This document shows, one piece after another, positions 1 to 64,000 of a stretch of 64,000 nucleotides of DNA. A model generated the notes under the pieces. That model worked only from the letters and a program-made list of their open reading frames with translations. It was not told where the DNA came from and made no database searches. Location of the stretch: the IMG/VR virus record IMGVR_UViG_3300046692_000091, positions 124,001 through 188,000 of that record; one strand, given 5' to 3'. Position numbers and translations under genes: made by a program. Within the stretch, counting starts at the first letter, position 1, and each line of letters begins with the position of its first letter.

Positions 1-297
1 AATGCTGTCAAATATGGTAATGGTCCACTGGCTGACAAATACCCCATCAGGGCCGTTAAGATTCTCCCTGAGTATGATGACATGCCCGACGGTAAGTATG
101 TACCGGAAGATGAAGATAGCCTCTCATACGACGTCTGGTGTAATGTCGCCAACGAATGTAGTTACATGGGTCGAGTGATGCCTTTCGCAGACCTTCGGAA
201 ATATGTACCCCCTCGCATGACCCTATACTGCGATAACCGCTTCTGCTTTAATGAAGACCAGCGTGTTGCTGGCATCAATCCAAAATCGACTCTCTAG
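1..297 (+). CDS. Hypothetical protein, 5'-truncated by window edge
   Basis: Frame 1 is open from base 1 to TAG at 297. Confidence 0.7.
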   Translation, partial: NAVKYGNGPLADKYPIRAVKILPEYDDMPDGKYVPEDEDSLSYDVWCNVANECSYMGRVMPFADLRKYVPPRMTLYCDNRFCFNEDQRVAGINPKSTL

Positions 298-306
298 AGA
301 ACCAAC

Positions 307-654
307 ATGGACGCCCTGCTCGCCATTGCCCCGTATTTCGAACTTTTCTTTCTGCTGTGTATTGGTCATGCTCTTACTGACTTTGCTTTAATGAGTCAGT
401 GGATGCGTGAGGACACAGATAACCATCCCTACAGTTTTGCTTTACCTGCACACAGTTTGATCAGTGCATTGCCGGTGTACGTGGTAACAGGGTCCGTAGT
501 TCTCGCGTTGGCAGAAACGATCAGTCACTTCGTAATCGATTGGATGGCTCTCAGTGGGCGTATCGATGGATGGCAGAATCAATTACTGTTGATCAGTACC
601 AAGGTTATTTGGGTTGGACTGCTTGCTTTAGAACTTCCATTCCTAATGGAATAA
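307..654 (+). CDS. DUF3307-like membrane protein
   Basis: GHALTDF...H...SHFVIDW His/Asp motifs within hydrophobic helices. Confidence 0.65.
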   Translation: MDALLAIAPYFELFFLLCIGHALTDFALMSQWMREDTDNHPYSFALPAHSLISALPVYVVTGSVVLALAETISHFVIDWMALSGRIDGWQNQLLLISTKVIWVGLLALELPFLME

Positions 655-660
655 ACATAA

Positions 661-678
661 GCCTCCCTTCGGGGAGGT
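661..678 (+). terminator. Intrinsic terminator
   Basis: gcctccc-ttcg-gggaggt hairpin plus T-rich tail. Confidence 0.85.
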
Positions 679-715
679 ATTATGCTATTTCTTTTATTCA
701 AACCTTTTATAAGGC

Positions 716-723
716 TATATTAC
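716..723 (+). promoter_or_regulatory. phiKZ-type early promoter TATATTAC
   Basis: Motif with upstream AAAC-TTTT tract, intergenic, after a terminator; recurs 9 times. Confidence 0.8.
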
Positions 724-761
724 TTTCCTGACAATCAGTCAAAAAAGCTAAGGAGCTTCAC

Positions 762-1100
762 ATGAGTTTTGTTAAAACCAGCGTTACCCTGGCAATCGGT
801 GCCGTGCTCGGCGTAGCACTAAAATACGCCAAAGATTTCAATGATGGTCGTAAGACTGTCACCCATCATAGTGCGAGATATCGCGCTATGTTGGAAGCCT
901 CCCTACCGGGCTTAAGGGTAGATGCAGATCTTGACGGCGGTGACGCTGCTAAGATCTGGGAGCAGGGCGTCTCCTCGATTGTCTTCGGACAATTTTTCGG
1001 GGAGGCGGATGCAACCCGTTATCCGATCTGGGTTAAAGATCGGATTGGTGAAGAGCTTGAGGCTCTTTATCACGAATTCAAAGTTTACAAGCCAGCATAA
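762..1100 (+). CDS. Hypothetical protein with N-terminal hydrophobic segment
   Basis: SD aaggag; 112 aa ORF. Confidence 0.8.
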   Translation: MSFVKTSVTLAIGAVLGVALKYAKDFNDGRKTVTHHSARYRAMLEASLPGLRVDADLDGGDAAKIWEQGVSSIVFGQFFGEADATRYPIWVKDRIGEELEALYHEFKVYKPA

Positions 1101-1106
1101 ATAACT

Positions 1107-1126
1107 GCCTACCCTTCGGGGTAGGC
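1107..1126 (+). terminator. Intrinsic terminator
   Basis: gcctaccc-ttcg-gggtaggc plus T tract. Confidence 0.85.
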
Positions 1127-1207
1127 TTCATCCTTATTTTTTTTTTTGTTCGCTATTCATGTTCAATCCCATGTAGCATATAAGAAACCCCATTAAAGGA
1201 GGGGGTC

Positions 1208-1690
1208 ATGGTTATCACGCACAATACCGTTGCAGAGATCGATGAGCAAACGCTTACCGGTTTGCCAATTGGATATTACGGAAAAGCAGATGACTTAACT
1301 GCTATTCCGCGGATGCTGGGCGATTGGAACATTCGCACTATTGGGGATACACGTTGCCCAGGTACTGGGTACATTGTCTCTGTGCCATCAAATGCCAGAA
1401 CTCGTGTTATCTACATAGAGGGGCGGATAACGTGGCTTAAAGCGCTAGGGTTTACACAGGAGCTTGCTGTACGTTATATCCGTGCCAGTATGGTAGTGAG
1501 TCGAAAGTGGGATCACGAAGTAGCATTGTTTGTTTTGAACAACATCAAAATAGATGAGTTTGTGTTAGACCTAATGTTGTATAGCAACAACCCTAAAAAG
1601 GTTGGTGAGCAACATGACATCTATACACGAAGCCCTCGTGGGAAAGTGTTAGCGGGATGTCAGATCCTGAAAAACATTATATCACTATAA
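1208..1690 (+). CDS. Hypothetical protein
   Basis: SD aaggaggg; 160 aa ORF. Confidence 0.8.
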   Translation: MVITHNTVAEIDEQTLTGLPIGYYGKADDLTAIPRMLGDWNIRTIGDTRCPGTGYIVSVPSNARTRVIYIEGRITWLKALGFTQELAVRYIRASMVVSRKWDHEVALFVLNNIKIDEFVLDLMLYSNNPKKVGEQHDIYTRSPRGKVLAGCQILKNIISL

Positions 1691-1693
1691 ATA

Positions 1694-1713
1694 GGTCTCC
1701 CTTCGGGGAGGCT
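1694..1713 (+). terminator. Intrinsic terminator
   Basis: ctccc-ttcg-gggag hairpin plus T tract. Confidence 0.8.
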
Positions 1714-1763
1714 TTATTTTGCCTCCTTATTAATATGATCAATATTTTATCAAGAGAATATAA

Positions 1764-2198
1764 ATGGCCAACCACTTCATAGATTGCGAATTTGAAGACT
1801 CCACTCGTACGCTATTGTCACTCGCTATTGTAAGCGAATGCGGACAACGCGAGTTTTACGAAGTTCTACCTTATTCGCAGACACAAGAACAATGGGTATG
1901 TGAAAACGTAATCCCTATCTTGCAGAAAGCACCAATCACATATGAACAGTTCCAGGCTAAACTGGAAACATACATGCACCAATTCCCTGGCATGACCATC
2001 ATCGCAGATCACATCAATGACATAGCGTATTTCTCCCGCGCTCTAGATAAAGGCATGGGTAAACGAATTCGCATACAGCCATTGATAATGATTGTTGATG
2101 ATGAACTGTCCGCTAAGAAATCCAAGATTCTTCACAATGCTCTCTTCGATGCTCGGGCTATCCGCGATAGTTTCTTGCAGCGAGAGGGTCTGATGTAA
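1764..2198 (+). CDS. DEDD-family 3'-5' exonuclease (Rv2179c/DUF5051-like)
   Basis: FIDCEF (ExoI), D in HINDI, HNALFDA (ExoIII). Confidence 0.7.
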   Translation: MANHFIDCEFEDSTRTLLSLAIVSECGQREFYEVLPYSQTQEQWVCENVIPILQKAPITYEQFQAKLETYMHQFPGMTIIADHINDIAYFSRALDKGMGKRIRIQPLIMIVDDELSAKKSKILHNALFDARAIRDSFLQREGLM

Positions 2199-2217
2199 CA
2201 CCTACTGGAAGTATCAC

Positions 2218-2871
2218 ATGTCTAAAAATTTTAACCGTATGACTTCACGCCCTAACCGAAAGAATCGTCCTGAGACTCTTTTGCGTTTGCTGATGTCTAC
2301 ATCGTATCCACATTCTACTCTGGCTGATTTGATGTTTGCCTTCTCTCGTCATTCTGGTCCCAAAGACCAGGAAGAAGAAGATGGTATTGCTGATGAGATG
2401 ACCGCTGTTGAACGTCAATTCGGTATGACTGACTTTATCCGTACTGTTGAAGTATTGCGTAATAAAGACCAAGTCACTATCGTTATCCGTACTCTGGATT
2501 TCGATCCTAGTGTTCGTGAGATCATCGACAACAATCAAACCCACATCGAACTAGCTCGTGTTGCATTCTATCTACCTTCGGCTGATACACAACTGACCGA
2601 TCTAGATGCTTTAGCGGAACTGTTGATTACTATGTTCCGTAAGGCACAGCAAGACAATATCCGCACTGACCGGAAGTGGCGACTGCGTCAACGTCCTACC
2701 GCTAATGGTAATGCTAAGCTAGGGAATGCAGAAGTACCTGCCGTAGAAGAGTCTATTGATCACCGTACAGCCGTAGCTCTGCTGACTGCCTCCCTAAGCA
2801 AGCAACGGTTCCATGTAGTGTTGACACATAACACTATTCTGTTGTTCGACCAACAGCGCAGTTTGAAATGA
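2218..2871 (+). CDS. Hypothetical protein
   Basis: 217 aa ORF with phage-typical codons. Confidence 0.8.
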   Translation: MSKNFNRMTSRPNRKNRPETLLRLLMSTSYPHSTLADLMFAFSRHSGPKDQEEEDGIADEMTAVERQFGMTDFIRTVEVLRNKDQVTIVIRTLDFDPSVREIIDNNQTHIELARVAFYLPSADTQLTDLDALAELLITMFRKAQQDNIRTDRKWRLRQRPTANGNAKLGNAEVPAVEESIDHRTAVALLTASLSKQRFHVVLTHNTILLFDQQRSLK

Positions 2872-2878
2872 CATAAAC

Positions 2879-2899
2879 GCCTCTCCCTGAAGGAGAGGC
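2879..2899. terminator. Hairpin terminator between convergent genes
   Basis: gcctctcc-ctgaa-ggagaggc between + and - stop codons. Confidence 0.7.
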
Positions 2900-2908
2900 A
2901 ATATGCCG

Positions 2909-4840
2909 TTAACCTAAAGCGGTACTCGCAGCACCAATAATCCAGTGGTTAGCTGCAGGGCGAGTATTGTTAATTCCTCGACCTAAACCAAACAACTGAT
3001 TCGCTTTCTGTGAATGCAATGTCCAAACCATCTTCAGATCATCCCACCAATAAACATCATTAGTGCTAGCTACAATAGCTGCTATTCCTTTAGTTGGGTT
3101 GGCAGGTTTTGCTGCAGTCCAATCCGCTGGAGTTGTTGCTACCCACAATGAACAATCTGCCAAAACAGTCTTTGTAAAGGGTAACCGCATTTTCCCCATG
3201 TTGCGCCACCAATGATTCGGTGAGCTAACATTTCGTTCCGGCGCATTTGCGAACATTGAGTTAGCATACCGCAATAGGTCTGCTAGAATCAATACATCCG
3301 TAAATCCAGTGTAATCAGGAGCGCTGCGGAGTGCTTTAATGAATTGTGGGATACTACCAGAAGCAGCAGTGATTGCAGTCAAGTCAGTGGCCGTAATGGT
3401 CGTAGTTACTTTAAACTCGAATGGTTCTCGAACAAAGAAACCCACAGTGTCATTATTAGCTATTGGCATGCTCTGGATATTGCCACCACTAAACAACTGA
3501 TAAACCGTGTTATCATTCGTGTAAGCAAAGTGTCCCTGTAGGACATCATTACGGATGATATCGCCCGTCATGGTTAGAGAGCTGTTACTGCTGTTTTTGA
3601 TCGTGTAGTCAAATGCACGCCGAATCGTATTAGTTGCCGGTGTTAGCAAATGACTCATGCCATCATACATTTTAATATCTGATGGATCGATGATAATGAA
3701 CTTCATTGGCTTGGTGATAATCTCACCAGTTTCCATCTGCACCAGTACGTTAACCCGGTAAGTACCTGCGGTGTTCATTGTTGCTACGTAAGGCTGTGTA
3801 GGATCTACTTGATCGTTTGGATAAAGATCAGGGATGATTAATGATTCTGAACCACCGGCATAGATGAAATCTGAGTCGGCTAAGTTAGCCAGCAGTGGGT
3901 GATCTTCTGGAGGGCCAGGTAAACCAATTTGACGACGGATCTCGCCTACTTGTACAGGTGATCGGTCAACGTTACCAGAAAAGTAGGCCCCAAAGTACTT
4001 GGCAACTTTTGTAGCATCATGAGTAAAGATACCGTCTCGTGCAACCGCATCCGCAATACTGGTGTAGTTATCAGTACTATGGTCGGTAATAATGATCACA
4101 CCATTACCAGCAATACGGTAAGCGGAAAGATCAGAAGCCATTCGTTCAGTGATGTTTGAACCACCGACCAATAGACCAGCCGACGACATAAACAACACGA
4201 GTGCAAATTGATCGAAGTACGAATACGCTAAGTCTAATGTACCTCCACCATTTGTGGTCATGTCGTAGTAAGTTGGGATATGCCCAGTCACACGACAAAC
4301 GGCATCAAATGAATCACGGAAACCGTATTTATCCCCATCGACATGTTGGCCAGCAGCTGGGTTATAGTGCGAGGCTACGACGTTGTAGTTCGCATCACGT
4401 AAACAGTTGTTTACGATAAGAACCTTCTTATTACCTGCAGCTACCTTCCGTGGGTTAGAACAGAAGTTGAAAGCGTTTGCCAGATACTTGGATGCTGCAG
4501 TCAATGCTGCGAATGTAGCGGGTGGTGTAGTAGGCCATACCCCTGGGGTGGACTGCAATTGAATGTTGTAGAACTTAGGAAAGCCCCCATCATAAACTAC
4601 GTTGCCTTTACCATCCTGCGTAACCGCCATGAAAGGCCGCTGTACTTGCGGCCCAGATGGATCAGCTGCACCATTGGTGATCTTAGTTGATCCGACGTCA
4701 TACGCCAAAATCTCAGAAAGAATTGGAGCACGATCATCACGAGTGACGATCGCTTTCCGGACACCTACTGGGAACGTGACTGTAACGGTTCTTGCCCCTT
4801 GGTACCAGCCCGGTTCTAGAGACGTAATTATATCCGCCAT
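2909..4840 (-). CDS. Putative virion structural / tail-fibre-associated protein
   Basis: 643 aa, T/A/N-rich beta-type sequence, DGGFPKFYN segment, within - strand structural-like block. Confidence 0.55.
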   Translation of the reverse strand: MADIITSLEPGWYQGARTVTVTFPVGVRKAIVTRDDRAPILSEILAYDVGSTKITNGAADPSGPQVQRPFMAVTQDGKGNVVYDGGFPKFYNIQLQSTPGVWPTTPPATFAALTAASKYLANAFNFCSNPRKVAAGNKKVLIVNNCLRDANYNVVASHYNPAAGQHVDGDKYGFRDSFDAVCRVTGHIPTYYDMTTNGGGTLDLAYSYFDQFALVLFMSSAGLLVGGSNITERMASDLSAYRIAGNGVIIITDHSTDNYTSIADAVARDGIFTHDATKVAKYFGAYFSGNVDRSPVQVGEIRRQIGLPGPPEDHPLLANLADSDFIYAGGSESLIIPDLYPNDQVDPTQPYVATMNTAGTYRVNVLVQMETGEIITKPMKFIIIDPSDIKMYDGMSHLLTPATNTIRRAFDYTIKNSSNSSLTMTGDIIRNDVLQGHFAYTNDNTVYQLFSGGNIQSMPIANNDTVGFFVREPFEFKVTTTITATDLTAITAASGSIPQFIKALRSAPDYTGFTDVLILADLLRYANSMFANAPERNVSSPNHWWRNMGKMRLPFTKTVLADCSLWVATTPADWTAAKPANPTKGIAAIVASTNDVYWWDDLKMVWTLHSQKANQLFGLGRGINNTRPAANHWIIGAASTALG

Positions 4841-4848
4841 GTTTTAAC

Positions 4849-5211
4849 TCACTTCAAGACAGGTTCAGTGATACGGGCATGATAAGTCACAGCTGCACTG
4901 TGGTTATTACGAATAGTAATCTTACCATCAGCAGCTATTGCAAAGTCTAATACAGCTGTTGCTTGTACGACAGGTGGATTAGGGGTAACGAATGGATCGA
5001 CCATCCGTAGTTCAACACCTACTGAATAGATATAATGCGTAGTAGCGTTATAACCGATAATACCAGGTGCATCATAAACAACTGAGTTATTTGCTGGGAC
5101 AGAACCGGTGATGTAGCGGAAACGTCCGCCAGCGCCAACTCCACCCGCCTCGATTTTTGCAAACCAGTTATTGATCTCAGCGATCATTTGGTCTTTTGTC
5201 ATTGCAGCCAT
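4849..5211 (-). CDS. Putative tail-associated structural protein
   Basis: N-terminal amphipathic helix like its neighbours; beta-rich C-terminus. Confidence 0.5.
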   Translation of the reverse strand: MAAMTKDQMIAEINNWFAKIEAGGVGAGGRFRYITGSVPANNSVVYDAPGIIGYNATTHYIYSVGVELRMVDPFVTPNPPVVQATAVLDFAIAADGKITIRNNHSAAVTYHARITEPVLK

Positions 5212-5234
5212 TAGGGAATCCCTTAATAATACCG

Positions 5235-5669
5235 TTACCCGATCAAGGTTAATCCGGTGGTCATGAATCGTTTGAATTCACCGTACTTGTCTGTGGTCCA
5301 CACATAAGCATTCCATGGACTATAGTAGACACGTGTTTGGCGAACCCATGAGTAGTAGTTTGTGGGTGATGCTGTCCATGTATTCGTCCCTTGGTCATAT
5401 GTGTGGATCTGTAACGATGTTCCATCGACTACATAGATACCTGCACGCGCAACATCGCCCACAACAGCAGCTTTAGCACCAGCTAATTCTGTTGGGGTAG
5501 TTGCGATCTGCATGTAGGGAACCATGTAGTCATTATAAAAGGAGAATGTACCTTCCGAGTTATCGAAGTACAAACCATTACCTGTATTACCGCCTGTTTT
5601 GGTAAACAGATTAATGATCTTATTAAAGAAGTTACCGATCTCTGTTACCATAGATGCTTTAGTAGCCAT
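5235..5669 (-). CDS. Putative tail-associated structural protein
   Basis: N-terminal helix plus Trp/Tyr-rich C-terminal module shared with neighbours. Confidence 0.5.
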   Translation of the reverse strand: MATKASMVTEIGNFFNKIINLFTKTGGNTGNGLYFDNSEGTFSFYNDYMVPYMQIATTPTELAGAKAAVVGDVARAGIYVVDGTSLQIHTYDQGTNTWTASPTNYYSWVRQTRVYYSPWNAYVWTTDKYGEFKRFMTTGLTLIG

Positions 5670-5677
5670 GTCATACC

Positions 5678-6073
5678 TCAGGTACTCGGGGTGGTAGTAT
5701 TAACGTGATAACAAACGAAAGAATCAGCAAAGTAATATACCAGGCCATTGTTACGCCCTATCACCAACGAGTTGATTCTTAGAAACGCTTTTCCCCCAGT
5801 GTAAGCACTAGATACCCAGCTTCCGGATGCCTTAGTCCAATACGTAGAGGTACGGACATCTAAGAAGTCAACCGTACCGGCTTGCAACGTGGTAACTTCA
5901 GCATTCGATGTAGCTAGGTTATAGATTGACATTGGCATGCCAGCTATAAACTGCATACCACTGGCATTTGTTGTGCCCACCACTAATGTAGTACTGGTAG
6001 GAATAGCTAATAGCCGATCCGTGATCTTCTTCAGTGTGCCAGTCATGCTGGTGACGAATTCTGTTAGCGTCAT
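5678..6073 (-). CDS. Putative tail-associated structural protein
   Basis: Same architecture (DVRTSTYWTKASGSW module). Confidence 0.5.
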   Translation of the reverse strand: MTLTEFVTSMTGTLKKITDRLLAIPTSTTLVVGTTNASGMQFIAGMPMSIYNLATSNAEVTTLQAGTVDFLDVRTSTYWTKASGSWVSSAYTGGKAFLRINSLVIGRNNGLVYYFADSFVCYHVNTTTPST

Positions 6074-6075
6074 GA

Positions 6076-7128
6076 TTATAACCTGTACAGTTTAGTAGTT
6101 GAGTCCATGTAGAAGAACTTACCAGTTGTTGTATTTTGGTGAGTCCATTCTGGAACCAACAGGTCGCTAGCAATCAACGATGCTTTAGTGCCAGTGAACT
6201 TGGTCCAGGTACCTGCCGAATATGTCCACTTAGACCAGTCTCGAACATCGACAATAGGTAGTCTGTTATCAGGGCGTTGAAATACCTTCCATGTCGCATT
6301 TTGTTGAGACATAGCGCTATAACCGAATGACTGCGGCCCACGGAACACAGCTAGTTCTGGGTCAGCACTAAGATCAATAATAACCTTAGCTGCTGGTACA
6401 TATACCGAACTACCTACCTGAGACGTCTCAACGGTAATGATATCTTTCACACGGGTAATTTTCACGCGACAACCAAGTGGCTGTAGCGACCATCCGCCAT
6501 TCCCATTATTTGCTGCTGGGCCTGTAGCCACCACACCATTCATCCAGGTCAATCCACCCAGTACTTGGGCAACATTGTAGCGGCCAGTATCGAAACCATT
6601 ATAGTCTTTGTCGATGATCATTGGGGCACGACCATTGCCTCCACGCATTACTGACAACGTGTGTGTTGTCCCATCCGTTGGGTCTAGTGCATAAGCGATA
6701 ATCAGACCTACGAAATCATCGTCACCATTATTAGACGAAAGCTGTGCTTCGAATACATAGTCCTCGTATTTCTCCGGGGAGACAAAACCCACAACAGATG
6801 CAGAGTTTACCGCGCATGAGATACTATCGGTACCTGAATCATAAGTCCATGAATCTAATTCGGCTGGGTTAAATGTATCGGTGTAAGTAAGACCACCCCG
6901 ACTGATCCGCTTCCACCATTTAAAAACACTTTGGAAAGATTCTGTCACACCTTTCTGAGTAGCCAGTTCACTATCGTTCTCAACAATAGAACTTTGCATG
7001 AACGCCGAACGCCCACTGAATTTCCCATCGGCAGTAGTTACCAGTAGATTGTTCTTCTGGTTTACAGGTACAGTCAGTCTATCTTTTACTTCGGTGGTGA
7101 AATTGGCAATGTCTGTTTGGTAAGTCAT
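6076..7128 (-). CDS. Putative tail fibre protein with lectin-like (ConA/TSP-C-like) domain
   Basis: YVFEAQLSSNNGDDDFVGLIIAY resembles DDD-containing L-lectin folds; C-terminal DVRDWSKW module. Confidence 0.5.
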   Translation of the reverse strand: MTYQTDIANFTTEVKDRLTVPVNQKNNLLVTTADGKFSGRSAFMQSSIVENDSELATQKGVTESFQSVFKWWKRISRGGLTYTDTFNPAELDSWTYDSGTDSISCAVNSASVVGFVSPEKYEDYVFEAQLSSNNGDDDFVGLIIAYALDPTDGTTHTLSVMRGGNGRAPMIIDKDYNGFDTGRYNVAQVLGGLTWMNGVVATGPAANNGNGGWSLQPLGCRVKITRVKDIITVETSQVGSSVYVPAAKVIIDLSADPELAVFRGPQSFGYSAMSQQNATWKVFQRPDNRLPIVDVRDWSKWTYSAGTWTKFTGTKASLIASDLLVPEWTHQNTTTGKFFYMDSTTKLYRL

Positions 7129-7137
7129 GTAAAGTCC

Positions 7138-9255
7138 TTACCGCATCCATCCTGGAACGCGGTTGATTAGTTTGGGGAATTCGAATTGCTTACGATCAAC
7201 ATCTAAATCGAATTGTTCGAAAGCTTTTTGGAGAGTACCCATCATCAGACGATGTTCGTCAAACTCTTCTGGGTGTTCTTTGGAGAAGGATTCAAATGCT
7301 TCCTTCTGTTCAAACGGTGACTTGATACCTGTGATCTCTTCTACCATGGATTGTGACCATGCCAGGATGTCTGCGGAACGAGTAGAGATGTTAGGCGCAT
7401 CGCCTGTGTCGAGGACAGCAGTGAATACCACGGTTTGTGAATCTTGTCCGATACGGTAGATACGTGCGATCGCCTGTTCCAGAATATAGCTACGGAAAGG
7501 AGAGTTCAGAATCAACATCGTGTCTGCCATGGTCAAACGCACAGCGGTTGCTAGGGAGGCATAAGTAGCCAAGAGCGGGTTGAGTTTAGGTTCCTTATCA
7601 AAACGAGCCACAATAGATGCCAGTTCGTTAGAGGTCTTACCGTAGACTGCAATCGGAGTCATACCAAGTTTGCGTACATGTACGTCTGATACTTCGAGGG
7701 CTTCCACGAAAGAAGTAAACATGATGGTCTTCTTTTCAGTTGACTCAACAATACCTACCCAGTCTACATGCGGAACCATTGCAACGTGGCACTCAATACG
7801 TTTACCACCCAAGATACGACCTAGTGTCTCACCTTGGATCTTCAGCATCGGATATTTAATGGCCGACTTAACATCTCGGAATTCGTGAATCATTGACTGT
7901 GGTAGTGACGGACCGAATAGTGCCTTCTCGTATTTGTTGGTAGCCTTAATCTCTTCGCCAGTAAAGCGTGGATCAGGGTTAGCAATAACGATCTTCAGTA
8001 CACGTCGATATTCATTGTAAGCAGCAATCTGATCTTTGGTACGCAGTTGTGATTCATGGATGCGTAAGTATTCCGCCCACTTCTTATCGTCCGCAGGCTT
8101 CCGTTCTTTATAGAACTTAACTCGTTCGCGAATGAATGCCTCCATCACAACCTTAATAGCTTCCAACGTAAAGTCGTTACCATTGGGTACCTGGATCTTG
8201 TATGGTTTCATGATCGGTGGCTTGAGACCAGTATCTTCTTCAGTCTTAGCGATAAAGAAGGACATGAAACCCATTCGATGACGGATGATGTCTAAGCCCT
8301 TGCCACCTTCCTTACCAAAGATGAGTCGGAAGCGTGCTTCTACTTCCGCAGTAAACAATGGGTCAGCAACAGACATCAATGTAATAAGTTCAGCACCTAA
8401 TGCTTTCACCGGTGTACCGGAAGCTAGAACGTTATCCTGGGAACCCAGTGCCTTCACACAAGCGATGTAAAGTTGCGTCTGTAGGGATTTGCCATCGTTC
8501 ATGTTGTGGCATTCATCTAAAGCCGTGAAGATCCGTTTACCTTTGAATACACCAGACTGGATAATGTCTAAAAAGTTCGATAGCCACTGATAGTGAACGA
8601 TGATGATTCGTTCTCCTTTATAGGGCTGTCCAGATGAAGACGACCAAACGGATTGCTTCTTCTTATACATCTCATCCATGGACGGAACCCAGACCGTGTC
8701 TACAGCTCTCTTCTCACAGAAGAAGACCATGTGGTCCGCATTCAACATCTCACCGATAGCGGTACACATGTACGTCTTCCCGACGCCTGGCTCCGCGTGC
8801 AGCAAGTCACCAACTAATCCCCACTGGTCCAATCGAGTATTGTAGGATTTGAAGTAATCCATTTGTTTTGGGTTAGCAGTGAACTTTAAGTTATCCAGGT
8901 TACCGAAGTCTAAACGACCAGCAGCTGATGGATCAGGTTTAGCAAAGGCTTTACCTACCCATGTGGATTCCAGCATAGCGGCACGAATAGCAGCAGCTGT
9001 CTTCACTGAGATATAACGGGATCGGTATTGCATCACACTATCGAGAATATAAAGGAAGTCAGGAGCAAAGAACTTATAGAACCTTAACTCTGTTCCGGAA
9101 GCATGGTTAAAAATGTTAGCCGCGATCCGCGTAGTTTTCCAATGCTTGGAGATATCCCGAACGAGATGGTTTCCGTTGATACCGGAAATGATGATTTCAT
9201 TGCCCTGTTCTTTGACAGTAACGACGCCCATCAAACGTCTGAAATAGCTTTGCAT
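7138..9255 (-). CDS. SF2 (SNF2-like) helicase/ATPase
   Basis: Walker A EPGVGKT, DECH, SGTP, motif VI QAIARIYRIGQ. Confidence 0.9.
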   Translation of the reverse strand: MQSYFRRLMGVVTVKEQGNEIIISGINGNHLVRDISKHWKTTRIAANIFNHASGTELRFYKFFAPDFLYILDSVMQYRSRYISVKTAAAIRAAMLESTWVGKAFAKPDPSAAGRLDFGNLDNLKFTANPKQMDYFKSYNTRLDQWGLVGDLLHAEPGVGKTYMCTAIGEMLNADHMVFFCEKRAVDTVWVPSMDEMYKKKQSVWSSSSGQPYKGERIIIVHYQWLSNFLDIIQSGVFKGKRIFTALDECHNMNDGKSLQTQLYIACVKALGSQDNVLASGTPVKALGAELITLMSVADPLFTAEVEARFRLIFGKEGGKGLDIIRHRMGFMSFFIAKTEEDTGLKPPIMKPYKIQVPNGNDFTLEAIKVVMEAFIRERVKFYKERKPADDKKWAEYLRIHESQLRTKDQIAAYNEYRRVLKIVIANPDPRFTGEEIKATNKYEKALFGPSLPQSMIHEFRDVKSAIKYPMLKIQGETLGRILGGKRIECHVAMVPHVDWVGIVESTEKKTIMFTSFVEALEVSDVHVRKLGMTPIAVYGKTSNELASIVARFDKEPKLNPLLATYASLATAVRLTMADTMLILNSPFRSYILEQAIARIYRIGQDSQTVVFTAVLDTGDAPNISTRSADILAWSQSMVEEITGIKSPFEQKEAFESFSKEHPEEFDEHRLMMGTLQKAFEQFDLDVDRKQFEFPKLINRVPGWMR

Positions 9256-9329
9256 GGTTGTACCCTTGTTCTTTATTAAAAGTCATAAGATTAGCCTTCG
9301 AGGAAATAAATACTTTGTGCGTGATAATA

Positions 9330-9450
9330 TAGACGAGGATACGTGCGGAATGCACATATCACGAGGAGGTGATCCAGTCGTTAATCCCAACCAGGTGAGT
9401 CACCAACTATGACTGTGAAGTCACAGAGACCTAACTACGAGCCTTGTCTA
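9330..9450 (+). ncRNA. Candidate structured non-coding RNA
   Basis: 9-bp closing stem tagacgagg/ccttgtcta (one G-U), internal hairpins, downstream terminator, no ORF of 60 aa or more in the track. Confidence 0.35.
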
Positions 9451-9465
9451 CTTCAGACCTCTAAT

Positions 9466-9484
9466 GGCCACCTGCGGGTTGGCC
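9466..9484 (+). terminator. Intrinsic terminator
   Basis: ggccacc-tgcg-ggttggcc followed by ttt. Confidence 0.65.
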
Positions 9485-9515
9485 TTTATGTCCTTACTCC
9501 ATGAAATCTTAAATC

Positions 9516-9523
9516 TATATTAT
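9516..9523 (+). promoter_or_regulatory. Early promoter variant TATATTAT
   Basis: Within a 36-nt block 34/36 identical to the promoter at 19158-19193. Confidence 0.7.
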
Positions 9524-9550
9524 CGTAGTGTCCCCCAATAGGAAAACAAA

Positions 9551-10015
9551 ATGTCTCATTCCGGTATGACCCAAGAACAATCTGATATTTACAAAGAACG
9601 CCTGACTGTTACTATTCCCAATGATAAAGTTGGTACAGTTAAGTTCGGTGTTGACAATGTCGATGATGTTGTCCGTGAACCATTCCCTGCTAAGTTCCAT
9701 GTGCTGGACTCGGTAGACTTCATTACCTACGACCAAGTCCTGAAAGCATTCACTGACGAAGCAACCTTCTTCGGCCTGCAGTGTGTAATGCAACTGACCG
9801 GTGAGAACCAGCGGTATGTTGGTCCGGTTGACTTAGATGAAGGTGATGGTACGGTTAATGGGATCATCGTTACCCTGCCCGGTATTATCGATCCAGCTGA
9901 AGCATTCAGTCTGTACACCGAAGTACAGAAAGCTGGTCACTACATGGCTCCTGCCAGACGCTTTGGTCAGGGTGGTTGTTCATTCACCGTCTTCAAGCTT
10001 ATCCCAAAGGTATAA
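9551..10015 (+). CDS. Hypothetical protein
   Basis: 154 aa ORF with SD, downstream of early promoter. Confidence 0.85.
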   Translation: MSHSGMTQEQSDIYKERLTVTIPNDKVGTVKFGVDNVDDVVREPFPAKFHVLDSVDFITYDQVLKAFTDEATFFGLQCVMQLTGENQRYVGPVDLDEGDGTVNGIIVTLPGIIDPAEAFSLYTEVQKAGHYMAPARRFGQGGCSFTVFKLIPKV

Positions 10016-10017
10016 CT

Positions 10018-10593
10018 GTGGCTAAGAAACAACCTCCTGTATTGGTACGTATCACATTCGAATCGGACAAAGGTGATTTGGTTTGTGATAACGTTATCTT
10101 CAAGTCTGTCCCTCTGCTGCCGGGTATGCAGAAGTATTGCCACCTGGAAAAGAAAGGCAATCAATGGCTGTTGCTCCATACTGAGGGGCTGTTGTTCGAA
10201 TCAGACCCAGTGGGTGGCGAAATCATAATCTCTCGTGATTCCACCGAGAGGGTTTATCGTCCGATCATGATCCTGGATGATGGTCGTCCATTGGTTGTTA
10301 CGCGTTACACCGTGATGACACCACTCACCAAGAATGCTGCTTATTACTTGGATGAACTGGATGACCATACATTCCGTATTTACCACACCACTACTTTCTT
10401 CGAAGACAAATGGACTAGCCCTAAAGAGAAAGAAGATTGGCACCGTAGCATGAATAAAATTCGACTGGAAGTTATTACAAGTATGACGAAACCGATTCCT
10501 GTTGTAGAAGAACAACCACGTGGTCCTTCCACTATTCTGCAACGGATACGTAAAGATCGCGAAGAAGAGCTATTGCTCGATGATACTATCTAA
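10018..10593 (+). CDS. Hypothetical protein (GTG start preferred)
   Basis: GTG 2 nt after upstream stop. Confidence 0.75.
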   Translation: MAKKQPPVLVRITFESDKGDLVCDNVIFKSVPLLPGMQKYCHLEKKGNQWLLLHTEGLLFESDPVGGEIIISRDSTERVYRPIMILDDGRPLVVTRYTVMTPLTKNAAYYLDELDDHTFRIYHTTTFFEDKWTSPKEKEDWHRSMNKIRLEVITSMTKPIPVVEEQPRGPSTILQRIRKDREEELLLDDTI

Positions 10594-10663
10594 GGAATAA
10601 CAATGCCCGTATATGAACAAGTGTGGATACGATTTTATATTGTTAACCCTTGGAGGGTAAATC

Positions 10664-10834
10664 ATGTCAAAGTCGTACCGCACCTGCTATTTCCGCGATC
10701 AGAAAGATCTCTGGACCCCGCGCCCAATGCGCTTCTGGCCTTCGAATAAATGGTCGAAAGTTAAATGCCATCGGATCGAACGGGCACAAGAACTCCAGTT
10801 GATCTACAAAGAACTGCAAGAGTTGCATCGCTAG
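10664..10834 (+). CDS. Small basic protein (56 aa, MSKSYRTCYF...)
   Basis: SD ggagg; ends in terminator; not in supplied track. Confidence 0.6.
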   Translation: MSKSYRTCYFRDQKDLWTPRPMRFWPSNKWSKVKCHRIERAQELQLIYKELQELHR

Positions 10835-10849
10835 TCCTTCGGGACTAGC
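10830..10849 (+). terminator. Intrinsic terminator
   Basis: gctagtcc-ttcg-ggactagc plus ttt. Confidence 0.85.
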
Positions 10850-10872
10850 TTTATTTCCCAATAGGAGTTTTC

Positions 10873-11994
10873 ATGTTATTCAAGATGGGCGAAACTTTCA
10901 TGCACACTGTTACTGTACTGCGTTTCGAAGATGGTTCAATGTCCATCGATCGCGCTACGTGTCATGAAGCGGAACAAATCGCAAAGTGGTTTGCTGATGG
11001 CACGTTGTCGTTCGATGAAATGAAGCAGATGTTCATGATCAACAGTACTGGTTACAATCTGAAACTGGGTACAAACATCAATATTACCTACATTACCTGG
11101 TACCAACAGAACAATACTCCGTTCTTCGGATATCGTGAAGTTGGTGAAGGTAAAGGCTTTACTTCGATGTACCATCCGTCCAGTGGTAACTACGTGTTGT
11201 CTGGCGGTAAACTGTATCATCAAGGGCAGCGTAAATGTGACCACCGTTATGAAGAGTGGGTACTGAAGAATCTTGCTCGATTCCCTCACCCGGATTCCGA
11301 TCCATCTATCCCAGAAGAACTGGAAGTAGCGCCCGATGAGCAACTAATCCTTACTGTGAAGATGGATGGTGCAGATACCCGCAAGTGGCCTTCGTTCATG
11401 CCTAATGGCGTATACAGCAAAGAACTACACGAAGCAAACTGCCGTGAACTGCAAGAGATATATCCTGAGGCAGTGAGACCGTTACCTATGTTAAATGAAA
11501 ACGTTATCCGTGAACGTGGCAATCGTATCCGTAAGGTACTTGCTGGGTTCGTGGATAGTATCATGGGTATCTCCAAGAAATGCCAGGATGATATCACTAG
11601 CATCGATGAACAAATGCAAGCAGCACATGCTGTAGCAAATACTCTCGATCCTTCAGCAGTTGTGAAGAAAGCCATTCGGGAATCTACAGTTCCTGTAATG
11701 ACTATCCGTGAACGTGTTCGTTCGGCTGATCCACGCGACATCACCGAAAAGGTAGCTGATCGTTACCTCGGTATGATTGCAGAAAGCAAGATTTCTTTTG
11801 CACATTATCGCAACCCCAATACCGAACTGGATATTATCTTGCGGATGTTGGAAATGCTCCGTGGTGACAAAACTGTCGAGTTTTATAAGAAAGCTCGTGG
11901 ATTCAAATTCGTTCAGGAGTCACTGATCGAACTAGGTTACACCACCGTTGAAAAAGAAAACTATTTCTTTGATCAGCTGTTAGCAGGTCAATAG
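10873..11994 (+). CDS. Hypothetical protein
   Basis: 373 aa ORF, SD aggag. Confidence 0.85.
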   Translation: MLFKMGETFMHTVTVLRFEDGSMSIDRATCHEAEQIAKWFADGTLSFDEMKQMFMINSTGYNLKLGTNINITYITWYQQNNTPFFGYREVGEGKGFTSMYHPSSGNYVLSGGKLYHQGQRKCDHRYEEWVLKNLARFPHPDSDPSIPEELEVAPDEQLILTVKMDGADTRKWPSFMPNGVYSKELHEANCRELQEIYPEAVRPLPMLNENVIRERGNRIRKVLAGFVDSIMGISKKCQDDITSIDEQMQAAHAVANTLDPSAVVKKAIRESTVPVMTIRERVRSADPRDITEKVADRYLGMIAESKISFAHYRNPNTELDIILRMLEMLRGDKTVEFYKKARGFKFVQESLIELGYTTVEKENYFFDQLLAGQ

Positions 11995-12037
11995 TTTGTA
12001 GGATGCATAGGGCATTCTCTAGAAAAGGGAAATAGAT

Positions 12038-12349
12038 ATGGCTGATGATGTTGAACCGCATGGCGTAGGTTATCAAGAACTACCCGACGTGGTAACGCCA
12101 GAAGGATTCGTTGATCGTTATACGCACCAGTCTGCTTATAATGCGATCATGATGATCGAAGCTGCTTTGATCAATGCTGTCCCAGAGCCTACTCTTGGTG
12201 GCTCGTTCGTAGCAGTCGCATTCAATGCTTTGCCAAATGGCATCGTGGCAGATATCATCAAACAACGATATCTCGATAGTGGGTGGAAAACTGTTTCCAT
12301 CACTACTACCAACGCTACAAGCTCTACTATCAAACTCGTCTTCCCTTAG
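12038..12349 (+). CDS. Hypothetical protein (family with 47684, 48022 and N-terminus of 53684)
   Basis: VVTPEGF...LDSGWKTVSI pattern. Confidence 0.75.
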   Translation: MADDVEPHGVGYQELPDVVTPEGFVDRYTHQSAYNAIMMIEAALINAVPEPTLGGSFVAVAFNALPNGIVADIIKQRYLDSGWKTVSITTTNATSSTIKLVFP

Positions 12350-12996
12350 TGCATCTAGGGGTAGTGGCGGGAGTTGGTTCTCGTACAGTTCCAGAGTGGG
12401 CATTAGAGCTCATGATCCGTTTGGGTCGTACCTATACGGATCTAGGTTATCAAATGTCATCAGGGGACGCATGGGACTCGGACCGTGCGTTCCTTTATGG
12501 CGCTGCACAGTCACACCGATACCAAGAGATTGGCGCCAGGGTCTTTATCGCTAAAGACGGAACCAATGGAAGATGGATTAAAGACAATCCCTTCTATACC
12601 GATGGATCGAACATAGACCCATCAATTGCAACAACTGCACGCTCTATGGCGATGCTAGCCCGTGGTGGCTTCTATGGCTTGAATGAGTTCGGGGTTACAC
12701 TACATACCCGTAACGTCTATCAGATCCATGGCACTGGGTTAGACGAGCTTGTAAGTGCCATTTACTTCTATGCCGAACCAGATGGTCGGTTGAAGGTACG
12801 CGGCGGAACAAACACGGCAGTACAACTCTGTAAAACAGCTGGTGTACCAATCATTAAGAACCTGTATTATCAGGATACTGTGGATGAAATAACTGAATGG
12901 CTTAATACCCATGAGTTAGATTACCCCTACTGTGATATTGATTGGCATCAAATACACAAACCCAATGATCCCCGTTTAAAGGAATTCGAAGAATGA
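12349..12996 (+). CDS. SLOG/DprA-like nucleotide-binding protein
   Basis: AGVGSR, SGDAWDSD (variant of SGGAxGxD), GGTNTAV motifs; GTG overlaps upstream stop. Confidence 0.7.
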   Translation: MHLGVVAGVGSRTVPEWALELMIRLGRTYTDLGYQMSSGDAWDSDRAFLYGAAQSHRYQEIGARVFIAKDGTNGRWIKDNPFYTDGSNIDPSIATTARSMAMLARGGFYGLNEFGVTLHTRNVYQIHGTGLDELVSAIYFYAEPDGRLKVRGGTNTAVQLCKTAGVPIIKNLYYQDTVDEITEWLNTHELDYPYCDIDWHQIHKPNDPRLKEFEE

Positions 12997-13694
12997 CACT
13001 GTGGCAACGTATCAAAAGCTGGTTCGGTTTCAAACCAAAAGCTGTTCCTTCCAAGTTCGGTAGCAGCTACGATTTCAATGATGACCACTACATTGAAGAA
13101 GTTAATCAAGGTCGCCCTTCCTTGAGTGAAGTGAAAGCGAACGATCTTCCGTACCCTGCATCGGTACGTGGTATCCGCAATGCTTCAACCAAAGAGAAGA
13201 ATGGGGTATTCATCAAAGACGGTATCCTGTCTGCAGGTTCTCAGCGTGATAACTTCGCTGATGTACAACCAGTTCGCCGATCCACTCCTACCCCAGCACA
13301 AGCCTCTCGTCCGACCCCCGTTCGCTCTTATGGCGAATCTGAGTGTGACCATAACTACAGTGCCCGCATTGGTGGTGTTACTACATCCTCCCTTCGTTCA
13401 GATGGTAGCTTCGTAGATGGCATGCTGACCGGCTACCTAGTTGGTGAAGCTTTGGAGGCTGTTGGTGATTTGATCTCCGGTGACCGTTCTGATGGTTTCA
13501 CCGAAACTCGTTCTGCTCCAGAACCTACACCTGTATGGCAAGAGCCAGCGCCAATCGCCGCCCCTGTTTCTTCCAGTAGTTGGAATGATAGTGGTTCTAC
13601 TAACTGGGGTGGTGGTAATTCCAGCACGATCGATGGTGGCAGCAACTGGATCAGCGATGTCGCTGAATCTGCAAGTTCTATCTTCTCCGATTGA
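12993..13694 (+). CDS. Low-complexity Ser/Gly-rich protein with N-terminal amphipathic helix
   Basis: MTLWQRIKSWFG start; glycine-zipper-like GMLTGYLVG; S/G/W-rich tail. Confidence 0.75.
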   Translation: MTLWQRIKSWFGFKPKAVPSKFGSSYDFNDDHYIEEVNQGRPSLSEVKANDLPYPASVRGIRNASTKEKNGVFIKDGILSAGSQRDNFADVQPVRRSTPTPAQASRPTPVRSYGESECDHNYSARIGGVTTSSLRSDGSFVDGMLTGYLVGEALEAVGDLISGDRSDGFTETRSAPEPTPVWQEPAPIAAPVSSSSWNDSGSTNWGGGNSSTIDGGSNWISDVAESASSIFSD

Positions 13695-13701
13695 GGTGGC
13701 A

Positions 13702-13878
13702 ATGAACAGAGGTTTCCGTAGACTGTACTCTAGTTTACATCGAACCGACCGTAAGCGATCTGCACGACATACTGAGCTGGCGCCAAGCCAGCTTATGTCT
13801 GAGATACCCGGTTGGTGGAAATGCACAACAATCAAACCACTGGAAGAACTAGATGCCCCAACTCGAAACGCTGCGTGA
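13702..13878 (+). CDS. Small hypothetical protein
   Basis: SD gaggtg; 58 aa ending NAA. Confidence 0.5.
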   Translation: MNRGFRRLYSSLHRTDRKRSARHTELAPSQLMSEIPGWWKCTTIKPLEELDAPTRNAA

Positions 13879-14590
13879 AATGTGTGAGATAATGAAGAGC
13901 ATGGCGCAGCCGGTGCGGCACCATCCGGTCGTCATTGCTTCTCCACCACTATTATTCATGCGCAATGATGATGGCACATATACCAGAAACGAACGTGGTC
14001 ACTTGGTGATGGACCAGCTAGCTACTTACAAGCAAAATAGACCTGTAGCAAAAGACTATTCGTTAGAGTCGGTACTGAAGGAAGATCAGACTTTTACCGA
14101 TTACATGAAATGTTTGACGGATATGCCTTTTGAACCAACACCTCGTCGTCAGATAAAAATGATGTGGAGACGCTCTCCATGGGAATCTGCTAAATGGCAA
14201 GGATTCCAGTGGGGTGGACGGACTAATGCTTCCGCTACAGAACACGCATTGCGTCGTGCGATTCAGAAGACCATCCCTAAAGCTCCAGTGTACACGCCAC
14301 AGATGAAACGTGATTGGAGCTGGCGCGGTAAAAGCCGTGTTATCTCTAATCTTTGCTATGAACTGTTCGGTACGGGTATCTATTCAGGCCGGTGCGGAGC
14401 TCAAGTTATTCAACAGGATATTATCAATGATCGGTTTCGGATTGACCCTGTACGACTATCCACCCAACTTACCAGTGCGTACGCCCAGCTGCCTCTCGAC
14501 GGACGCTTTACATTGCCTTATGAAACGCTTGAGAGCTTTTACGTCACAAAGCAAAGTGGTGTTTATACTTCCACGGGCCATTGGGATTGA
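13853..14590 (+). CDS. Hypothetical protein
   Basis: 245 aa ORF. Confidence 0.75.
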   Translation: MPQLETLREMCEIMKSMAQPVRHHPVVIASPPLLFMRNDDGTYTRNERGHLVMDQLATYKQNRPVAKDYSLESVLKEDQTFTDYMKCLTDMPFEPTPRRQIKMMWRRSPWESAKWQGFQWGGRTNASATEHALRRAIQKTIPKAPVYTPQMKRDWSWRGKSRVISNLCYELFGTGIYSGRCGAQVIQQDIINDRFRIDPVRLSTQLTSAYAQLPLDGRFTLPYETLESFYVTKQSGVYTSTGHWD

Positions 14591-14640
14591 TGAAAGTACT
14601 GGCCGTCCCAATGTAATATCTAACCAAGAGATTTTTAAGC

Positions 14641-15267
14641 ATGTCAGTTCTATCAGACAAAACTATTCGGCGTCTCAGCGAAGAAGCGAAAGTGCCGATG
14701 ATTCAACCTTTCTTTGGTCGTTCAGTAAAGACACTGAACGGAAAGAAAGTGGCAAGCTACGGATTGTCCACGGGCGGGTACGACATCCGAGCAGCGAGAG
14801 AGTTCAAGGTCTTCAAGCCTATCAAATACACCCTCTGGGAACGTTTGAAGTTCCTGTTCACGGGTAAACCAAAACCAGTCAGTCCACTGAGCTATAAAGA
14901 AATCAGTGAAGACATGTTCGATTCGGTTGAAGGTGATTTCGTTGTAGTTCCACCGGGTGGCTTCTTGCTGGCTCGGAGTATGGAATACGTTAACATGCCA
15001 CGGGATGTATTGGCTCTGTGTATCGGTAAATCAACCATCGCTCGTGCGGGTTGGAATTGTCTGTGTACACCAATCGAACCTGAGTGGGATGGATACATCA
15101 CCCTGGAGTTCCAGAACACTACGGATCGTCCTAACATCTTCTATGCTGGTGAAGGTTGCTTGCAATTGGTGTTCATGCGTTTGGATGAAGAACCAGAAAC
15201 TTCCTACCTCGATCGTGGTGGTAAGTACAACAACCAACAAGCTCGTATCGTTTTGCCGCGTGTGTAA
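14641..15267 (+). CDS. dcd: dCTP deaminase
   Basis: SYGLSTGGYDIR, GKSTIARAG, IEPEWDGYITLEF, KYNNQ motifs. Confidence 0.92.
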   Translation: MSVLSDKTIRRLSEEAKVPMIQPFFGRSVKTLNGKKVASYGLSTGGYDIRAAREFKVFKPIKYTLWERLKFLFTGKPKPVSPLSYKEISEDMFDSVEGDFVVVPPGGFLLARSMEYVNMPRDVLALCIGKSTIARAGWNCLCTPIEPEWDGYITLEFQNTTDRPNIFYAGEGCLQLVFMRLDEEPETSYLDRGGKYNNQQARIVLPRV

Positions 15268-15287
15268 AGTGAGCCTTCGGGCTCACT
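15268..15287 (+). terminator. Intrinsic terminator
   Basis: agtgagcc-ttcg-ggctcact plus T tract. Confidence 0.85.
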
Positions 15288-15311
15288 CTTTATTTTCTTT
15301 TTGGAGGTTTC

Positions 15312-15791
15312 ATGGCAGTTATTGTTGTCGATGTTAAAGAAGCATTTGTAATCAATCCGGAACAGTCGTGGGGTAAAGGCGAAGGGTTTATCGAAGCCCT
15401 GCGTGATCATCCTCGGTATAAAGCGATACTGGTGAAGTGCCACCATAAAGAGGTTTCTTTCTATCGTGATATGATCCGTGATTCGGTAGCGAAAGAAGGC
15501 CGTGTCGATCGTATCCTGCAACATTTGGAACGACAAGGAATCGATGTTGTTGTTGTAGAACGTGAACCAAAGTTTAACACAGAACGAATCCGTTATATCG
15601 GCGGTGGTCGTGAATATTTTTCCGGTCAGGCACAGATCGTTAAAGTAGATGACACTATCGATCCTGAGATCGTACAACGTGCACTAGATCATGCTGCTAA
15701 ACAATCGGGTGATGTCACCTACGAATCAATACTACGTCATCTGTTGGATCTTGGTGTATTGCAAGGCACTCTAACTAAAATCGAATACTAG
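15312..15791 (+). CDS. Hypothetical protein
   Basis: SD ggagg; 159 aa. Confidence 0.8.
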   Translation: MAVIVVDVKEAFVINPEQSWGKGEGFIEALRDHPRYKAILVKCHHKEVSFYRDMIRDSVAKEGRVDRILQHLERQGIDVVVVEREPKFNTERIRYIGGGREYFSGQAQIVKVDDTIDPEIVQRALDHAAKQSGDVTYESILRHLLDLGVLQGTLTKIEY

Positions 15792-15800
15792 GAATCTCCA

Positions 15801-18451
<2,651 letters not shown>

Positions 18452-18518
18452 TCAGCGTGATAATGAATACCGTGATGTGTCATGGCGGCATTCTGGTAAT
18501 CAAGTCGTAAGACGGCAG

Positions 18519-18839
18519 ATGATCTCTGAAGCATATTTGGAAAGGAAGAAAGCTATTCTTGCTGGCCAAGTGTCACTGTTGGATTACACATGGACTGCTA
18601 TCAAATGTACAGTGCGTGAGATTTACTGGTTCCGTCGTCACAAGAAAATGGGCGATTGGATCATGTACAATACACCTTACCAATTGGTTGGTCGTAATGT
18701 AACTAGTAGTTGTCACCAAGCTGTTAAAGTAGACAGTAACGAAGAACAACAGTCTGTAGGTGTATTCTACAAGTTGTATGACAAAGCAAAGAATGAAATC
18801 AAAGATGATCGACTGCGTGTCGGTCTGGAGCTAACGTAA
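18519..18839 (+). CDS. Hypothetical protein (start uncertain)
   Basis: ORF filling the gap after ligase. Confidence 0.55.
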   Translation: MISEAYLERKKAILAGQVSLLDYTWTAIKCTVREIYWFRRHKKMGDWIMYNTPYQLVGRNVTSSCHQAVKVDSNEEQQSVGVFYKLYDKAKNEIKDDRLRVGLELT

Positions 18840-18843
18840 TAAA

Positions 18844-19113
18844 ATGGAAATACCTTTACTTAGCGGTATCCTAAAAAGATACCGTAAACGTAAGTTTGTA
18901 AGCAGACTTACACGTCGCCGTGAGACCGTAGTACTTAATGCAGTATCACAAGGCATATACTTCAACCAAGAGTCAGAGAAGTTCCTGTGTCCTTGCTGTG
19001 ACCAACGCATGTGCTATAAGAAGACTAATGGATACCGGATACCAATCATAAAACAGTTCCAACTGGATTACGATGCGTTGACAGTCCAGATAGCTTCTGT
19101 TCGGGCAGAATAA
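18844..19113 (+). CDS. Small basic protein with CPCC motif
   Basis: 89 aa, FLCPCCDQRMC. Confidence 0.6.
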   Translation: MEIPLLSGILKRYRKRKFVSRLTRRRETVVLNAVSQGIYFNQESEKFLCPCCDQRMCYKKTNGYRIPIIKQFQLDYDALTVQIASVRAE

Positions 19114-19119
19114 GCATAA

Positions 19120-19139
19120 GCTCTCCCTTCGGGGAGAGC
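19120..19139 (+). terminator. Intrinsic terminator
   Basis: gctctccc-ttcg-gggagagc plus T tract. Confidence 0.85.
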
Positions 19140-19178
19140 ACTATGTTTTTTTTTGTCTACTCCATGAAATCTTAAATC

Positions 19179-19186
19179 TATATTAC
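19179..19186 (+). promoter_or_regulatory. Early promoter TATATTAC
   Basis: Exact motif, intergenic after terminator. Confidence 0.8.
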
Positions 19187-19218
19187 TGTAGTGCATTAAT
19201 ACCTCAAAAGGAAATATC

Positions 19219-20223
19219 GTGGGTCTTTCCAAACGCTGGCTTGAAAGTAAGATCGAATGGCTGAACCGTGTCATGAATTTGCATAATGTCGATTTCGCCA
19301 TCGCAACTGAAAAAGGCAATCCCATCTCACCCACCCCGAAACAAAAATGGGTAGTCTTCATCGAGAAGTATAGCCATAACCGAGACAAGTCTATCGGCAT
19401 GCATCGAATTGGTAAAGGACCAGAGATTGGTCGGTGTATTCCTAATACCAATGATGACATCGACAAACATGATTGGGTATTCCATACTCGTGATCAGGCT
19501 GCTGCCAAACGCATCAAAGGTTTAGTGTATTCGCCAGATGTAATGACGGAACAGTTAATGTTCAATGAGTTACAACCATGTGTTGACAAGCTTAAAAGGC
19601 ATGAAGGTATCCATATCTACACCACCGATGCTGGTGAGAAGTGGTATGCTACAAGTGACTGCGGTGTGAATGATCAAATCCGCATGCGTACGAAAGGAAG
19701 TGCCGCCAGTGTGAGTAGGTACGGTTGGTTCTATAAAAACGTGATGGACCAATATGGTGGCGAATGGCTACTGCATCGGTTAAGTCTCAGTAGTAAAGAA
19801 GTAATCGACTACTCAGTGGAATCATCTACCCTTACCGGTGAGATTGTTCCGAAGGCACTGAAGAAACATTACCGACTAGAAGAAACCAAAGGAGATAGCT
19901 CCATTACGGTTCTGACGCCAGAAGAGTTCACTGGGTTGTATCGTAAGAAGAATTACGAACTGTTGCTCGACCTACGTGGTGTGGCTGAAGAAGGAACAGT
20001 CCTGGATATCAATGATCTGCTAACGACCATTGTGATGAAAGAATTCCCTGGGGCTTATCCTAACGTCAACCTGGATAAGTTGTTGTTCCTGATCCATGGT
20101 GGAGAACCACTCGCCGGTAAGTCGATGCTGGTATGGCACGGGCGTAAGTACTACTGTACCATTCGCAACAAACAGAAATTTAGTGTCAATGCTGGTTCCG
20201 CATTTCCTTCCACTCCCTATTAA
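19219..20223 (+). CDS. Hypothetical protein (paralogue set 19219/20232/21159)
   Basis: 334 aa, GTG start; C-terminal GTVLDINDLL motif. Confidence 0.8.
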   Translation: MGLSKRWLESKIEWLNRVMNLHNVDFAIATEKGNPISPTPKQKWVVFIEKYSHNRDKSIGMHRIGKGPEIGRCIPNTNDDIDKHDWVFHTRDQAAAKRIKGLVYSPDVMTEQLMFNELQPCVDKLKRHEGIHIYTTDAGEKWYATSDCGVNDQIRMRTKGSAASVSRYGWFYKNVMDQYGGEWLLHRLSLSSKEVIDYSVESSTLTGEIVPKALKKHYRLEETKGDSSITVLTPEEFTGLYRKKNYELLLDLRGVAEEGTVLDINDLLTTIVMKEFPGAYPNVNLDKLLFLIHGGEPLAGKSMLVWHGRKYYCTIRNKQKFSVNAGSAFPSTPY

Positions 20224-20231
20224 GGATCACC

Positions 20232-21149
20232 ATGTTCAAATTTTTCGCACGCCTGCTATCTAACCGTCGTCTCGACAAGATCTATGCTGATGAACGCTTC
20301 GCTGAGCAGATGCCTTCCCTTCGGATTGATTGGAGTGAAGACATTCACCTGGATCTAGATCGTGATGGTCAACGTATTGCTTACCATACCCCGTCGATGA
20401 AACAAATCGACATTAATACTGTTAAGGTAAAGAGTGGTCAGGAAGGTAACTGGGCAGACCGCAGTAAACCACGTTACCAACATCAGTATGACGTTGTGGA
20501 GCAAGTAGCTAACTTCTTGCAGATGCGCAATGTTGATCTATGGTGCGGTGTACCATTCTGTAAGATCGACGGCCGAGTCCATTACGTTGCTCGTGACAGT
20601 GTTCGTCCACTGTATGTTGTTCTCTACACGGAAACTGGTAAAGAATACCGTATTCCTAAGGCACTCTTCGGTTACTTCAGAGATGAAGATTTGCTGAGAC
20701 CTGATATCTACACCATGCATCCTGTCGATCTACATACACACAAACCAGTGGAAGATTGGAAGCCCATTATTCAAATGGTTCCAGGTAAACAAGATATTCA
20801 TGGTGCTTATACGTACCTGAATGAAGTAGCAGGTTGTCCTGGTATCTTAGACTTCCAATCCCAGGATATCATCATCAACATTAATATCCTGGATAACAGT
20901 GCTACACCAATTGTTGACCTGAAGCCGTTCCTCTGGGCTATCCGTGATGGTGTTAAACATGAATCCAAACGGTGGACCCTGAGTATCGATCAGATCCAAC
21001 TGCAGATCGGCATGAACCCGAAACCTATCAAGGTATTGGATTTGTCTCACGAACTTCCAGAGCATCGAATCATCCTGTCTGATGTGCCTACTCTCTGGAG
21101 TGTTGAAACGTACATTAACACTGGCAACCTCCCAACTACTTACCCTTAA
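20232..21149 (+). CDS. Hypothetical protein
   Basis: 305 aa, SD aagga. Confidence 0.85.
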   Translation: MFKFFARLLSNRRLDKIYADERFAEQMPSLRIDWSEDIHLDLDRDGQRIAYHTPSMKQIDINTVKVKSGQEGNWADRSKPRYQHQYDVVEQVANFLQMRNVDLWCGVPFCKIDGRVHYVARDSVRPLYVVLYTETGKEYRIPKALFGYFRDEDLLRPDIYTMHPVDLHTHKPVEDWKPIIQMVPGKQDIHGAYTYLNEVAGCPGILDFQSQDIIININILDNSATPIVDLKPFLWAIRDGVKHESKRWTLSIDQIQLQIGMNPKPIKVLDLSHELPEHRIILSDVPTLWSVETYINTGNLPTTYP

Positions 21150-21158
21150 GGAACCAGA

Positions 21159-22316
21159 ATGTCTCTCTGTACTTGGTTTGTTGAACTACTTTACGGCAAA
21201 AAAGAAGTAGGTACCATCGCTGGTGCCGAAGAAGTAAAGCCAGAAGCGGAAATGTTCTGCCGTAGTAATCGGCGGGATACGTGGACTAAGCGTATCTATT
21301 CGGATATGATTGCCACTGGTGCCGATCTGGTATGTATCTCCACCCCAGGTAATCTTCATCGTTATCGTGGTGTTCTGTTTAACCATAAGTTGAAAGTGTG
21401 GGATGTCGTCACACTGGCTGAAGTTGAACTTGGTACATTGTGGTCGAATGGTGGTGCTCGCGGATGCTATAAGTCATCTCGTGAGATCGATGATCATCGT
21501 TCCCGTTATGAACCTCACAAGAAGATGATGAAAGAGTACGAAATCGTAGGGGGCTTTATTAACGAAGTAACCTATTGTAAAGGCATGTATGGTAACCATC
21601 ACACAGGATTCTCCAAGCACTATTACCTGTCTATCGGTATTAATGTGGACCATCTGAGAATGGTAGAGGAATTCAATACAGATAAACGGTACCGTGTTGC
21701 TACGCTTCCTAATGGCACGCAACTCTTTCGTACTGTCCCACAGATGGTTCAACAAAACATAGCTACTTCGGCTACCAGTTTATTCACCTATACTACCCAG
21801 ACAGGTGAGTCAATCACCATACCGAACTGGGTTATGGGCACGATTAAACAGGTACAGCTCGTTGATGCCGATGGGAATGATACGGTATTGGCCGACCCTA
21901 TCAAGATCACCAAGCTAGATGATGGTGAGGATGTAGGGAAAGAAGCATACATCTATTTGGTTGAAGGTACGGCTAATACATACACTCGTGCCCGCTATCG
22001 GATCGAAGTTGAGTCTGAACGTATCTTTGGTGGTAAGATCGTAGACGTGGATGCCCTGTTGGAATCCATTTTCCACCGTATGTGTTTCCAGCAAATCGAT
22101 CACAAGGGCAAGTTGTTCATCGACCACATCCAATACCTGTGTTTGGATGGAACGACCCATACCGCTGATGTAGGTGGTTTCTTGTCCATCGGGGCAGAGG
22201 CTTATCGAGCAGGTAGAACACAGGCTGGTGTGCATCATGGGTCACATGGCCATACGTATTTACAGGGCCCATTGATCGTAACCCATGTGGCCTTCCCTGA
22301 GGAACCAATTTACTAG
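21159..22316 (+). CDS. Hypothetical protein
   Basis: 385 aa, SD aagga. Confidence 0.85.
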   Translation: MSLCTWFVELLYGKKEVGTIAGAEEVKPEAEMFCRSNRRDTWTKRIYSDMIATGADLVCISTPGNLHRYRGVLFNHKLKVWDVVTLAEVELGTLWSNGGARGCYKSSREIDDHRSRYEPHKKMMKEYEIVGGFINEVTYCKGMYGNHHTGFSKHYYLSIGINVDHLRMVEEFNTDKRYRVATLPNGTQLFRTVPQMVQQNIATSATSLFTYTTQTGESITIPNWVMGTIKQVQLVDADGNDTVLADPIKITKLDDGEDVGKEAYIYLVEGTANTYTRARYRIEVESERIFGGKIVDVDALLESIFHRMCFQQIDHKGKLFIDHIQYLCLDGTTHTADVGGFLSIGAEAYRAGRTQAGVHHGSHGHTYLQGPLIVTHVAFPEEPIY

Positions 22317-22336
22317 ATTTAAAACATTTATAAGGC

Positions 22337-22344
22337 TATATTAC
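22337..22344 (+). promoter_or_regulatory. Early promoter TATATTAC
   Basis: Exact motif with aaacatttataaggc upstream. Confidence 0.75.
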
Positions 22345-22369
22345 TGTAGTGATGTAGCTCCACCCATGG

Positions 22370-22387
22370 GCCTCCTTTCGGGGAGGC
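22370..22387 (+). terminator. Intrinsic terminator directly downstream of promoter
   Basis: gcctcct-ttcg-gggaggc plus ttt. Confidence 0.75.
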
Positions 22388-22416
22388 TTTATGTCCTGTA
22401 ATAGAGGTATCCCAAT

Positions 22417-22701
22417 ATGATTCATCCAGTACGCTGGGCGATATCATTAATGGCAACTGCTCATCTCTACTTAAATGGAGGCGATCCAAAAGTCGTTCGT
22501 GGTATTGTAAAGCACCTAAACGTTCTGTATAACACAGAACTAGTAATGTCGCATGATCTTGATAAAGAAGTATGTGTACTAGAAGCTCTAACAAAAAGAG
22601 TCAGTGGGGTTTTCGACCACTATGGTGATGATAACCAATTATCCCCGGATGTGCGCATGTCCTACATCGAAATGCAATTAATATCCGCAAGACGCCTCTA
22701 A
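22417..22701 (+). CDS. Hypothetical protein
   Basis: SD gaggt; 94 aa. Confidence 0.65.
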   Translation: MIHPVRWAISLMATAHLYLNGGDPKVVRGIVKHLNVLYNTELVMSHDLDKEVCVLEALTKRVSGVFDHYGDDNQLSPDVRMSYIEMQLISARRL

Positions 22702-22746
22702 GTTAAGGGGGGTCCTGCGAAAATCTATCTTCCAGGAGGAATCCCC

Positions 22747-23109
22747 ATGAAACCTATGTATTTGACCCTTACCGACAACACGTTGACTTTTGAAGACCTG
22801 GTTAATGTAGGCCAGGATGCAGAAGCTCTCAAATTCACGTTGGTTGATCGTTTTACCCGTCAGCCAATAGATCGTCCTATGGTTGTTGCAGCGACTGATA
22901 CGCGCCATGAAGGCGTTGTTGTATCGTCTGTAGTAATGCATAGCGATGGCGAATCTACCTTTCAAGCTTTGTTTGACTGGTGGAATAAATGTGAGATCCA
23001 TGAGATCGCAATCGAATGGTATCACATCGATAGTGCCAAGGTTGATATCCGTGTGAAGGGTAATCCTAAACACGTTGTAAACTATGCTCTGAAAGTAGAA
23101 AAAGCATAG
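22747..23109 (+). CDS. Hypothetical beta-rich protein
   Basis: SD aggagg; 120 aa. Confidence 0.8.
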   Translation: MKPMYLTLTDNTLTFEDLVNVGQDAEALKFTLVDRFTRQPIDRPMVVAATDTRHEGVVVSSVVMHSDGESTFQALFDWWNKCEIHEIAIEWYHIDSAKVDIRVKGNPKHVVNYALKVEKA

Positions 23110-23123
23110 TCTATCCTTTGGAT

Positions 23124-23159
23124 TGGACACCTCTGACCTTTACGGGTTGGGGGTGTCCA
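23124..23159 (+). terminator. Long hairpin, probable terminator
   Basis: tggacacc...ggtgtcca stem with inner G-U stem, T tract downstream. Confidence 0.55.
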
Positions 23160-23298
23160 TCTATTGCTTTTCTTTTTTATACTCAGCACCCCTCTAGTAT
23201 AGGTGAACGACCATACTAAAAGCAAAGGAGGGAGGCTTTTATTTTGTAACATGGTTACGTTAGTAACATCCTTATTCCCTACCAACAAGAGATCAGAA

Positions 23299-23637
23299 AT
23301 GACCGCAAGTAATGTTGTAAAGATCCCGGTAATCTGCATGGGTGCAGAATCGAAATTCCTGACTAAGAAGACAGTTCAGCTCGAGAAGATCGTAAGCTGT
23401 CAATTGGTAGACGCATATGGCGTACAGATTAAGGATTATGTGGTAGCTAATGAAGCTCCTATTCCTAATCTGTACCAACGGACCATCTATAAGAAAGGTC
23501 TGGCAACATCCGAAAAGATTGGGTCGCTATTTGTTGATCAAGTAACAGGGTCTTATACTCTGAAGCTGTTAGATCCATTGGCTCGACCAGCAGGTGTTGA
23601 TATCCAACTTACCATCCAAACGAAGGAAGCCGCATGA
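23299..23637 (+). CDS. Hypothetical beta-rich protein
   Basis: 112 aa; ATGA-coupled to next gene. Confidence 0.75.
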   Translation: MTASNVVKIPVICMGAESKFLTKKTVQLEKIVSCQLVDAYGVQIKDYVVANEAPIPNLYQRTIYKKGLATSEKIGSLFVDQVTGSYTLKLLDPLARPAGVDIQLTIQTKEAA

Positions 23638-24071
23638 CTGAAGTGTCTATTCGCCGTATGCCTGTTGATGACAGTGCAGATAGCCGTCAAGCCATTATTC
23701 AGGTACCGATTCATAATACCGAATGCTACCAACTACCTGATCTGTTGGGCATTAACCCAACAGCAATTCATTGGATCACTCCGGTCCAAGTCTCAGCACA
23801 ATACTCAGGTATCCCAGCCCCAGGATTTACGTTTACCATTCGTCCTTACCGTGAGCAAGAAGGTGGTGGACAATGGGTAGATGTATTCTACCGGCTGAAC
23901 AAGGTAGCCCTCATTTCGATCGGTGGACCACATGGCCGTATCGTCACGGGTAATGCACTCGATGAACAATTGGCTAAGTTGTTCCCTGAGATGGCAGAAG
24001 CAGTAGCACAAGTAACGGTGGCCTTCCTCGTGCAGTACGAGGTTCCTCATGAAGACACGTTTGCTACTTGA
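23634..24071 (+). CDS. Hypothetical protein
   Basis: 145 aa, coupled start. Confidence 0.75.
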   Translation: MTEVSIRRMPVDDSADSRQAIIQVPIHNTECYQLPDLLGINPTAIHWITPVQVSAQYSGIPAPGFTFTIRPYREQEGGGQWVDVFYRLNKVALISIGGPHGRIVTGNALDEQLAKLFPEMAEAVAQVTVAFLVQYEVPHEDTFAT

Positions 24072-24426
24072 TTATTCCAATCGCGGGGTAGTCTCAGGCA
24101 GATCTAATAGTTTGGTACATCACGGATCTCCTGATCTTCAGTTTACTGATGTGAATGTACTGGCAGTTACGCAAGGGCCACAGACCTACGAATCTGAGTT
24201 AGGCTTCTATAAGGAGCCTCAACTTGAGTTCCCCAATCGGATAGTGTTTACTTTCTTCGATAAGATTCAGAATCAATTGATTGCTGAGTTGGAAGTAGAA
24301 CTCCAATTGAAGAGAATGCGTTGGATCAAGTCCGTGACTATGTCTCGGGTTACACCTTTCCAAGTTGAGATCGAACTGATTCAAGATCCAGCTATTCCCA
24401 GCCACTTATGGAGTATAGCGATTTGA
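24049..24426 (+). CDS. Hypothetical protein
   Basis: 125 aa, SD gaggt. Confidence 0.7.
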   Translation: MKTRLLLDYSNRGVVSGRSNSLVHHGSPDLQFTDVNVLAVTQGPQTYESELGFYKEPQLEFPNRIVFTFFDKIQNQLIAELEVELQLKRMRWIKSVTMSRVTPFQVEIELIQDPAIPSHLWSIAI

Positions 24427-24839
24427 TAGAATTGACGATAGCTTTATACGACAAACGGGAAGGTGATCTAGGAGATTGTGTTAGAGGCACCGAAGATAAA
24501 ACTTTAGGGAAGCCATTTTGGATAACCCCAGGTCTAACATTCGAAACTGATGGGCAACCCATCCATGCCTTTAAAACAGTTCCCACGCTACACTCTTACG
24601 TGGGTGTAAAGACTTTCCAGATCTGGGACAAGCGCAGTCAGTCCAAGCGAAAGCTTGTGGCAACGATTACGATAGACACCGCTACTAATAGCTACGTTGT
24701 GGCATTAGAAGACTACTATCAACGTCGTCGGTTGAATATGACTTTCCATGTACATGGGAATTATGTTAGACCTCCTGCGCCTGTGGCATTCCATAACAAG
24801 ACCCATCACGGTGATTGGGTTTTCGATAATACGATCTAA
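24408..24839 (+). CDS. Hypothetical beta-rich protein
   Basis: 143 aa; motif shared with 23299. Confidence 0.7.
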   Translation: MEYSDLIELTIALYDKREGDLGDCVRGTEDKTLGKPFWITPGLTFETDGQPIHAFKTVPTLHSYVGVKTFQIWDKRSQSKRKLVATITIDTATNSYVVALEDYYQRRRLNMTFHVHGNYVRPPAPVAFHNKTHHGDWVFDNTI

Positions 24840-24841
24840 TC

Positions 24842-24994
24842 ATGAAGACCAAACTCGAGATGATCCACACTCTGCAACAACAGATGGAAACTCTCATTGA
24901 AGATAACCTGAAACTGGTTAAACAAATGGGTGCTCTAGTAAAGAATCAGACTGATCTAGAAAAGCGTCTTGCAAAGCTAGAGGAAAGGAAATAA
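24842..24994 (+). CDS. Small coiled-coil protein (50 aa)
   Basis: MKTKLEMIHTLQQQMETLIEDN... heptad pattern; fills the gap exactly. Confidence 0.65.
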   Translation: MKTKLEMIHTLQQQMETLIEDNLKLVKQMGALVKNQTDLEKRLAKLEERK

Positions 24995-24996
24995 CC

Positions 24997-25461
24997 ATGC
25001 AACATCCGGTAGTAGCTAAACAAGTATTTTCGGATCTAGGTATCGTGCTCGATGGCCGTTCCTATTTCCCAGAAGATTCCCTCAATGCAACCTTGATCGA
25101 AAAGGTACTGCAGCGAGAAGCCCGTTGGTTGACCTATAACAAAGCTGGTGTGCTAGTTGGCTATAATGCCGAAGAGGATATCCAACTAGGTACTCGGGTT
25201 GCACTGAACCATAACGGTTCGGTAGATGACGCCGATATTTTCTGGTCACCTCTCTCTGGGGATAAAGATACCCCTTTGGTTCAGCTGTATGCTGAAGGCT
25301 TAGAAGAGACAACCAATCGCATGCAAGAAACCCGTGCGTACATGATGCAATGTATGGGTAGCCGTGGCTGGGTTCCTACCTTTGATGATGCTGGTGATCT
25401 GGTGGGGCTATGCCGTAACTTCATTATCGATGTAAGTCAAATCAATCGTCGTGCTGCTTAA
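24997..25461 (+). CDS. Hypothetical protein
   Basis: 154 aa. Confidence 0.8.
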   Translation: MQHPVVAKQVFSDLGIVLDGRSYFPEDSLNATLIEKVLQREARWLTYNKAGVLVGYNAEEDIQLGTRVALNHNGSVDDADIFWSPLSGDKDTPLVQLYAEGLEETTNRMQETRAYMMQCMGSRGWVPTFDDAGDLVGLCRNFIIDVSQINRRAA

Positions 25462-25469
25462 GGATTTAA

Positions 25470-25916
25470 ATGAAAACGTTTTTGTATCTGTTACCGATCG
25501 AACATGATCAAGAAATCAAAGATCTACTGCGCATGGTTTCAAAGCCACCAACTGAGTGCTACTCCGGACCTATGGTGATGGAGAGTAAGCTGATTGATCT
25601 GGTAGGTAAAGCCGAACGAGTAGAAACTGATCAAGGTCTGGATGCTCGTAACCTGGTCATCCCCGAAGATAAGATTTGTGTTGGGATCATGGTCGAACAT
25701 AGTGAGGGTGAAAATGTTCATCGGACCGAATGCGACATGTTTGCTGATCACCCAGAATTCGAACATCCGGTAGGTGGTCTTGCTAATCGAATGGACCGCG
25801 CTGCCGATGTATTGATCGATAGACTACACCGTCCAAACAAAACCACTTCGTATGCCTGGACCTATAACGGCATGAGTGGTTACAAAGCTTTGCGGTTGTG
25901 TGGGCGTTACAGTTAA
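25470..25916 (+). CDS. Hypothetical protein
   Basis: 148 aa, SD aagga. Confidence 0.8.
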   Translation: MKTFLYLLPIEHDQEIKDLLRMVSKPPTECYSGPMVMESKLIDLVGKAERVETDQGLDARNLVIPEDKICVGIMVEHSEGENVHRTECDMFADHPEFEHPVGGLANRMDRAADVLIDRLHRPNKTTSYAWTYNGMSGYKALRLCGRYS

Positions 25917-25961
25917 TTCACTTCGGTGTATTAATATTCTGACCCATCAACTAGAGGCAAC

Positions 25962-26333
25962 GTGATGCAATGTTTAACACACGTACTGAGGTCGTTGGTT
26001 CTCGTAACCGCATTAGCGGCTGCAACGAATACAATGGCAACAGAGGTGATTGCGGATGGAACTTACTGTGAGAGTCTAGCTGAAATGGCTAAGGCAGGAG
26101 CAGAAGCTAAATCCCGTGGTGAGTCTAAGCAACAATGGCGCACTAATCTCCTCTCCCTAAAGGGATACGTTGTGAAGAATAAAGATAACGTTCTTTACAG
26201 CATTCTTCCTAAAGCGGTATCGGAAGTGGACGCAGTCTATAAGAATCGTGAGACTCCTATGGACACATACCAAACTTCCTACGTCGGCTGCATGACGAAT
26301 GATTACGGTTCCGCCGTAACCATCAACTATTGA
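25962..26333 (+). CDS. Putative secreted protein with two conserved Cys
   Basis: Signal-peptide-like N-terminus; paralogous to 45079/45929/46375. Confidence 0.7.
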   Translation: MMQCLTHVLRSLVLVTALAAATNTMATEVIADGTYCESLAEMAKAGAEAKSRGESKQQWRTNLLSLKGYVVKNKDNVLYSILPKAVSEVDAVYKNRETPMDTYQTSYVGCMTNDYGSAVTINY

Positions 26334-26338
26334 TATTT

Positions 26339-26358
26339 GGCCTTCCTTCGGGGAGGCC
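26339..26358 (+). terminator. Intrinsic terminator
   Basis: ggccttcc-ttcg-gggaggcc. Confidence 0.75.
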
Positions 26359-26385
26359 TTATGTCCCAATCAAAGAAAGGTAAAT

Positions 26386-26532
26386 ATGGAAACGTTAGGC
26401 TCTTCATTAATATTGTTAGGTATTCTCGCCTTCTTCTTCGGTTTCGGTGATATGTGCGGGACTAATAAAAAGGTAGTTGTTGGTAGTGTTGCCGCAATCG
26501 TAGCGGGCGTGATTATCAATTTAATCAACTAG
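26386..26532 (+). CDS. Small two-TM membrane protein (48 aa)
   Basis: SD aaggt; METLGSSLILLGILAFFFG...; below track cutoff. Confidence 0.6.
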   Translation: METLGSSLILLGILAFFFGFGDMCGTNKKVVVGSVAAIVAGVIINLIN

Positions 26533-26540
26533 GGGGTTCT

Positions 26541-26717
26541 ATGTGGGCACTCTATCTCGTAGCATTTGTTATCTTCGCTATCGGCTTGGAGTTCTTCTTA
26601 GGGGAACGTCAATCCAAAGTAGACGATGATGACATTGGACGTACCAGTACTGGTGAAGAACGTTTCGCAGGACTGGTATTAATGTTGGTAGGTGTAACAA
26701 TTGCATTATGGGTGTAA
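26541..26717 (+). CDS. Small two-TM membrane protein (58 aa)
   Basis: SD ggggg; two hydrophobic helices around an acidic loop. Confidence 0.6.
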   Translation: MWALYLVAFVIFAIGLEFFLGERQSKVDDDDIGRTSTGEERFAGLVLMLVGVTIALWV

Positions 26718-26718
26718 C

Positions 26719-26916
26719 ATGGAAACATTAGTTGGAATTATAGCTGCAATCGCCATGGCCAGTGCAATTGCTTTACTGGTATTGGGGATCAACGCTCTAT
26801 GTTGGTGGGAAGCCTTTCTTCCCAAAACAAAGCGAAAAGTATTTATCAGTGCCTGTGTGTTGGGCACGATTGTATTTTTCAGTGTGCTTTGGTTTATTTG
26901 GCTCATGCACAACTAA
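26719..26916 (+). CDS. Small two-TM membrane protein (65 aa)
   Basis: METLVGII...; 1 nt after upstream stop. Confidence 0.6.
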   Translation: METLVGIIAAIAMASAIALLVLGINALCWWEAFLPKTKRKVFISACVLGTIVFFSVLWFIWLMHN

Positions 26917-26934
26917 CACAAAAAATCTGAAATC

Positions 26935-26942
26935 TATATTAC
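26935..26942 (+). promoter_or_regulatory. Early promoter TATATTAC
   Basis: Context near-identical to promoter at 47089. Confidence 0.8.
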
Positions 26943-26977
26943 TACTGTGAATTCATAAAGACCATTAGGGGCTACAA

Positions 26978-27718
26978 ATGCAAATCGAACAACGCGATAC
27001 CAACATGACCCGCACTATGATGGACGCTTTCTTCAGTTGGTTCGCGGCAAACGACATCAGCCGTATCCACGTTATTGTGGACGGCACCCTTTTTGACAGT
27101 AAGGCTTTCGTAGACGATATGAATGGTCTGTATCAGATCCGTTTGTCTATTGGCGCTGCTGCAGTTCGTGGTTTCGGTTATCATGAACATGGCTTCTCGT
27201 ACGGTTGCATGCGTCAAGGTGTTCATATCGACATGGACATTCCTTACGAAGCAGTGTTGGGCTTTGTTATCCCAACTGGTGAGAACACCGAAGTCATCTT
27301 CGAGGTTCCTAACCTGGAACGTCACCAAATGAAACTCGAACAACAGAAAGGTTTGTTGCCACAACTGGGTAACTTCGCTTTCGTTGATCATGAAGGTAAA
27401 GCACTGCCGGATGAAATGGTTCATGAGCTGATGCGTCAACTCGTTCCATCCAATGCGGCCAAAGCAATCGAAGCCGCTCCTTATGCCGTACATGGCATCG
27501 CCCCAGAGACCCAGGATGAGGAAGGCAATCAACTGCCAACCATCACTGACCTGATGACCCGTAAACCTCTGGCGCAGCGTCCTGCTAAGCCCCAGCCTAA
27601 AGAAGCTCAAGCACCATTGTTGAACTTCGGCAATGTAAGTGGTACACAACTTCCAGCCCCAAAACCAACCCGTGCCATCCCTGCAGGTTGGTCCGTAATC
27701 CAAGGAGGTAAAGCATGA
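26978..27718 (+). CDS. sspB: SspB-like ClpXP adaptor
   Basis: MDAFFSWFAAND / HVIVDGT / IRLSIGAAAV / DIPYEAVL track E. coli SspB RAFYEWLLDN / HLVVDVT / IVLNIAPRAV / SVPLAAVL; P/Q-rich linker; C-terminal SVIQGGKA. Confidence 0.75.
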   Translation: MQIEQRDTNMTRTMMDAFFSWFAANDISRIHVIVDGTLFDSKAFVDDMNGLYQIRLSIGAAAVRGFGYHEHGFSYGCMRQGVHIDMDIPYEAVLGFVIPTGENTEVIFEVPNLERHQMKLEQQKGLLPQLGNFAFVDHEGKALPDEMVHELMRQLVPSNAAKAIEAAPYAVHGIAPETQDEEGNQLPTITDLMTRKPLAQRPAKPQPKEAQAPLLNFGNVSGTQLPAPKPTRAIPAGWSVIQGGKA

Positions 27719-28428
27719 ACCCGTGTGACCAACTGGCGCATATCACGTGCCGTCGTAAATCCCCGCGCCTGGCTGAGATCTTCAAGAAGCTGGATGGGGA
27801 TTCGCATTTCCAGCAATTGGATATGTATGAACTGAATGACATGTTGTTCCGTGAACTAGCATGGATGCCAAGTATGGTATCGATGGATTCTGAAGAACTC
27901 TATCAGGTCAACATCCGCACTATCCCGATCGCTCGTTTCGAAGATGGTGGTCTCCGTGTACTGTCAATGGATACCCAAACCTTCTGGCCCAGTATGAATG
28001 ATGTACAATCGGAACATGCTGTTCTGCAAGACATGGTTCATGCAGCTATGGTTAAGCATGTAATGTCCTGGGGCCTACGAATCAAAGAACCAGAACTGCG
28101 TATGCCGGTGTACTTCTCATTCGATCAACTCCGTCAGAATCTGGACGCTGTTGTTGTAGGGGCTGGTTTGCACACACTGACTGACGAACTCCGTCGTGTG
28201 CCACGTAAAACCAATCACCTCACTATTAATGTGGTGTTGACGATTACACCATCATTGATGTACCAGATCCGTGACCAGTCTCGTGCACAGATCTACATCT
28301 GCGACAACAACTTGCAACCTATCAATAACTTTGAAGGTGTTGTTGATAATGGGAACGAAAGTTTCTTTGACTTCTTGCGGAAACATAGTTACGACAGTAG
28401 CGTAATGTTAATGCCAGGTCTGGAGTAA
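27715..28428 (+). CDS. Hypothetical protein
   Basis: 237 aa, ATGA-coupled to sspB. Confidence 0.8.
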   Translation: MNPCDQLAHITCRRKSPRLAEIFKKLDGDSHFQQLDMYELNDMLFRELAWMPSMVSMDSEELYQVNIRTIPIARFEDGGLRVLSMDTQTFWPSMNDVQSEHAVLQDMVHAAMVKHVMSWGLRIKEPELRMPVYFSFDQLRQNLDAVVVGAGLHTLTDELRRVPRKTNHLTINVVLTITPSLMYQIRDQSRAQIYICDNNLQPINNFEGVVDNGNESFFDFLRKHSYDSSVMLMPGLE

Positions 28429-28431
28429 CAA

Positions 28432-29814
28432 ATGCTTATTCAGGAAGTGTTAGGGTTATACCACAATGCAATAGAGATGCTCAGTTCGGGTGACTCAACA
28501 GTCAAAGGTTTCATGACGTTGGGTGTCATGGGTCTGTTGGGTTATTTGGGGCGTACGATACCCCAAACAATCTGGGCGTTCATCAAACGTAACACGATTT
28601 CATCGATGACTTTCACTCGCGCAGGTTCATATTCCATGGACATGCAGAACTACGTAGAGTTCATGCGTTGGTTCTCACAATCCAAGTGGGCTAAATATGA
28701 TCGCAATCGACGTGTAACATTCGATCGGAATGACCCAGCTTTTGGACCAGGTACTGGCTTCCACTGGTTTGTTTGGAAAGGTCGTTACTTCTGGTTTAAT
28801 GTTGTCCGTTTGAATTCCTCCGGTACCGATATCGAGAAAGAAGAATTCACACTGTATACATTCGGTCGTACCACTAAACCATTCGAAGAACTGGTGGAAG
28901 AGTTCCGTATCAAGCCATGCAAGAAATCGATACGTATCTATGCCCCATCGAATGACGGTTGGAACTATCAGGGGCGACTACGGTTGGACGCTGATGAAAC
29001 ACTGATCATCGATCCAGAAGTAGAGAAAGAGTTCTTTGGTTCTATCGACTGGTATCTGGCAAACGAACCATGGTACCGTAAACGTGGATTGGCTTATAAA
29101 CACACTGTCGTGTTGCATGGTCCACCTGGTACCGGTAAGACTTCGTTGATCAAACGTGCAGCCCGGAAGTACAAGCGGGATATTCACTTCCTGAACTTGG
29201 CTACCCATGGTCGTCAGTTGACTGATCTGATGGGTAAGTTGTCGGCTGGTGACATTCTGTGCATTGAAGACTTTGATGATGTCAAGTCGTTGCACCGTCG
29301 CACTGGTCCGAAGAAGATGGAAATCGGTGAACTGGACATCGGTTCCGATAAGAAACCAGAAGCGTTGTTGATGGACTGCGAGATTCAACTCAGTACCTTC
29401 CTCAACGTTCTGCAAGGCGTTGTAGAGCTCGATGATATCATTATCGTGCTGACTACTAACCACCTGGAACTGATCGATCCAGCGGTCTACCGTCCGTCCC
29501 GTGTGAACAAACTGATCGAAGTGCTACCTCTGAAAGATCCGGAAGTTAAGCGCTATATCGACACGATGTATGATAATCCTACTTACGATCGTAATGTAAT
29601 GTACCCAGACGTTCCAGCTTCTACCCTGGCTGGTATCTTCATGGAGCACCCGAACGATCACCTGGCTTTCATTGATAAGCTAGATTCGTTGGACGACAAA
29701 TACGTCGCGGAGAACTATGCTCTACAACCAGAGCCCCCGCGCCCACCTTCCAAGAAAAATAAGGACCCTTCTCCAATAGGAGGACAGGTTCTTGAAACCG
29801 TAGAGGCAGCGTAA
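28432..29814 (+). CDS. BCS1-like membrane-anchored AAA+ ATPase
   Basis: N-terminal TM; GPPGTGKTS, IEDFD, STFLNVLQG, TTNH, DPAVYRPSR. Confidence 0.85.
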   Translation: MLIQEVLGLYHNAIEMLSSGDSTVKGFMTLGVMGLLGYLGRTIPQTIWAFIKRNTISSMTFTRAGSYSMDMQNYVEFMRWFSQSKWAKYDRNRRVTFDRNDPAFGPGTGFHWFVWKGRYFWFNVVRLNSSGTDIEKEEFTLYTFGRTTKPFEELVEEFRIKPCKKSIRIYAPSNDGWNYQGRLRLDADETLIIDPEVEKEFFGSIDWYLANEPWYRKRGLAYKHTVVLHGPPGTGKTSLIKRAARKYKRDIHFLNLATHGRQLTDLMGKLSAGDILCIEDFDDVKSLHRRTGPKKMEIGELDIGSDKKPEALLMDCEIQLSTFLNVLQGVVELDDIIIVLTTNHLELIDPAVYRPSRVNKLIEVLPLKDPEVKRYIDTMYDNPTYDRNVMYPDVPASTLAGIFMEHPNDHLAFIDKLDSLDDKYVAENYALQPEPPRPPSKKNKDPSPIGGQVLETVEAA

Positions 29815-29815
29815 C

Positions 29816-30157
29816 ATGGATAATTTTGCACGTCACAACTTCAACGTCTACCCGGAAGAGATGACCTACCACAAAGATCGCTTCTTGCAAAATGATGCTG
29901 GTTGTGCGGTAGTTACATTCGTTGGGGCTTTTCATGGCGATACCATTCTGACGAATGAAGTCGAAGTGATTGCACGTGGTGTGGAACTGGGTAAGATCGC
30001 TCGGTTCCTGGTTCGTTCAGGTGATCAGGAAACCCATCTCGACATGGATCTGACAACCTGCCGTTATGAAGCAGAAAGCAATATCAAAACCAAACTGGGT
30101 GACGTCGTACTGGTGTTCACCGCGCACTACCCAACCGAAGAAAAGGAAGCTGCATGA
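29816..30157 (+). CDS. Hypothetical protein
   Basis: 113 aa; coupled to prs-like gene. Confidence 0.8.
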   Translation: MDNFARHNFNVYPEEMTYHKDRFLQNDAGCAVVTFVGAFHGDTILTNEVEVIARGVELGKIARFLVRSGDQETHLDMDLTTCRYEAESNIKTKLGDVVLVFTAHYPTEEKEAA

Positions 30158-31092
30158 TTCGCGTTCGTTATGGTTACAGTCATAGTTCTTCGACGATGCC
30201 TGTTGAAATGAAACACATGCCGGGTGGTGAACTCCACCCAACGCTTGACACGGATCACTTGAATGCCAGCGAGTACACCATCTACGCCGACACCAAGAGC
30301 TCGGATGATCTGTTTGGTATTGCTCTGGTAGCTAACGCTATCCGCCGTAATGCCGAAGTACCAATCAAAGCACTCTCTCTGGTAATTGGTTATGTGCCTT
30401 ATGCACGCCAAGACCGTATTGTTGGTGGTGAAGGTGAGGCACTATCGATCGAAGTGATGGCCGACTTCATCAACATGCTGAACTTCGATGCAGTGATCAT
30501 TGCAGATCCCCACAGCGATACAACTCCGGCTTTGATCCGTAATGCTAAGGTCATGTCCCAGGAAATGATCTTCAGTGAATTCCTGATCCGCGAAACGGCA
30601 GACTTCGATACCCGTGAGATTGCTTACGTGCCATCTGAGTACATCCTGGTTTCCCCAGATGCTGGTGCGATCAAGAAGACCGAGAAGCTGGCTACTAAGT
30701 TCGGCTTTAAAGGTGTAGCGTACGCTAACAAAACACGCAATACCCGTACCGGTAAGATCACTGGTTGTACTGTGGACCGATTGGTTTTGGATGGTGAACC
30801 AGCAATGATAAGTCAACTACAAGGCGAGAAGCTTTTAGTAGTTGACGATATCTGTGATGGTGGTTATACATTTATCCAATTGGCCGAAGTGTTGAATACC
30901 TACAGCCCAGCTAGTTTGGAACTGTACGTCACTCACGGTATCTTCTCTAAAGGTCTCGAGCCGTTGTATAAAGCGGGTTACACTCGTGTTGTTACTACCA
31001 ATGCTTATGGCATGGAAGGTAGCACTGAGCTGTATGCGCTTGAGAAAGAAGAAAAGAAAGCACTCAAATTCGTAAAAATCGATATTGCCTAA
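30154..31092 (+). CDS. prs: Ribose-phosphate pyrophosphokinase-like protein (candidate Adps of NARP1)
   Basis: YVPYARQDR, DPHS, VSPDAGA, VVDDICDGGYTF, THGIFS. Confidence 0.9.
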   Translation: MIRVRYGYSHSSSTMPVEMKHMPGGELHPTLDTDHLNASEYTIYADTKSSDDLFGIALVANAIRRNAEVPIKALSLVIGYVPYARQDRIVGGEGEALSIEVMADFINMLNFDAVIIADPHSDTTPALIRNAKVMSQEMIFSEFLIRETADFDTREIAYVPSEYILVSPDAGAIKKTEKLATKFGFKGVAYANKTRNTRTGKITGCTVDRLVLDGEPAMISQLQGEKLLVVDDICDGGYTFIQLAEVLNTYSPASLELYVTHGIFSKGLEPLYKAGYTRVVTTNAYGMEGSTELYALEKEEKKALKFVKIDIA

Positions 31093-31101
31093 GGATTCAA
31101 A

Positions 31102-32916
31102 ATGTCAATGTTTCTCAACGCTGGTACCGCTACTGACTTCTACAAACCTGGCCACGGTCCACTGTATCCAGAAGGCACTACCCGTAAGTACTCCAACTTC
31201 ACCCCACGCTCGGCGAAGAACTTCCTGCGTTCCAAAAGCTGCTCGGCTTACTATGATAACAAAGTAGTAAACTTCGGCCTGTATGGTACCTGGCAAGAAC
31301 TGGTTGACCTGTGGGATAAAACCTTCTTCCAAGTTTCGAAGAAGAAAGCAATCGCCTTCATCAAACGTCGTTTTGATAATGGCACTGGTCCTGATGTTAT
31401 CACAACTGCTCAAATCGCTGCACTCCACGATGTCGGCTTCCTGCCGGTAACTGTGTTGTCCATCGAAGAAGGTAACCGTGTCGATATCGGCATTCCTCTG
31501 TGGGTTATCTATAACTCCGAAGAATACCCAGAACACTACTGGCTGGTTAACTACCTGGAAACCATCACCAGTTCGTACAACTGGCAGTCGATCACCAACG
31601 CAACCATCGCCTACGAATATCGTCGTCTGTGCGAGATCTGGGCTGCTAAGACCTGTGATAACAATGACCACGTTAAAATCCAAGGTCATGACTTCTCGTT
31701 CCGTGGCATGCCTGGTCCAGAAGCTGCTGGTCGTTCTAACGCGGGCCACTTGGCTTCGTTCTGGGGTACTGATACTATCCCGGCAATCGATTACATCGAA
31801 CGCCTGTATAACGCCAACTCTGATAAAGAAGTCCTGGGTGTATCGGTTACTGCTACTGAACACGCCGTTGCTACTGCGAATATCCTGTCTCGCCTGAAGC
31901 ACAAGATCCGTGCTCTGCCTGCCGACACTGTTATCTCCGGTGAAATGATCGATCTGCTCAAACTCGAATGCGAGCGTGAGTACATCCTGGAAATCATCCT
32001 GGTAAAAGTGAAGAAGGGTATCATCTCCCTGGTTTGCGATTCCTTCGACTTCTGGAGTGTTATCGAACACGTACTGCCTTCGCTCCGTAAGGAAATCGAA
32101 AGCCGTATCGTGAACGAACTCGGTCTGGCTAAAGTAGTTGTACGTCCTGACTCGGGTAATCCGGTACACGTGATCTGTGGTTTCAAAATCATGGGTGAGT
32201 TCGCTGACATTGCTGCATTCTCGAAGCATGTCTACGACAACGGTACTTTCGAACTGGGTATGTACGAAGCTGTGAAGATTGGTGATGTTTACCATGAACT
32301 GCAGAATACTACTTGGACTAGCTGCTCTATCGAAGACTTCCTGGGTCGTGAGATGAAGCGGGTAGAAGCAATCGGTGCGATCGAATCCCTGTGGGAATCT
32401 TTCGGTGGTCACACTAACACCAAAGGCTATAAAGTACTGAACTCGTACATCGGTCTGATCTATGGTGACTCGATCACTGTTGAACGTACCGAACAGATCT
32501 TCCAACGTCTGGCTGATAAAGGCTTCGCTTCGTCGAACGTTGTTCTGGGTATCGGTTCGTTTACTTATCAGTACAACACTCGTGATACCTTCGGCATGGC
32601 CATGAAGGCAACTGCGTGTGAAGTGCAGGATGAACTGATCGAGCTGTACAAAGATCCGAAGACCGCTGCATCCAAGAAGTCCGCTAAAGGCTTCCTGCGT
32701 GTACTGAAAGACGAGAACGGCAAATATACACTCGAACAAGAAGTGGAAATGGATTGGAAAGATCTGTTCTACGGTTCGGGTGAACTGAAGCCTCTGTTCC
32801 ACAACGGTAAGTTCCAGCGTGCTGAACATTTCGGTGATGTACGTAGTCGCATTGACTCTACTTTCGTAGTAGCTAATGACGATGACGGTTTCGACCCAGT
32901 CGAAGAAGCGGCATAA
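31102..32916 (+). CDS. nadV: Nicotinamide phosphoribosyltransferase-like protein (candidate Namat of NARP1)
   Basis: TDFYKPGH, HDFSFRGM, F.GTDT, ATEH, DSFDFW, VRPDSG, LIYGDSIT, RDTFG.AMKAT. Confidence 0.92.
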   Translation: MSMFLNAGTATDFYKPGHGPLYPEGTTRKYSNFTPRSAKNFLRSKSCSAYYDNKVVNFGLYGTWQELVDLWDKTFFQVSKKKAIAFIKRRFDNGTGPDVITTAQIAALHDVGFLPVTVLSIEEGNRVDIGIPLWVIYNSEEYPEHYWLVNYLETITSSYNWQSITNATIAYEYRRLCEIWAAKTCDNNDHVKIQGHDFSFRGMPGPEAAGRSNAGHLASFWGTDTIPAIDYIERLYNANSDKEVLGVSVTATEHAVATANILSRLKHKIRALPADTVISGEMIDLLKLECEREYILEIILVKVKKGIISLVCDSFDFWSVIEHVLPSLRKEIESRIVNELGLAKVVVRPDSGNPVHVICGFKIMGEFADIAAFSKHVYDNGTFELGMYEAVKIGDVYHELQNTTWTSCSIEDFLGREMKRVEAIGAIESLWESFGGHTNTKGYKVLNSYIGLIYGDSITVERTEQIFQRLADKGFASSNVVLGIGSFTYQYNTRDTFGMAMKATACEVQDELIELYKDPKTAASKKSAKGFLRVLKDENGKYTLEQEVEMDWKDLFYGSGELKPLFHNGKFQRAEHFGDVRSRIDSTFVVANDDDGFDPVEEAA

Positions 32917-32918
32917 TC

Positions 32919-32944
32919 GGACGGGGACCTTCGGGTCCCCATCC
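32919..32944 (+). terminator. Intrinsic terminator
   Basis: ggggacc-ttcg-ggtcccc plus T tract. Confidence 0.85.
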
Positions 32945-32970
32945 TATTTTCTTTTTTGTCGGAGTAAACA

Positions 32971-33585
32971 ATGATCTGCTGTCAAAATTGTAATGTTGAT
33001 GCTGTTAGTCCTCAGCGTTCAGAAGTAAATGCATCCATCCGCTTTGATGCAACTGATGCCCCTAATCCAGCATTGATCGGCAAGAATCTCCGCTTGGTTA
33101 ATGGTACGTTGTTCACTCGTGATGGCGCAATGCCTAAAGGCGGCTTTCGTGTTGAGATGATTACTACTGGTGCAAAGCATCGTATCTCGATCTACCGCAT
33201 GACCTTACCTTTCGATGAGTTGATGCTGATCCTACAATTCGATGAAACGGTTGGTGAAGTACAAGTCAGACAGTTCGCAAATGTCGAACCACTGGTACAA
33301 CTCCATCTGGAGATGACCAAAGAATTCGTGGAAGAAAAACTCTACCAAGAACTAGCACCATTGGTATACCGTGTACCTTCACGTGCAGCTATGCTCCAAC
33401 TCTTCGAGCATCGTAAATTGTCAGGCCGTGTTCTGGAGGCAGCCGAAGTACAAATCCAAACCAATAACCGGACAGGTAACTGGCCGATGATGGCAATATT
33501 CCATCAGAATCTCCTCGGTGTTGAGACGCGAAATTCTCCTGTTATTAATATTCCTGATTGGAGAAATAACGCAGCTTGGCAATAA
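32971..33585 (+). CDS. Hypothetical protein
   Basis: 204 aa, SD ggag. Confidence 0.8.
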   Translation: MICCQNCNVDAVSPQRSEVNASIRFDATDAPNPALIGKNLRLVNGTLFTRDGAMPKGGFRVEMITTGAKHRISIYRMTLPFDELMLILQFDETVGEVQVRQFANVEPLVQLHLEMTKEFVEEKLYQELAPLVYRVPSRAAMLQLFEHRKLSGRVLEAAEVQIQTNNRTGNWPMMAIFHQNLLGVETRNSPVINIPDWRNNAAWQ

Positions 33586-33609
33586 TGTGTAATTAACCGG
33601 AGAGCTTTA

Positions 33610-35034
33610 ATGAAAGAATATTTGTCCATGCAGCAAGAAGTACTGGAACGAGGCGTGCCGAAAGGTGACCGCACTGGTACTGGTACTATTTCTTGCCCTG
33701 GTGTTAGTCGTGTATATGACATCAGCGATAATCGGTTGGCTGCAACGTCTACCAAAAAGATTCACATCAAGACAGGTCAGGTTGAAGAAGACTGGATGTT
33801 GTCAGGTGATACCCGACTGAAGTTCCTGAAAGACAACAACTGCAACATCTGGGACGAATGGGTTCTGAAAGGTACCGGTATCTATCGTAATCGTACGGTC
33901 AAAGAAATGCGTCGAGTTTATACTCGTAACCATTTCGGTTGGTCTAAACCAGTCGTTCTAGATATCGGTTGTGACCCAGAGAACACAGAAGTCTGGAATA
34001 AGGTTGCAGAAACAGAGGACTTCGAAGTCTGGGCATGGGACGTAACTAAAGGCATCGGCATTAAACCACATCATGGCATTCGGGATAAGTCCAAGGATAG
34101 TCTGAATTGGATGAACTGGCAAAACCCAGAAGATCCTATTTGGCTTCAGTTCTACTCTGCTCTGGGTATCTCTGATCTGGAAGTAATGGACGGAGAACTC
34201 GGTAAGGTATACGGGGCAATGTTCCGTAGTATCGAAGACACCCGTATCGATAGTGGTGGGGGTGTTAATGAGAAAGAATGGACAGACCGTGGATTCTCTT
34301 GGGAAGGTATGTTAGGTGATGGCCGATCGGTGTATACGCGTAAGATCGATCAGGTTGCTAAACTACTGTATGATCTGGAGCATAACCCAGATTCTCGTCG
34401 TTTGATTCTGTGTCCATGGAACCCAGCATATGTAGATGAACAAGCATTGCCTCCTTGCCATTCATTCATCCAGTTCTGGACGCGTGAGATGACTTCCGAG
34501 CAACGTTACCATGTCTATTGTAAGCAGTATGACCGTGAGCAAAAAGAGTTGCTTGACGACATTGCTAAACGTAGTCGTGCCGACATTTATACTGCGCATG
34601 CTCCATATCCGTTGTCATGCTTTGCTGAAGTCGACGACCGTGGTACTTTCTTCGATCATTATAAGCTGCATGCTTATCTAGATGAGCTTGATGTTCCACG
34701 TCGTGCTTTGACATGCATTGTTTATATGCGGTCTAACGATGTGTTCTTGGGTGCACCGTATAACCTCACGTTCTATTCTTCACTAACGCACAAGCTGGCT
34801 CACCAGTTTAACATGTACGGTGAGAAACTGGTTCACTTCGTAGGTGATGCACATATCTACCAGAACCATTTGGATCAAGTTGCCGAACAACAAGCTCGTA
34901 CACCTGACCGTGATATGCCTCGACTGAAGATCAATGTTCCGAAAGGTACTTCGATTCTCGACATGACGTTCCAAGATCTGGAAGTGATCGGTTATAACCC
35001 ACAGCCTGCTATTGAAGCACCTGTAGCTGTTTAA
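33610..35034 (+). CDS. thyA: Thymidylate synthase with two large insertions
   Basis: DRTGTGT, IWDEW, ELGKVYG, SRRLI...WNP, LPPCH, RSNDVFLGAPYN, GDAHIY.NH. Confidence 0.95.
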   Translation: MKEYLSMQQEVLERGVPKGDRTGTGTISCPGVSRVYDISDNRLAATSTKKIHIKTGQVEEDWMLSGDTRLKFLKDNNCNIWDEWVLKGTGIYRNRTVKEMRRVYTRNHFGWSKPVVLDIGCDPENTEVWNKVAETEDFEVWAWDVTKGIGIKPHHGIRDKSKDSLNWMNWQNPEDPIWLQFYSALGISDLEVMDGELGKVYGAMFRSIEDTRIDSGGGVNEKEWTDRGFSWEGMLGDGRSVYTRKIDQVAKLLYDLEHNPDSRRLILCPWNPAYVDEQALPPCHSFIQFWTREMTSEQRYHVYCKQYDREQKELLDDIAKRSRADIYTAHAPYPLSCFAEVDDRGTFFDHYKLHAYLDELDVPRRALTCIVYMRSNDVFLGAPYNLTFYSSLTHKLAHQFNMYGEKLVHFVGDAHIYQNHLDQVAEQQARTPDRDMPRLKINVPKGTSILDMTFQDLEVIGYNPQPAIEAPVAV

Positions 35035-35043
35035 CAACATAAG

Positions 35044-35061
35044 GCCTCCCATTGGGGAGGC
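35044..35061 (+). terminator. Intrinsic terminator
   Basis: gcctccc-attg-gggaggc plus tttt. Confidence 0.8.
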
Positions 35062-35080
35062 TTTTATATCGGAGTTTCAA

Positions 35081-35338
35081 ATGCAACAGAATATAATTGT
35101 AGCAGTAAGCTATCCGGTTGTAAGTAAAGACAGCGTAAAGTTTGTTCATTCAATCAACAATGATGAGGGTACGATTACCTTCGTCTCTGTCGATACTCCT
35201 GATAAAGCACAACTTTTTGGTGGCGAAGTAGGGGCGGTTGCAGAGTTCTTAAACTACCATGTTAAACCTAATCTGGAAAATACATGGAAGTTCAATTCTG
35301 TTGACATAAACAAAATCAAACCAGAGGAGGCAGCATGA
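35081..35338 (+). CDS. Hypothetical protein
   Basis: 85 aa, SD ggag. Confidence 0.8.
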   Translation: MQQNIIVAVSYPVVSKDSVKFVHSINNDEGTITFVSVDTPDKAQLFGGEVGAVAEFLNYHVKPNLENTWKFNSVDINKIKPEEAA

Positions 35339-35850
35339 CCTTTCGCCGTGAACTGAGTATTGAAGAACGCTGTGCATTTGCTAACCTGCTGACCGATCAG
35401 CGGTTGACTGATATCCCGTCACGTTATACCCCTACAAGCATTCGTTCACTTGGGGTATTTACTAAAGATGGCATGACGGTCGAAGCCATGCATGCGCGGC
35501 TGGATGAGACAGATGTTCCTCGTTATACTGACAACCCATACCCAGAATTTGAAGTGGGGGATTACATTCAATCCAACAATGCCCGGCTGTATGCAATCCA
35601 ATTGCAAGACAATGGCAGTCTCAAGTATACCCATCATGGCTATATCGAAACTATGTTGGCCAAGTCATTGCTTGGACACTTGGTAAAAGAAGGCGATAAT
35701 TTGGTGTATCGTCGTGTGGATGAAGATGAACAAGTACTCTTGACGATTCGTCCAGGTGACTTCTTGGTTCGCCGTATGGCAGATATGAAAACCTATGCCT
35801 ATTGGTTGCCTGCCCGTGATGGGGAAGGCGTAGACACAGTGGAGGAATAA
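35335..35850 (+). CDS. Chimeric hypothetical protein (N-terminus resembles ThyA insertion)
   Basis: RRELSIEER...HARLDETDVPR versus ThyA TREMTSEQR...HAYLDELDVPR. Confidence 0.75.
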   Translation: MTFRRELSIEERCAFANLLTDQRLTDIPSRYTPTSIRSLGVFTKDGMTVEAMHARLDETDVPRYTDNPYPEFEVGDYIQSNNARLYAIQLQDNGSLKYTHHGYIETMLAKSLLGHLVKEGDNLVYRRVDEDEQVLLTIRPGDFLVRRMADMKTYAYWLPARDGEGVDTVEE

Positions 35851-36270
35851 ATGCGTCAAATAAAAATCGAGCTATCCAAGAAATCAGAAGGTTTTAAAGA
35901 AGCTCTTGAAGCATACATCAAAAAGAATTCAGTCTCAGGAATGCTGGTAGAGTTCGGCACCCCTGATCTGACCCCATACAAGGACGCCAAACGTCGTGGG
36001 TGGCGGTTACGACAAGTGAACCCAGCGAATGTATGCGCTGTGCTTAAAAGCCCCGTATACAACGAATCTGACAATACGTATATCTTTACGGTGCATCCGG
36101 ATGGTGGACGGCGCGATGTACTGGATGCTTATAATGAAGAGCTCATGATAGGTACCCGACTGATGAAAGATAAAGATGGCATGGTAATTGAAATTATGCA
36201 AATCGATTTCATCCTGGCCAATAACCACGTTGACGTCGAACATGAAGAAGTAGGGAAAAGAAAGAAATGA
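35851..36270 (+). CDS. Hypothetical protein
   Basis: 139 aa, SD ggagg. Confidence 0.8.
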   Translation: MRQIKIELSKKSEGFKEALEAYIKKNSVSGMLVEFGTPDLTPYKDAKRRGWRLRQVNPANVCAVLKSPVYNESDNTYIFTVHPDGGRRDVLDAYNEELMIGTRLMKDKDGMVIEIMQIDFILANNHVDVEHEEVGKRKK

Positions 36271-36542
36271 ATACGTTGCTTAAAATCTGTATCATCTTGT
36301 GCTTTCAGTTGTATTGGTTGCTGGCCTGGCCATTCATGAAACGTACTCGTTACCTCACCACAGCCGGTAAGTTGAACCGTATTCCGAATATGGGTACCGG
36401 TTGCAGCGAGATCGTTAAGCTGTTGAATCGGGACTATGGCGCTGAGATGCAGATTGAAGTAACGGCTAGTCCGCGCTTCCGTTATGATCGTTTCCGCTGG
36501 ACATTCCGTTTCTGCGATTGCACCATCCGCGTTACCGAATAA
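36267..36542 (+). CDS. Hypothetical protein with N-terminal TM
   Basis: 91 aa, coupled start. Confidence 0.65.
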   Translation: MNTLLKICIILCFQLYWLLAWPFMKRTRYLTTAGKLNRIPNMGTGCSEIVKLLNRDYGAEMQIEVTASPRFRYDRFRWTFRFCDCTIRVTE

Positions 36543-36612
36543 AAATATACCCGTGTTGATTATTGATTGCGATGAAGTCTGTCGCTTTCAATATCTCACG
36601 AGGTGTATTTCA

Positions 36613-37995
36613 ATGACTCAAGAAGTTGCTGTATCTGTCGAAGTTGTAACTCCACCAGTAGTGGAAGCTGTTGTTGTAAAAGAAATCAAAGAAGGTTTCG
36701 GTGTTGTAGAGAAAGACCGGAAACTTGCACGTATCGTTGTAATTGATGATGTCGTTAAGCATCCTAATGCTGACGCTCTGGAACTGGCTGTTATTGGTGG
36801 CTGGCAGCTCTGCGTTAAAATTGGCGAATACAAGAAAGGTGATCGTGCAGTCTACTGTGAAATCGACTCTCTGCTCCCACTGTCTAACGTAGAACTGTTC
36901 GGCTTCCTGGAAGAACGCCGTTCCGATAACCGTCGTGTAAATGGTGTGAACTTTCACCGTCTGAAAACCATCAAGCTGCGTAAAGAACTTTCGCAAGGTC
37001 TGCTGGTGCCAGTTCCTGCTAAGTTCAAAGATGCTCCGGTTGATACTAACCTGACTATCGAACTTGGTATCCTGAAATACGAAGCCCGTGCACCTATGGA
37101 ACCTGGTTCGAAAGAAACCCGTGGTTCGGATTGGTACTCGCGTTTGGTTCGACGTATCCTGGGTAATATTGGCGGTACTCTGCTGCCATGGCCTACTCAG
37201 CTGATGAAGTCTGACCAAGATCGCGTACAGAACAAAACTGTTGCTTTCGCTGTGGCTCAAGAAGAAGGTGAAGAATTCGAAGTTACCTTCAAGCTCGACG
37301 GCCAGTCGATGACAGTCTTCTGCATCGATGATAACGGTATCCGTACTGGTGTCTGCTCCCGTAACTACGAACTGGGTATTGGCGGTGGTCAATGGACATT
37401 CGCTGAACAGATCCGTTACTGGGTTGGTACTTTCCTGGCTCGTAACCGTAAGATCATCTCCTGGAAGAAAACCAAGGATGAAGAAGGTAACTTCAAGCTT
37501 AAGGTTCGCTGGAACGGTGTGAACATCCCTGAGTGGAAAGCCAAAACTGAAGGTGGCGATAACAACTATACCCGTACTGTTGCTAAGTACGACATCATCG
37601 AGAAGCTGAAAGCCTACCAAGCACGTACTGGTGAATTCATCAGCCTGCAAGGCGAACAGATCGGTCCTGACATTCAGTCTGGTTTCGAAGGCGTAGAAGA
37701 ACACGAGTATCATGTCTTCAACGTATACCGCAATGGTAACGAAGAAGTCCTGCCAGAAGAAGCACGTAAGATTGTTGCTGAACTTGGTCTGACTTACGTC
37801 CCAGTGATGCATGAACGTTTCAAGATCCCTGCAGAATTCACTGTTAAGGATATCCTGGCTATGGCCGAAGGTCAACGTGCTTTCAACCAGAAGAAAGGTA
37901 CTTACCGTGAAGGTATCGTGTTCAAGTCGCTGAAACGAGTAATGTCGTGGAAAGCTATCTCGAATGCTTACCTCTGTAAGAAAGCTGACGAATAA
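36613..37995 (+). CDS. RNA ligase (N-terminal OB-fold, DRB0094-like)
   Basis: HPNADALE OB motif, SQGL, KLDG, LQGEQIGPDIQ, REGIVFK, KAISNAYL; SD gaggtg. Confidence 0.88.
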   Translation: MTQEVAVSVEVVTPPVVEAVVVKEIKEGFGVVEKDRKLARIVVIDDVVKHPNADALELAVIGGWQLCVKIGEYKKGDRAVYCEIDSLLPLSNVELFGFLEERRSDNRRVNGVNFHRLKTIKLRKELSQGLLVPVPAKFKDAPVDTNLTIELGILKYEARAPMEPGSKETRGSDWYSRLVRRILGNIGGTLLPWPTQLMKSDQDRVQNKTVAFAVAQEEGEEFEVTFKLDGQSMTVFCIDDNGIRTGVCSRNYELGIGGGQWTFAEQIRYWVGTFLARNRKIISWKKTKDEEGNFKLKVRWNGVNIPEWKAKTEGGDNNYTRTVAKYDIIEKLKAYQARTGEFISLQGEQIGPDIQSGFEGVEEHEYHVFNVYRNGNEEVLPEEARKIVAELGLTYVPVMHERFKIPAEFTVKDILAMAEGQRAFNQKKGTYREGIVFKSLKRVMSWKAISNAYLCKKADE

Positions 37996-38000
37996 TCGTA

Positions 38001-38020
38001 GGCGGACCTTCGGGTCCGTT
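38001..38020 (+). terminator. Intrinsic terminator
   Basis: ggcggacc-ttcg-ggtccgtt. Confidence 0.8.
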
Positions 38021-38037
38021 TATGCCATGGTGATAAG

Positions 38038-38397
38038 ATGATCTACGACTTAATTGGTAATCAGGTTCACTCTGCACCAAGAACCACGCAAGTTAAATAC
38101 ATAGAAGGAAAGAACGTGACTGAGTTTTATACCAGAGGTAATGGGCGTGAAGTAACCGCAGTAATGAATGCTTTGGCCCCAGATAAGTTTTCATGTATTC
38201 AGGAAGTCATTGCTTGCATGAAAACGGGTGCTACTGATACCTACCGTGTATCGATCACACAGAAGCGTTCATTCTGGAGCGGACGTATATACGAGTACGC
38301 CATTGTTCGGGACTACTTGGATAACCATGTCTTCGAATCAAAACGTCAGGTCGCCCATAAACCCAAACCGTTTAACATAGCCCAAGTTATCGGCTAA
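38038..38397 (+). CDS. Hypothetical protein
   Basis: 119 aa. Confidence 0.7.
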   Translation: MIYDLIGNQVHSAPRTTQVKYIEGKNVTEFYTRGNGREVTAVMNALAPDKFSCIQEVIACMKTGATDTYRVSITQKRSFWSGRIYEYAIVRDYLDNHVFESKRQVAHKPKPFNIAQVIG

Positions 38398-38415
38398 TAA
38401 AAAAGAGATCTAACC

Positions 38416-38532
38416 GTGAAACGTTTCCTGACCATTGCCTTCTCCGTGCTCATTGGTAGTATCCTCGTAACAGGTACTCTCGTTCAACTGCAACTGACCG
38501 TTGTCAAAAATCATCAACTGGAATCGAAATGA
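38416..38532 (+). CDS. Small single-TM protein (38 aa)
   Basis: GTG start, MKRFLTIAFSVLIGSILV..., ATGA-coupled to next gene. Confidence 0.55.
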   Translation: MKRFLTIAFSVLIGSILVTGTLVQLQLTVVKNHQLESK

Positions 38533-38819
38533 ACAAGCTTTATACTCTCGCTTTTGCTTCTCTGATTTCATCGTGTGCCGCTACACCGTCTTATGCTACA
38601 CCTGTCCCTGTACCAGAATTACGTGGTGAGCTGATCGCCACTCGTTGCTTTGTTGCTGATGACAAGATTAGCCCAGTAGATTGTCTTGCCGTAGTGGACA
38701 TCGGCAATCGTCCGAAAGCTTTCGCTACTGACAAGAAAGACTACTCCAACCTAGTTGGTGAAACCGTAGTTGTGGTTAGTCAGGGTAATGGGTTTAACGA
38801 TATCGTCTCCAGCAAATAA
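38529..38819 (+). CDS. Putative lipoprotein
   Basis: Lipobox-like ISSC; paralogous to 39972. Confidence 0.65.
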   Translation: MNKLYTLAFASLISSCAATPSYATPVPVPELRGELIATRCFVADDKISPVDCLAVVDIGNRPKAFATDKKDYSNLVGETVVVVSQGNGFNDIVSSK

Positions 38820-38828
38820 GGTTATCTC

Positions 38829-39305
38829 GTGACAGATCCAAGACAGCAAGAAATAGATTGCATCGAACTCATGCGTGACCGGTTGATCAAAGAACCACAT
38901 AACTGGCGTGGTACTGTGTTGGAAGAATCCAGTTGGTACAAGCTGCTAGTGGGTGAACTGGATCTTACTGAGTTCACAGTAGCATTTCGCTACTTGCTCA
39001 GTTATTGGGATAAACGTCGACTTAATGTTGGCGGCATCATGAAAATGGAAACCTATATTCGCTTGTGGAATTGCCTATCGGATGACGCTAAACAACAATG
39101 GCCTGATATCGATATCAAGGTGCATCAGTTTGTCGGTCGTCCAGAATGTGCGATCCATGTCCTGCAGGATATAATGCGTGGCCCTACTGACATCAGTACT
39201 TACCTGGATCAATTTCTGCGCGATGATGTCGGTTCTACCTTCCGCTGGGTACAAGGTATCCAAAGAGCAAAAGTAACACGCCAACTCAATAAGGAAGCAG
39301 CATGA
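38829..39305 (+). CDS. Hypothetical protein
   Basis: 158 aa, GTG start. Confidence 0.75.
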   Translation: MTDPRQQEIDCIELMRDRLIKEPHNWRGTVLEESSWYKLLVGELDLTEFTVAFRYLLSYWDKRRLNVGGIMKMETYIRLWNCLSDDAKQQWPDIDIKVHQFVGRPECAIHVLQDIMRGPTDISTYLDQFLRDDVGSTFRWVQGIQRAKVTRQLNKEAA

Positions 39306-39703
39306 GTAATCAACCTGTAACGCGTCGTATTTATAACCTGGTTCGCATCAAAGACAAACAAGGTAAAGCTTACACAGGCTTTGTTGTTGGTCTAGCCGAG
39401 AAGTGTGGTGATAGTGAACTCGATGGTCAAGCATTCTATGCCACCGAAGATCTCAGTGGTTGGACGGATGAACAGTTCGCTTTAGTCAATAAGAAACTGA
39501 AGGCCATCTGGGACTGTGCTGTCGATTATCTCGTATGGGATTGCACTCATGGCGATAATGAGCAATATATTTCCCGCATTTGTCCTGGTGATCTATTGTT
39601 GGTCATTGACGACAAAGTTGTTCCGGTTATCGGGGAACTACGTGAACTCATGTTTGAATATGAGCACTACACAGTTGATGCCCCTCTGGAGAAAGCAGCA
39701 TAA
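39302..39703 (+). CDS. Hypothetical protein
   Basis: 133 aa; RICPGDLLL resembles TIRPGDFLV of 35335. Confidence 0.8.
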   Translation: MSNQPVTRRIYNLVRIKDKQGKAYTGFVVGLAEKCGDSELDGQAFYATEDLSGWTDEQFALVNKKLKAIWDCAVDYLVWDCTHGDNEQYISRICPGDLLLVIDDKVVPVIGELRELMFEYEHYTVDAPLEKAA

Positions 39704-39975
39704 TGGCTAAGGCAGTCCGACATAAAAGTGGTGTGTGGATGCAACCAGGTACAGAAGGCTGGGAAAAGTATCATAACCCACCTGTAATAATGAAAGTACC
39801 TAATGCTCCACTCTCACTCGATCAGTACATGGACGAGCTTGATAAGAAGTGGCGTAAAGCCGAAGGGCGTGTTCCTGTTAAAGAACTGGATGAACGGGGA
39901 CTGATGCTAGAAGGCCGTATTCCATGGGACCCTGTTCGACTGAAACAACTCACCGAAGAACGGTTGGCTGCATGA
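39703..39975 (+). CDS. Hypothetical protein
   Basis: 90 aa, TAATG-coupled. Confidence 0.75.
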   Translation: MAKAVRHKSGVWMQPGTEGWEKYHNPPVIMKVPNAPLSLDQYMDELDKKWRKAEGRVPVKELDERGLMLEGRIPWDPVRLKQLTEERLAA

Positions 39976-40253
39976 AGTATATCGCTATCCTGATAGGCTT
40001 GCTACTATTAAGTGGTTGCGAACCAACAGCTATATACACAACCAAAGGTACTTTGATCGGAGCTAATTGCGGACCAAAGGTCATGGGTCGTTATGGCACC
40101 GCATTTGATTCTGGTTGTGTTGTTGCAGTAAAGACAGATAAGGGAGTTTCGACTTATCCTGTAAGTGTAGATAATACCACAATTGTAGGTTCATCTGTGG
40201 TCGTCATTGAAACTGGCAAGGAAATGTATCGGGTAATAAAGTCAATTGAATAA
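39972..40253 (+). CDS. Putative lipoprotein
   Basis: MKYIAILIGLLLLSGC lipobox. Confidence 0.75.
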   Translation: MKYIAILIGLLLLSGCEPTAIYTTKGTLIGANCGPKVMGRYGTAFDSGCVVAVKTDKGVSTYPVSVDNTTIVGSSVVVIETGKEMYRVIKSIE

Positions 40254-40282
40254 GGAGATAATGTATGTGTAATTTAAGCATA

Positions 40283-40314
40283 CGGTAGCCTGCCTCATTT
40301 CGAGGCAGGCACCG
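40283..40314 (+). promoter_or_regulatory. Strong hairpin without U-tract
   Basis: cggt(a)gcctgcctc-atttc-gaggcaggc-accg. Confidence 0.45.
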
Positions 40315-40332
40315 CAGTGTGAGTAATTACCA

Positions 40333-40593
40333 ATGTCTGCTGACAAACAAACGCGTGCATCAAACCGTTACCACGATTTCCGTATCATCCGTAATCAGTT
40401 GTCAATCTGGAAGTTTCACAATCCGACTGGCGGCTGGTTGTCGGCACAGAAGCCATCAGGCTGGCGTAAACGGAAAGCGATGAACTGTAGTTGTCATACC
40501 TGTCGTGGTTGGGCTAAAGATGCGCGTCAATTTCGTTACGATTACCAGTTGGAGAAATCCGGTATGAAACGTGAAGAATACGAAGGGATCTAA
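40333..40593 (+). CDS. Small basic protein with CxCxxC motif
   Basis: NCSCHTCRG. Confidence 0.7.
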   Translation: MSADKQTRASNRYHDFRIIRNQLSIWKFHNPTGGWLSAQKPSGWRKRKAMNCSCHTCRGWAKDARQFRYDYQLEKSGMKREEYEGI

Positions 40594-40748
40594 TGCGTAC
40601 ATTCATGAGTGTTAAAGGCTTTCGGCGTTGGTCTCGTATGGGACTGGCTGGACGAATCAAACAGCTCATTAAAGACGACATGGGTAAAATGAGTTGGTTT
40701 CGACCAACTCGACAGAAACGCTGGGTTCCTGGTAAGGAGGAAACATGA
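40593..40748 (+). CDS. Small basic protein (51 aa)
   Basis: TAATG-coupled; MRTFMSVKGFRRWSR... Confidence 0.55.
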   Translation: MRTFMSVKGFRRWSRMGLAGRIKQLIKDDMGKMSWFRPTRQKRWVPGKEET

Positions 40749-40795
40749 ACGACGAATGGGAAGGCTACATCACTAATGAAGAGGAGTGGATCTAA
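40745..40795 (+). CDS. Micropeptide MNDEWEGYITNEEEWI (16 aa)
   Basis: SD aaggagg; ATGA overlap. Confidence 0.45.
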   Translation: MNDEWEGYITNEEEWI

Positions 40796-40839
40796 TGAGA
40801 GAGCTCGATTGGGATCTGTTCGTTAAGGAACTGGTATGA
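40795..40839 (+). CDS. Micropeptide MRELDWDLFVKELV (14 aa)
   Basis: SD gaggag; TAATG overlap. Confidence 0.45.
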   Translation: MRELDWDLFVKELV

Positions 40840-40931
40840 AAGAAGGAGAGATTGATCTCGGCTTTATGGTTCGACCTGCCCAACACAGTGATGGTTGGGA
40901 AGATTACTGTGACGAACGTCCAGATATCTAA
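40836..40931 (+). CDS. Acidic micropeptide (31 aa)
   Basis: SD aagga; ATGA overlap; ends before terminator. Confidence 0.45.
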   Translation: MKEGEIDLGFMVRPAQHSDGWEDYCDERPDI

Positions 40932-40940
40932 CAACATATT

Positions 40941-40960
40941 GGCTACCCTTCGGGGTAGCC
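40941..40960 (+). terminator. Intrinsic terminator
   Basis: ggctaccc-ttcg-gggtagcc plus T tract. Confidence 0.85.
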
Positions 40961-40997
40961 TCTATTCCCTTTTCTTTTTTGAAACTTTTTAAAGGCC

Positions 40998-41005
40998 TAT
41001 ATTAC
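40998..41005 (+). promoter_or_regulatory. Early promoter TATATTAC
   Basis: Exact motif with aaactttttaaagg upstream. Confidence 0.8.
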
Positions 41006-41036
41006 TTTCTTGTAATTACCCACAAGAAGGAAGCTA

Positions 41037-41285
41037 GTGATGTCTCTTACCGCTGTTCTGTTTTCTACTATGATCGGTTTCAATGAAGGCAACGCTCGCC
41101 CTGCGGTACCCAGTCAAGAGAAGATCGAATTCCGTGGTCCGAATGCGATGTCAGCATGTCGCTCATTCGAACCAACGCTGCATACCAAACCACCCACGCA
41201 GTATGGTAACCGCAAAGTGTCAGTTGATACTTACGGGAACGGGATGGTACAGCGTGAAACTTTCTGCGTGCAAACGGAGCAATGA
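41037..41285 (+). CDS. Putative secreted small protein
   Basis: Hydrophobic N-terminus, two Cys. Confidence 0.65.
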   Translation: MMSLTAVLFSTMIGFNEGNARPAVPSQEKIEFRGPNAMSACRSFEPTLHTKPPTQYGNRKVSVDTYGNGMVQRETFCVQTEQ

Positions 41286-41656
41286 TGTCAAAACTTAAGG
41301 AAGAGATATATAAAGGAGAACTACGTAATTTGGAGTTCTCCTATATCGCAGTAACCCTGCAAGCACTGTGGGAAAAAGGTTATGAACCATTCTTGATGTC
41401 AATGCTGGATGTTGATATCGTATCTGACCATACCTTTCGTATTACCAAAGTAGGTGCGAAGTGGTATATCAATTGTTCAGGCCTGTTTTCTTGGGATGTT
41501 AACTTTACCGTGGAGAATGGTAAAGTAGGTGGGATTTACATTAGTAACACCAACTGCAAAAGAAAACAACTGTTGTTCCAGTTGCAAGATCTGGTTCTAC
41601 ATATCTTCACTACGTATCACCAGAACGATGTCCAAATCGACTTCACTGTAAATTAA
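41282..41656 (+). CDS. Hypothetical protein
   Basis: 124 aa, coupled. Confidence 0.75.
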   Translation: MMSKLKEEIYKGELRNLEFSYIAVTLQALWEKGYEPFLMSMLDVDIVSDHTFRITKVGAKWYINCSGLFSWDVNFTVENGKVGGIYISNTNCKRKQLLFQLQDLVLHIFTTYHQNDVQIDFTVN

Positions 41657-41659
41657 GTG

Positions 41660-41688
41660 TTGACACGATAAGAGCCATCACCTATAAT
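41660..41688 (+). promoter_or_regulatory. Consensus sigma70 promoter with overlapping inverted repeat
   Basis: TTGACA (41660-65), 17-nt spacer, TATAAT (41683-88); 9-bp IR gagccatca/tgatggctc at 41672-41696. Confidence 0.7.
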
Positions 41689-41720
41689 GATGGCTCACCC
41701 ACAGTAAGAAAGGATGCAAC

Positions 41721-41927
41721 ATGAAATACGAAGACCTGCTGCTTAACTCCGACCAGACACGGGTTCTGTATCTGGTGGATGTACTCAGAGCAGCAGTGGC
41801 TGAAGGGCGTGAAACTCACAAGCCACAAGGGATTGCCATTACGGAAACACTCGCAGTATTCAGCCTTAATGACGTAGAGCGCAAGGCGTTGCACAGAGAG
41901 GCGATTGAACGCCTCCATACCACTTAA
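41721..41927 (+). CDS. Hypothetical protein of stand-alone sigma70 cassette
   Basis: SD aagga; 68 aa; own promoter and terminator. Confidence 0.75.
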   Translation: MKYEDLLLNSDQTRVLYLVDVLRAAVAEGRETHKPQGIAITETLAVFSLNDVERKALHREAIERLHTT

Positions 41928-41935
41928 CCATAACC

Positions 41936-41953
41936 GAGCCCCGAAAGGGGCTC
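41936..41953 (+). terminator. Hairpin terminator with GAAA loop
   Basis: gagcccc-gaaa-ggggctc. Confidence 0.7.
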
Positions 41954-41975
41954 ATCTGTTTCTAAGGATTGACAA

Positions 41976-42275
41976 ATGTTTCTAGGTGTTCCAAGTACAG
42001 CATGGATCAATGCTATCGCTGTCCTCTTCGGTTTCTGGGGAATCTGGCTTTGTACCTCGGTATGTGATAGCAAGTCAACCATCAAGCAGATCCCATATGC
42101 TACAGCTATTGCTGGTTGCATGAATATTCTTGTAGTGGTACTCAATCTGTCATTGTTTACATACGGCATGTTACTTAAAGCCGAAGTACAACAAGAACGG
42201 GCGCATGACATCGCGGAATATCGAGAAGAACTATTCGCTCCAGACATAGTACTACTTGTTCCAGTAAAGCCTTAA
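41976..42275 (+). CDS. Two-TM membrane protein
   Basis: Two hydrophobic helices. Confidence 0.75.
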   Translation: MFLGVPSTAWINAIAVLFGFWGIWLCTSVCDSKSTIKQIPYATAIAGCMNILVVVLNLSLFTYGMLLKAEVQQERAHDIAEYREELFAPDIVLLVPVKP

Positions 42276-42305
42276 CCCTTCAAGAAATCCAACAGGAATT
42301 GCAAT

Positions 42306-42986
42306 ATGTCCATGTACAGCGGTTTGCAACTTGATCTGAAGTTGCGTTCGGATATCCCACCAGCTATCATCGTGTGGCTATCGAAGCATTCTCTAGGTGA
42401 TGGCAACATTCCTGAAATCAATTCATTCTTCTCTTCTGGTGTTCCATACTTCGAAGATTGGAAAGGTGGTTCTTTGGTTTTCAAAGAAGATCATTGGCAT
42501 CTGAAGTCTAATGGCGTTGGTTCCAAATACGACGACATGAAGATTGCATTCTTTCTGCATGAACTCCAGCCTTGGATGGTTGAAGAACCTGGCCGTATTC
42601 TGGCCCGTACCATTTACGAAGAACATTGTGCTACTGAAGAAGTCTTCTGGATTGACCCAGAGACAACTCTGGTACGCCGTCGTCGTGGTGTGGTATATGG
42701 CTACGACGCACCAATGCAAATGATGCCTATGGGTAAGGAGATAGATGAACCTAAAGGTCATTCTGATCATCACCCGAAAGATTGGGATGCCGAAGAATTG
42801 GCAGCACCGCTTGGTAACATCGAAGGTTACCCACAACCTAAATGGGCTGATGAATATACCTTCAACTATCCAGTGAATCCGAAAGTCAATGTGAGAGCAG
42901 AGACTAAACGTATCCTGGCAAAACAACACAATGATGGGCACGTAAATAATGTGCTCGCCGAACTAGCGAAGATGGAAGGGAAGTAA
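42306..42986 (+). CDS. Hypothetical protein
   Basis: 226 aa. Confidence 0.85.
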   Translation: MSMYSGLQLDLKLRSDIPPAIIVWLSKHSLGDGNIPEINSFFSSGVPYFEDWKGGSLVFKEDHWHLKSNGVGSKYDDMKIAFFLHELQPWMVEEPGRILARTIYEEHCATEEVFWIDPETTLVRRRRGVVYGYDAPMQMMPMGKEIDEPKGHSDHHPKDWDAEELAAPLGNIEGYPQPKWADEYTFNYPVNPKVNVRAETKRILAKQHNDGHVNNVLAELAKMEGK

Positions 42987-43399
42987 TGAATATTGTAACA
43001 TGGCGTGATGCTCGTTTAGTGTTGGTTAAGGATAGCCTGTTGTCATTAGCAGCGCGTCTTGGTTACATGGGTACGGAGCAATTGAACGAAGTCCCTGTAG
43101 GTCAAGGTACCGATGGTTGGAACGTAAGAATCAGCGCCGTCAAAGGCATTGGTCAACGTATCAAACACGTCATGGACGTAGAGATCTGGCATGAAGAACC
43201 AGGTAGCAAGCGTTGGAAGTTTACAGTTGATGTATTGGGTCAAAACCAGTGCAAGAACTGTTACTTCCCTGAAGTGCGTGTGAATGAACGAGATGTGGAT
43301 CGCATCGGGCCGGATGAGTGGGCTGATCTGTGCTTCCTACCAGAAGTCTTTGGTGACTTCGTTGCAACTGAATTGCTGAACCATTACAACCGGGGATAA
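42986..43399 (+). CDS. Hypothetical protein
   Basis: 137 aa, TAATG-coupled. Confidence 0.8.
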   Translation: MNIVTWRDARLVLVKDSLLSLAARLGYMGTEQLNEVPVGQGTDGWNVRISAVKGIGQRIKHVMDVEIWHEEPGSKRWKFTVDVLGQNQCKNCYFPEVRVNERDVDRIGPDEWADLCFLPEVFGDFVATELLNHYNRG

Positions 43400-43401
43400 T
43401 A

Positions 43402-43881
43402 ATGCTTAATCCAACTCGCGGTCTTATTCGCAAAACCGTATTTGGCCAAGATATCCGGCCAATGCAACCACCCATCAACTGCAAGATCGGTAAAGAGTTG
43501 GCGGGTTACATGACCAAGGGACTAGTGGATCGTTTCTTGGAATACGGTTACCTGTCCATGATCATAAAGCACAGCAAAGAATACACACCAATCTACACTT
43601 TCCAAGCGGCGACACATGTTGAGGAAGTGAAGATTCATGTCATGCCTAAGTGCTTCACCATCTATCGTGATAAGGTAGATGGCGATGATCGCGGTATCTA
43701 CTTCGTCACTGTTAAGTTGGATATGCATTTCAACGTAACTGACGTAGAGATCGAATCAACAAAAATGGCTTTCATCGATGTAGCTACCGATCTACATCGT
43801 GTCTTGACTGGATACATGAACCAGTTCGACACATTCGGCAAAGCAAAGAACCCAACCCCACAAGAAAAAATCGACTGCTAA
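43402..43881 (+). CDS. Hypothetical protein
   Basis: 159 aa. Confidence 0.8.
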   Translation: MLNPTRGLIRKTVFGQDIRPMQPPINCKIGKELAGYMTKGLVDRFLEYGYLSMIIKHSKEYTPIYTFQAATHVEEVKIHVMPKCFTIYRDKVDGDDRGIYFVTVKLDMHFNVTDVEIESTKMAFIDVATDLHRVLTGYMNQFDTFGKAKNPTPQEKIDC

Positions 43882-43890
43882 GGATTAGTA

Positions 43891-44373
43891 ATGAAGATGT
43901 CTACTACTGCAAAACGTATTGGCCTGGCGCAACTGGAAGTAGTTGTTAAGGATTTCATTGGTAGCGGTTACTTGGCTATGTTCACTGCCGCTGCACCTTC
44001 GCACACTTTCCGTGTTGCAGAAAACCAGACCTTGGAACTGCGTTATGCAGACTCGGGTAAAATCAAACGTATTTTTATGGTGTTGACGAATACTCGTTCG
44101 ACCCGTTCGGAAACTGTGGTATACACAATCCCTCGTGGCGATATCGCCGAGATCAGTGTTACCCCAGTTCCAGGTAGTCAACTCCAGAACTACATTAAGC
44201 TAGCCATGGAGCTTGCTAATGCAATCGTCGTGGTTCAAGACAGCTGCACTGTAGATGGCGAACTTCGTGTTAGCTATCCAGGCGGTACTGGTTATTCGGC
44301 TATCGATGGTGAAGGCGCAGCTGAAGCATTCGTTCGCATGCGTAACAATGGTAGCCCAGGAGTTGCAAATTGA
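43891..44373 (+). CDS. Hypothetical protein
   Basis: 160 aa, SD aagga. Confidence 0.8.
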   Translation: MKMSTTAKRIGLAQLEVVVKDFIGSGYLAMFTAAAPSHTFRVAENQTLELRYADSGKIKRIFMVLTNTRSTRSETVVYTIPRGDIAEISVTPVPGSQLQNYIKLAMELANAIVVVQDSCTVDGELRVSYPGGTGYSAIDGEGAAEAFVRMRNNGSPGVAN

Positions 44374-44645
44374 ATATGGTCTTGCTAAACCAGTTCATGT
44401 TTTACTTGGTGTCCTTTGCGATTAGCGGTATGTGGTTTACATATCGCGCATTCTCGACTGGTTGGGAAGCACGAACATATGCTTCTCAATACAAGCCAAG
44501 TATTCATGGACTAGATTACAAGGCTCGCTACGATAAGATGTTCAGTTATTTCACGATGATGTGTGTAGCTGCAACATTCATGTGGATGTTCTTTTCGGCT
44601 CTTCTATTAATAGCTTACTTTGGGGGGACTTATGAAACATCTTGA
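44370..44645 (+). CDS. Two-TM membrane protein
   Basis: Two hydrophobic helices; TTG or internal ATG start. Confidence 0.7.
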   Translation: MNMVLLNQFMFYLVSFAISGMWFTYRAFSTGWEARTYASQYKPSIHGLDYKARYDKMFSYFTMMCVAATFMWMFFSALLLIAYFGGTYETS

Positions 44646-45075
44646 TTTACCCTGCATTTCAATGCTGAATGGAATCTTGAAGGGGGTGGAACTTAAACGC
44701 TTCCAGATGGAAACTCAAGCAATCGGGTACCTCACACAAGCGGAAGGTATGTGGTTGACCCAGAAGAATTCTCCGATGTTGTATTCGGCGGATGACTGGG
44801 TCGGCGAGAAGTTCGATATCCACGCTTATGGTCCAGACAAAGTAGTTCATTCTCAAAAGGTGTATGTAATCACCCATTACCATGATGAATGGAAACTTAT
44901 TCTGTCTTCACCAGAAACGGCGATGGAAAACTTACCGCAGCTCATGCGTAACCTGCGTTTGGATGAAGCACTTATCCCAGATATGATTCTACTGAATCTG
45001 GATCTGTATCCACCTCAAGGACGGAGACCAAAAAGGGGTTGGCTGTATGACCCTAAAAACCACTTCTGGAGTTAA
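44632..45075 (+). CDS. Hypothetical protein
   Basis: SD ggggg then ATG. Confidence 0.75.
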   Translation: MKHLDLPCISMLNGILKGVELKRFQMETQAIGYLTQAEGMWLTQKNSPMLYSADDWVGEKFDIHAYGPDKVVHSQKVYVITHYHDEWKLILSSPETAMENLPQLMRNLRLDEALIPDMILLNLDLYPPQGRRPKRGWLYDPKNHFWS

Positions 45076-45078
45076 GAC

Positions 45079-45468
45079 ATGAAGTTACTTAAAATCATGC
45101 TGGCTACAGTAATCGCATTCGGGGTGGTGTTAAGCCATCCCGTTATGGCGGTTCCTGAACCGACCCAAGAGACAGGAATCTCGGCAGAAACATGCACCAC
45201 AGCTGGTCGTTATATCGCGGACGTACTTCGGATGATACAGGAAGGTCGTACCAATATTGAGATCATGTCATGGCTCGATAGCGTTACACCCGATGCCAAG
45301 GAAAAACCACAGGCTTATCTAGGTGTGGTAATGGTAAAACTAAATGTCGTATCCGCTCGGGTGGCTTTAACAAAAGCATACAAGCCCAGCGTGATACGGC
45401 AAAAACAAATTTCTGATTGCATGACAAAAGATGGCACGCAATTAATGGTTTACGGAAAAACACAATGA
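45079..45468 (+). CDS. Putative secreted two-Cys protein
   Basis: Signal peptide MKLLKIMLATVIAFGVVLSHPVMA. Confidence 0.75.
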   Translation: MKLLKIMLATVIAFGVVLSHPVMAVPEPTQETGISAETCTTAGRYIADVLRMIQEGRTNIEIMSWLDSVTPDAKEKPQAYLGVVMVKLNVVSARVALTKAYKPSVIRQKQISDCMTKDGTQLMVYGKTQ

Positions 45469-45932
45469 AACTGAATGTAATCAACCTGCTCAGCAAAACC
45501 TTTGGTGAGCGTTATGTATCGGCTAGTGACCTGTTCCGCAAATCACTGAACACGGTAGCTACTCCAGTAATGGGTAGCAAGAAAGCAGTACTGTGGATCA
45601 TTGTTGACAATGGTCAACGTGGTGAAGATGTTACTCGTCGTCACTATGAAACGATGTTGGCAGAAGACTCGTTGATCGCAGGTAAAGAAATGCCAATCGA
45701 TCCGTACGGTGGTCCTCGTGAACTGGCTGTCCGTTTGCTGCAACAAGGTTACGAAATGAAGTTGACTTTGATTCCACCTGGATTCGAAGATACTGAGCGT
45801 TATCTGTCGTTACACCATTCCGCTATGGTTTCCGAACATAAAGACATTCAGGCTGTGTGCTATAACCTGGATAACCGTGTTATGCCAGAAGCGGACCCTG
45901 AACCACTTAAGATTGAAGGAATCAATACATGA
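45465..45932 (+). CDS. Hypothetical protein
   Basis: ATGA-coupled, 155 aa. Confidence 0.8.
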   Translation: MKLNVINLLSKTFGERYVSASDLFRKSLNTVATPVMGSKKAVLWIIVDNGQRGEDVTRRHYETMLAEDSLIAGKEMPIDPYGGPRELAVRLLQQGYEMKLTLIPPGFEDTERYLSLHHSAMVSEHKDIQAVCYNLDNRVMPEADPEPLKIEGINT

Positions 45933-46372
45933 GAGCTATCCTTGCTACCTTTGCACTGATCCTCCTCGTAGTACTGGGTGGCCCTGCTAAAGCACAAGAC
46001 CAACCCTTCGGTACCTTTGCAGTAGAAAAGCTTACCATCACTCCAGCTGTGTGCATGGAGGTAGGTGCACTGACTGAACAAGCTGTAGGGCACATGCAAA
46101 CAGGTTCCAGCGATATGGACCTGATCGGTGACTTGGCTGCAATGGCTCAGCGTGATCTCAACAATGATTCACACTATCTGGCAGCAATGATGACCAGTAC
46201 TGCTATCCCGCATATTCGCACACGGATCAATGCCCCAGAAGTTCTGGCATTGGTTAAGAAGGTACCGGGTAACACCCGTGTATCCGCAGTTGGCTTGGAT
46301 ATGAAGATCAAATGCTCTAAACTAGAAGGCACAACTTACGACGTGCCAAAACGAATTAAAGCTAAGGTTTAA
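45929..46372 (+). CDS. Putative secreted two-Cys protein
   Basis: Signal peptide ending AKA. Confidence 0.75.
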   Translation: MRAILATFALILLVVLGGPAKAQDQPFGTFAVEKLTITPAVCMEVGALTEQAVGHMQTGSSDMDLIGDLAAMAQRDLNNDSHYLAAMMTSTAIPHIRTRINAPEVLALVKKVPGNTRVSAVGLDMKIKCSKLEGTTYDVPKRIKAKV

Positions 46373-46374
46373 AC

Positions 46375-46809
46375 ATGAAAGTAATGTTTGCTATTTTCGG
46401 TCTGTTCTTTATGGGTCTGTTTGGTACTCTTGCGGCTGAGGCCAAAGATGCACCAATCAACTACAGCGTTAAAGAAGATCTGGTAATCACACCAACTGTT
46501 TGCCAGATATATGCCGACACATTATCGTTGGCGTTGATGAGTTATGCAACCGACGCATCGTTAACAGATATCACTGGCTTGATGGATAAACAAATCCTGG
46601 TGTATATCAAAGACAATGAACAATATCTTGGCCGCACCATGGCAAGCATGGCGCTGGGTATATCCCTTAGGATCATGCGTGATCAAGCAGCAGCAGACGG
46701 ACCGACTATGGCGAATAAAACAACCATAGCGGCAAATATCACAGAAGATACATTTATTTCGTGTCGACAGGATGTCGGCAAAACCCGCGGTGCATATCGC
46801 CGCAACTAA
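46375..46809 (+). CDS. Putative secreted two-Cys protein
   Basis: Signal peptide ending AEA; ITPTVC matches ITPAVC of 45929. Confidence 0.75.
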   Translation: MKVMFAIFGLFFMGLFGTLAAEAKDAPINYSVKEDLVITPTVCQIYADTLSLALMSYATDASLTDITGLMDKQILVYIKDNEQYLGRTMASMALGISLRIMRDQAAADGPTMANKTTIAANITEDTFISCRQDVGKTRGAYRRN

Positions 46810-46819
46810 GGAGGAAGTG

Positions 46820-47020
46820 ATGTATAATAAGTACCTTCGAAAACCTCTCTCTTACCTCATCGGATTTATGATAGGATGGATATTACTGGGCGCATTCGTT
46901 CCAGTACTGTCAAGGACATTTACCACCATCGGCGACGATGTTTTGGTTTGTAGTCAAGAATGGAACTTCATTCGCTTTAAAACCAAATGCCGTGTAGATG
47001 TCCCTCTTACCGATCACTGA
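46820..47020 (+). CDS. Small single-TM protein
   Basis: SD aaggagg; 66 aa. Confidence 0.7.
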   Translation: MYNKYLRKPLSYLIGFMIGWILLGAFVPVLSRTFTTIGDDVLVCSQEWNFIRFKTKCRVDVPLTDH

Positions 47021-47025
47021 TCTGC

Positions 47026-47043
47026 GCCGCCCTTCGGGGCGGC
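47026..47043 (+). terminator. Intrinsic terminator
   Basis: gccgccc-ttcg-gggcggc plus ttt. Confidence 0.85.
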
Positions 47044-47088
47044 TTTGCCTGTTCTTTTTTGTCTGTTTACTCGAAAAAATCTGAAATC

Positions 47089-47096
47089 TATATTAC
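47089..47096 (+). promoter_or_regulatory. Early promoter TATATTAC
   Basis: Exact motif; context shared with 26935. Confidence 0.8.
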
Positions 47097-47207
47097 TACA
47101 GTGTATTCAAGACAAAAGAATTAATGTCTAACCGCAGCTAGTGGGGTGGGTTATGTAAACGTTAGCAGGAAACTAATACCGTTAGGCATCTAATATAGGA
47201 GCATGCA

Positions 47208-47681
47208 ATGGCTTATACCAAATTAGCTATTGTTCGTGGGGAATGGCAACTTGACCCTGATCAAGTATTCCGTCTCTATGTGCACCCAACACTCGAACTC
47301 ATCGACCGTGCCGGAGAAACGCACCATGTATCAGCATTCGCAACAACTGTCGGAAGAGCAAGTAAATCACGATGTGAAACGTCGGGTACTCTCTTTTGCT
47401 CCGCCTCCGAAACCAGTAGCTCGTTTGGGGGAAGACCAGGGCAAGCCTTCAGAACGTCAGACCAAAAGTGGCTGGAACCGTTAAGTCCAGACCAAAGTTT
47501 TCACATGCTTGGAGAATTGTCTAATAACAGTTCTCCGATTATGGCTGCTCTAGTATCTCGATCAGCTGTTCAATGGCTAACTGAAGATATGGAGCCAGAT
47601 CTCGTTTGCATTGATGATGCGATAGAGACCAACCAGTACGATGGACAGATCATCGAAATTCTTAAACGCATGAAGGTTTGA
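47208..47681 (+). CDS. Hypothetical protein
   Basis: SD aggag; 157 aa. Confidence 0.75.
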   Translation: MAYTKLAIVRGEWQLDPDQVFRLYVHPTLELIDRAGETHHVSAFATTVGRASKSRCETSGTLFCSASETSSSFGGRPGQAFRTSDQKWLEPLSPDQSFHMLGELSNNSSPIMAALVSRSAVQWLTEDMEPDLVCIDDAIETNQYDGQIIEILKRMKV

Positions 47682-47683
47682 TA

Positions 47684-48022
47684 ATGAGTAACCGGATTGA
47701 AATGTTGGTAAGCCAAATCCCAGATCGTGAAGAGATCATCAAAAAGGGTACGGCTCGTGAAGTAGAAGAAATCCTGCAATTGGTCATGCTGGAATTCCGT
47801 TCAAACGAAGGTGATAACGATACCTTCGCTAAAGTTCAGGATAACGTAGATTCCTGGAAGTGGTATATCGAGCTTCCATTCGCTGTATCAGAATATGTTC
47901 AGCACGCTGTGCGCGATGCACTCGCTGAGAAGTTCTTCGATATTGTTCATTTCAATGACTACGGTTCATTCGAAGCTGGCAAGACCCGCATGTCCATCAC
48001 AGTCCTCAAGAGTGAAAAGTAA
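47684..48022 (+). CDS. Hypothetical protein
   Basis: 112 aa; family with 48022. Confidence 0.8.
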   Translation: MSNRIEMLVSQIPDREEIIKKGTAREVEEILQLVMLEFRSNEGDNDTFAKVQDNVDSWKWYIELPFAVSEYVQHAVRDALAEKFFDIVHFNDYGSFEAGKTRMSITVLKSEK

Positions 48023-48351
48023 TGTGCCATATTCACCACGATCCTGATGCTATCATTCAGGCTTATACCGAAGCAGTCACCAAACGCGTAATCGACCAGA
48101 TCATGGCACTGCATGGCGAAGACTTAATGCCAGCAGTGATTCGCCTTAATAGGGATGGCTTGGTGTTCCAGCATCTGATCAATGAAGATATCCATTCTGC
48201 ATCCAAAGCAGGTATGTCCATCATCCGTGAGATGAATAGCCTGGGATTTGTTGATATTAAGTTCTATGATCACTGCATCGCTGGCCAGCGTACTTCGATG
48301 GAATATACTCTGACGACTATCGAGAACTTCGAGGTTATTCTGAATGTTTGA
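48022..48351 (+). CDS. Hypothetical protein
   Basis: 109 aa; TKRVIDQI matches TQRVIDYI of 53684. Confidence 0.8.
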   Translation: MCHIHHDPDAIIQAYTEAVTKRVIDQIMALHGEDLMPAVIRLNRDGLVFQHLINEDIHSASKAGMSIIREMNSLGFVDIKFYDHCIAGQRTSMEYTLTTIENFEVILNV

Positions 48352-48619
48352 TCTGACTAAGTGCGATACGTTCCATGAGGGTGATGTGCTTCTCACTTTC
48401 AAAATTGGTGACGATGAAACTAAAGCCAAGATGATCCCAGTAATGGCGAGCTTGGGTCTGTACCAATGGGCTTACTCCAAACGTGAAGACGATGGCTGTG
48501 AGCAATACTTGTTCGTAGCTGATTACGAACAGCGTAAGGTTGATCATCTGCGTAGCTGCATGAATTCGTTGTCTTTGCCGGAAAGCTTTAAAGCAAAGCT
48601 CTCGGAACTGGCTTCATGA
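48344..48619 (+). CDS. Hypothetical protein
   Basis: 91 aa, SD gaggt. Confidence 0.75.
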   Translation: MFDLTKCDTFHEGDVLLTFKIGDDETKAKMIPVMASLGLYQWAYSKREDDGCEQYLFVADYEQRKVDHLRSCMNSLSLPESFKAKLSELAS

Positions 48620-48954
48620 TTCAATACCCATGTGATCTCCTAGCAGAACAACTTAAGAAGCTGCGTGAGCGGTTCTGGTGGCTTACTGGCGACACATTGC
48701 CCCTACCGGGTGAATACATCATCGATCAGTCTCATGGACGTTTCTACGAGTCCACTGAAGAACTGGTCACTCGTCGGCGTGAATGGCTTATTAACCGATC
48801 AGGCAAGACTGCGTTCCGTTTCAACTTCGATGGTGAGGCTGAAACTTTATACGTAGGTTCGCTAACAGATGAGGATGAAATCATCTTCTCTTGGTTACGT
48901 GGTGAGGATACTAAACATGACAAAGGAACTATTCCCGGAGAACCTGTCGTTTGA
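48616..48954 (+). CDS. Hypothetical protein
   Basis: 112 aa, ATGA-coupled. Confidence 0.7.
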   Translation: MIQYPCDLLAEQLKKLRERFWWLTGDTLPLPGEYIIDQSHGRFYESTEELVTRRREWLINRSGKTAFRFNFDGEAETLYVGSLTDEDEIIFSWLRGEDTKHDKGTIPGEPVV

Positions 48955-49099
48955 AGAAGTCTTAGCTAGTGTGGCGGGGGGTGCTTTAGTGCAGTCCCGT
49001 CATCTACCTGAAACCAAACTTGCGCTGGAACCTACCCAACAGACGGATCGATTGGAACTCAAACCAAATCCAGAATATCTGGTGGACGTGTACATATGA
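48917..49099 (+). CDS. Small hypothetical protein
   Basis: SD gagga; 60 aa; coupled to next gene. Confidence 0.55.
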   Translation: MTKELFPENLSFEEVLASVAGGALVQSRHLPETKLALEPTQQTDRLELKPNPEYLVDVYI

Positions 49100-49374
49100 G
49101 CAGCAAACAAATGACCCTGATCCGTGGGGTTATGGTAAACGATCTGTTGGAAATCAATCAACAGGTTCAAGATGGTATCGATAGCCAAGAGTTAGGCTTT
49201 ACCATCGATCAAGCTGTTGCTGTTAAACAAGCAATCCAAGACACTACTGTCGGTGTACTGCATGTGATCGACAAGCATGCGCAAATCTTTCCTGCTGGTC
49301 ATGATCTCGGCTCTAATCCTTTCTTTAATGAATCGGAACTAGCCGAAGCTTACATCGAAGCAATCAACTCTTAA
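49096..49374 (+). CDS. Small acidic helical protein with INS C-terminus
   Basis: Ends YIEAINS. Confidence 0.8.
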   Translation: MSSKQMTLIRGVMVNDLLEINQQVQDGIDSQELGFTIDQAVAVKQAIQDTTVGVLHVIDKHAQIFPAGHDLGSNPFFNESELAEAYIEAINS

Positions 49375-49382
49375 GGAACAAC

Positions 49383-49631
49383 ATGGATACCGAAGAACTC
49401 GTTGAATCTGTTGCAGAGGCTAATGACCTCAAACAAAAAGAAATTCTGGATGGCATGATCGGTATTCGTATCGAAGCAGAAGCTATGCCCCAAGTAGAAG
49501 GCATTCATCACGCTATCTCTGAAACTGCTCGTCTGTATGAAGGCGCATTCGTTCTGGAAGTAACTGCCAATGGTTGTGCTACCGAATACATGGGTACCGC
49601 AGATCGTTACCTGGAGTACGTTAACTCGTGA
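49383..49631 (+). CDS. Small acidic protein with VNS C-terminus
   Basis: Ends YLEYVNS. Confidence 0.8.
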   Translation: MDTEELVESVAEANDLKQKEILDGMIGIRIEAEAMPQVEGIHHAISETARLYEGAFVLEVTANGCATEYMGTADRYLEYVNS

Positions 49632-49864
49632 CCCATCTTGTCCCTGATGAGAAAGTCGATGCTGCTGCAAAGCTATTCATCGACTGGTCACGCAGTGTAG
49701 ATGAAGATGAGTTCGAAGCCACCTTCAAAGGTCTTGATGGTATCCTTGATATTCTAGCTAAGGCGATGATTATCCCATTGGATACTAAAGATCGTCTCAC
49801 TGCTGCGATTGGCCGTATCAATGAAGAAGAGGAAAAGAAAACCTTCGAAGACTTCTTCAAATAA
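49628..49864 (+). CDS. Small acidic helical protein
   Basis: GTGA-coupled; GRINEEEE tail. Confidence 0.75.
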   Translation: MTHLVPDEKVDAAAKLFIDWSRSVDEDEFEATFKGLDGILDILAKAMIIPLDTKDRLTAAIGRINEEEEKKTFEDFFK

Positions 49865-49934
49865 AGAACTACTAATTCCCGTAATACAATGCGTGAATGT
49901 TTCGCGCTAATCATTCTCAATAGGAAGCACCGCA

Positions 49935-50168
49935 ATGACTGACAAAATCGTAGAAGCCAATGTTGAATCCCGTGATGCCCTGATCAGTATTATCAATGAA
50001 GTCCGTAGCACCGCCAATGGCGAAGTCACCATCGCTGCCGCTGTTGATGTTGCAATCACCGGCACCGTAATTGCTGTTGAACAAGCTGTCCTGTCCGGTG
50101 GCATGGGTTCGGTAGTTGACCTGAACGAAGCCCTGGGTAAGAACTGGGCCGAAGCCGTTAACTCCTAA
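49935..50168 (+). CDS. Small acidic protein with VNS C-terminus
   Basis: Ends WAEAVNS. Confidence 0.8.
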   Translation: MTDKIVEANVESRDALISIINEVRSTANGEVTIAAAVDVAITGTVIAVEQAVLSGGMGSVVDLNEALGKNWAEAVNS

Positions 50169-50452
50169 TGGCGCTGTCCCTAATCGACTCAGGGTTGTTC
50201 AAGCTGTTGGACCGTGATCGTGACCAACTGGTGTGCGATGAGTTCAAAGATGCACGTGACGAGGCCGGTAATCTAACCGTCGCCTCCGTCTCTGCAGCTA
50301 TGGATAAACTGTACGACAGAACAGTCGGACAAACGTTGTACGCTTTAGATAGCGTAGGCTTCTTCACGATTGCCGATACTAAAGCTAGAACAATTACAGA
50401 TATCGTTTCTCAGTCAATGGGCGACGAATGGTTCGCTGCAATCAACTCGTAA
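50168..50452 (+). CDS. Small acidic protein with INS C-terminus
   Basis: Ends WFAAINS. Confidence 0.8.
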   Translation: MALSLIDSGLFKLLDRDRDQLVCDEFKDARDEAGNLTVASVSAAMDKLYDRTVGQTLYALDSVGFFTIADTKARTITDIVSQSMGDEWFAAINS

Positions 50453-50461
50453 GGAAATCCG

Positions 50462-50809
50462 ATGTTCCCTGTTTACTTCCAAGGTAGTGTAGTTGGTGCC
50501 ATTCTAGGTATCATCTTGATTCTCTCGTTGGCAACCATTCTGATTCGCAATAAAAGCGAAGGCATGAAGTGGTTCTCCAACAAATACCGCTGGTTGGTGG
50601 CAACCGCTATACTGGTCAGTTGGACTGGTTCGTTCGTCAATATCGGTCTACACCAAGTTGAAGGTGATCGTGCCCGATTCGATCAAGCTGGTACTCTCAC
50701 CGAGAAGAACATTCCTAAGGTTACTCGTGACACTCCTTCACCGGAGTCGGCACGTAAAGCTGCTGACGAATCTCGCAAAGAGATCGACGCCGGTAACCTG
50801 AACAAGTAA
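50462..50809 (+). CDS. Two-TM membrane protein, probable SPFH partner
   Basis: Two hydrophobic helices; directly upstream of SPFH gene. Confidence 0.75.
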   Translation: MFPVYFQGSVVGAILGIILILSLATILIRNKSEGMKWFSNKYRWLVATAILVSWTGSFVNIGLHQVEGDRARFDQAGTLTEKNIPKVTRDTPSPESARKAADESRKEIDAGNLNK

Positions 50810-50851
50810 TACCTGGTTACACTCAAACTCGAATTCAAAAGGAAATGCTAC

Positions 50852-51715
50852 ATGAAACTGCTGTCCGTTATCAAGTCCGCTGCACTCGCCATGATCGCCG
50901 TCGTTGCACTGCAAGGCTGCTCGTTCGAAGTCATCCCACCTGCCTTCAAAGGTAAGATTCTGACTACCTCTGGTTACAACCCAGAGATCCTGGAACCAGG
51001 TAAAGAAACTCTGTGGGGTCGTGATGAACTGGTCCTGCTGGAAACCGGTACTCGCACTGTTGCTGAAACCATCACCGTGAAGATGGATGACAAACTCGAT
51101 CTGACTTTCGATGTTCGTTTCCGTACTCGCATTGGCGGGGACAAGAAAGTCCTGAACCAAATGTTCAATGACATTCAGGTCAAAGAAAAGCGTGTGACAC
51201 TGCAACAAGTCTACGGTGTGTATGGTCTTGATGTAGTGCAATCGGTATCTCGTTCAGTTGTTGGCAAATACAAAACCGAAGATGTCGGTGCTAACTTCGA
51301 TAAGATCACCGCTGATCTGTCTGAACGTCTCGTGAAAGCAATGGTTAATTCCCCCCTGGAAGTATCGAACGTTACTCTTGGTAATCTGAAGTATCCTAAA
51401 GTGATTACTGAAGCGATCGAGAAACAACAAGAGCGTCTGCTGGCTATTGAAACTGAAACCAACCAGCAAGCCATCGAAACAGTTAAACGTGATAACCAAC
51501 TGCGGTTGGCACAACTGGATCGCGATATCGAACTGACCAAAGCCAAGACTCTGCGGGATGCTAACGCCATTACTGCGGATGGTCTGAGCCCGGCACTGCT
51601 GCAATACCGTGCTCTGGACGTACAAGAGAAAATGGCTGAGAATGATGCCGCTGTATTCGTACCATACGAAGCCTTCGGTACCGCTGGCATGTCTAACCGT
51701 ATCTTCAACAAGTAA
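50852..51715 (+). CDS. SPFH/band-7 (prohibitin-like) lipoprotein
   Basis: Lipobox LQGC; IPPAFKG, VTLGNLKYPKVITEAIE, coiled coil, LLQYRAL. Confidence 0.85.
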   Translation: MKLLSVIKSAALAMIAVVALQGCSFEVIPPAFKGKILTTSGYNPEILEPGKETLWGRDELVLLETGTRTVAETITVKMDDKLDLTFDVRFRTRIGGDKKVLNQMFNDIQVKEKRVTLQQVYGVYGLDVVQSVSRSVVGKYKTEDVGANFDKITADLSERLVKAMVNSPLEVSNVTLGNLKYPKVITEAIEKQQERLLAIETETNQQAIETVKRDNQLRLAQLDRDIELTKAKTLRDANAITADGLSPALLQYRALDVQEKMAENDAAVFVPYEAFGTAGMSNRIFNK

Positions 51716-51731
51716 CACTGTCTAACGGACT

Positions 51732-51749
51732 GCCTCCCTTCGGGGAGGC
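51732..51749 (+). terminator. Intrinsic terminator
   Basis: gcctccc-ttcg-gggaggc plus ttt. Confidence 0.85.
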
Positions 51750-51779
51750 TTTCTGTCATTTCTTTTTTGTGAGGTTACG

Positions 51780-52058
51780 ATGACTCAATTCGACGAATCT
51801 TTCCAGGCAATCGAACGAAACATCTCAGGTGGTAGTTACGCCCGGAATAATCCTTGCCCAGTCTCTCAAGCTTTCGCTAATGGCTTGGAAGAAGGAGCAC
51901 GTCATGGTGTACGGGTAACGCTGGATATCCTGGAGCTCCATGGGCATCTAGAAAATGAAGAAGCTGGTAAAGTATCCATCCAGAACCAATGGGATGATTG
52001 GTACCACACCATGCTTGACGAACATGTCGATGTAATTAACGGAGTACCCACAGAATGA
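51780..52058 (+). CDS. Small acidic protein, paralogue of 52925
   Basis: SQAFANGLEEG...GVRVTLDILE versus TQAFRMGIDRGVECVLSAVD. Confidence 0.75.
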   Translation: MTQFDESFQAIERNISGGSYARNNPCPVSQAFANGLEEGARHGVRVTLDILELHGHLENEEAGKVSIQNQWDDWYHTMLDEHVDVINGVPTE

Positions 52059-52312
52059 CCCCTGTACCATCTGATTTCTTTCGTGGTCTAGTAGAACACA
52101 TTGCCCATAACACCAAGCAGCATGATGCGATTGATCTCGCCTTGGTCCATTCTGGAGCAGCAATGACACTGGACTACTTTGCACTGCAGACAATTCGTGC
52201 AGAGCCAGACGGCTCGCATATAAACGCAATGGCTATGTCTGATTGTTTCCGGGAGCATGCCGAACTGTTCTATGCTGATCCTGAACAACAGCAAGCAAAA
52301 AAAGACGCATAG
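52055..52312 (+). CDS. Hypothetical protein
   Basis: 85 aa, coupled. Confidence 0.7.
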   Translation: MTPVPSDFFRGLVEHIAHNTKQHDAIDLALVHSGAAMTLDYFALQTIRAEPDGSHINAMAMSDCFREHAELFYADPEQQQAKKDA

Positions 52313-52349
52313 GCATTCCCTATGTATTAACTCCATTCGGAACACCAAA

Positions 52350-52457
52350 ATGAAACACCGCATCATAGCCTTCTTCTATGAATACCGTAACCCATTGGGG
52401 TTAGCGCTCGTAGGTGGGCTATACATCGCTTTCGTAAATCTCTCTGGCCTCAGTTGA
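52350..52457 (+). CDS. Small single-TM protein (35 aa)
   Basis: MKHRIIAFFYEYRNPLGLALVGGLYIAFV. Confidence 0.5.
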   Translation: MKHRIIAFFYEYRNPLGLALVGGLYIAFVNLSGLS

Positions 52458-52473
52458 CAAAAGGAAAACTGCA

Positions 52474-52932
52474 ATGTCTCCCGCTCTTGTTCTCTCCCTC
52501 GCTGCTATTGTAATCGTTCTACTCGTTGCCTACTATGCGTGGGTTGGTCTTATCAATGCTACCGGTGGTGGCTTGAAAGAGTGGGTAGATGCAGACTTTC
52601 CTGATATCGTGCATACGCCGAAAGCGACATGGTTGACTGGGTTTAAATATCGCCAACATGGCTTGTCTGTTAAAGCTAAATTGGATGTGCCGATCTGTCT
52701 AGAATATGATCAGCATGTACATCTTGGTCGGTTCTCTGTGGTTGACACCTTTGCACGTTCCGCCAGTTCATTAGACGGGGTTGATCAGAACCATGAAAAG
52801 GATCTGGTTGCCTATGACTTTGGTATGGATCTGGAACTCATGACTGGTGGTCAAATCGCTATGCGCGTAGTCTATAACCGCATCAGTATTACCGACATCG
52901 AACCAGTCATCAAGGAGTCTGCCTGTGAGTGA
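52474..52932 (+). CDS. N-terminally anchored membrane protein
   Basis: TM at approximately residues 3-25. Confidence 0.8.
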   Translation: MSPALVLSLAAIVIVLLVAYYAWVGLINATGGGLKEWVDADFPDIVHTPKATWLTGFKYRQHGLSVKAKLDVPICLEYDQHVHLGRFSVVDTFARSASSLDGVDQNHEKDLVAYDFGMDLELMTGGQIAMRVVYNRISITDIEPVIKESACE

Positions 52933-53278
52933 GTACCCAAAGGCAACCAAGGCCGAGCTTGAAAAAGCATATGCCTTGGTTAATGAATTAGAGAAAGAAC
53001 TCGTAGCCGATTCACAAATGGCACGTGGAATTTGGTTTGCTGATATTCAAGCGAACGTCCTAGATCAGAACCCCCCAAAGTTTGACAAAGGGTCAACGAT
53101 GACCCAAGCTTTCCGCATGGGGATTGATCGTGGTGTGGAATGTGTATTGAGCGCAGTCGATTCTCGGGGCATCCTGATGATCGATGGCAATGATCGAATG
53201 CTCAACGTAGACATCACTAGCGATGGTCCGGATATGTTACCCCTGGTAGATCTGTGGACTACCTACATTAATAGCTGA
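52925..53278 (+). CDS. Acidic protein with INS C-terminus
   Basis: GTG start, SD aaggag; ends WTTYINS. Confidence 0.8.
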   Translation: MSEYPKATKAELEKAYALVNELEKELVADSQMARGIWFADIQANVLDQNPPKFDKGSTMTQAFRMGIDRGVECVLSAVDSRGILMIDGNDRMLNVDITSDGPDMLPLVDLWTTYINS

Positions 53279-53285
53279 GGTCTCG

Positions 53286-53621
53286 ATGTATCAAACCACC
53301 AATGATGAACGTTGGGCAAAAGCCACGACTCGTGTTATCACTGATGCTGAGATGAATAATGCCAGTATCCGTATTGGTCAGAACATGATGTTCCAAGGGC
53401 TCAATCAGGACCTTAAGGAATTGAATCAGCTGGTCGATATGGACGAGGATAAAATCAAGTGTGTCCAGCTAGGTATGTGCATGGTTTTCAATTACATTGA
53501 AGACGCTCAGTTAGAACTGATCAGTAAAGAAGATCAGGGTTCACTGAATCCTACTCATGAATCACATGACTATCATCTTGGTTTTGCATGGGATAGTTAC
53601 ATCGCTTCTATTAATAGCTAG
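53286..53621 (+). CDS. Acidic protein with INS C-terminus
   Basis: Ends YIASINS. Confidence 0.8.
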   Translation: MYQTTNDERWAKATTRVITDAEMNNASIRIGQNMMFQGLNQDLKELNQLVDMDEDKIKCVQLGMCMVFNYIEDAQLELISKEDQGSLNPTHESHDYHLGFAWDSYIASINS

Positions 53622-53683
53622 GCTCTGTATGATCTTATGTATCTATGTTTGTAGATATCATCCTGATCACTAAGGAGTCTTAA

Positions 53684-54223
53684 ATGGCTATTCTGAAGAA
53701 AATTGAAGCTGTTGCTGCACGTGTAGCACAGGACATCACCCCACTGGAACTGTTCATCAATGAACACCTGACTACTCAGCGTGTAATTGATTACATCAGC
53801 AATACCCAGATCGATAACCCGTCCATCCGTGTTAACATTGATGGCGCTACCCTGACCACTCCAGCCGTCGCTGCTCTGAAGGCTTCCATTGAAGCTGCAG
53901 AATGGAAAGACGTTGAAGTCATCCAGGAAGCTAAACGTGTAGTCGTTGCTTTCTCGGTTAAACCAAAGGTTGACGTTTACGTCGCCACCGTTAGCCCTGC
54001 TTCTCCATCGGTAGCTGTTGCTGGCACCGTACAACTTGTCGTTACTGTAACTAAGAACGGCGAAGCGTATAGCGCTACTCCTACCTATACCTCTGGTACT
54101 CCAGCTAAAGCCACCGTTGCATCTAACGGTCTGGTTACTGGTGTTGCCGTTGGTACTTCGGTTATCACCATTGCTGAAGCTGGCAAGTACAGCGTCACCA
54201 AGACTGTTACCGTTACTGCTTAA
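53684..54223 (+). CDS. Ig-like (Big_2) domain protein, probable virion decoration protein
   Basis: C-terminal VSPASPSVAVAGTVQL...YTSGTPAKATVASNGLVTGVAVGTSVITI; SD aaggag; TATG cluster upstream. Confidence 0.8.
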   Translation: MAILKKIEAVAARVAQDITPLELFINEHLTTQRVIDYISNTQIDNPSIRVNIDGATLTTPAVAALKASIEAAEWKDVEVIQEAKRVVVAFSVKPKVDVYVATVSPASPSVAVAGTVQLVVTVTKNGEAYSATPTYTSGTPAKATVASNGLVTGVAVGTSVITIAEAGKYSVTKTVTVTA

Positions 54224-54229
54224 TATATC

Positions 54230-54249
54230 GCCTATCCTTCGGGATAGGC
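54230..54249 (+). terminator. Intrinsic terminator
   Basis: gcctatcc-ttcg-ggataggc plus ttt. Confidence 0.85.
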
Positions 54250-54287
54250 TTTATGTTGTTTTCTTTTATTCAAACTTTTTAAACGCC

Positions 54288-54295
54288 TATATTAC
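54288..54295 (+). promoter_or_regulatory. Early promoter TATATTAC
   Basis: Context tttcttttattcaaac shared with promoter at 716. Confidence 0.8.
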
Positions 54296-54329
54296 ATTCT
54301 TGGATTCACTAACTATAGGAAAAGGCCCG

Positions 54330-54713
54330 ATGACTAGTGTAAAGACCGATCGCGAACGCGTAGAAAAACTGTCAATGTTCAGCATAGATCTCACCCAGAA
54401 GATCCGTTCACTAATCGATGTCTTAGGACCATACGCACCTCTGGCACAAGCGTTGTCCGAATACCCTGATGCCTTAATCGTAAAAGCACAAGTAAAATTG
54501 CGTGGCTCAAGTAATAGTCTCTATCAGGTCTCTATCCTAGATAGTGGTCAACTGCAAGAAGTGTTCGTCACCGACAATGACGTATCTCGCTATATTGCAC
54601 TCCGCTTTAACAAAGCGGTATTTGGTACGAGCGACATATTCGATCGTGCCTCAATCTCCGTTGATGGTGTGACTATTGATCCTGAATCTCAGGGTCTAGC
54701 CGACATCGACTGA
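54330..54713 (+). CDS. Hypothetical protein
   Basis: 127 aa after promoter. Confidence 0.75.
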   Translation: MTSVKTDRERVEKLSMFSIDLTQKIRSLIDVLGPYAPLAQALSEYPDALIVKAQVKLRGSSNSLYQVSILDSGQLQEVFVTDNDVSRYIALRFNKAVFGTSDIFDRASISVDGVTIDPESQGLADID

Positions 54714-54718
54714 GAACA

Positions 54719-54736
54719 GTAACCCTTCGGGGTTAC
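54719..54736 (+). terminator. Intrinsic terminator
   Basis: gtaaccc-ttcg-gggttac plus T tract. Confidence 0.85.
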
Positions 54737-54771
54737 ATATTTTTCTTTGTGTGTTTTAAGGAATTTGCAGT

Positions 54772-55206
54772 ATGACAGTTGCACCAGAAATGGTTCCATT
54801 CGTTTATTGCGGTGGTACGTTAGCTGTATTCATCATAGGTACATTACTGTTCTTACTTATCCGCGGCATGATGGATCAGCGTGAGAATGAAAAGCCCGGC
54901 GAAAACAAACGTACTCGTTACATGATGCGTTTCGTTTATGATGCAGTTAACGTTAGGAGAATCGGCTATTACTCTACGAATACGATGAAGCCTTATATAC
55001 AGGCGTATCCAAAGTATGCGGCGGTAATAACTGGTTATCCGGCGGCGAAGTCTGTGTTTGATGACCATGCTAAACTAAGCCTTGGTCAAGTCAAAGAACA
55101 ATTTGCTTATCTGTACCCTACGTGCCGAATCTATCTAATGGAAGAACGCACTTACTTCGGTATTAAATCCTGGTATGACCTAACGAGCGTGGATCTGGTC
55201 CCATGA
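54772..55206 (+). CDS. N-terminally anchored membrane protein
   Basis: TM at approximately residues 9-30. Confidence 0.75.
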   Translation: MTVAPEMVPFVYCGGTLAVFIIGTLLFLLIRGMMDQRENEKPGENKRTRYMMRFVYDAVNVRRIGYYSTNTMKPYIQAYPKYAAVITGYPAAKSVFDDHAKLSLGQVKEQFAYLYPTCRIYLMEERTYFGIKSWYDLTSVDLVP

Positions 55207-55499
55207 GTGAATATGTAATCGAAATCATCCGTGGTCGTGATCACATTTATCTGTCTCGTAAAGAGAGCGGTAAAGCCAATGTCACACCGCAAGAACGCAA
55301 CGCTATTACTTTTGAATCATCAACTGCAGCTAAGCTAGTGATTGATGCATTGATGGAAAAGCCCACCTCAGACATGCGTAAGCTGTTGAAGGTTCAAGAA
55401 GACTGGAATCGTCCAGTCCAACTGTTGGCCCGTAAGCGGTTGGGTAATAGTCACATGACTACCAACGCCCGTATGTATCTATTTAAGGAAGCCGCATAA
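55203..55499 (+). CDS. Hypothetical protein
   Basis: 98 aa, coupled. Confidence 0.75.
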   Translation: MSEYVIEIIRGRDHIYLSRKESGKANVTPQERNAITFESSTAAKLVIDALMEKPTSDMRKLLKVQEDWNRPVQLLARKRLGNSHMTTNARMYLFKEAA

Positions 55500-55636
55500 T
55501 GTGGAAATTTACTTCGTTTGATGGACTCGTTTGGCGCACCCCTAAACAAATGAATCTGGTCGCCGCTGTCGCTCAGTGGACAATTTCCACTGGTCTTGGC
55601 GAAGCAGATATCAAAGAAATCATTAACATCCACTAA
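55499..55636 (+). CDS. Small hypothetical protein (45 aa)
   Basis: TAATG-coupled; MWKFTSFDGLVWRTPKQ... Confidence 0.6.
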   Translation: MWKFTSFDGLVWRTPKQMNLVAAVAQWTISTGLGEADIKEIINIH

Positions 55637-55648
55637 AAGGAATTAGTC

Positions 55649-56332
55649 ATGATCGAGATTAAAGTTAAGCCACAACATGGTAAAGGTCCTGGTATCAACA
55701 TTCACGGTAAACACGTGACTGAATCGGTACACCAGATCTTCTCTCGTGTAATGCGTGCTAATCACATGGACAGTCCTTACTACAAGGCCCGTCAAAAGTG
55801 TTCTGCATTCTTCCAAGGTGGGCATGATGCACCGAAAGGTGAATGGCTATTCATCGAGTTCTGGGGTAGTGATTACCTGGACTTCGTACAGATCATCCGT
55901 AAGCTAGTTAACTATCTCGATAATGAGGGTAATCCGCTACCGATTACCTACAGCTTCCCTGAAGAACAACGGGAGCGTGCGGATAACATCCATCACGATA
56001 CATTGCGTGGTAAGTATCAGAACAATGCTGACGGCACGAAGACACTGTTCCCTGTAGATGGGGATGATGTAATCGATCTGATCTGGCACATCGAACACGA
56101 AGGCTTCGTAATCCATCGTACAGAGATCCATGTTGATCCTTACGAGTGGGAAGAGAAAGGTGCGCTGGGTGTATTCCAGATGATCACTGAGGACACTACT
56201 GTTCCTTACATCTGGTTGCTCGGTGAGAACCTACGCTTCCTACCGACCGACGAAGAACAGAAACGGGCTGTCATGGATCTGTTGGGAGAATTCAAAATCG
56301 CCTACACGTTGAAGAAATATCCGAATGTCTAA
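55649..56332 (+). CDS. Hypothetical protein
   Basis: 227 aa, SD aagga. Confidence 0.85.
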   Translation: MIEIKVKPQHGKGPGINIHGKHVTESVHQIFSRVMRANHMDSPYYKARQKCSAFFQGGHDAPKGEWLFIEFWGSDYLDFVQIIRKLVNYLDNEGNPLPITYSFPEEQRERADNIHHDTLRGKYQNNADGTKTLFPVDGDDVIDLIWHIEHEGFVIHRTEIHVDPYEWEEKGALGVFQMITEDTTVPYIWLLGENLRFLPTDEEQKRAVMDLLGEFKIAYTLKKYPNV

Positions 56333-56627
56333 ATCTTTGACATGGGAACTCGAATGGATTGATAACAATCCAGATCGATACGAAGGCCCTTGGCATCAGG
56401 CAGCGGTGAAACGGTTCATCACTGCCCGCTATCTACGGAATGCGCTGATCAAAAAGGATGTGTCCTATACAGGTGATCCTGAGAAGCGTTACAAGTACTT
56501 GGGAACTTCCAAAGGGGCGGGCACTAGTAAAGGAGAGATCCTAGAAGTTTACTGGTGCTTCGTTGACAACCAACTGTATCACCGTACTCCCGGTGATTTC
56601 CGTGATCGAATTCAGGATAGCCGATGA
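56325..56627 (+). CDS. DUF1653-like SH3-fold protein
   Basis: YKYLG...EVYW...LYHRTPGDF pattern. Confidence 0.45.
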   Translation: MSKSLTWELEWIDNNPDRYEGPWHQAAVKRFITARYLRNALIKKDVSYTGDPEKRYKYLGTSKGAGTSKGEILEVYWCFVDNQLYHRTPGDFRDRIQDSR

Positions 56628-56848
56628 GAGAACTTGCTGATGGCGTGTATGACACGTGTCCACTACATGGACCGAAAGTCTACATGCCTGACCGTTTAGT
56701 GCGCGTCACTGACAACTGTGTATCGTTTGTGATTGATGACATTGTTATACCCGATCCCAAACCGAGTGGCTTTCCATTCCGTTTCTCCGTTGCTGACTTT
56801 TTCAGCGTAAACGTACTCTTTAACAAAGAAAAGAATAAGGTTGCATAA
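56624..56848 (+). CDS. Hypothetical protein
   Basis: 74 aa, coupled. Confidence 0.65.
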   Translation: MRELADGVYDTCPLHGPKVYMPDRLVRVTDNCVSFVIDDIVIPDPKPSGFPFRFSVADFFSVNVLFNKEKNKVA

Positions 56849-56850
56849 GA

Positions 56851-57558
56851 ATGACTAATTGCGTTATCTACACCGACACCCCTTCTCGCGACGTGGTTCC
56901 TTATCGTGTCTACCTGCAAGAAGCTGGTTCGATGGGTATGGCAGATTGGTATCAAGGTACCATGGGAAAGCTGAATACGTTGGACTCCCGTTGCTTGGTA
57001 TTCCCTAATGCAAAAGAAGCTGAGGATTTTGCTCGGATCTTTGCTAATATACATAGTCGGTTTGGTGGTTGCCAGACCGTTGGTTATCATGGTGTTACTG
57101 AAAACGGTAACGCCTGTCCCCCATTCAAGATCGTTAAACATGGTGATCAAGAAATGGGCTGGACTCCTGAAAAACATGAGGCCTGGCTTAAGCGTAATGC
57201 GGCTTGGAATGAAATGCTTATACCGGCACTGATTAGTCGTGACAGCGTAACTGTTGCACGTGAGGGTGATGTCACCCCAGAAGAACTGCTTAACCGTATT
57301 ACCTACCTGACTAATAACCTGGTAGAAGAAGAACTCGATGAAGTTCTTGGTAACATCCAGAACATGGAACGCTTGGAATTCAAGTGCACCGATATCGATA
57401 CATATCCTGAATCCGTAACGATTCATTATACTCGTAAACTTCCAGCCTTCGAACCCTACCATTGCTCGATGACCGTTTGCTCGTTGAATCTCTATGATGA
57501 CAAAGGCATCAAGCAGTTGAAAGATCTGGCTGCACGTCGAGAACTTGCGGATGCGTGA
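56851..57558 (+). CDS. Hypothetical protein
   Basis: 235 aa. Confidence 0.8.
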   Translation: MTNCVIYTDTPSRDVVPYRVYLQEAGSMGMADWYQGTMGKLNTLDSRCLVFPNAKEAEDFARIFANIHSRFGGCQTVGYHGVTENGNACPPFKIVKHGDQEMGWTPEKHEAWLKRNAAWNEMLIPALISRDSVTVAREGDVTPEELLNRITYLTNNLVEEELDEVLGNIQNMERLEFKCTDIDTYPESVTIHYTRKLPAFEPYHCSMTVCSLNLYDDKGIKQLKDLAARRELADA

Positions 57559-57991
57559 ACAAACCGATATGCGTCGGTACAGTGTGTCGCAGCAATACAA
57601 GTTCTATGAGCTCGACAAAGATACCACGATGGCTAATATCGCCTTAGGCTTGACCTGTTCATACAGCGACATGCTTCTGGTCTTCCCGGATGATCTATCC
57701 TGGGATACTTGCCAGTACGATGGTTTCGGTGGCTACGGTATATTCGAAGTTTCAGTATGCGTGAAGAATGACTCATACTGGAACAAGCAAGGCCCATTCA
57801 TATACCGTGGTGCACATGTCGTTTTCTTTGGCGGTTCTATCGAAAAGATCCAGGCACAAGCAGAGAAATGGTTTCTCACTAACCGGGATCTGAAGAACGA
57901 ACTATATACTCATCGCTATGGTCGTAAAGTTACGCCGGTGCTTTTATCACTACGTTGCTACGAACCATATGTACCCAAGATAAAAGAGTAG
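57551..57991 (+). CDS. Hypothetical protein
   Basis: 146 aa, overlapping start. Confidence 0.75.
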   Translation: MREQTDMRRYSVSQQYKFYELDKDTTMANIALGLTCSYSDMLLVFPDDLSWDTCQYDGFGGYGIFEVSVCVKNDSYWNKQGPFIYRGAHVVFFGGSIEKIQAQAEKWFLTNRDLKNELYTHRYGRKVTPVLLSLRCYEPYVPKIKE

Positions 57992-57996
57992 AAAAG

Positions 57997-58278
57997 ATGA
58001 GCGTTAAGTTGATCAAGCGTGACAATGTGTGGGTTACTGAATTCTTAGGGAAAGAGCGGCACTTCATCATTGATACTGATTTGGTGACTTGGCGCTCACT
58101 CGGTGTACACCCATCTGGTGCAGTCGAGTTCCAGATTGATCTGGATGGTAGTTTGGAAAACGTACGCAGTATTTTTACTGGAGAAGACATTACGGAATTG
58201 GACATTCCTCGTGGCCATTCAGTTGCTGGAATGATTAAAGCAACAAAACCGTACGTACATAGGGGGAATCATGTTTGA
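57997..58278 (+). CDS. Hypothetical protein
   Basis: 93 aa. Confidence 0.7.
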   Translation: MSVKLIKRDNVWVTEFLGKERHFIIDTDLVTWRSLGVHPSGAVEFQIDLDGSLENVRSIFTGEDITELDIPRGHSVAGMIKATKPYVHRGNHV

Positions 58279-58681
58279 TGTAACTGCAATAAATCTGGTC
58301 TTACTTTTCCTGGTGATCGCTGGTCTGATTTGGTGGTTGATCCGCTGGGTAGCGAAACCGGTAGCTATGCTTCAGTTCACCGGTGTAGAACTGATCACGC
58401 AATACGGCACACAACGCGTTATAGAGCATTCTAAGCTGCGTTCGGATGATGGTGATAAACCACTAGTCTCTGGACTGAATGACTTCTATATCACCGTTCA
58501 GGATGGTGTATTACGGTACCATAACCCTGGCGAAGCTCATCTACTTAACCCAATCCTACGAAGCTCTGAGGAGATCCTATTCTTCAGACTGCAAATTCGT
58601 GTGGTCGGTGAACGAATTGTAAAGTTCGAGCAGACCAATCTTTCCAAACCGAACGCTACATTGCTGTGGAGCAAAGCGTAA
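58271..58681 (+). CDS. N-terminally anchored membrane protein
   Basis: SD ggggga; TM at approximately residues 6-25. Confidence 0.8.
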   Translation: MFDVTAINLVLLFLVIAGLIWWLIRWVAKPVAMLQFTGVELITQYGTQRVIEHSKLRSDDGDKPLVSGLNDFYITVQDGVLRYHNPGEAHLLNPILRSSEEILFFRLQIRVVGERIVKFEQTNLSKPNATLLWSKA

Positions 58682-58692
58682 GGAGGTAAACC

Positions 58693-58827
58693 ATGCTATA
58701 TAGCGAAGTTGGTTTCCTTACAAGTATCCTAGTGGTACTCGGTATTATGGTATCTTCAACTCTCCTAAGGAATACAAATGTCAGAGTCACTCAATGCTGG
58801 TCAGTTCCCCGTACTACATCGCAGTAG
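58693..58827 (+). CDS. Possible small TM peptide (44 aa)
   Basis: Very strong SD aaggaggt; overlaps next gene by 50 nt. Confidence 0.4.
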   Translation: MLYSEVGFLTSILVVLGIMVSSTLLRNTNVRVTQCWSVPRTTSQ

Positions 58828-59239
58828 TAATGGTGCGCTCTTCGTGCAGCATCAACAATCTTTGCCTCAGCGAGTAACCTTGCCTAGCGGTGATGTTGTT
58901 GAAACTGGTTTCGTAAAAGTCACTGGCGTCGATGCCATTGATCTGTATGCCCTGTGCCAAAACAATGGCCGTAGTAAATCCCTGTCGATTAAAGCGATCG
59001 TTTATATTGACGAAGGCGATAACTTGAAGGTGCATGATGTTAAACGTATGGCTCCGGCTTTACTGAGCGATCCAGCTTATGTCACTAAAGGCAAAGCTAA
59101 AATCGAGATCGGCCATGTAACTAAACTGTGTGGATTGCGCTGGGGTTTCAATCTCCAGCTTGACCCTGCAACCGGTAAGTGTACCATCGAAGTGGACCGG
59201 GAATCCCCGATCGTTGGTTTGAAGTTGCAGTTCGATTAA
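58778..59239 (+). CDS. Hypothetical protein
   Basis: 153 aa, SD aagga. Confidence 0.8.
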   Translation: MSESLNAGQFPVLHRSSNGALFVQHQQSLPQRVTLPSGDVVETGFVKVTGVDAIDLYALCQNNGRSKSLSIKAIVYIDEGDNLKVHDVKRMAPALLSDPAYVTKGKAKIEIGHVTKLCGLRWGFNLQLDPATGKCTIEVDRESPIVGLKLQFD

Positions 59240-59241
59240 AC

Positions 59242-59261
59242 GGGGTCCCTTCGGGGACTCC
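59242..59261 (+). terminator. Intrinsic terminator
   Basis: ggggtccc-ttcg-gggactcc plus ttt. Confidence 0.85.
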
Positions 59262-59286
59262 TTTATGTTGCAAAAAATTATAACCC

Positions 59287-59294
59287 TATATTAC
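59287..59294 (+). promoter_or_regulatory. Early promoter TATATTAC
   Basis: Exact motif after terminator. Confidence 0.8.
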
Positions 59295-59358
59295 CATTTG
59301 GTGTAGGGAAATCGTATCCATGACCAATCCTGGTGTTTGACTAGTAAGGCAACAAAGA

Positions 59359-59643
59359 ATGCTAAGCTCGCTCTTCAATCTGACCATCCGTAGTCTCGCA
59401 GCATCCAAAGTAGAACCAGGTATGGTATTAACCGCAGCACGAGATATATTCGTGACCATTCTCGATAGACGTGGGGCACACCACGATATCTTGTTTGCGA
59501 ACGAAGGGGATCAGGTCCGAGTTGAAGGATCTGATAGTCACCGTCCTGGTGATTTGTTCGTATGCTCCAACGTCGACAACTTTGATGAAGTCGGCTCAGT
59601 AAATCCACATGACCTCGAAGACGCCTTTAATGAGTACAAATAA
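59359..59643 (+). CDS. Small beta-barrel (SH3-like) protein
   Basis: LTAARDI...LFANEGDQVRV; family with 59938 and 61162. Confidence 0.7.
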   Translation: MLSSLFNLTIRSLAASKVEPGMVLTAARDIFVTILDRRGAHHDILFANEGDQVRVEGSDSHRPGDLFVCSNVDNFDEVGSVNPHDLEDAFNEYK

Positions 59644-59984
59644 TGCAATTTGATAATCTCTACGAATACATCGACCAAACTTACGATGTTCAGCTCGATA
59701 AAGCGTTCCTTAAAAAAGAAGCTCCGTCGCTGACATACCTGAAACTGGTCCGAGTTCTTTCGGTGTTAAAGATTGATCCGACTGGTCAATCGGCAGAAGC
59801 TTTGTTCGCCGATGCTGTCCGTCAGGAACGCAGCGCGTTCACACCACATCAATACAGCCTCGTGCAGAACCTACTCACGCTGGCCGATCTCCATGAGATC
59901 ATTGAAACCCTTATTCGCAAATCAGGAAAGAAAACAAATGCTCCTTTCGACAACGGTCAGTTCGCCGACGATATTAATAGCTAA
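59643..59984 (+). CDS. Helical protein with INS C-terminus
   Basis: TAATG-coupled; ends FADDINS. Confidence 0.75.
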   Translation: MQFDNLYEYIDQTYDVQLDKAFLKKEAPSLTYLKLVRVLSVLKIDPTGQSAEALFADAVRQERSAFTPHQYSLVQNLLTLADLHEIIETLIRKSGKKTNAPFDNGQFADDINS

Positions 59985-60144
59985 AGAAGACTTGACCGTG
60001 ACCATCGGTGATCACACAGCTACTCTTGCCCAGAAAGGCGAGCGTGTAACTCTGTTGTATCAACATGATGGTTTCCTAGAAGTCATGGCGACGGATGGTA
60101 CCAGCTTTTATACAAACAACGATAAAGTAGTACCTGTCACCTAA
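59938..60144 (+). CDS. Small beta-barrel (SH3-like) protein
   Basis: LIAKEDL...TLAQKGERVTL; start could also be GTG at 59998. Confidence 0.6.
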   Translation: MLLSTTVSSPTILIAKEDLTVTIGDHTATLAQKGERVTLLYQHDGFLEVMATDGTSFYTNNDKVVPVT

Positions 60145-60170
60145 ATCTAATGTGATTATAGGAGATAGCG

Positions 60171-60530
60171 ATGTTTCAAGTAGACGATAAATTTTACACT
60201 TGGTCTTCCACCATGCATGGCCGAGGCTTTCGAAAAGAACTGGTAACCACTGGTGCGTTTGTGATAGACCACATCAGTACCGGATGGGTGATCATCGGTC
60301 ATTCTCGTACAGTCAGTGCCGAGGTGGATAAACAGATTGCATTGCTAAAAGCTGGACGTCATCCTAATAGACGATTCCAATCGCAGTTTTCCAGTACGAA
60401 CCATGAAAGTTCGTCGGACATCAAGCTAATGGAATTTCCAGCTAAAACTGTCAAAGATGGAAAGCTGATTGAATCCAAGATCCGTTCTAGCTATACTGAG
60501 CAAGGCGGAACATTCTGCGTCACTAACTGA
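60171..60530 (+). CDS. Degenerate GIY-YIG-like protein
   Basis: GAFVIDHISTGWVIIGHS...GRHPNRRFQ follows the GIY-YIG pattern without catalytic Tyr/Arg. Confidence 0.55.
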   Translation: MFQVDDKFYTWSSTMHGRGFRKELVTTGAFVIDHISTGWVIIGHSRTVSAEVDKQIALLKAGRHPNRRFQSQFSSTNHESSSDIKLMEFPAKTVKDGKLIESKIRSSYTEQGGTFCVTN

Positions 60531-60539
60531 GGAAGTGTA

Positions 60540-61154
60540 ATGTTAGGGTATACCCAAATGCATCACCGGACTGGTATTGAAGAACTCCGTCTAGCGGCTG
60601 TTGAAAATATCCGGGAAACACTAGGGGATGCTCGTTGGGAGTTCATGGTTACTGAACGTGATCCTGACGTACCTGCAGTACTCACCACCATCGGCAATAA
60701 CCGCTATGGGGCACCTGATCTGATTCTGGGTTGTGGCATGACTGATAAAGGTCTGGGTCATCTTCGTATGTCCTATGGCGATCTGTTTGCTTACTTGGAA
60801 TGGCACAAAGACTTTACCTCGGGCGAAGTTGATCTGGTTGACTACTATACGTTCCTGCTGAAAGAACGTGGTCATGCCAAGATTGTTCCAATCAAACCCT
60901 CCGGTCGTATCCATCTGCTTCACGTAGATGCTGAACGCTGGTTAGCTGGTCAAGGTTGGCAACATGCTCAGTACTACAATGCAGATGAGCGTAAAAATGC
61001 ACGCTTCCTGCAACTCGTACTGAGCGATGACGATGGTCGGTTACCATGGGACGAAGGTTACAACTACGTCCGACAGCATATCCTGGAATCCAAACCATTC
61101 GGTGTTAAGCCAGTTGATGCTCCTGTATCTGCCCGTGCCCATTATTTGAACTGA
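60540..61154 (+). CDS. DUF4262-like protein
   Basis: GDARWEFMV...LTTIGNNRYGAPDLILGCG...LQLVLSDDDGRLPWDEGY. Confidence 0.65.
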   Translation: MLGYTQMHHRTGIEELRLAAVENIRETLGDARWEFMVTERDPDVPAVLTTIGNNRYGAPDLILGCGMTDKGLGHLRMSYGDLFAYLEWHKDFTSGEVDLVDYYTFLLKERGHAKIVPIKPSGRIHLLHVDAERWLAGQGWQHAQYYNADERKNARFLQLVLSDDDGRLPWDEGYNYVRQHILESKPFGVKPVDAPVSARAHYLN

Positions 61155-61161
61155 GGTTGTA

Positions 61162-61416
61162 ATGTCTGATCGTAAATTTGCTGTATGTGAATACGTTCAA
61201 TTGAATTGTGATGTCATGATCAACAAGCCTGGTAGTGGCCAAGTGCTTTATGCACCTAAGGACACTGTAGTGCGGGTCATGTCGTTTGATCCAAGTCTGG
61301 ACTCCCCTTATGGTGTCCGTGTTGATGGCGAACCTTATCGCAATGCTCCGGTTACCGAAGCCATGATGGATAAGATGCCAATGGGGTATGTACATGCCGA
61401 GCCCGTGGGACTATAG
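61162..61416 (+). CDS. Small beta-barrel (SH3-like) protein
   Basis: VQLNCDV...LYAPKDTVVRV; SD gaggt. Confidence 0.7.
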   Translation: MSDRKFAVCEYVQLNCDVMINKPGSGQVLYAPKDTVVRVMSFDPSLDSPYGVRVDGEPYRNAPVTEAMMDKMPMGYVHAEPVGL

Positions 61417-61765
61417 GTCCGATCAACGGCAAGGGGTAAACTGGGAACGTAAGTATTACATCGTACTGGCTGATGAAACAGGTCAGCCATTGTACGAATA
61501 CGTTCGCATGGTCGGTAAAATTTACTCCAAGATTAAATCCTCACGCAAAGCACATTTCGCACCGCTGGATAAGAAGAATGAACGCATCTACTTTATCCAG
61601 TATTCAGATGCCCGTAATGCGATAGTAACTATTGCTAAAGCATCTGCAGCGAATGTGCCCGTGGGACGTTACCTATTGATGGTGACGCAAACCTTTGAAA
61701 ATGAACCTGTGGCATCATTGCCATACTACGTAGAAAGAGAGATTAAAGATGACACAAGTGATTGA
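61388..61765 (+). CDS. Hypothetical protein (start uncertain)
   Basis: 125 aa ORF filling the gap. Confidence 0.65.
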   Translation: MYMPSPWDYRSDQRQGVNWERKYYIVLADETGQPLYEYVRMVGKIYSKIKSSRKAHFAPLDKKNERIYFIQYSDARNAIVTIAKASAANVPVGRYLLMVTQTFENEPVASLPYYVEREIKDDTSD

Positions 61766-62159
61766 CGAGTCAGTCAAAGTTTTGGATATCAAGCTGTTCA
61801 ACCAGAGTACCCACTATTACAATCTGAAAGTGTGTGAGGGTAGCTATACTCTGCACGATAACGAAGAAAGTCGGGCATTCAACGAACACTTCCTAACTCC
61901 GGATGATGCAAAGTTCGAAGACCAGATTGTACAAGCTGTGTTCTGTCTGGGTAACCAACATGCGCCGGCAACTGTACGGGATCTGATCCGCATTGTCCGT
62001 ACGAAGAAAGTCGATCAACAAACGCTGGCGGAGTATTCGATGTTCACCATCGGTGACTTCGTTATCCTGACTAAAGATGAAGTGATCATCGCCATCAATG
62101 GTGATGTTACTCGTCGCAATCGTGTTGATGGTTTCGACACAACTCGGGGGCAGGCATAA
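61749..62159 (+). CDS. Hypothetical protein
   Basis: 136 aa. Confidence 0.8.
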   Translation: MTQVIDESVKVLDIKLFNQSTHYYNLKVCEGSYTLHDNEESRAFNEHFLTPDDAKFEDQIVQAVFCLGNQHAPATVRDLIRIVRTKKVDQQTLAEYSMFTIGDFVILTKDEVIIAINGDVTRRNRVDGFDTTRGQA

Positions 62160-62455
62160 TGCACGTTGTTCGCTTAGCAACAGATCGGTTGGGGGCTAAC
62201 CCTATTGGCCAAGTCTGTGAAGCGTCTAAAGTGAAGAAATTGATGTGGTGTCCTAAGGGCACCTCCAACACCATCGCTGACACTGCCGACTACCATGTAG
62301 GAATGATGATCGCTTCTGGTTTCATTAACGAACCCACAGCGCTCAACAAGTTCCTGCAGAAGCTGAAACAACCTGCCGGTGAGTATTACGTTCTGTTGTG
62401 GAACGTCACGCGCGGTAACTCCGATGCTGTCTTCGAGTTTGACTTTGCTGGGTAA
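62159..62455 (+). CDS. Hypothetical protein
   Basis: 98 aa, TAATG-coupled. Confidence 0.75.
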   Translation: MHVVRLATDRLGANPIGQVCEASKVKKLMWCPKGTSNTIADTADYHVGMMIASGFINEPTALNKFLQKLKQPAGEYYVLLWNVTRGNSDAVFEFDFAG

Positions 62456-62470
62456 GCCTTCGGGCTTACC
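62451..62470 (+). terminator. Intrinsic terminator overlapping stop codon
   Basis: ggtaagcc-ttcg-ggcttacc plus ttt. Confidence 0.85.
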
Positions 62471-62491
62471 TTTATGCCATATTAAGGAAAT

Positions 62492-63031
62492 ATGATGCCT
62501 TTTGTACTGTACATCTGCTGGATGCTTTTGTCTGCTTGGGGTTGCACCCGTATTGCGACCGCGTCATTTGGACCAGGTGATGGGGTAGAACGATTACTAC
62601 TCTGGATGTTCCTCTGGCTGGTTTGCCTGGTACTGGTTGGGTACCTGCTGCTTAAAGCTTATCCTGATAAACCCCGTGGTAAGTTCAGCCTGGATCATGT
62701 ATCGCTCCGTTATTGGGATGGTATTGGCCAGTACACCGAAGTATTGGATATAGCTCTAACACACAAGGTTTTCGAAGTAGGGGCTTGCGTCAATACCTTC
62801 TATGCAATCCTGGAAGATACCGATTATCCAACTCCTACCCGCCGTGGCAGTGTAATGGCTTGCCGACCAGTATGGATTCGTTCTCTGAAAGAAGTAGAGA
62901 TCAATAGCCAAACTGATCTGTTGAAGATAACGATCGATAAGGATGGCATGACCAAGGTTAAATACATCGGTCCTGCCACCTGTGTTACAGCTGATTGCAA
63001 ATGGCAATTTACCCCAGGGGAAAAGAAATGA
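62492..63031 (+). CDS. Two-TM anchored protein
   Basis: Two N-terminal hydrophobic helices. Confidence 0.8.
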   Translation: MMPFVLYICWMLLSAWGCTRIATASFGPGDGVERLLLWMFLWLVCLVLVGYLLLKAYPDKPRGKFSLDHVSLRYWDGIGQYTEVLDIALTHKVFEVGACVNTFYAILEDTDYPTPTRRGSVMACRPVWIRSLKEVEINSQTDLLKITIDKDGMTKVKYIGPATCVTADCKWQFTPGEKK

Positions 63032-63447
63032 ATAACGAAACGTTCTATGTTGTCGAAGTAATTCGCAAAGCCGACAACATGGCGTTTATGTTGTTCGGTA
63101 ATCATTCGAGTGATGCGGATGATAGCTGGTATTTCGATCAGCGACGTATCAGTGATCTGCGTGATTGGGCGCGGTTGGGTTCCATTATCCGTATCGGCGA
63201 CCATATCGACCACAATCAGTGGCTCGTTGATTTTGTTATCCCGCAGATGCGTATGTTGCAAGAGCGTTATCCTCTTAGTGACGACCATCACGGAGAGGGT
63301 GTAAAACATGTTACGCATAAACTTTGTATATACAAGGTCGATATGCGAGCTAGTTTAAATTTACGTTTTAAACCAATGGTGTGTCAGACCTTCCATCTGG
63401 TAGGTGAAGCATTTATTGGCGCAATCAAGCAAGGATATACTACATGA
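63028..63447 (+). CDS. Hypothetical protein
   Basis: ATGA-coupled, 139 aa. Confidence 0.75.
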   Translation: MNNETFYVVEVIRKADNMAFMLFGNHSSDADDSWYFDQRRISDLRDWARLGSIIRIGDHIDHNQWLVDFVIPQMRMLQERYPLSDDHHGEGVKHVTHKLCIYKVDMRASLNLRFKPMVCQTFHLVGEAFIGAIKQGYTT

Positions 63448-63800
63448 GTAACCAAACAATCCAATCGGTAGCAGTTGAAACCAAAACAGACAAACTCGCC
63501 CGTTTGCGGAAAGAGTACATCATCGATCAGTGGCCTACGTTCCTGAAACTTTTCCCTGGGATGTCCGAGTATCGCGGTGAAGGCCCTTTGGAACAAAAGG
63601 CTTTGGAGATGCTGGAGCTGAGCTATACCGCACAAGTATCTATCATCGGTGTGAAAGTACCCGATGAAGATCTACCTGCGCTACAAGCTCGGCCCACCAA
63701 AGACTTCATCAAGCATTTGAAGTCAAGTTACAACCGTTCTAATTTGGCCGATCAATGGCGTCTGGTACGCGATCAGTTCCTGATGGATCTCGAAGAATAA
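63444..63800 (+). CDS. Hypothetical protein
   Basis: 118 aa, coupled. Confidence 0.8.
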   Translation: MSNQTIQSVAVETKTDKLARLRKEYIIDQWPTFLKLFPGMSEYRGEGPLEQKALEMLELSYTAQVSIIGVKVPDEDLPALQARPTKDFIKHLKSSYNRSNLADQWRLVRDQFLMDLEE

Positions 63801-63803
63801 GAA

Positions 63804-63821
63804 GAGTCCCTTCGGGGACTC
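63804..63821 (+). terminator. Intrinsic terminator
   Basis: gagtccc-ttcg-gggactc plus ttt. Confidence 0.85.
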
Positions 63822-63847
63822 CTTTATTACGTTAAGTGGAGTTACAC

Positions 63848-64000
63848 ATGGCAATGTCGAAAGCTGAAATTGCAATGAACGCTAAGTTTCCAACTAGTGG
63901 ACCTAAGTACGTCCCTTGGTATAAAGCACCAAGTAATACTCATGTTCGTACTGACGATATGTTCGATGTTGATCGTCAGGGCAATGGGTTCATTGTAACG
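63848..64000 (+). CDS. Hypothetical protein, 3'-truncated
   Basis: SD ggag; open to window end. Confidence 0.65.
   Translation, partial: MAMSKAEIAMNAKFPTSGPKYVPWYKAPSNTHVRTDDMFDVDRQGNGFIVT

What the first reader, a model, noticed from the sequence alone, without database searches (positions are those of the whole stretch)
26978..27718. Phage-encoded SspB adaptor leads the operon containing the AAA ATPase and NAD+ genes
Seen: SspB-like N-domain, long P/Q-rich linker, and C-terminal WSVIQGGKA. It is the first gene after an early promoter, in a terminator-free run to 32916 in which three of six proteins end in AA. Known: SspB binds the AANDxNY part of ssrA tags and tethers substrates to the ClpX N-domain via its C-terminal tail. 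Inference: the phage rewires host ClpXP specificity, either delivering host defence proteins or timing its own enzymes.
Basis: partly seen in the sequence, partly recalled or inferred. Interest (0 to 1): 0.65.

Follow-up and report, generated by a model that had tools for sequence, protein, structure and literature searches.

The report
Jumbo-phage SspB-like ClpXP adaptor gene
A giant Pseudomonas-type phage carries, as the first gene of an early operon, a diverged copy of the bacterial SspB adaptor. It probably docks on the host's ClpXP protease, and such genes have been noticed in related phages but never tested.

Summary
ORF 26978..27718 (+) encodes 246 aa ending in WSVIQGGKA. It sits 36 nt behind a phiKZ-type early promoter motif and heads six tightly packed genes that end at a strong hairpin terminator (32923-32940).

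Homology of the N-domain to SspB is well supported:
- a profile of 14 relatives hits solved SspB structures (E 4e-7);
- hhalign against E. coli SspB gives 95% probability;
- the top 13 Foldseek PDB hits are all SspB.

The rest is a disordered P/A/Q-rich linker plus a C-terminal peptide. That peptide is the only part besides the N-domain conserved as far as phiKZ gp232. In D6, RVTF4 and phiKZ-like phages it reads P-x-L-[TR]-V-I-x-GGK, which is the bacterial ClpX-binding motif P-x-L-[RKT]-V-V-K plus a GGK(A) extension. In the window's own clade Leu is replaced by Trp. Co-folding with a Pseudomonas ClpX N-domain gave only weak support (0.38 against a best control of 0.16).

Only about 11 of 43 conserved bacterial SspB columns are kept, so ssrA is not shown to be the cargo. 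The "-AA ends" are mostly ribosome-site and overlapping-start artefacts and are not conserved.

SspB-like genes are already noted in Erwinia phage RAY (gp039, cytoplasmic) and annotated in RVTF4 and Bobae. This is a new member of a known kind; its function is untested.

The parts
26913..26950 (+). phiKZ-type early (virion RNA polymerase) promoter motif; core TATATTAC at 26935-26942
   Evidence: The window holds 9 copies against 2.0 expected. The genome holds 30 copies on the + strand sharing an extended AT-rich context, mostly 25-45 nt before start codons. The same motif lies upstream of the homologues in D6, RVTF4 and Phabio. The general rule for jumbo-phage early promoters is given in PMC7598289 and PMC8244752.
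26967..26971 (+). Shine-Dalgarno-like AGGGG, 6 nt before the ATG
   Evidence: Read directly from the sequence.
26978..27718 (+). SspB-like adaptor gene, 246 aa (P0001)
   Evidence: relatives.
27005..27331 (+). N-terminal SspB-fold domain (residues ~10-118)
   Evidence: The family profile hits PDB SspB at E 4e-7. hhalign against E. coli SspB gives 95.4%, E 1.9e-8. Eight of 14 relatives hit PF04386. The top 13 Foldseek hits are all SspB, TM up to 0.76.
27332..27682 (+). Disordered P/A/Q-rich linker (residues 119-235) carrying clade-conserved short motifs: PYAVHG, P-T-I-x-D-LM-x-RKP-x-x-QRP and K-E-x3-PLL[ND]FG
   Evidence: pLDDT 42-59. Composition and conservation profile. Invariant columns.
27683..27715 (+). 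C-terminal docking peptide ...PAGWSVIQGGKA, an XB-like tail
   Evidence: Four of the seven invariant columns across distant relatives (Phabio, the phiKZ-like phage Bobae) lie here. The likeness to bacterial P-x-L-[RKT]-V-V-K tails is shown. Co-folding with the ClpX N-domain gave weak support.
27715..28428 (+). Translationally coupled gene 2 (237 aa, unknown function); its ATG overlaps the SspB-like stop (ATGA)
   Evidence: The same coupling occurs in D6 and RVTF4. No family match. The fold model is of low confidence.
28432..29814 (+). BCS1-like AAA+ ATPase (BCS1_N + AAA)
   Evidence: Pfam E 4e-12 and 5e-12; phrog_7485 E 2e-110.
29816..30157 (+). 113-aa protein of unknown function
   Evidence: no family match.
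30154..31092 (+). PRPP-synthetase-like protein, a candidate Adps of NARP1
   Evidence: phrog_619 E 1e-73; PF00156, PF13793 and PF14572. The NARP1 signature is described in the paper read.
31102..32916 (+). NAMPT-like protein, a candidate Namat of NARP1
   Evidence: PF04095 E 2.5e-34; PF18127 weak; phrog_448 E 3e-169. No Nmnat (PF01467) was found in the genome.
32923..32940 (+). Intrinsic terminator hairpin GGGGACCTTCGGGTCCCC followed by a T-rich tract
   Evidence: The start of the same hairpin (GGGGACCTTCGGGT) follows the NAMPT-like gene in D6; the printed context ends there.

Best explanation
The gene encodes a phage version of the SspB adaptor.

Shown. Its N-terminal domain has the SspB peptide-binding fold. 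A ~115-residue flexible linker follows, then a short C-terminal peptide that is under strong conservation across Pseudomonas chimalliviruses from this phage to phiKZ gp232.

Inferred:
- The gene is transcribed early by the injected virion RNA polymerase.
- The protein stays in the cytoplasm, outside the phage nucleus.
- It docks through its tail on the zinc-binding N-domain of the host ClpX, and so changes which proteins ClpXP degrades, by bringing cargo held in the N-domain groove.
- The cargo is probably not, or not only, the ssrA tag, because most groove and dimer-interface residues conserved in bacterial SspB are replaced.
- The position at the head of an early operon with a NARP1-like NAD+-rebuilding pair suggests a host-takeover or counter-defence role.
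- It is accessory rather than essential, because phiKZ gp232 tolerates transposon insertions.
For: Homology and fold:
- NCBIfam SspB equivalogs match residues 14-117 at E 9e-4.
- The profile of alignment A1 hits 1zsz, 1ou8, 1ox9 and 8et3 at E 4e-7 to 4e-5.
- Eight of 14 relatives hit PF04386, best E 3e-8.
- hhalign against E. coli SspB gives 95.4%.
- Foldseek ranks 1-13 are all SspB.

Tail:
- Thirty-one gammaproteobacterial SspBs end in P-x-L-[RKT]-[VIL]-[VI]-K.
- A scoring matrix built from those tails has its best hit exactly 4 residues from the C-end in D6, RVTF4, P0009-P0012, P0014 and the phiKZ-like phage Bobae. Scores are 10.8-17.0; bacterial tails score 14 or more; the background rate of scores >=10 is 6e-5 per position.
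- Beyond the N-domain, the tail is the main part conserved in Phabio and phiKZ-like homologues; one more invariant column, L192, lies in the linker.
- Co-folding of residues 200-246 with two copies of CLPX_PSESM 1-62 plus Zn scored 0.38 against a best control of 0.16, verdict 'weak support'. That mark was reached by 51 of 78 solved complexes and 2 of 108 mismatched pairs. Passes at 0.60 or under were only 5 of those 78 solved complexes, and all 4 mismatches that passed scored in that range. The runs agreed in >=70% of contacts, and partner pLDDT was >=49.
- In P. aeruginosa, the last eight residues of SspB mediate ClpX binding (PMC13251409).

No phage protease partner: no ClpP and no ClpX zinc-finger family was found in the 314.8-kb genome. 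Phabio keeps the SspB-like gene and the tail but has no BCS1-like AAA.

Early expression: promoter motif.

Precedent: Erwinia phage RAY gp039, an SspB homologue, is diffuse in the cytoplasm.

Dispensability: PHIKZ232 has 22 insertion sites, whereas essential genes have 0.
Against: - P0001 alone does not reach Pfam SspB, and phmmer against the PDB finds nothing.
- In the window's own clade the tail is A-G-W-S-V-I-Q. Pro and Leu of the XB motif are replaced by Gly and Trp, and the matrix score is negative.
- The tail carries a GGK(A) extension, whereas in the 27 of 31 bacterial SspBs that end in Lys, that Lys is the last residue.
- The co-folding pass is weak and may partly reflect memory of solved SspB-tail complexes.
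- Only about 11 of 43 columns that are >=80% conserved in bacterial SspB are kept. R-P-Y-L, R15, N-A-R-F and Y-A-x-E-N-G are lost.
- Within the clade, linker residues 166-225 are as conserved as the N-domain. This hints at further partners that the simple adaptor model does not explain.
- No expression or binding data exist; no RNA runs hold this sequence.
Confidence: 0.55

Rival explanations
1. Blocker or decoy rather than deliverer. The tail occupies the ClpX N-domain, or the N-domain sequesters tags. This would shut out host SspB and other N-domain-dependent adaptors and substrates, and so protect phage proteins or freeze host regulatory proteolysis such as release of the MucA/AlgU stress factor.
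For: It rests on the same tail evidence as the main model. The groove has diverged from the bacterial consensus, so it may carry no cargo. Host SspB feeds AlgU-MucA to ClpXP in P. aeruginosa. AlgU-type promoters are enriched among host start sites specific to phiKZ infection, so this axis is touched during infection.
Against: The N-domain is under clear purifying selection, with invariant W21, the Q53/I54/L56 cluster, A62, F73, C77 and P89-Y-E-A. A pure tail decoy would not need that. A linker of more than 100 residues is typical of a tether.
Confidence: 0.2
2. The SspB fold is reused as a peptide-binding module, and the tail and linker motifs dock on something other than ClpX: another host factor, or a phage protein such as the coupled gene-2 product or the BCS1-like AAA ATPase two genes downstream.
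For: SspB-like, gene 2 and AAA are syntenic in this phage, D6 and RVTF4, and the first two are translationally coupled. The linker motifs PYAVHG, LM-x-RKP and PLL[ND]FG are conserved in the clade. The tail of the window's clade departs from the XB consensus.
Against: Phabio has the SspB-like gene with the same V-I-x-GGK tail but no BCS1-like AAA. In the phiKZ-like phage Bobae the AAA lies about 30 kb away. The tails of D6, RVTF4 and Bobae score like genuine bacterial XB motifs.
Confidence: 0.15
3. A classical SspB replacement. It binds ssrA tags and speeds their clearance by ClpXP while the host is being shut off.
For: Family membership. Some core positions are kept: W20, I51, L53, N54 in most relatives, A59, F72, G78, P86 and A89.
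Against: About three quarters of the columns conserved in bacterial SspB are changed; by PMC9963277 these mark the ssrA groove and the dimer interface. N54 is Ser in the window's clade. The host already has SspB: 136 of 151 sampled Gammaproteobacteria have it.
Confidence: 0.07
4. The operon's own enzymes that end in -AA are the cargo (self-timing).
For: Three of six operon proteins end in AA. Genome-wide, 16 of 404 ORFs do so against 2.7 expected, P 3e-8.
Against: Nine of the 16 ends (gap -4, -1 or +1) lie directly at the next gene's start: six read K-E-A-A on AAGGAAGCnGCATGA, which is the ribosome site plus an overlapping ATG. Orthologues end differently: the D6 AAA ends ...EPAV, the D6 NAMPT ...VVEA, and the Phabio NAMPT ...NAKV. 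The ends are E-A-A, not the hydrophobic L-A-A of ssrA-type degrons (general knowledge).
Confidence: 0.03

Closest known systems
Bacterial SspB (PF04386; E. coli b3228; P. aeruginosa SspB), the ClpXP specificity-enhancing adaptor
   Same: The N-domain fold and the overall layout of folded domain, disordered linker and C-terminal docking peptide. The hydrophobic-x-V-[VI]-x tail aligns with P-x-L-[RKT]-V-V-K.
   Different: - About 20-24% identity, and only about 11 of 43 conserved columns kept.
- The linker is longer (~115 aa) and carries clade-conserved motifs.
- The tail has a GGK(A) extension and, in this clade, Trp in place of Leu.
- It is encoded by a phage behind a virion-RNAP early promoter, not in an sspA-sspB operon.
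Erwinia phage RAY gp039 ('SspB-like ClpXP adaptor', Prichard et al. 2023) and the 'stringent starvation protein B' annotations in Pseudomonas phages RVTF4 and Bobae; phiKZ gp232
   Same: SspB-like genes of nucleus-forming jumbo phages. RAY gp039 is cytoplasmic. RVTF4 is a 40%-identical orthologue in the same synteny. phiKZ gp232 is a distant homologue (hhalign 96.5%) with the same tail.
   Different: None has been tested for function. RAY gp039 was not retrieved by tblastn with this protein, so it is more distant. The tail analysis and the promoter and operon context given here are not in those sources as far as I could read them.
Phage-encoded ClpS adaptors of jumbo phages (Iyer et al. 2021, PMC7824862)
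   Same: A phage copy of a host AAA+ protease adaptor, presumed to redirect a host protease.
   Different: A different adaptor family and a different protease (ClpAP, N-degron pathway).

Membership tests
SspB adaptor family (PF04386) | N-terminal SspB substrate-binding domain (one helix plus beta-sandwich) | tested here: met
   The family profile hits PDB SspB at E 4e-7. hhalign gives 95.4%. Eight of 14 relatives hit PF04386. The top 13 Foldseek hits are SspB, TM up to 0.76. P0001 alone is below the Pfam cut-off.
SspB adaptor family (PF04386) | Flexible, disordered linker between the domain and the tail | tested here: met
   pLDDT is 42-59 over residues 120-240; the stretch is rich in P, A and Q. 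Unlike bacterial SspB, part of it (166-225) is conserved within the clade.
SspB adaptor family (PF04386) | C-terminal ClpX-binding (XB) peptide, P-x-L-[RK]-V-V-K at the very end | tested here: inconclusive
   Relatives D6, RVTF4 and Bobae score 10.8-17.0 with a matrix built from 31 bacterial tails, and the hit lies 4 residues from the end. P0001 reads A-G-W-S-V-I-Q-GGKA and scores below 0. Its position is homologous, and V-I-x-GGK is invariant.
SspB adaptor family (PF04386) | Physical binding of the tail to the ClpX N-terminal zinc-binding domain | tested here: inconclusive
   Co-folding scored 0.38 against a best control of 0.16, verdict 'weak support'. That mark was reached by 51 of 78 solved complexes and 2 of 108 mismatches. 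Passes at <=0.60 were only 5 of those 78, and all 4 mismatches that passed scored in that range. A binding assay is needed.
SspB adaptor family (PF04386) | Conserved ssrA-binding groove and dimer interface | tested here: not met
   Of 43 columns that are >=80% conserved in 31 gammaproteobacterial SspBs, the phage consensus keeps about 11. R-P-Y-L, R15, N-A-R-F and Y-A-x-E-N-G are replaced. Reading the conserved columns as groove plus interface follows PMC9963277. Peptide binding itself was not testable.
SspB adaptor family (PF04386) | Homodimer | not tested
NARP1 (Adps + Namat) for the two downstream NAD+ genes | An adjacent Prs-like gene (PF14572) and Nampt-like gene (PF18127 + PF04095), without Nmnat | tested here: met
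   Pfam hits, with PF14572 and PF18127 weak. No PF01467 in the genome. The signature is as described in the paper read. The enzymatic specificity (ADPR-PP versus PRPP) is not testable here.

The most novel reading that the evidence does not exclude
Pseudomonas chimalliviruses (this phage, D6, Psa21, RVTF4, Phabio and phiKZ gp232) share a viral 'degrader' adaptor. It would plug into host ClpX through a virus-specific variant of the XB tail (hydrophobic-x-V-I-x-GGK). Using a re-shaped SspB groove and extra linker motifs, it would feed selected host proteins to ClpXP from the cytoplasm while the phage genome is shielded in its nucleus. Candidate cargoes are defence factors or the MucA/AlgU stress switch. 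This would be a bacterial-virus counterpart of the viral hijacking of ubiquitin ligases.
Probability: 0.25. Interest if true: 0.75.

Novelty: new member of a known kind. Interest (0 to 1): 0.5.

Why it matters
Nucleus-forming jumbo phages leave the host cytoplasm, including its proteases, outside their protective shell. How they control it is largely unknown.

A conserved, early-expressed adaptor that could re-aim ClpXP would give a concrete, testable handle on that control. The questions are which proteins it holds, whether it delivers them or blocks delivery, and whether it helps against defence systems encoded next to NAD+-depleting immunity countermeasures.

The tail comparison also offers a simple sequence rule for finding such adaptors in other phages: an SspB-fold domain plus a C-terminal hydrophobic-x-V-I-x-GGK peptide.

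The basic idea of an SspB-like adaptor in a chimallivirus is already in the literature and in database annotations, so the surprise is moderate.

Tried and rejected
- Direct Pfam scan of P0001: no SspB hit, only a sub-threshold GMP_PDE_delta match, taken as chance.
- phmmer of P0001 against the PDB: nothing.
- PF04386 against the phage genome missed the gene. It gave one chance-level hit elsewhere, G000:30565-30747, E 0.04.
- Gene 2 (27715..28428): no Pfam, PHROG or NCBIfam family and no Atlas lead. Only 5 close relatives were found. The AlphaFold model has pLDDT 47.7, too poor to search, so no fold search was run. BLASTP against the 235-aa protein near phiKZ-like gp232 gave E 0.012 over 23 residues, not accepted as homology.
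I used 30 unnamed gammaproteobacterial SspB loci plus E. coli instead.
- Paper search for the promoter core TATATTAC gave only unrelated hits. That phiKZ itself uses this exact core is from my memory and is not verified here. The general rule for jumbo-phage early promoters is cited.
- No RNA sequencing run holds the region.
- The -AA degron idea was rejected.
- I could not recover from the papers held which SspB residues contact ssrA, so groove conservation is judged only through the conserved-column comparison.
- Genome G040 (unpublished) enters only the tally of 136 of 151. No other claim rests on it.
Full report
**What is there.** The window is positions 124001-188000 of a 314,814-bp virus record judged complete. 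Its closest named relatives are the Pseudomonas jumbo phages D6, Psa21 and RVTF4, at about 76% nucleotide identity over conserved genes. The best DNA holder is a rhizosphere metagenome. An AGGGG ribosome site lies 6 nt before the ATG. Thirteen database relatives at 36-91% identity, plus homologues in D6, Psa21, RVTF4 and Phabio, show that it is a real, conserved gene.

**Is the N-domain SspB?**
- P0001 alone does not reach Pfam SspB and finds nothing in the PDB by phmmer.
- Four NCBIfam SspB equivalogs match residues 14-117 weakly, best E 9e-4.
- A profile of the 14-sequence alignment A1 hits ten distinct solved SspB sequences (1zsz, 1ou8, 1ox9, 1yfn, 8et3) at E 4e-7 to 4e-5, over residues 14-96.
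- Eight of the 14 relatives hit PF04386 on their own, best E 3e-8.
- hhalign of A1 against E. coli SspB, taken from the K-12 record, gives 95.4% probability, E 1.9e-8.
- The AlphaFold model has pLDDT ~70-78 over residues 10-110 and a disordered remainder. Its first 13 Foldseek hits in the PDB are all SspB, with target TM up to 0.76.

Homology of the N-domain to SspB is therefore well supported.

**The tail.** I aligned P0001 with much more distant homologues: Phabio PHABIO_349 (25% identity) and the 302-aa protein of the phiKZ-like phage Bobae (20%).
- Only seven columns are invariant. Four of them, V-x-x-G-G-K, lie in the last seven residues. The middle regions are unalignable.
- phiKZ gp232 is the same protein (hhalign 96.5%).
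- For comparison I extracted SspB from 30 sampled gammaproteobacterial genomes plus E. coli. All but four end in P-x-L-[RKT]-[VIL]-[VI]-K; the other four differ at the first or the last position.
- A scoring matrix built from these seven positions finds its best hit exactly four residues from the C-end in D6 (PHLRVIQ), RVTF4 (PHLTVIQ), P0009-P0012, P0014 and Bobae (PKLTVIK). Scores are 10.8-17.0; bacterial tails score 14 or more. Only 6e-5 of all positions in the phage proteome reach 10.
- These phage tails are thus bacterial ClpX-binding (XB) motifs followed by a virus-specific GGK(A).
- The window's own clade (P0001-P0008) departs from this. Its tails read A-G-W-S-V-I-Q, N-N-W-R-V-I-E and similar, with Trp where Leu stands and no Pro, and the matrix score is negative. 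Phabio has Met at that place.
- The family rule is therefore hydrophobic-x-V-I-x-G-G-K.
- In P. aeruginosa, the last eight residues of SspB mediate ClpX binding; Kd rises from 27 nM to 179 nM when they are replaced by alanine (PMC13251409).

**Co-folding.** Residues 200-246 of P0001 were folded with two copies of residues 1-62 of P. syringae ClpX and zinc.
- The score was 0.38 against a best control of 0.16, verdict 'weak support'.
- That mark was reached by 51 of 78 solved complexes and 2 of 108 mismatched pairs. Passes at 0.60 or under were only 5 of those 78 solved complexes, and all 4 mismatches that passed scored in that range.
- The runs agreed in at least 70% of contacts, and partner pLDDT was at least 49.
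- Solved SspB-tail/ClpX complexes exist, so part of the score may be memory.
- I treat this as compatible with binding, not as evidence of it.

**Cargo.**
- Among 43 N-domain columns that are at least 80% conserved in the 31 bacterial SspBs, the phage consensus keeps about 11: W20, I51, L53, N54, A59, F72, G78, P86 and A89, with A16 and D23 kept in part.
- It loses R10-P-Y-L13, R15, T27-P28, V41-P42, N67, A74-R-F76 and Y94-A-x-E-N-G99. In the window's clade N54 is Ser.
- The cryo-EM study of the SspB delivery complex states that only the dimer interface and the ssrA groove of SspB are highly conserved (PMC9963277).
- By that reading, the phage protein has re-shaped one or both, so binding to ssrA is not established and another cargo is likely. 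This step is inference.

**Linker.** Residues 119-235 are 12.8% Pro, 12.8% Ala and 8.5% Gln, so 'P/Q-rich' is roughly right. Unlike bacterial SspB linkers, residues 166-225 are as conserved within the D6/RVTF4/window clade as the N-domain (column identity 0.65-0.75 against 0.61-0.77). The invariant motifs are PYAVHG, P-x-x-x-x-LM-x-R...R and K-x4-PLL-x-FG. These are absent from Phabio and phiKZ-like proteins and remain unexplained. They may be extra docking sites.

**Operon.**
- TATATTAC at 26935-26942 sits in the context aaaaaatctgaaatcTATATTACtactgtgaat.
- The genome has 30 such sites on the + strand sharing this AT-rich context, mostly 25-45 nt before a start codon. Two bare copies on the - strand lack it.
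- The window has 9 copies against 2.0 expected.
- Reviews and dRNA-seq of phiKZ describe exactly this kind of conserved ~10-nt AT-rich element, centred near -10, as the early promoter read by the virion RNA polymerase (PMC7598289; PMC8244752).
- Variants of the motif lie directly upstream of the homologues in D6 (TATATAAC), RVTF4 (TACATTAC) and Phabio (TATATTAC).
- The six genes are spaced -4, +3, +1, -4 and +9 nt. The only strong terminator is GGGGACCTTCGGGTCCCC at 32923-32940, and the start of the same hairpin follows the NAMPT-like gene in D6.
- The next early motif in the window is at 40998.
- The gene order SspB-like, 237-aa unknown, BCS1-like AAA, small unknown, PRPS-like, NAMPT-like, then thymidylate synthase is kept in D6 and, as far as the record shows, in RVTF4.
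- In Phabio and phiKZ the SspB-like gene also lies just upstream of thymidylate synthase.

**Which protease?**
- The phage genome has no ClpP and no ClpX zinc-finger match.
- The BCS1-like AAA ATPase is an alternative partner by proximity. However, Phabio lacks it while keeping the SspB-like gene and tail, and in Bobae it lies about 30 kb away.
- The tail's partner is therefore more likely a host protein common to all these hosts, and ClpX fits best.

**The -AA ends.**
- Sixteen of 404 simple ORF calls end in AA against 2.7 expected (P 3e-8). It is the commonest terminal dipeptide.
- Nine of the 16 lie directly at the next gene's start (gap -4, -1 or +1).
- The typical form is AAG GAA GCn GCA TGA (K-E-A-A-stop), in which AAGGA is the next gene's ribosome site and the A of GCA plus the TG of the stop form its ATG.
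- In the operon this explains the 113-aa protein. For the AAA ATPase (GAGGCAGCGTAACATG) it plausibly accounts for the Glu codon only. It does not explain the NAMPT-like protein.
- Orthologues do not keep the ends: the D6 AAA ends ...EPAV, the D6 NAMPT-like ...VVEA, and the Phabio NAMPT-like ...NAKV.
- I reject the self-timing degron idea.

**Context from the literature.**
- Erwinia phage RAY gp039 was called an SspB homologue and a putative ClpXP adaptor. It was seen diffuse in the cytoplasm, outside the phage nucleus, and is not part of the chimallivirus core genome.
- The RVTF4 and Bobae records annotate their copies as 'stringent starvation protein B'.
- A survey of jumbo phages lists phage ClpS, ClpP and BCS1, but its main text does not mention SspB.
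- In a genome-wide transposon screen of phiKZ, PHIKZ232 carries 22 insertion sites (insertion index 0.030), while chimallin PHIKZ054 and other essential genes have none. The phiKZ homologue is therefore dispensable in the laboratory, as expected of an accessory host-manipulation or counter-defence gene.
- The two NAD+ genes match the published signature of NARP1: Prs-like Adps (PF14572) plus Nampt-like Namat (PF18127 + PF04095). NARP1 rebuilds NAD+ after immune depletion. The genome has no Nmnat, which NARP2 would need. This gives the operon a counter-defence flavour, but only by association.
- Among host start sites specific to phiKZ infection, AlgU-type promoters are enriched (78 of 423). 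Pseudomonas SspB is the adaptor that feeds AlgU-MucA to ClpXP. This is a lead for a possible cargo or competition. It is not a finding.

**Verdict.** The protein is a diverged phage member of the SspB adaptor family (homology confidence about 0.9).
- Docking on host ClpX and redirecting or blocking ClpXP is the best-supported mechanism (about 0.55 for delivery and 0.2 for blocking), but it is unproven. For this particular clade the tail is a variant whose binding must be measured.
- ssrA as cargo is doubtful, and -AA ends as degrons are rejected.
- Because SspB-like genes of chimalliviruses are already noted in print and in annotations, this is a new member of a known kind.
- What this analysis adds: the conserved tail rule reaching phiKZ gp232, the early-promoter placement, the conserved linker motifs, and the explanation of the -AA ends.

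Noticed in passing
window 716, 19179, 22337, 26935, 40998, 47089, 54288, 59287 (+); whole genome G000: A family of 30 + strand sites shares an AT-rich context around TATATTAC, mostly 25-45 nt before start codons. They look like the phage's set of early (virion RNA polymerase) promoters. Two bare copies on the - strand lack the context.
   Followed up: partly
window 30154-32916: The PRPP-synthetase-like and NAMPT-like gene pair has the Pfam signature published for the NARP1 counter-defence pathway (Adps + Namat). No Nmnat was found in the genome. Enzyme specificity was not tested.
   Followed up: partly
whole genome G000; in the window e.g. 23203-23637, 24997-25461, 35081-35338, 38829-39305, 39302-39703, 39703-39975, 55203-55499: AA is the commonest C-terminal dipeptide: 16 of 404 ORFs against 2.7 expected, with 12 of the 16 between window 23203 and 55499. 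Most are K-E-A-A from AAGGAAGCnGCATGA, the ribosome site plus the overlapping start of the next gene.
   Followed up: yes
window 28432-29814: A BCS1-like AAA+ ATPase with a hydrophobic N-terminal segment. It is conserved next to the SspB-like gene in D6 and RVTF4, lies elsewhere in phiKZ-like Bobae, and was not found in Phabio. Its role is unknown; a published survey suggests membrane-proximal translocation.
   Followed up: partly
window 27715-28428: A 237-aa protein whose ATG overlaps the stop of the SspB-like gene (ATGA). The coupling is kept in D6 and RVTF4. It has no family and no confident fold, and could be a partner or cargo.
   Followed up: partly
window 26386-26916: Three small, strongly hydrophobic ORFs (48, 58 and 71 aa) lie just upstream of the promoter. 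They are probably small membrane proteins of the preceding unit.
   Followed up: no
window 33610-35034: An unusually long thymidylate synthase (474 aa). The SspB-like gene lies a few genes upstream of its counterpart in D6, Phabio, Bobae and phiKZ, so the neighbourhood is an old syntenic block.
   Followed up: no
L122:1800-2708 (phiKZ PHIKZ232): phiKZ gp232 (302 aa, unannotated) is a distant homologue. By its position it matches the Bobae protein, which ends in K-L-T-V-I-K-GGKK; the phiKZ tail itself was not read out. It tolerates transposon insertions in a published screen.
   Followed up: partly
P0001 residues 166-225 (window 27473-27652): Conserved short motifs lie inside the 'linker': PYAVHG, LM-x-RKP-x-x-QRP and PLL[ND]FG. 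They are unexplained and absent from Phabio and phiKZ-like homologues.
   Followed up: no
G000:C1:30565-30747 (outside the window): A chance-level PF04386 match (E 0.04, 11.5 bits) in a 219-aa frame. It was not pursued.
   Followed up: no

What the first reader, a model, noticed from the sequence alone, without database searches (positions are those of the whole stretch)
30154..32916. Adjacent Prs-like and Nampt-like genes: NARP1-type NAD+ reconstitution (anti-defence)
Seen: Prs-like and Nampt-like genes 9 nt apart, with no NMN adenylyltransferase recognisable in this window. Known: in NARP1 a Prs homologue (Adps) makes ADPR-PP and a Nampt homologue (Namat) converts it with nicotinamide to NAD+, countering NAD-depleting defences such as Thoeris, DSR and SIR2-HerA. 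Inference: this pair is NARP1 rather than classical salvage. That would be useful to a jumbo phage whose own DNA ligase needs NAD+.
Basis: partly seen in the sequence, partly recalled or inferred. Interest (0 to 1): 0.6.

Follow-up and report, generated by a model that had tools for sequence, protein, structure and literature searches.

The report
NARP1 NAD+ rebuilding pair, jumbo phage

Summary
A 312-aa Prs-like ORF (30154..31092, +) and a 604-aa Nampt-like ORF (31102..32916, +) lie 9 nt apart, each with a Shine-Dalgarno site.

The NARP1 reading is supported by every sequence test available:
- **Nampt-like protein:** its best solved-structure match is the validated SpbetaL1 Namat. It carries the Namat clamp motif GSFTYQYNTRD. 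It keeps 18 of 20 NAD-contact residues, and the two changes are those of validated Bas63 Namat. It falls in the Adps-associated clade, apart from KVP40 Nampt.
- **Prs-like protein:** it lies outside the canonical Prs clade and scores below the PRPS family cut-off. It has the Adps donor loop DDICDGG and the catalytic Lys.
- **Whole genome (314,814 bp, CheckV 100%):** no Nmnat, NadR or Nudix was found. It does encode an NAD-dependent LigA and no ATP-dependent DNA ligase.

The pair is syntenic in the Chimalliviridae phage Psa21, whose two genes are already in the tables of the original NARP1 paper. The extra length comes from two insertions that validated Bas63 Namat also has.

Activity and counter-defence are inferred by homology only. 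Verdict: a new member of a known kind, of low interest.

The parts
30154..31092 (+). adps-like gene (312 aa; P0002): PRPS-fold enzyme predicted to convert ADP-ribose + ATP into ADPR-PP + AMP
   Evidence: ORF. TIGR01251 99.4 bits, below the 113 cut-off. phrog_619 E 1e-73. Lies outside the canonical Prs clade. 37% identical to validated ICP1 Adps and 34% to validated Bas63 Adps, against 26% to E. coli Prs. AlphaFold model pLDDT 93.3 with a PRPS fold, TM about 0.64.
30730..30732 (+). codon of Lys193, equivalent to the catalytic Lys of Adps (ICP1 K185, SpbetaL1 K162)
   Evidence: Alignment mapping. K185A (PMC13586617) and K162A (Osterman Table S3) inactivate the validated enzymes.
30844..30873 (+). 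Adps-type PP (donor) loop, residues 231-240, DDICDGGYTF
   Evidence: ICP1 has DDICDGAASF, Bas63 DDICDGGRTF, E. coli Prs DDMIDTGGTL. DDIC-D-GG is invariant or nearly invariant in 93 relatives.
31093..31101 (+). 9-nt intergenic spacer carrying the Shine-Dalgarno sequence (AAGGA) of the second gene
   Evidence: Sequence read.
31102..32916 (+). namat-like gene (604 aa; P0001): Nampt-fold enzyme predicted to join ADPR-PP and nicotinamide into NAD+
   Evidence: PRK09198 442.5 bits. Best PDB sequence match is 9W5X/9W5W SpbetaL1 Namat at E 1e-104, against human NAMPT at 1e-44. Best fold match is 9W5X, TM 0.94 on the target. Falls in the Adps-associated clade with 100% support.
31210..31260 (+). selectivity-clamp loop (SCL, beta1-beta2 loop), residues about 37-53; third residue Lys39, aromatic Phe41
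   Evidence: The rule in PMC12774641 is that the third SCL residue is Arg, Lys or Tyr. Among 74 relatives it is R in 40, K in 33 and H in 1. F or Y at position 41 occurs in 72 of 74.
31882..31989 (+). insertion 1 relative to SpbetaL1 Namat (residues about 261-296); modelled as part of a helical hairpin
   Evidence: Clade median 37 aa. Validated Bas63 Namat has 24 aa at the same site.
32185..32370 (+). insertion 2 relative to SpbetaL1 Namat (residues about 362-423); modelled as a small alpha/beta subdomain
   Evidence: Clade median 62 aa. Validated Bas63 Namat has 86 aa at the same site. pLDDT is mostly above 89 in the model.
32554..32586 (+). selectivity-clamp helix motif (SCH), residues 485-495, GSFTYQYNTRD; Phe487 and Tyr491 are the adenine-stacking positions
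   Evidence: It fits the consensus GS-X-phi-X-phi-X-phi-TRD of PMC12774641 exactly. KVP40 Nampt has GGGLLQQLDRD and bacterial genes without an Adps neighbour have G[AG]xLLQ.

Best explanation
The two genes are a NARP1 module (NAD+ reconstitution pathway 1). When a host NADase effector (Thoeris, DSR1/2, SIR2-HerA and similar systems) cleaves NAD+ into ADP-ribose and nicotinamide, the first enzyme (Adps, a repurposed PRPP-synthetase fold) transfers the beta,gamma-pyrophosphate of ATP onto the terminal ribose of ADP-ribose, giving ADPR-PP. The second enzyme (Namat, a repurposed Nampt fold with an adenine-binding clamp) displaces that pyrophosphate with nicotinamide and gives NAD+ directly, so no NMN adenylyltransferase is needed. 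In this phage the rebuilt NAD+ would also feed its own NAD-dependent DNA ligase. Shown here: the gene pair, its conservation, clade membership, diagnostic motifs and residues, predicted folds, and the absence of Nmnat, NadR and Nudix. Inferred: the two reactions, the preference for ADPR-PP over PRPP, and the counter-defence role.
For: - **Namat side:** best PDB sequence match is validated SpbetaL1 Namat 9W5X/9W5W at E 1e-104, against NAMPT at 1e-44. Best fold match is 9W5X, TM 0.94, E 4e-53. The SCH motif GSFTYQYNTRD is present. 18 of 20 NAD-contact residues are identical, and the two changes (R40K, A362S) are shared with validated Bas63 Namat. In the tree, a 100%-supported split puts the window with all Adps-adjacent genes and away from KVP40 Nampt.
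- **Adps side:** canonical Prs forms a separate 100%-supported clade on a branch of length 2.33. TIGR01251 scores 99 bits, like the bacterial Prs-like paralogues beside or near Namat-like genes (98-142) and unlike housekeeping Prs (352-422). R85, H120, D169, K193, D231, D232 and the ICDG loop are conserved. The C-terminus is short.
- **Context:** 9-nt gap with SD sites. No Nmnat, NadR or Nudix in the complete genome. LigA is present and no ATP-dependent DNA ligase. Synteny with Psa21 and RVTF4. The Psa21 orthologues are already tabulated as Adps and Adps-associated Namat.
- **Unbiased bacterial sample:** 5 of 5 Namat-type genes have an Adps-like neighbour and 0 of 5 Nampt-type genes do.
Against: There is no biochemical or genetic evidence for this phage or any member of its genus. 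Validated Namat enzymes still make NMN from PRPP in vitro (PMC12774641), so sequence alone cannot exclude some classical activity. In the SCL the residue after Lys39 is Asn, not the aromatic residue that stacks on adenine in Bas63 (K-W-F); the stacking partner here may be Phe41, but that is untested. ICP1 Adps residues F18 and F92, which contact the ADPR adenine, are not conserved here (S13, V90), though they are not conserved in validated Bas63 or SpbetaL1 Adps either. The window clade has its own insertions in both proteins, and their effect is unknown. No Adps structure was in the held PDB copy, so the Adps fold comparison was only with PRPS. Within the Adps-like group the tree backbone is weakly resolved.
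Confidence: 0.85

Rival explanations
1. Classical nicotinamide salvage: the Prs-like enzyme makes PRPP from ribose-5-phosphate, the Nampt-like enzyme makes NMN, and a host adenylyltransferase (NadD, NadR or NadM) finishes NAD+.
For: Both proteins hit the PRPS and Nampt families. Validated Namat retains NMN synthesis from PRPP in vitro (PMC12774641). 9KE8 HdNadV, a solved NMN-binding enzyme, is the second-closest structure.
Against: The Prs-like protein is outside the canonical Prs clade and below the family cut-off. The Nampt-like protein has the full adenine clamp, which HdNadV (Q and R at those positions), KVP40 Nampt and the bacterial genes without an Adps neighbour all lack. Phages with a KVP40-type Nampt almost always carry their own Nmnat (94%; Osterman et al.), and this genome has none.
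Confidence: 0.07
2. The chemistry is NARP1, but the main role is housekeeping: keeping NAD+ high for the phage's own NAD-dependent ligase during replication of a 315-kb genome, rather than countering defence systems.
For: The genome encodes LigA and no ATP-dependent DNA ligase. The pair sits among nucleotide-metabolism genes such as ThyA, and RNA ligase in relatives. NARP2 raised NAD+ even without a defence system (Osterman et al.).
Against: ADP-ribose accumulates mainly when NAD+ is being cleaved, so NARP1 needs an NADase to supply its substrate. Deleting NARP1 from Bas63 and Fado gave a defence-specific phenotype (Osterman et al.). The two roles are not exclusive.
Confidence: 0.12
3. The clade-specific insertions have changed or abolished the activity, so the pair is a diverged or inactive relic.
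For: Insertions of 36 and 62 aa in the Namat-like protein, and about 10 aa each before the PDAG motif and in the beta-hairpin of the Adps-like protein.
Against: All catalytic residues are intact. The insertions are conserved and fold confidently. Validated Bas63 Namat (593 aa) has insertions at the same two sites. Both ORFs are conserved at 85-97% identity in related metagenomic contigs.
Confidence: 0.03

Closest known systems
NARP1 of Escherichia phage Bas63 (bas63_0079 Adps, bas63_0080 Namat; Osterman et al. 2024)
   Same: Same gene order, with a short gap. Long-form Namat (593 aa against 604 aa) with insertions at the same two sites. Lys-type SCL. SCH with aromatic residues at both clamp positions. 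Adps PP loop DDICDGGRTF against DDICDGGYTF.
   Different: Only 36% (Namat) and 34% (Adps) identity. Bas63 has Trp after the SCL Lys where the window has Asn. The host phage is an 87-kb felixounavirus, not a 315-kb chimallivirus relative.
NARP1 of Bacillus phage SPbetaL1 (Namat structures 9W5X/9W5W, PMC12774641)
   Same: Best PDB match by sequence and by fold. 18 of 20 NAD-contact residues are identical, and the SCH segment GIGSFTYQYNTRDTFG is identical.
   Different: SpbetaL1 Namat is 491 aa and lacks both insertions. Its SCL uses Arg40. Its Adps has the Gram-positive-type PP loop DDLSSFGGTF.
Adps of Vibrio phage ICP1 (structures in PMC13586617)
   Same: 37% identity. R87, H121, D161, K185, D212, D213 and the I-C-D-G PP-loop residues and F221 are all conserved. 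DPHSDxTPAL motif. Short C-terminus.
   Different: The adenine-contact residues F18 and F92 and the lid residue F223 are not conserved. The window protein has two clade-specific insertions of about 10 aa.
Psa21 (Tepukevirus, Chimalliviridae) genes PSA21_303 and PSA21_304
   Same: Orthologues at 48% and 76% identity. The neighbourhood is identical: AAA ATPase, 113-aa ORF, Adps, Namat, about 200-aa ORF, long ThyA. They are already listed among Adps homologues and as Adps-associated Namat in Osterman Tables S1 and S2.
   Different: A different, uncultivated phage from a rhizosphere metagenome. The Adps is notably more diverged than the Namat.
NARP2 of Vibrio phage KVP40 (Nampt + NatV Nmnat-Nudix)
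   Same: The second enzyme has the same superfamily fold, and the overall purpose is the same (restoring NAD+).
   Different: The window protein is only 26% identical and lies in the other clade. KVP40 lacks the clamp (GGGLLQQLDRD) and has no Adps neighbour. Its partner Nmnat is absent from this genome.

Membership tests
NARP1 (Adps + Namat) | The Prs-like protein belongs to the Adps clade, separate from housekeeping Prs | tested here: met
   canonical Prs (E. coli plus 5 bacteria) forms a 100%-supported clade on a branch of length 2.33, and the window groups with the Namat-adjacent proteins, including ICP1 Adps. TIGR01251 gives 99 bits against 352-422 for housekeeping Prs. The backbone within the Adps-like group is weakly resolved.
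NARP1 (Adps + Namat) | Adps catalytic Lys on the beta-hairpin (ICP1 K185, SpbetaL1 K162) and conserved acceptor-site residues | tested here: met
   K193, R85, H120, D169, D231 and D232 align with K185, R87, H121, D161, D212 and D213.
NARP1 (Adps + Namat) | Remodelled PP (donor) loop conserved among Adps homologues | tested here: met
   the window has DDICDGGYTF, Bas63 DDICDGGRTF, ICP1 DDICDGAASF and E. coli Prs DDMIDTGGTL. D231, D232, I233 and D235 are invariant, and C234, G236 and G237 are at least 90% conserved, in 93 relatives.
NARP1 (Adps + Namat) | Loss of the PRPS C-terminal alpha11-alpha12 module | tested here: met
   (predicted model only): after the last core strand (278-284) there are 28 residues holding one 5-residue helix and one 3-residue strand; the tail is similar in length to that of SpbetaL1 Adps and shorter than that of E. 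coli Prs. It was not superposed on an Adps structure, because none was in the held PDB copy.
NARP1 (Adps + Namat) | The Nampt-like protein belongs to the Adps-associated Namat clade, not the Nampt (NARP2 or cellular) clade | tested here: met
   a 100%-supported split; in an unbiased sample, 5 of 5 Namat-type genes have an Adps-like neighbour and 0 of 5 Nampt-type genes do.
NARP1 (Adps + Namat) | [quoted passage not shown] | tested here: met
   GSFTYQYNTRD, with F487 and Y491.
NARP1 (Adps + Namat) | SCL with Arg, Lys or Tyr as third residue and a stacking residue (the Arg itself, or the residue after a Lys or Tyr) | tested here: inconclusive
   the third residue is K39, so that part is met. The fourth residue is Asn, not aromatic. 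A conserved aromatic residue (F41; 72 of 74 relatives) follows one position later. Whether it stacks on adenine would need a dimer-ligand structure.
NARP1 (Adps + Namat) | Intact Nampt-like catalytic core (NAM-stacking Phe and Tyr, Asp215, Arg306, catalytic His) | tested here: met
   Y14, F198, R201, D224, R348, D350 and H254 (in the TEH motif) are all conserved.
NARP1 (Adps + Namat) | The two genes lie next to each other (97% of the Adps clade has a Namat in the immediate vicinity; annotated as within ten genes) | tested here: met
   9-nt gap, same strand; the same holds in Psa21 and RVTF4.
NARP1 (Adps + Namat) | No Nmnat in the same phage (NARP1 and NARP2 were not found together) | tested here: met
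   on a genome that CheckV estimates as 100% complete.
NARP1 (Adps + Namat) | Enzymology: ADPR + ATP gives ADPR-PP; ADPR-PP + nicotinamide gives NAD+, with preference over PRPP | not testable with these tools
   Needs purified proteins and LC-MS.
NARP1 (Adps + Namat) | Rescue of phage or cells from NAD+-depleting defence systems | not testable with these tools
   Needs plaque or growth assays.
NARP2 (KVP40-type Nampt + Nmnat) | Nampt of the KVP40 clade without an adenine clamp | tested here: not met
NARP2 (KVP40-type Nampt + Nmnat) | Nmnat encoded in the same genome | tested here: not met
   The same search finds two PF01467 ORFs in KVP40.
Canonical ribose-phosphate diphosphokinase (TIGR01251) | Score above the curated family cut-off | tested here: not met
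   99.4 bits against a 113-bit cut-off. All equivalog models fall far below their cut-offs.
NARP3 (PnuC-like transporter + NadR-like enzyme) | NadR-like bifunctional enzyme in the genome | tested here: not met
   no TIGR01526 match. PnuC was not searched.

The most novel reading that the evidence does not exclude
In nucleus-forming jumbo phages (Chimalliviridae relatives), the clade-specific additions to NARP1 may adapt the pathway to the compartmentalised infection. These additions are a helical hairpin and a roughly 60-aa alpha/beta subdomain on Namat, plus two roughly 10-aa insertions in Adps. They could, for example, control localisation relative to the phage nucleus or couple NAD+ supply to the phage LigA, beyond plain counter-defence. 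Nothing here tests this. It is only not excluded.
Probability: 0.07. Interest if true: 0.5.

Novelty: new member of a known kind. Interest (0 to 1): 0.18.

Why it matters
The result mainly matters for annotation. These two genes should be named adps and namat (NARP1), not ribose-phosphate pyrophosphokinase and nicotinamide phosphoribosyltransferase as in the related GenBank records. It predicts that this rhizosphere jumbo phage and its Psa21-like relatives, which are considered for biocontrol of Pseudomonas syringae, resist NAD+-depleting defences such as Thoeris, DSR and SIR2-HerA. It also gives a worked checklist for telling NARP1 from classical salvage by sequence: the SCH clamp residues, the DDICDGG loop, a sub-threshold PRPS score, an Adps neighbour, and absence of Nmnat. 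No new biology is revealed.

Tried and rejected
- **Flanking ORFs** (113 aa at 29816..30157, overlapping the adps start by 4 nt, and 204 aa at 32971..33585): no Pfam, NCBIfam or PHROG hit. Atlas hits were at chance level with poor models. They are conserved in Psa21 and RVTF4, but nothing links them to NARP1, so they are not included in the system.
- **Adps structures:** the ICP1 Adps structures are not in the held PDB copies, so only PRPS structures matched.
- **Expression:** The look-up of sequencing runs found no RNA run, so there is no expression evidence.
- **ICP1 F18 and F92 as family markers:** rejected, because validated Bas63 and SpbetaL1 Adps lack them too.
- **Overall similarity to Namat as a sufficient criterion:** rejected, because HdNadV (9KE8) is the second-best PDB match yet lacks the clamp aromatics.
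- **The 604-aa length as unusual:** rejected, because Bas63 Namat has 593 aa with insertions at the same sites.
- **Sampling bias:** the genome-contig scan used the SCH motif itself as a pattern, so that bacterial sample is biased. An unbiased family search was used for the conclusion.
Full report
**Observation.** The window holds two + strand ORFs exactly as reported: 30154..31092 (312 aa) and 31102..32916 (604 aa), 9 nt apart. Each start is preceded by a Shine-Dalgarno-like sequence. The first ORF matches phosphoribosyltransferase and PRPP-synthetase models, but only weakly (TIGR01251 99.4 bits, cut-off 113). The second matches the NadV/Nampt model PRK09198 above its cut-off (442.5 against 405 bits). 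The window is bases 124001-188000 of a 314,814-bp IMG/VR virus record that CheckV estimates as 100% complete. The DNA occurs in a rhizosphere metagenome.

**What the literature says defines NARP1.**
- Osterman et al. (bioRxiv 10.1101/2024.02.11.579819) showed that Adps, a Prs homologue, makes ADPR-PP from ADP-ribose and ATP, and that Namat, a Nampt homologue, joins ADPR-PP with nicotinamide to give NAD+.
- In that study Adps forms a phage-dominated clade apart from Prs, and 97% of its members have a Namat gene in the immediate vicinity. Nampt homologues in phages without Adps form a separate clade (KVP40 type, NARP2), and 94% of those phages carry an Nmnat. No phage had both pathways.
- PMC12774641 solved SpbetaL1 Namat (9W5X, 9W5W). 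[quoted passage not shown]
- PMC13586617 solved ICP1 Adps. It named the catalytic Lys185, the acceptor residues, a remodelled PP loop conserved in the family, and loss of the PRPS C-terminal alpha11-alpha12 module.

**The Nampt-like protein is a Namat.**
- Its best PDB sequence matches are 9W5X and 9W5W (E 1e-104). Next comes 9KE8 (E 5e-89), and mammalian NAMPT is far behind (E 1e-44). One search confirms that 9W5X and 9W5W are the Namat entries.
- It contains GSFTYQYNTRD, an exact fit to the SCH consensus.
- I fetched the validated genes from SPbetaL1 (OQ921341.1) and Bas63 (MZ501086.1), using accessions from the paper's tables, and mapped the 20 NAD-contact residues of the crystal structure. 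Eighteen are identical. The two differences, R40 to K39 and A362 to S457, are the same substitutions found in validated Bas63 Namat.
- KVP40 Nampt differs at every adenine-clamp position.
- In a 55-sequence maximum-likelihood tree, a 100%-supported split separates two groups. One holds KVP40 Nampt, nt-1, Xoo-sp13 and the bacterial genes without a Prs-like neighbour. The other is a 47-row clade holding every gene with such a neighbour, including ICP1, a felixounavirus of the Bas63 genus, Gram-positive and actinobacterial phages, and the window.
- The AlphaFold model (pLDDT 92.7) matches 9W5X best (TM 0.94 on the target, E 4e-53).

**A caveat on similarity alone.** 9KE8 is titled HdNadV with NMN; from my own knowledge this is the Haemophilus ducreyi nicotinamide phosphoribosyltransferase. 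It ranks second, but it has Q and R at the two aromatic clamp positions. Overall similarity is therefore not sufficient, and the clamp residues are the discriminating feature. The window protein has them.

**The extra length.** The protein is about 110 aa longer than SpbetaL1 Namat because of two insertions (residues about 261-296 and 362-423) and a short acidic tail. Both insertions fold confidently, as a helical hairpin and a small alpha/beta subdomain. They are typical of the clade: medians are 37 and 62 aa in 74 relatives. Validated Bas63 Namat (593 aa) has insertions of 24 and 86 aa at the same two sites. The long form is therefore no argument against function, and it is not new.

**The SCL is the one feature not fully settled.** The third residue is Lys39, as in Bas63. 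The next residue is Asn where Bas63 has the stacking Trp. A conserved Phe follows at position 41, aromatic in 72 of 74 relatives and also present in Bas63.

**The Prs-like protein is an Adps.**
- It is 37% identical to ICP1 Adps and 34% to Bas63 Adps, against 26% to E. coli Prs.
- In the tree, E. coli Prs and the housekeeping Prs of five bacteria form a 100%-supported clade on a long branch (2.33). The window groups with the Namat-adjacent proteins. The backbone within that group is weakly resolved, and midpoint rooting is only for drawing.
- Each of those five bacterial genomes has a housekeeping Prs scoring 352-422 bits on TIGR01251 and a separate paralogue scoring 98-142 bits. In four genomes the paralogue falls within the fetched Namat-like locus. 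In Pedobacter (G005) it lies a few kb outside that locus and is interrupted by stops. The window protein, at 99 bits, is in the paralogue range.
- Residue mapping shows R85, H120, D169, K193 (equivalent to ICP1 K185 and SpbetaL1 K162), D231, D232, I233, C234, D235, G236 and F240 conserved. The PP loop reads DDICDGGYTF, closest to Bas63 DDICDGGRTF and unlike the Prs loop DDMIDTGGTL.
- ICP1 residues F18, F92 and F223 are not conserved, but they are not conserved in Bas63 or SpbetaL1 Adps either, so I do not treat them as defining.
- The model (pLDDT 93.3) has a PRPS fold (TM about 0.64 to PRPS structures, 18-23% identity). Its tail is short and holds only a 5-residue helix and a 3-residue strand, which is consistent with loss of alpha11-alpha12.

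I looked for an Nmnat elsewhere in the genome. None was found: no PF01467 match (the control rang in 14 of 14 genomes), no NadR, and no tblastn match to KVP40 NatV better than E 0.6, whereas the PF01467 search recovers two ORFs in KVP40 itself. There is also no Nudix hydrolase. The genome does encode an NAD-dependent LigA (242 bits on PF01653; ORF at window 16397..18451) and no ATP-dependent DNA ligase.

**Distribution and novelty.**
- The neighbourhood is syntenic in Pseudomonas phages Psa21 and RVTF4: AAA/BCS1-like ATPase, 113-aa ORF, adps, namat, about 200-aa ORF, long ThyA.
- Psa21 belongs to Tepukevirus, family Chimalliviridae.
- Close homologues at 85-97% identity occur on other contigs of about 315 kb.
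- Psa21 genes MK552327_00303 and _00304, and those of the jumbo phage Phabio, are already listed in Osterman et al. Table S1 (Adps homologues) and Table S2 (Namat homologues, 'Adps-associated'). The kind, and even this lineage, is therefore already catalogued.
- The module is also common in bacterial genomes. Of 80 loci found with Namat-type patterns, 70 have an Adps-like gene just upstream, carrying the DDICDGG and GS[YF]TYQ motifs. That scan was biased by its own pattern. I therefore took an unbiased family search of 201 Gammaproteobacteria, in which 9 genomes gave 10 loci: five of Nampt type without an Adps-like neighbour (one with a NatV-like Nmnat next door), and five of Namat type, all with an Adps-like neighbour. 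This agrees with the bacterial NARP1 reported in PMC12774641.

**Mechanism and confidence.** I conclude with about 0.85 confidence that the pair performs the NARP1 reactions. The counter-defence role follows from homology to validated systems. A supply role for the phage LigA is compatible with it and not exclusive. Classical salvage through host adenylyltransferases is unlikely (about 0.07), and loss of function is very unlikely. Everything beyond sequence, phylogeny and predicted fold is inference, and no expression data exist for this phage.

Noticed in passing
window 33610..35034 (+): The thymidylate synthase is 474 aa against a profile of about 264-320 positions. The match is split into 2-3 stretches, which implies about 150-200 aa of inserted sequence. 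The long form is conserved in Psa21 (PSA21_306) and RVTF4. The nature of the insert was not examined.
   Followed up: partly
window 16397..18451 (+): NAD-dependent DNA ligase (LigA type; PF01653 242 bits; 684-aa ORF). It is the only DNA ligase family found in the genome, with no PF01068 match.
   Followed up: yes
window 28432..29814 (+): AAA+ ATPase with a BCS1_N-like N-terminal domain (Pfam E 4e-12 for each domain; phrog_7485 E 2e-110, unknown function), two ORFs upstream of adps. It is annotated 'cell division protein FtsH' in Psa21, but no protease domain was seen.
   Followed up: partly
window 29816..30157 (+) and 32971..33585 (+): Two conserved ORFs of unknown function flank the NARP1 pair. 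The 113-aa one overlaps the adps start codon by 4 nt (ATGA). No family or credible Atlas match was found. They are also present in Psa21 and RVTF4.
   Followed up: partly
proteins P0136, P0170, P0203 (metagenomic Namat homologues, 891-902 aa): Some close Namat homologues carry about 300 extra residues in the middle. P0170 gives a weak Hint-domain hit (E 4e-4, below the cut-off), which suggests an intein inserted into namat in some jumbo-phage relatives.
   Followed up: partly
L015-L094 (bacterial loci): Adps-like and Namat-like gene pairs are common in chromosomes of Achromobacter, Acinetobacter, Chromobacterium, Duganella, Citrobacter, Kosakonia and Bacteroidota. 17 of the 80 loci also have a neighbouring Nudix-like ORF (a match to the Nudix half of KVP40 NatV only), and none has an Nmnat domain.
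   Followed up: partly
L002:3796-5175 (Vibrio phage ICP1 isolate 2017_Dha_AC): The Namat homologue is annotated 'hypothetical protein' at 439 aa. The open frame lacks the N-terminal 45 or so residues (D13/Y15 region and part of the SCL) present in other Namats, although tblastn in other ICP1 isolates covers query residues 5-588. This suggests a mis-called start or a frameshift in this isolate.
   Followed up: no
Osterman Tables S1/S2, Pseudomonas phage Phabio (MF042360_00332 and _00336): In the jumbo phage Phabio the Adps and Namat genes are four gene numbers apart rather than adjacent, so NARP1 is not always a tight two-gene operon in jumbo phages.
   Followed up: no
L013 (Xanthomonas jumbo phage Xoo-sp13, 309 kb): This jumbo phage carries a Nampt of the KVP40/cellular type (GGKLLQ, no clamp) with no Adps-like gene in the fetched 7.4-kb locus. 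Jumbo phages therefore use both kinds of enzyme. Its genome was not searched for an Nmnat.
   Followed up: no

What the first reader, a model, noticed from the sequence alone, without database searches (positions are those of the whole stretch)
32866..32916. The Nampt-like enzyme ends in a genomically encoded ssrA-like tag
Seen: the C-terminus is ...VVANDDDGFDPVEEAA-stop, followed directly by a terminator, so SD overlap cannot explain it. Known: gammaproteobacterial ssrA tags read AANDE/DNYALAA, with AND..Y bound by SspB and terminal AA by ClpX. Inference: ANDDDGF plus terminal AA is a bipartite SspB/ClpX degron, and an SspB gene lies upstream in the same operon. This suggests a timer on NAD+ reconstitution. 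The acidic residues before AA may weaken direct ClpX binding and make degradation adaptor-dependent.
Basis: partly seen in the sequence, partly recalled or inferred. Interest (0 to 1): 0.75.

Follow-up and report, generated by a model that had tools for sequence, protein, structure and literature searches.

The report
ssrA-like tail on phage Namat
A jumbo phage's NAD+-rebuilding enzyme ends in a floppy, acidic 15-residue tail finishing in Ala-Ala that resembles the bacterial ssrA degradation tag, and a co-folding model docks it into an SspB-type protease adaptor encoded in the same gene cluster, which hints but does not prove that the phage sets the enzyme's lifetime through the host ClpXP protease.

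Summary
The 604-aa Nampt-family gene (31102-32916) ends ...VVANDDDGFDPVEEAA-stop and an intrinsic terminator follows. A true SspB homologue (26978-27718) heads the same tightly packed six-gene cluster. Its family matches solved SspB by profile, and its model matches them by fold. The enzyme is best read as Namat of the NARP1 pathway: an Adps-like gene sits next to it and the phage has no NMNAT. Residues 590-604 are the only low-confidence part of a confident model and lie outside the family profile.

A co-folding model puts residues 583-599 onto the phage SspB-like domain and leaves the last five free. The score is 0.72 against 0.01 for the best control.

The case stays incomplete:
- Close relatives with the same SspB-led cluster have no tail, so co-occurrence cannot test the idea.
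- Sister clades keep a core (F-D-P/L-x-E) but do not end in Ala-Ala.
- The Asn-to-aromatic spacing is one residue longer than in ssrA.
- Glu replaces the ssrA Leu before Ala-Ala.
- Seven other proteins of this phage end in EAA, and all seven stops overlap or abut an ATG.

No degradation data exist, and the "timer" is speculation. Verdict: a plausible adaptor-docking tail with a weak degron, a new variant of a known kind.

The parts
26978..27718 (+). SspB-family adaptor homologue (246 aa): N-terminal SspB fold (about residues 10-115), disordered P/Q/A/K-rich linker, conserved C-terminal ...WSVIQGGKA segment
   Evidence: Homologues are named stringent starvation protein B or carry PF04386. Profile against PDB SspB chains E 2e-7. 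10 of 16 family members hit Pfam SspB. AF2 plus Foldseek: top 13 hits are SspB. hhalign to pf16 SspB 96.6%.
27715..28428 (+). 237-aa protein of unknown function, conserved in the cluster
   Evidence: No Pfam or PHROG hit. Same position in relatives.
28432..29814 (+). AAA+ ATPase with a BCS1_N-like N-terminal domain (460 aa), ends ...ETVEAA
   Evidence: Pfam BCS1_N 4e-12 and AAA 5e-12. phrog_7485 2e-110.
29816..30157 (+). 113-aa protein of unknown function, ends ...EEKEAA through an aaGGAAgctgcATGA junction
30154..31092 (+). PRPP-synthetase-like gene, read as Adps (ADPR-PP synthetase) of NARP1
   Evidence: Pfam Pribosyltran. phrog_619 1e-73. Pairing with a Nampt-like gene defines NARP1 (PMC12774641, PMC13586617). 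No NMNAT in the genome.
31102..32916 (+). Nampt-family enzyme, read as Namat (nicotinamide ADPR-transferase), 604 aa
   Evidence: Pfam NAPRTase 2.5e-34. phrog_448 3e-169 over residues 3-587. Best PDB sequence hits 9w5x/9w5w at E 1e-104 against about 1e-44 for the many Nampt entries that rank below them. AF2 mean pLDDT 92.
32869..32913 (+). Disordered acidic C-terminal tail, residues 590-604 (VANDDDGFDPVEEAA)
   Evidence: The only segment with pLDDT below 50. Beyond the family profile. Absent in tail-less relatives that stop at ...TFA or ...EFA.
32872..32898 (+). Conserved linear motif A-N-D-D-D-G-F-D-P (residues 591-599). Family form: A-[NDG]-[DEN]-x(2-3)-F-D-[PLQ], followed by x-E
   Evidence: Tail comparison across clades. 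Lies inside the predicted contact range 583-599 with the phage SspB-like domain.
32908..32913 (+). Terminal Ala-Ala codons (GCG GCA), candidate weak ClpX C-motif-1 element
   Evidence: Ala-Ala-COO- is the main ClpX determinant of the ssrA tag (PMC7652416). Penultimate-Ala codon is GCG or GCC among AA-ending relatives; the terminal Ala is GCA, GCC or GCT across clades.
32923..32957 (+). Intrinsic terminator (7-bp GC-rich stem, TTCG loop, T-run) closing the cluster
   Evidence: Stop codon plus hairpin are identical in 7 phages whose Namat proteins are only 70-95% identical to the window's. Fold.
26849..26867 (+). Terminator-like hairpin upstream of the SspB-like gene, probable upstream boundary of the transcription unit
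   Evidence: Genes from 26978 to 32916 are separated by -4 to +9 nt.

Best explanation
The gene encodes the Namat enzyme of a NARP1 NAD+-reconstitution pair in a roughly 315-kb Pseudomonas-type jumbo phage from a rhizosphere metagenome. Its last 15 residues are a disordered acidic extension that works as a short linear docking motif. The A-N-D...F-D-P stretch binds the substrate groove of the phage's own SspB-like adaptor, encoded at the head of the same cluster. That adaptor's C-terminal LRVV-like segment tethers the complex to the N-domain of host ClpX. The free C-terminal -EAA then acts as a weak C-motif-1 (ssrA-type) degron that works only when tethered, so Namat turnover depends on the adaptor.

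Shown: the sequence, the terminator, the disorder in the model, the SspB homology, the cluster. Predicted by a model: the docking. Inferred only: engagement by ClpX, degradation, and any timing role.
For: - Tail sequence and terminator.
- The tail is the only low-confidence segment of a pLDDT-92 model and lies outside the family profile.
- SspB homology by profile, Pfam on family members, hhalign and fold.
- SspB-like architecture: folded domain, disordered linker, conserved C-terminal ...PHLRVIQGGKA. This compares with ...PTLRVVK in the canonical SspB of pf16 and matches the published SspB architecture (PMC9963277).
- Co-folding score 0.72 against a best control of 0.01; the mark was reached by 58 of 80 solved complexes and 2 of 110 mismatched pairs. 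Contacts cover Namat 583-599 and include SspB-like residues 49-64, which align with the conserved QIVLNI/PRAV segment. The last five residues are free.
- A motif core F-D-[PLQ]-x-E, and a near-constant 23-24 residues from the last helix to the C-terminus in 11 of 13 tails, persist across tail-bearing clades 66-96% identical.
- The terminal Ala is kept with different codons (GCA, GCC, GCT) across clades.
- SspB-like genes lie within 10 kb of Namat in ten related phage records and right beside it in Phabio, Viktualia and G006 (locus L013) despite rearrangement.
- The tail is unique in this proteome.
- The host-type Pseudomonas tag reads AANDDNYALAA (bioRxiv 10.1101/2023.06.19.545564, found).
- A chimallivirus SspB homologue is cytoplasmic (bioRxiv 10.1101/2023.02.24.529968).
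Against: - The co-fold may pass from memory of solved SspB-ssrA complexes.
- Residues 583-589 of the predicted interface, and possibly up to 592, belong to the last helix (577-592) of the folded enzyme and would not be free.
- The job differed from the tool's calibration: a peptide partner and my own alignment.
- N-to-aromatic spacing is +5 here, not +4 as in ssrA, and varies from +3 to +5 in close relatives.
- Glu stands where ssrA has Leu.
- The Psa21, D6 and RVTF4 clades keep the motif but end EVA, VEA, VVE, AGI, IEN or VAN.
- At least five related lineages keep the SspB-like gene, two shown in the same cluster, with a tail-less Namat. The tail is therefore dispensable.
- Seven other proteins of this phage end in EAA as a by-product of gene junctions, so -EAA alone is probably not a strong degron.
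- The last codons sit in a DNA module (stop plus terminator) that is identical across 7 phages, so DNA- or RNA-level conservation or recombination could carry them.
- No experimental data of any kind.
Confidence: 0.4

Rival explanations
1. The tail is a neutral, fast-evolving disordered extension. Its likeness to ssrA comes from an acidic, Ala-rich composition, and its last codons ride along with a highly conserved stop-plus-terminator DNA module. It has no role in proteolysis or adaptor binding.
For: - The tail is present or absent among close relatives with otherwise identical clusters.
- Register and terminal residues vary.
- TAA plus the terminator hairpin is identical in 7 phages, and GC(G/C)GCA directly precedes it.
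- GAAGAAGC can pair with the terminator's U-tract in the MFE fold.
- Half of 120 homologues end in Ala anyway.
Against: - An F-D-[PLQ]-x-E core and a near-constant tail length persist over 66-96% identity, which is unusual for a neutral tail.
- The terminal Ala uses different codons in different clades.
- The co-fold score is far above its controls.
- The RNA fold is no better than shuffles, z = -1.1.
- The motif occurs only once in the proteome.
Confidence: 0.3
2. The tail docks to the phage SspB-like protein, or to another cluster protein such as the BCS1-like AAA+ ATPase or Adps, but the outcome is not degradation of Namat. Possible outcomes are scaffolding of the NARP1 enzymes, sequestration or regulation of the adaptor by a pseudo-substrate, or protection of the tail.
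For: - The docking prediction.
- The conserved SspB-like/X/AAA+/Y/Adps/Namat cluster and SspB-Namat adjacency in rearranged genomes.
- Sister clades keep the motif without Ala-Ala.
- A phage has no obvious reason to destroy its own counter-defence enzyme.
Against: - The SspB family keeps a ClpX-tether-like C-terminus, which points to delivery.
- SpbetaL1 Namat and Adps do not form a stable complex (PMC12774641).
- No partner other than the SspB-like protein could be tested, because only one co-fold job was allowed.
Confidence: 0.15
3. The tail mimics the host ssrA tag and is read directly by host SspB and ClpXP (or ClpAP). The phage adaptor is not needed, or it competes with host SspB.
For: - The ANDD tetrapeptide is identical to the P. 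aeruginosa tag AANDDNYALAA, and the tail ends in Ala-Ala.
- A 95%-identical relative (P0014) reads ANDDGF, in the exact ssrA register.
- Some Namats of phages without an SspB-like gene end in canonical -LLAA (RP12).
Against: - The window's own register is +1, and Phe replaces Tyr.
- Glu before Ala-Ala should raise KM for ClpX, since the antepenultimate Leu contributes modestly (PMC7652416).
- Host SspB was not modelled here.
- The host is known only by inference from relatives.
Confidence: 0.1

Closest known systems
tmRNA-encoded ssrA tag with the SspB adaptor and ClpXP (E. coli AANDENYALAA; P. aeruginosa AANDDNYALAA)
   Same: A bipartite C-terminal peptide: an upstream A-N-D...aromatic stretch for the adaptor and a terminal Ala-Ala-COO- for the ClpX pore. 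It is disordered and sits at the very C-terminus (PMC8512704, PMC7652416, PMC9963277).
   Different: It is encoded in the gene, not added by trans-translation, and the phage has no tmRNA. It is 15 residues rather than 11. The aromatic residue is Phe at +5 from Asn rather than Tyr at +4. Glu-Glu precedes Ala-Ala in place of Ala-Leu. The presumed adaptor is a phage paralogue about 20% identical to cellular SspB.
Genome-encoded SspB/ClpXP substrates such as the RseA N-terminal fragment ending in VAA (my own knowledge of Flynn et al. 2004, a reference listed in PMC5587285; PDB 1yfn listed)
   Same: A natural protein whose C-terminal Ala-Ala is read by ClpX, while a separate non-ssrA peptide docks in the SspB groove.
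   Different: RseA's degron is exposed only after site-2 cleavage, whereas here it is the primary translation end. Adaptor and substrate are both phage-encoded and share a gene cluster.
Engineered adaptor-dependent tags (the DAS / DAS+4 type; from my own knowledge, not checked here)
   Same: A weakened ClpX-binding end plus an intact adaptor-binding part and extra spacing makes degradation depend on SspB.
   Different: Those are synthetic. Whether -EAA behaves like -DAS has not been measured.
Phage-encoded SspB homologues: Pseudomonas phage pf16 gp18 (PMC5587285) and Erwinia chimallivirus RAY gp039 (bioRxiv 10.1101/2023.02.24.529968)
   Same: Phage SspB-like proteins are already reported, and RAY gp039 is cytoplasmic. 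pf16 also carries a Namat homologue.
   Different: Neither of those two papers names a client protein; in the library, the only paper pairing SspB with any of the terms jumbo phage, Namat, NadV or chimallin was that RAY preprint. pf16 SspB is host-like (128 aa, ends LRVVK). The family here is longer and more divergent, and it is syntenic with NARP1.
NARP1 (Adps + Namat) phage NAD+ reconstitution pathway (bioRxiv 10.1101/2024.02.11.579819; PMC12774641; PMC13586617)
   Same: An adjacent PRPS-like gene and Nampt-like gene, no NMNAT in the genome, and the best PDB sequence matches (9w5x/9w5w, 9ke8) score far above the many Nampt entries ranked below them.
   Different: A term search of the Namat structure paper turned up no C-terminal extension or regulated turnover. 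About 110 extra residues relative to the roughly 490-aa solved proteins are mostly internal insertions.

Membership tests
ClpX C-motif-1 (ssrA-type) C-terminal degron | Ala-Ala with a free alpha-carboxylate at the extreme C-terminus | tested here: met
   ...VEEAA-TAA. Determinant described in PMC7652416.
ClpX C-motif-1 (ssrA-type) C-terminal degron | Hydrophobic antepenultimate residue (Leu in ssrA), which contributes modestly to KM | tested here: not met
   Glu602. Relatives have E, K, R, D, Q, L, M or V at this position.
ClpX C-motif-1 (ssrA-type) C-terminal degron | Unstructured, accessible terminus | tested here: met
   pLDDT below 50 only for residues 590-604 in a pLDDT-92 model. This is a prediction, not a measurement.
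ClpX C-motif-1 (ssrA-type) C-terminal degron | ClpXP-dependent degradation that is lost on changing AA to DD | not testable with these tools
   Needs in vitro or in vivo degradation assays.
SspB-binding segment of ssrA (AANDENY) | A-A-N-D start with Asn at position 3 | tested here: met
   V-A-N-D at 589-592. ANDD is identical to the P. aeruginosa tag. Relatives read AANS, AGND, AAVND or ADE.
SspB-binding segment of ssrA (AANDENY) | Aromatic anchor four residues after the Asn | tested here: not met
   Phe597 is +5 from Asn592. The 95%-identical P0014 has +4, Psa21 has +3.
SspB-binding segment of ssrA (AANDENY) | Binds the SspB substrate groove | tested here: inconclusive
   Co-fold with the phage SspB-like domain scores 0.72 against 0.01 for the best control, with contacts at 583-599. 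A model only, possibly from memory of solved complexes. Host SspB was not tested.
SspB adaptor family (PF04386), for ORF 26978-27718 | N-terminal SspB substrate-binding fold | tested here: met
   The single sequence misses Pfam, so it is a divergent member.
SspB adaptor family (PF04386), for ORF 26978-27718 | Disordered linker followed by a short C-terminal ClpX N-domain-binding segment (LRVVK-like) | tested here: inconclusive
   The linker is low-confidence (most of 124-221 has pLDDT below 60, with 124-136, 152-176 and 215-221 below 50). Family members end ...PHLRVIQGGKA or ...HLTLIQGGKA, but the window's copy ends ...AGWSVIQGGKA. The canonical pf16 SspB ends ...PTLRVVK. Binding to ClpX was not tested.
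NARP1 Namat | Nampt-family fold next to a PRPS-like Adps gene, in a genome without NMNAT | tested here: met
   Pathway defined in PMC12774641 and PMC13586617.
NARP1 Namat | Adenine 'selectivity clamp' conferring ADPR-PP specificity | not tested
   Described in PMC12774641. I did not map the clamp residues.

The most novel reading that the evidence does not exclude
A phage encodes both halves of a proteolytic control circuit for its own counter-defence enzyme. One half is a divergent SspB adaptor. The other is a genome-encoded bipartite tag (adaptor-docking motif plus a weak Ala-Ala degron) on Namat. Host ClpXP would then remove the NAD+-reconstitution enzyme in an adaptor-dependent, programmable way. 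The conserved linkage of SspB-like genes to NARP1 in jumbo phages would reflect this circuit.
Probability: 0.25. Interest if true: 0.75.

Novelty: new variant of a known kind. Interest (0 to 1): 0.6.

Why it matters
Phage SspB homologues have been noticed before (pf16, RAY), but no client has been named. NARP1 enzymes have been studied only as catalysts. If the tail is a docking and degron signal for the phage's own adaptor, three things follow:
- It would give phage SspB proteins a first concrete substrate.
- It would show that phages regulate an anti-defence enzyme after translation through a host AAA+ protease.
- It would provide a natural, adaptor-dependent degron for Pseudomonas.

The test is simple: a peptide fused to GFP, with and without one phage gene. 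If it fails, the finding reduces to an ordinary disordered extension on a known enzyme.

Tried and rejected
- **Pfam on the single SspB-like sequence and a six-frame Pfam SspB search of the genome.** These gave nothing above threshold.
- **SD or start-overlap as the cause of -EAA.** True for at least 9 of the 16 AA-ending ORFs, but not for this gene.
Every tail-bearing Namat whose genome was searched lies in a phage with an SspB-like gene (the one exception is a 17%-complete fragment), but so do tail-less ones, two of them in the identical cluster. The test has no power. The tree leaves tail-bearing and tail-less lineages in an unresolved polytomy.
- **An RNA-structure explanation for the last codons.** The MFE fold pairs GAAGAAGC with the U-tract, but the fold is no better than shuffles and GCGGCA stays unpaired.
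- **A phage tmRNA, ClpP or ClpX.** None found.
- **Other proteins carrying the motif.** None in this genome, and none in neighbours of tail-less relatives.
- **RNA-seq support for the operon.** Only metagenomic DNA runs hold the sequence.
- **Published SspB groove contacts.** I could not retrieve residue-level contacts, so I could not verify residue by residue that the predicted interface is the ssrA groove.
Full report
**1. What is at the coordinates**

The window is bases 124001-188000 of a 314.8-kb virus record that is held in a rhizosphere metagenome. Its nearest named relatives are the Pseudomonas jumbo phages Psa21, D6 and RVTF4.

ORF 31102-32916 (+) encodes a 604-aa NAPRTase/Nampt-family protein ending ...STFVVANDDDGFDPVEEAA. 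The finding's coordinates 32866-32916 are exactly the last 16 codons plus TAA. A GC-rich hairpin at 32923-32940 with a T-run follows, and the next ORF starts at 32971.

In this genome 16 of 424 ORFs end in AA (about 2.9 expected) and 8 end in EAA. At least 9 of the 16 come from junctions such as aaGGAAgcNgcATGA, where the stop overlaps or abuts the next start. The Namat ending does not.

**2. Which enzyme it is**

The gene directly upstream (30154-31092) is PRPP-synthetase-like. The genome has no NMNAT-type domain. The best solved-structure matches by sequence (9w5x/9w5w at E 1e-104, 9ke8 at 5e-89) score far above the many Nampt entries ranked below them (about 1e-44). A PRPS-like Adps next to a Nampt-like Namat defines the NARP1 NAD+-reconstitution pathway (PMC12774641, PMC13586617, bioRxiv 10.1101/2024.02.11.579819). 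I therefore read the pair as Adps plus Namat. The clamp residues that define ADPR-PP specificity were not mapped.

**3. The tail as a structural object**

An AF2 model built on 52 homologues has mean pLDDT 92.2. The only segment below 50 is 590-604, just after the last helix (577-592). The PHROG family profile ends near residue 587. Tail-less relatives stop at ...TFA or ...EFA, which corresponds to F588-V589. The tail is thus a 15-residue disordered, acidic appendage (net charge -6, the joint lowest 15-residue C-terminal charge in the proteome).

**4. The SspB gene**

On its own, ORF 26978-27718 gets no Pfam hit, and a six-frame Pfam SspB scan of the genome finds only a sub-threshold hit elsewhere. 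Other evidence settles the question:
- Its homologues include proteins named stringent starvation protein B or carrying PF04386.
- A 16-member profile hits solved SspB chains at E 2e-7 to 7e-6.
- Ten of the 16 members hit Pfam SspB.
- hhalign to the canonical SspB of phage pf16 gives 96.6% probability.
- The 13 best PDB matches of its AF2 model are all SspB, TM up to 0.76.

The architecture matches the published one: a folded domain, a disordered region and a short ClpX-binding end (PMC9963277). The linker is low-confidence. The family ends in a conserved ...PHL(R/T)(V/L)IQGGKA, compared with ...PTLRVVK in pf16 SspB. The window's own copy reads ...AGWSVIQGGKA, which is less canonical.

Genes from 26978 to 32916 are separated by -4 to +9 nt and are flanked by terminator-like hairpins at 26849-26867 and 32923-32940. 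One transcription unit is likely, but no RNA data exist. The phage has no ClpP, ClpX zinc domain or tmRNA.

**5. Does the tail dock on the adaptor?**

I co-folded a dimer of the SspB-like N-domain (residues 1-125, 14-row alignment) with Namat 575-604.
- The score was 0.72 in three runs, against 0.01 for the best of three controls.
- In the tool's calibration the mark was reached by 58 of 80 solved complexes and 2 of 110 mismatched pairs.
- The confident contacts are Namat 583-599, leaving VEEAA free.
- On the adaptor the contacts include residues 49-64. These align with the conserved GQIVLNI/PRAV segment of canonical SspB.

- SspB-ssrA complexes are solved, so the pass may reflect memory of a similar complex.
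- Residues 583-589, and possibly up to 592, are part of the last helix in the full enzyme.
- The job differs from the tool's calibration set.
- A model score is not a measure of affinity.

**6. Comparative evidence**

Among 120 homologues and 20 or more loci, the closest relatives (87-95% identical) read VANDDGFDQEADAA, AANSDDGFDPVEEAA, AGNDDGFDQEQEAA and VANDDDGFDPIEEAA.

Other tail-bearing relatives read:

| Relative | Tail |
|---|---|
| Psa21 | PADTAAVNDGFEVA |
| D6 clade | IADEMEEFDLEELVVEA and variants ending VVE, AGI, IEN |
| RVTF4 | IALDMANFDPEELSVAN |
| P0020 | IQREFAPEVEEAA |
| L008 | IARESFFTELKEAA |

Three things are conserved:
- an A-[ND]-[DE] start;
- an F-D-[PLQ]-x-E core;
- a near-constant 23-24 residues from the last helix to the end, in 11 of the 13 tails.

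Three things are not conserved:
- the N-to-F spacing, which runs from +3 to +5 (P0014 has the exact ssrA register, the window has +1);
- the terminal Ala-Ala;
- the tail itself.

P0019, P0023, P0022, P0026, P0031 and the PA1C group lack the tail. P0019 and P0026 sit in the identical SspB-like/X/AAA+/Y/Adps/Namat cluster, and PA1C also has an SspB-like gene. A tree built without the last 25 residues leaves tail-bearing and tail-less lineages in an unresolved polytomy. The tail is therefore dispensable, and the co-occurrence test cannot discriminate.

Two observations favour a functional link between the adaptor and NARP1. The SspB-like gene lies within 10 kb of Namat in ten related phage records. 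It sits immediately downstream of Namat in the rearranged genomes of Phabio, Viktualia and G006 (locus L013).

**7. The terminal Ala-Ala**

Across the 120 best homologues, 58 end in Ala and 21 end in Ala-Ala. Ala frequency is 7.8% overall and 12.6% in the preceding ten residues. The endings include RLRAA, LLAA (RP12), KKAA, REAA, QAA, MAA and VAA, and 14 of 56 clusters at 80% identity hold an AA-ending member.

This is a family-level bias, and its cause is open. It could be helix-end packing or a recurrent ClpX signal.

In the window's clade the stop codon and terminator hairpin are identical in seven phages whose Namats are only 70-95% identical to the window's, and GC(G/C)GCA directly precedes them. 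DNA-level conservation or modular exchange may therefore carry the last codons. Against a purely nucleic-acid explanation, the terminal Ala is encoded by GCA, GCC or GCT in different clades, and the RNA fold gives GCGGCA no pairing role.

Seven other proteins of this phage end in -EAA, and all seven stops overlap or abut an ATG. So -EAA alone is probably a weak signal or none. That fits adaptor dependence, and it equally fits no degron at all.

**8. Mechanism and weights**

- **Most likely, about 0.4.** The tail is a docking peptide for the phage SspB-like adaptor and, in this lineage, also carries a weak ssrA-type end. Namat is then delivered to host ClpXP.
- **Neutral tail, about 0.3.** It accounts for the patchy distribution and the conserved DNA module. 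It does not account for the conserved core and length or for the co-fold.
- **Docking without degradation, about 0.15.** It accounts for the sister clades that lack Ala-Ala.
- **Direct mimicry of the host tag, about 0.1.** It rests on ANDD identity to the P. aeruginosa tag AANDDNYALAA.

A 'timer on NAD+ reconstitution' is untested speculation.

**9. Novelty**

Phage SspB homologues are known (pf16 gp18, PMC5587285; RAY gp039, which is cytoplasmic, bioRxiv 10.1101/2023.02.24.529968), and NARP1 is known. In the library, the only paper pairing SspB with any of the terms jumbo phage, Namat, NadV or chimallin was the RAY preprint, which names no client for gp039, and a term search of the Namat structure paper turned up no C-terminal extension.

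If real, this is a new variant of the SspB/ssrA/ClpXP scheme, with the tag written in the gene and the adaptor supplied by the phage. It can be tested directly with a GFP fusion and one phage gene.

Noticed in passing
window 23620-23637, 29800-29820, 30140-30157, 35321-35338, 39288-39305, 39689-39706, 55485-55502 (and G000:C1:15700-15720): A recurrent gene-junction design, aaGGAAgcNgcATGA (or ...gcaTAATG). It combines a Shine-Dalgarno sequence, a spacer and a stop/start overlap. It makes 7 of the phage's 8 -EAA endings, plus an -EKAA one, by-products of translational coupling. It accounts for most of the 16 AA endings, against 2.9 expected.
   Followed up: yes
window 26978-32916; L002, L003, L042, L043, L045, L046: A six-gene cluster (SspB-like / 237-aa unknown / BCS1_N-type AAA+ ATPase / about 113-aa unknown / Adps / Namat) is conserved in relatives down to about 70% Namat identity, whether or not Namat has a tail. 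In Phabio, Viktualia and G006 (locus L013) the SspB-like gene lies immediately downstream of Namat instead. What the SspB-like protein, the AAA+ ATPase and the two unknown proteins do alongside NARP1 is open.
   Followed up: partly
P0014-P0133 (homologues of window 31102-32916): The family has a strong bias to a C-terminal Ala: 58 of 120 homologues end in Ala and 21 end in Ala-Ala. Ralstonia phage RP12/RP31 ends in ...TLLAA, the same last three residues as ssrA, and RP12 has no SspB-like gene. The cause is unknown.
   Followed up: partly
window 31105-32829 (-) and 26972-27703 (-): Long antisense ORFs (574 and 243 aa) mirror the Namat and SspB-like genes codon for codon. They are shadows. These two genes almost completely avoid TTA, CTA and TCA (1 in 604 codons and 0 in 246, against a genome mean of 26.8 per 1000). 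Only 15 of 151 long genes share this trait, which suggests strong codon optimisation or a distinct origin for both genes.
   Followed up: partly
window 32914-32957; L006, L008, L012, L042-L044: The TAA stop and the terminator hairpin with its immediate flanks (TAATCGGACGGGGACCTTCGGGTCCCCATCCT) are identical in seven phages whose Namat proteins are only 70-95% identical to the window's. The T-run that follows is identical in the four phages where it was aligned. The terminator is more conserved than the coding sequence next to it.
   Followed up: partly
window 33610-35034; L045 10123-12618: The thymidylate synthase here is 474 aa, and Pfam matches it in two stretches (the best spans 308 residues against only 168 profile positions), which suggests an insertion. 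In the relative L045 the gene is split into 373-aa and 72-aa pieces by a GIY-YIG / I-TevI-like homing endonuclease ORF, reminiscent of the T4 td intron.
   Followed up: no
window 32971-33585: The 204-aa ORF after the terminator has no family hit. It begins M-x-C-C (MICCQNC here, MSCC or MGCC in relatives). This is a conserved N-terminal Cys-Cys motif of unknown meaning.
   Followed up: no
G000:C1:255414-256595 (outside the window; L047 415-1596): A second protein has a very acidic tail ending in Ala-Ala (...TTESSYEEDQAA) with no start overlap. It has no Pfam or PHROG hit and is a possible second candidate of the same kind.
   Followed up: partly
G000:C1:201596-208110 (outside the window): A cluster of 11 tRNA genes on the minus strand. 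No tmRNA anywhere in the genome.
   Followed up: yes
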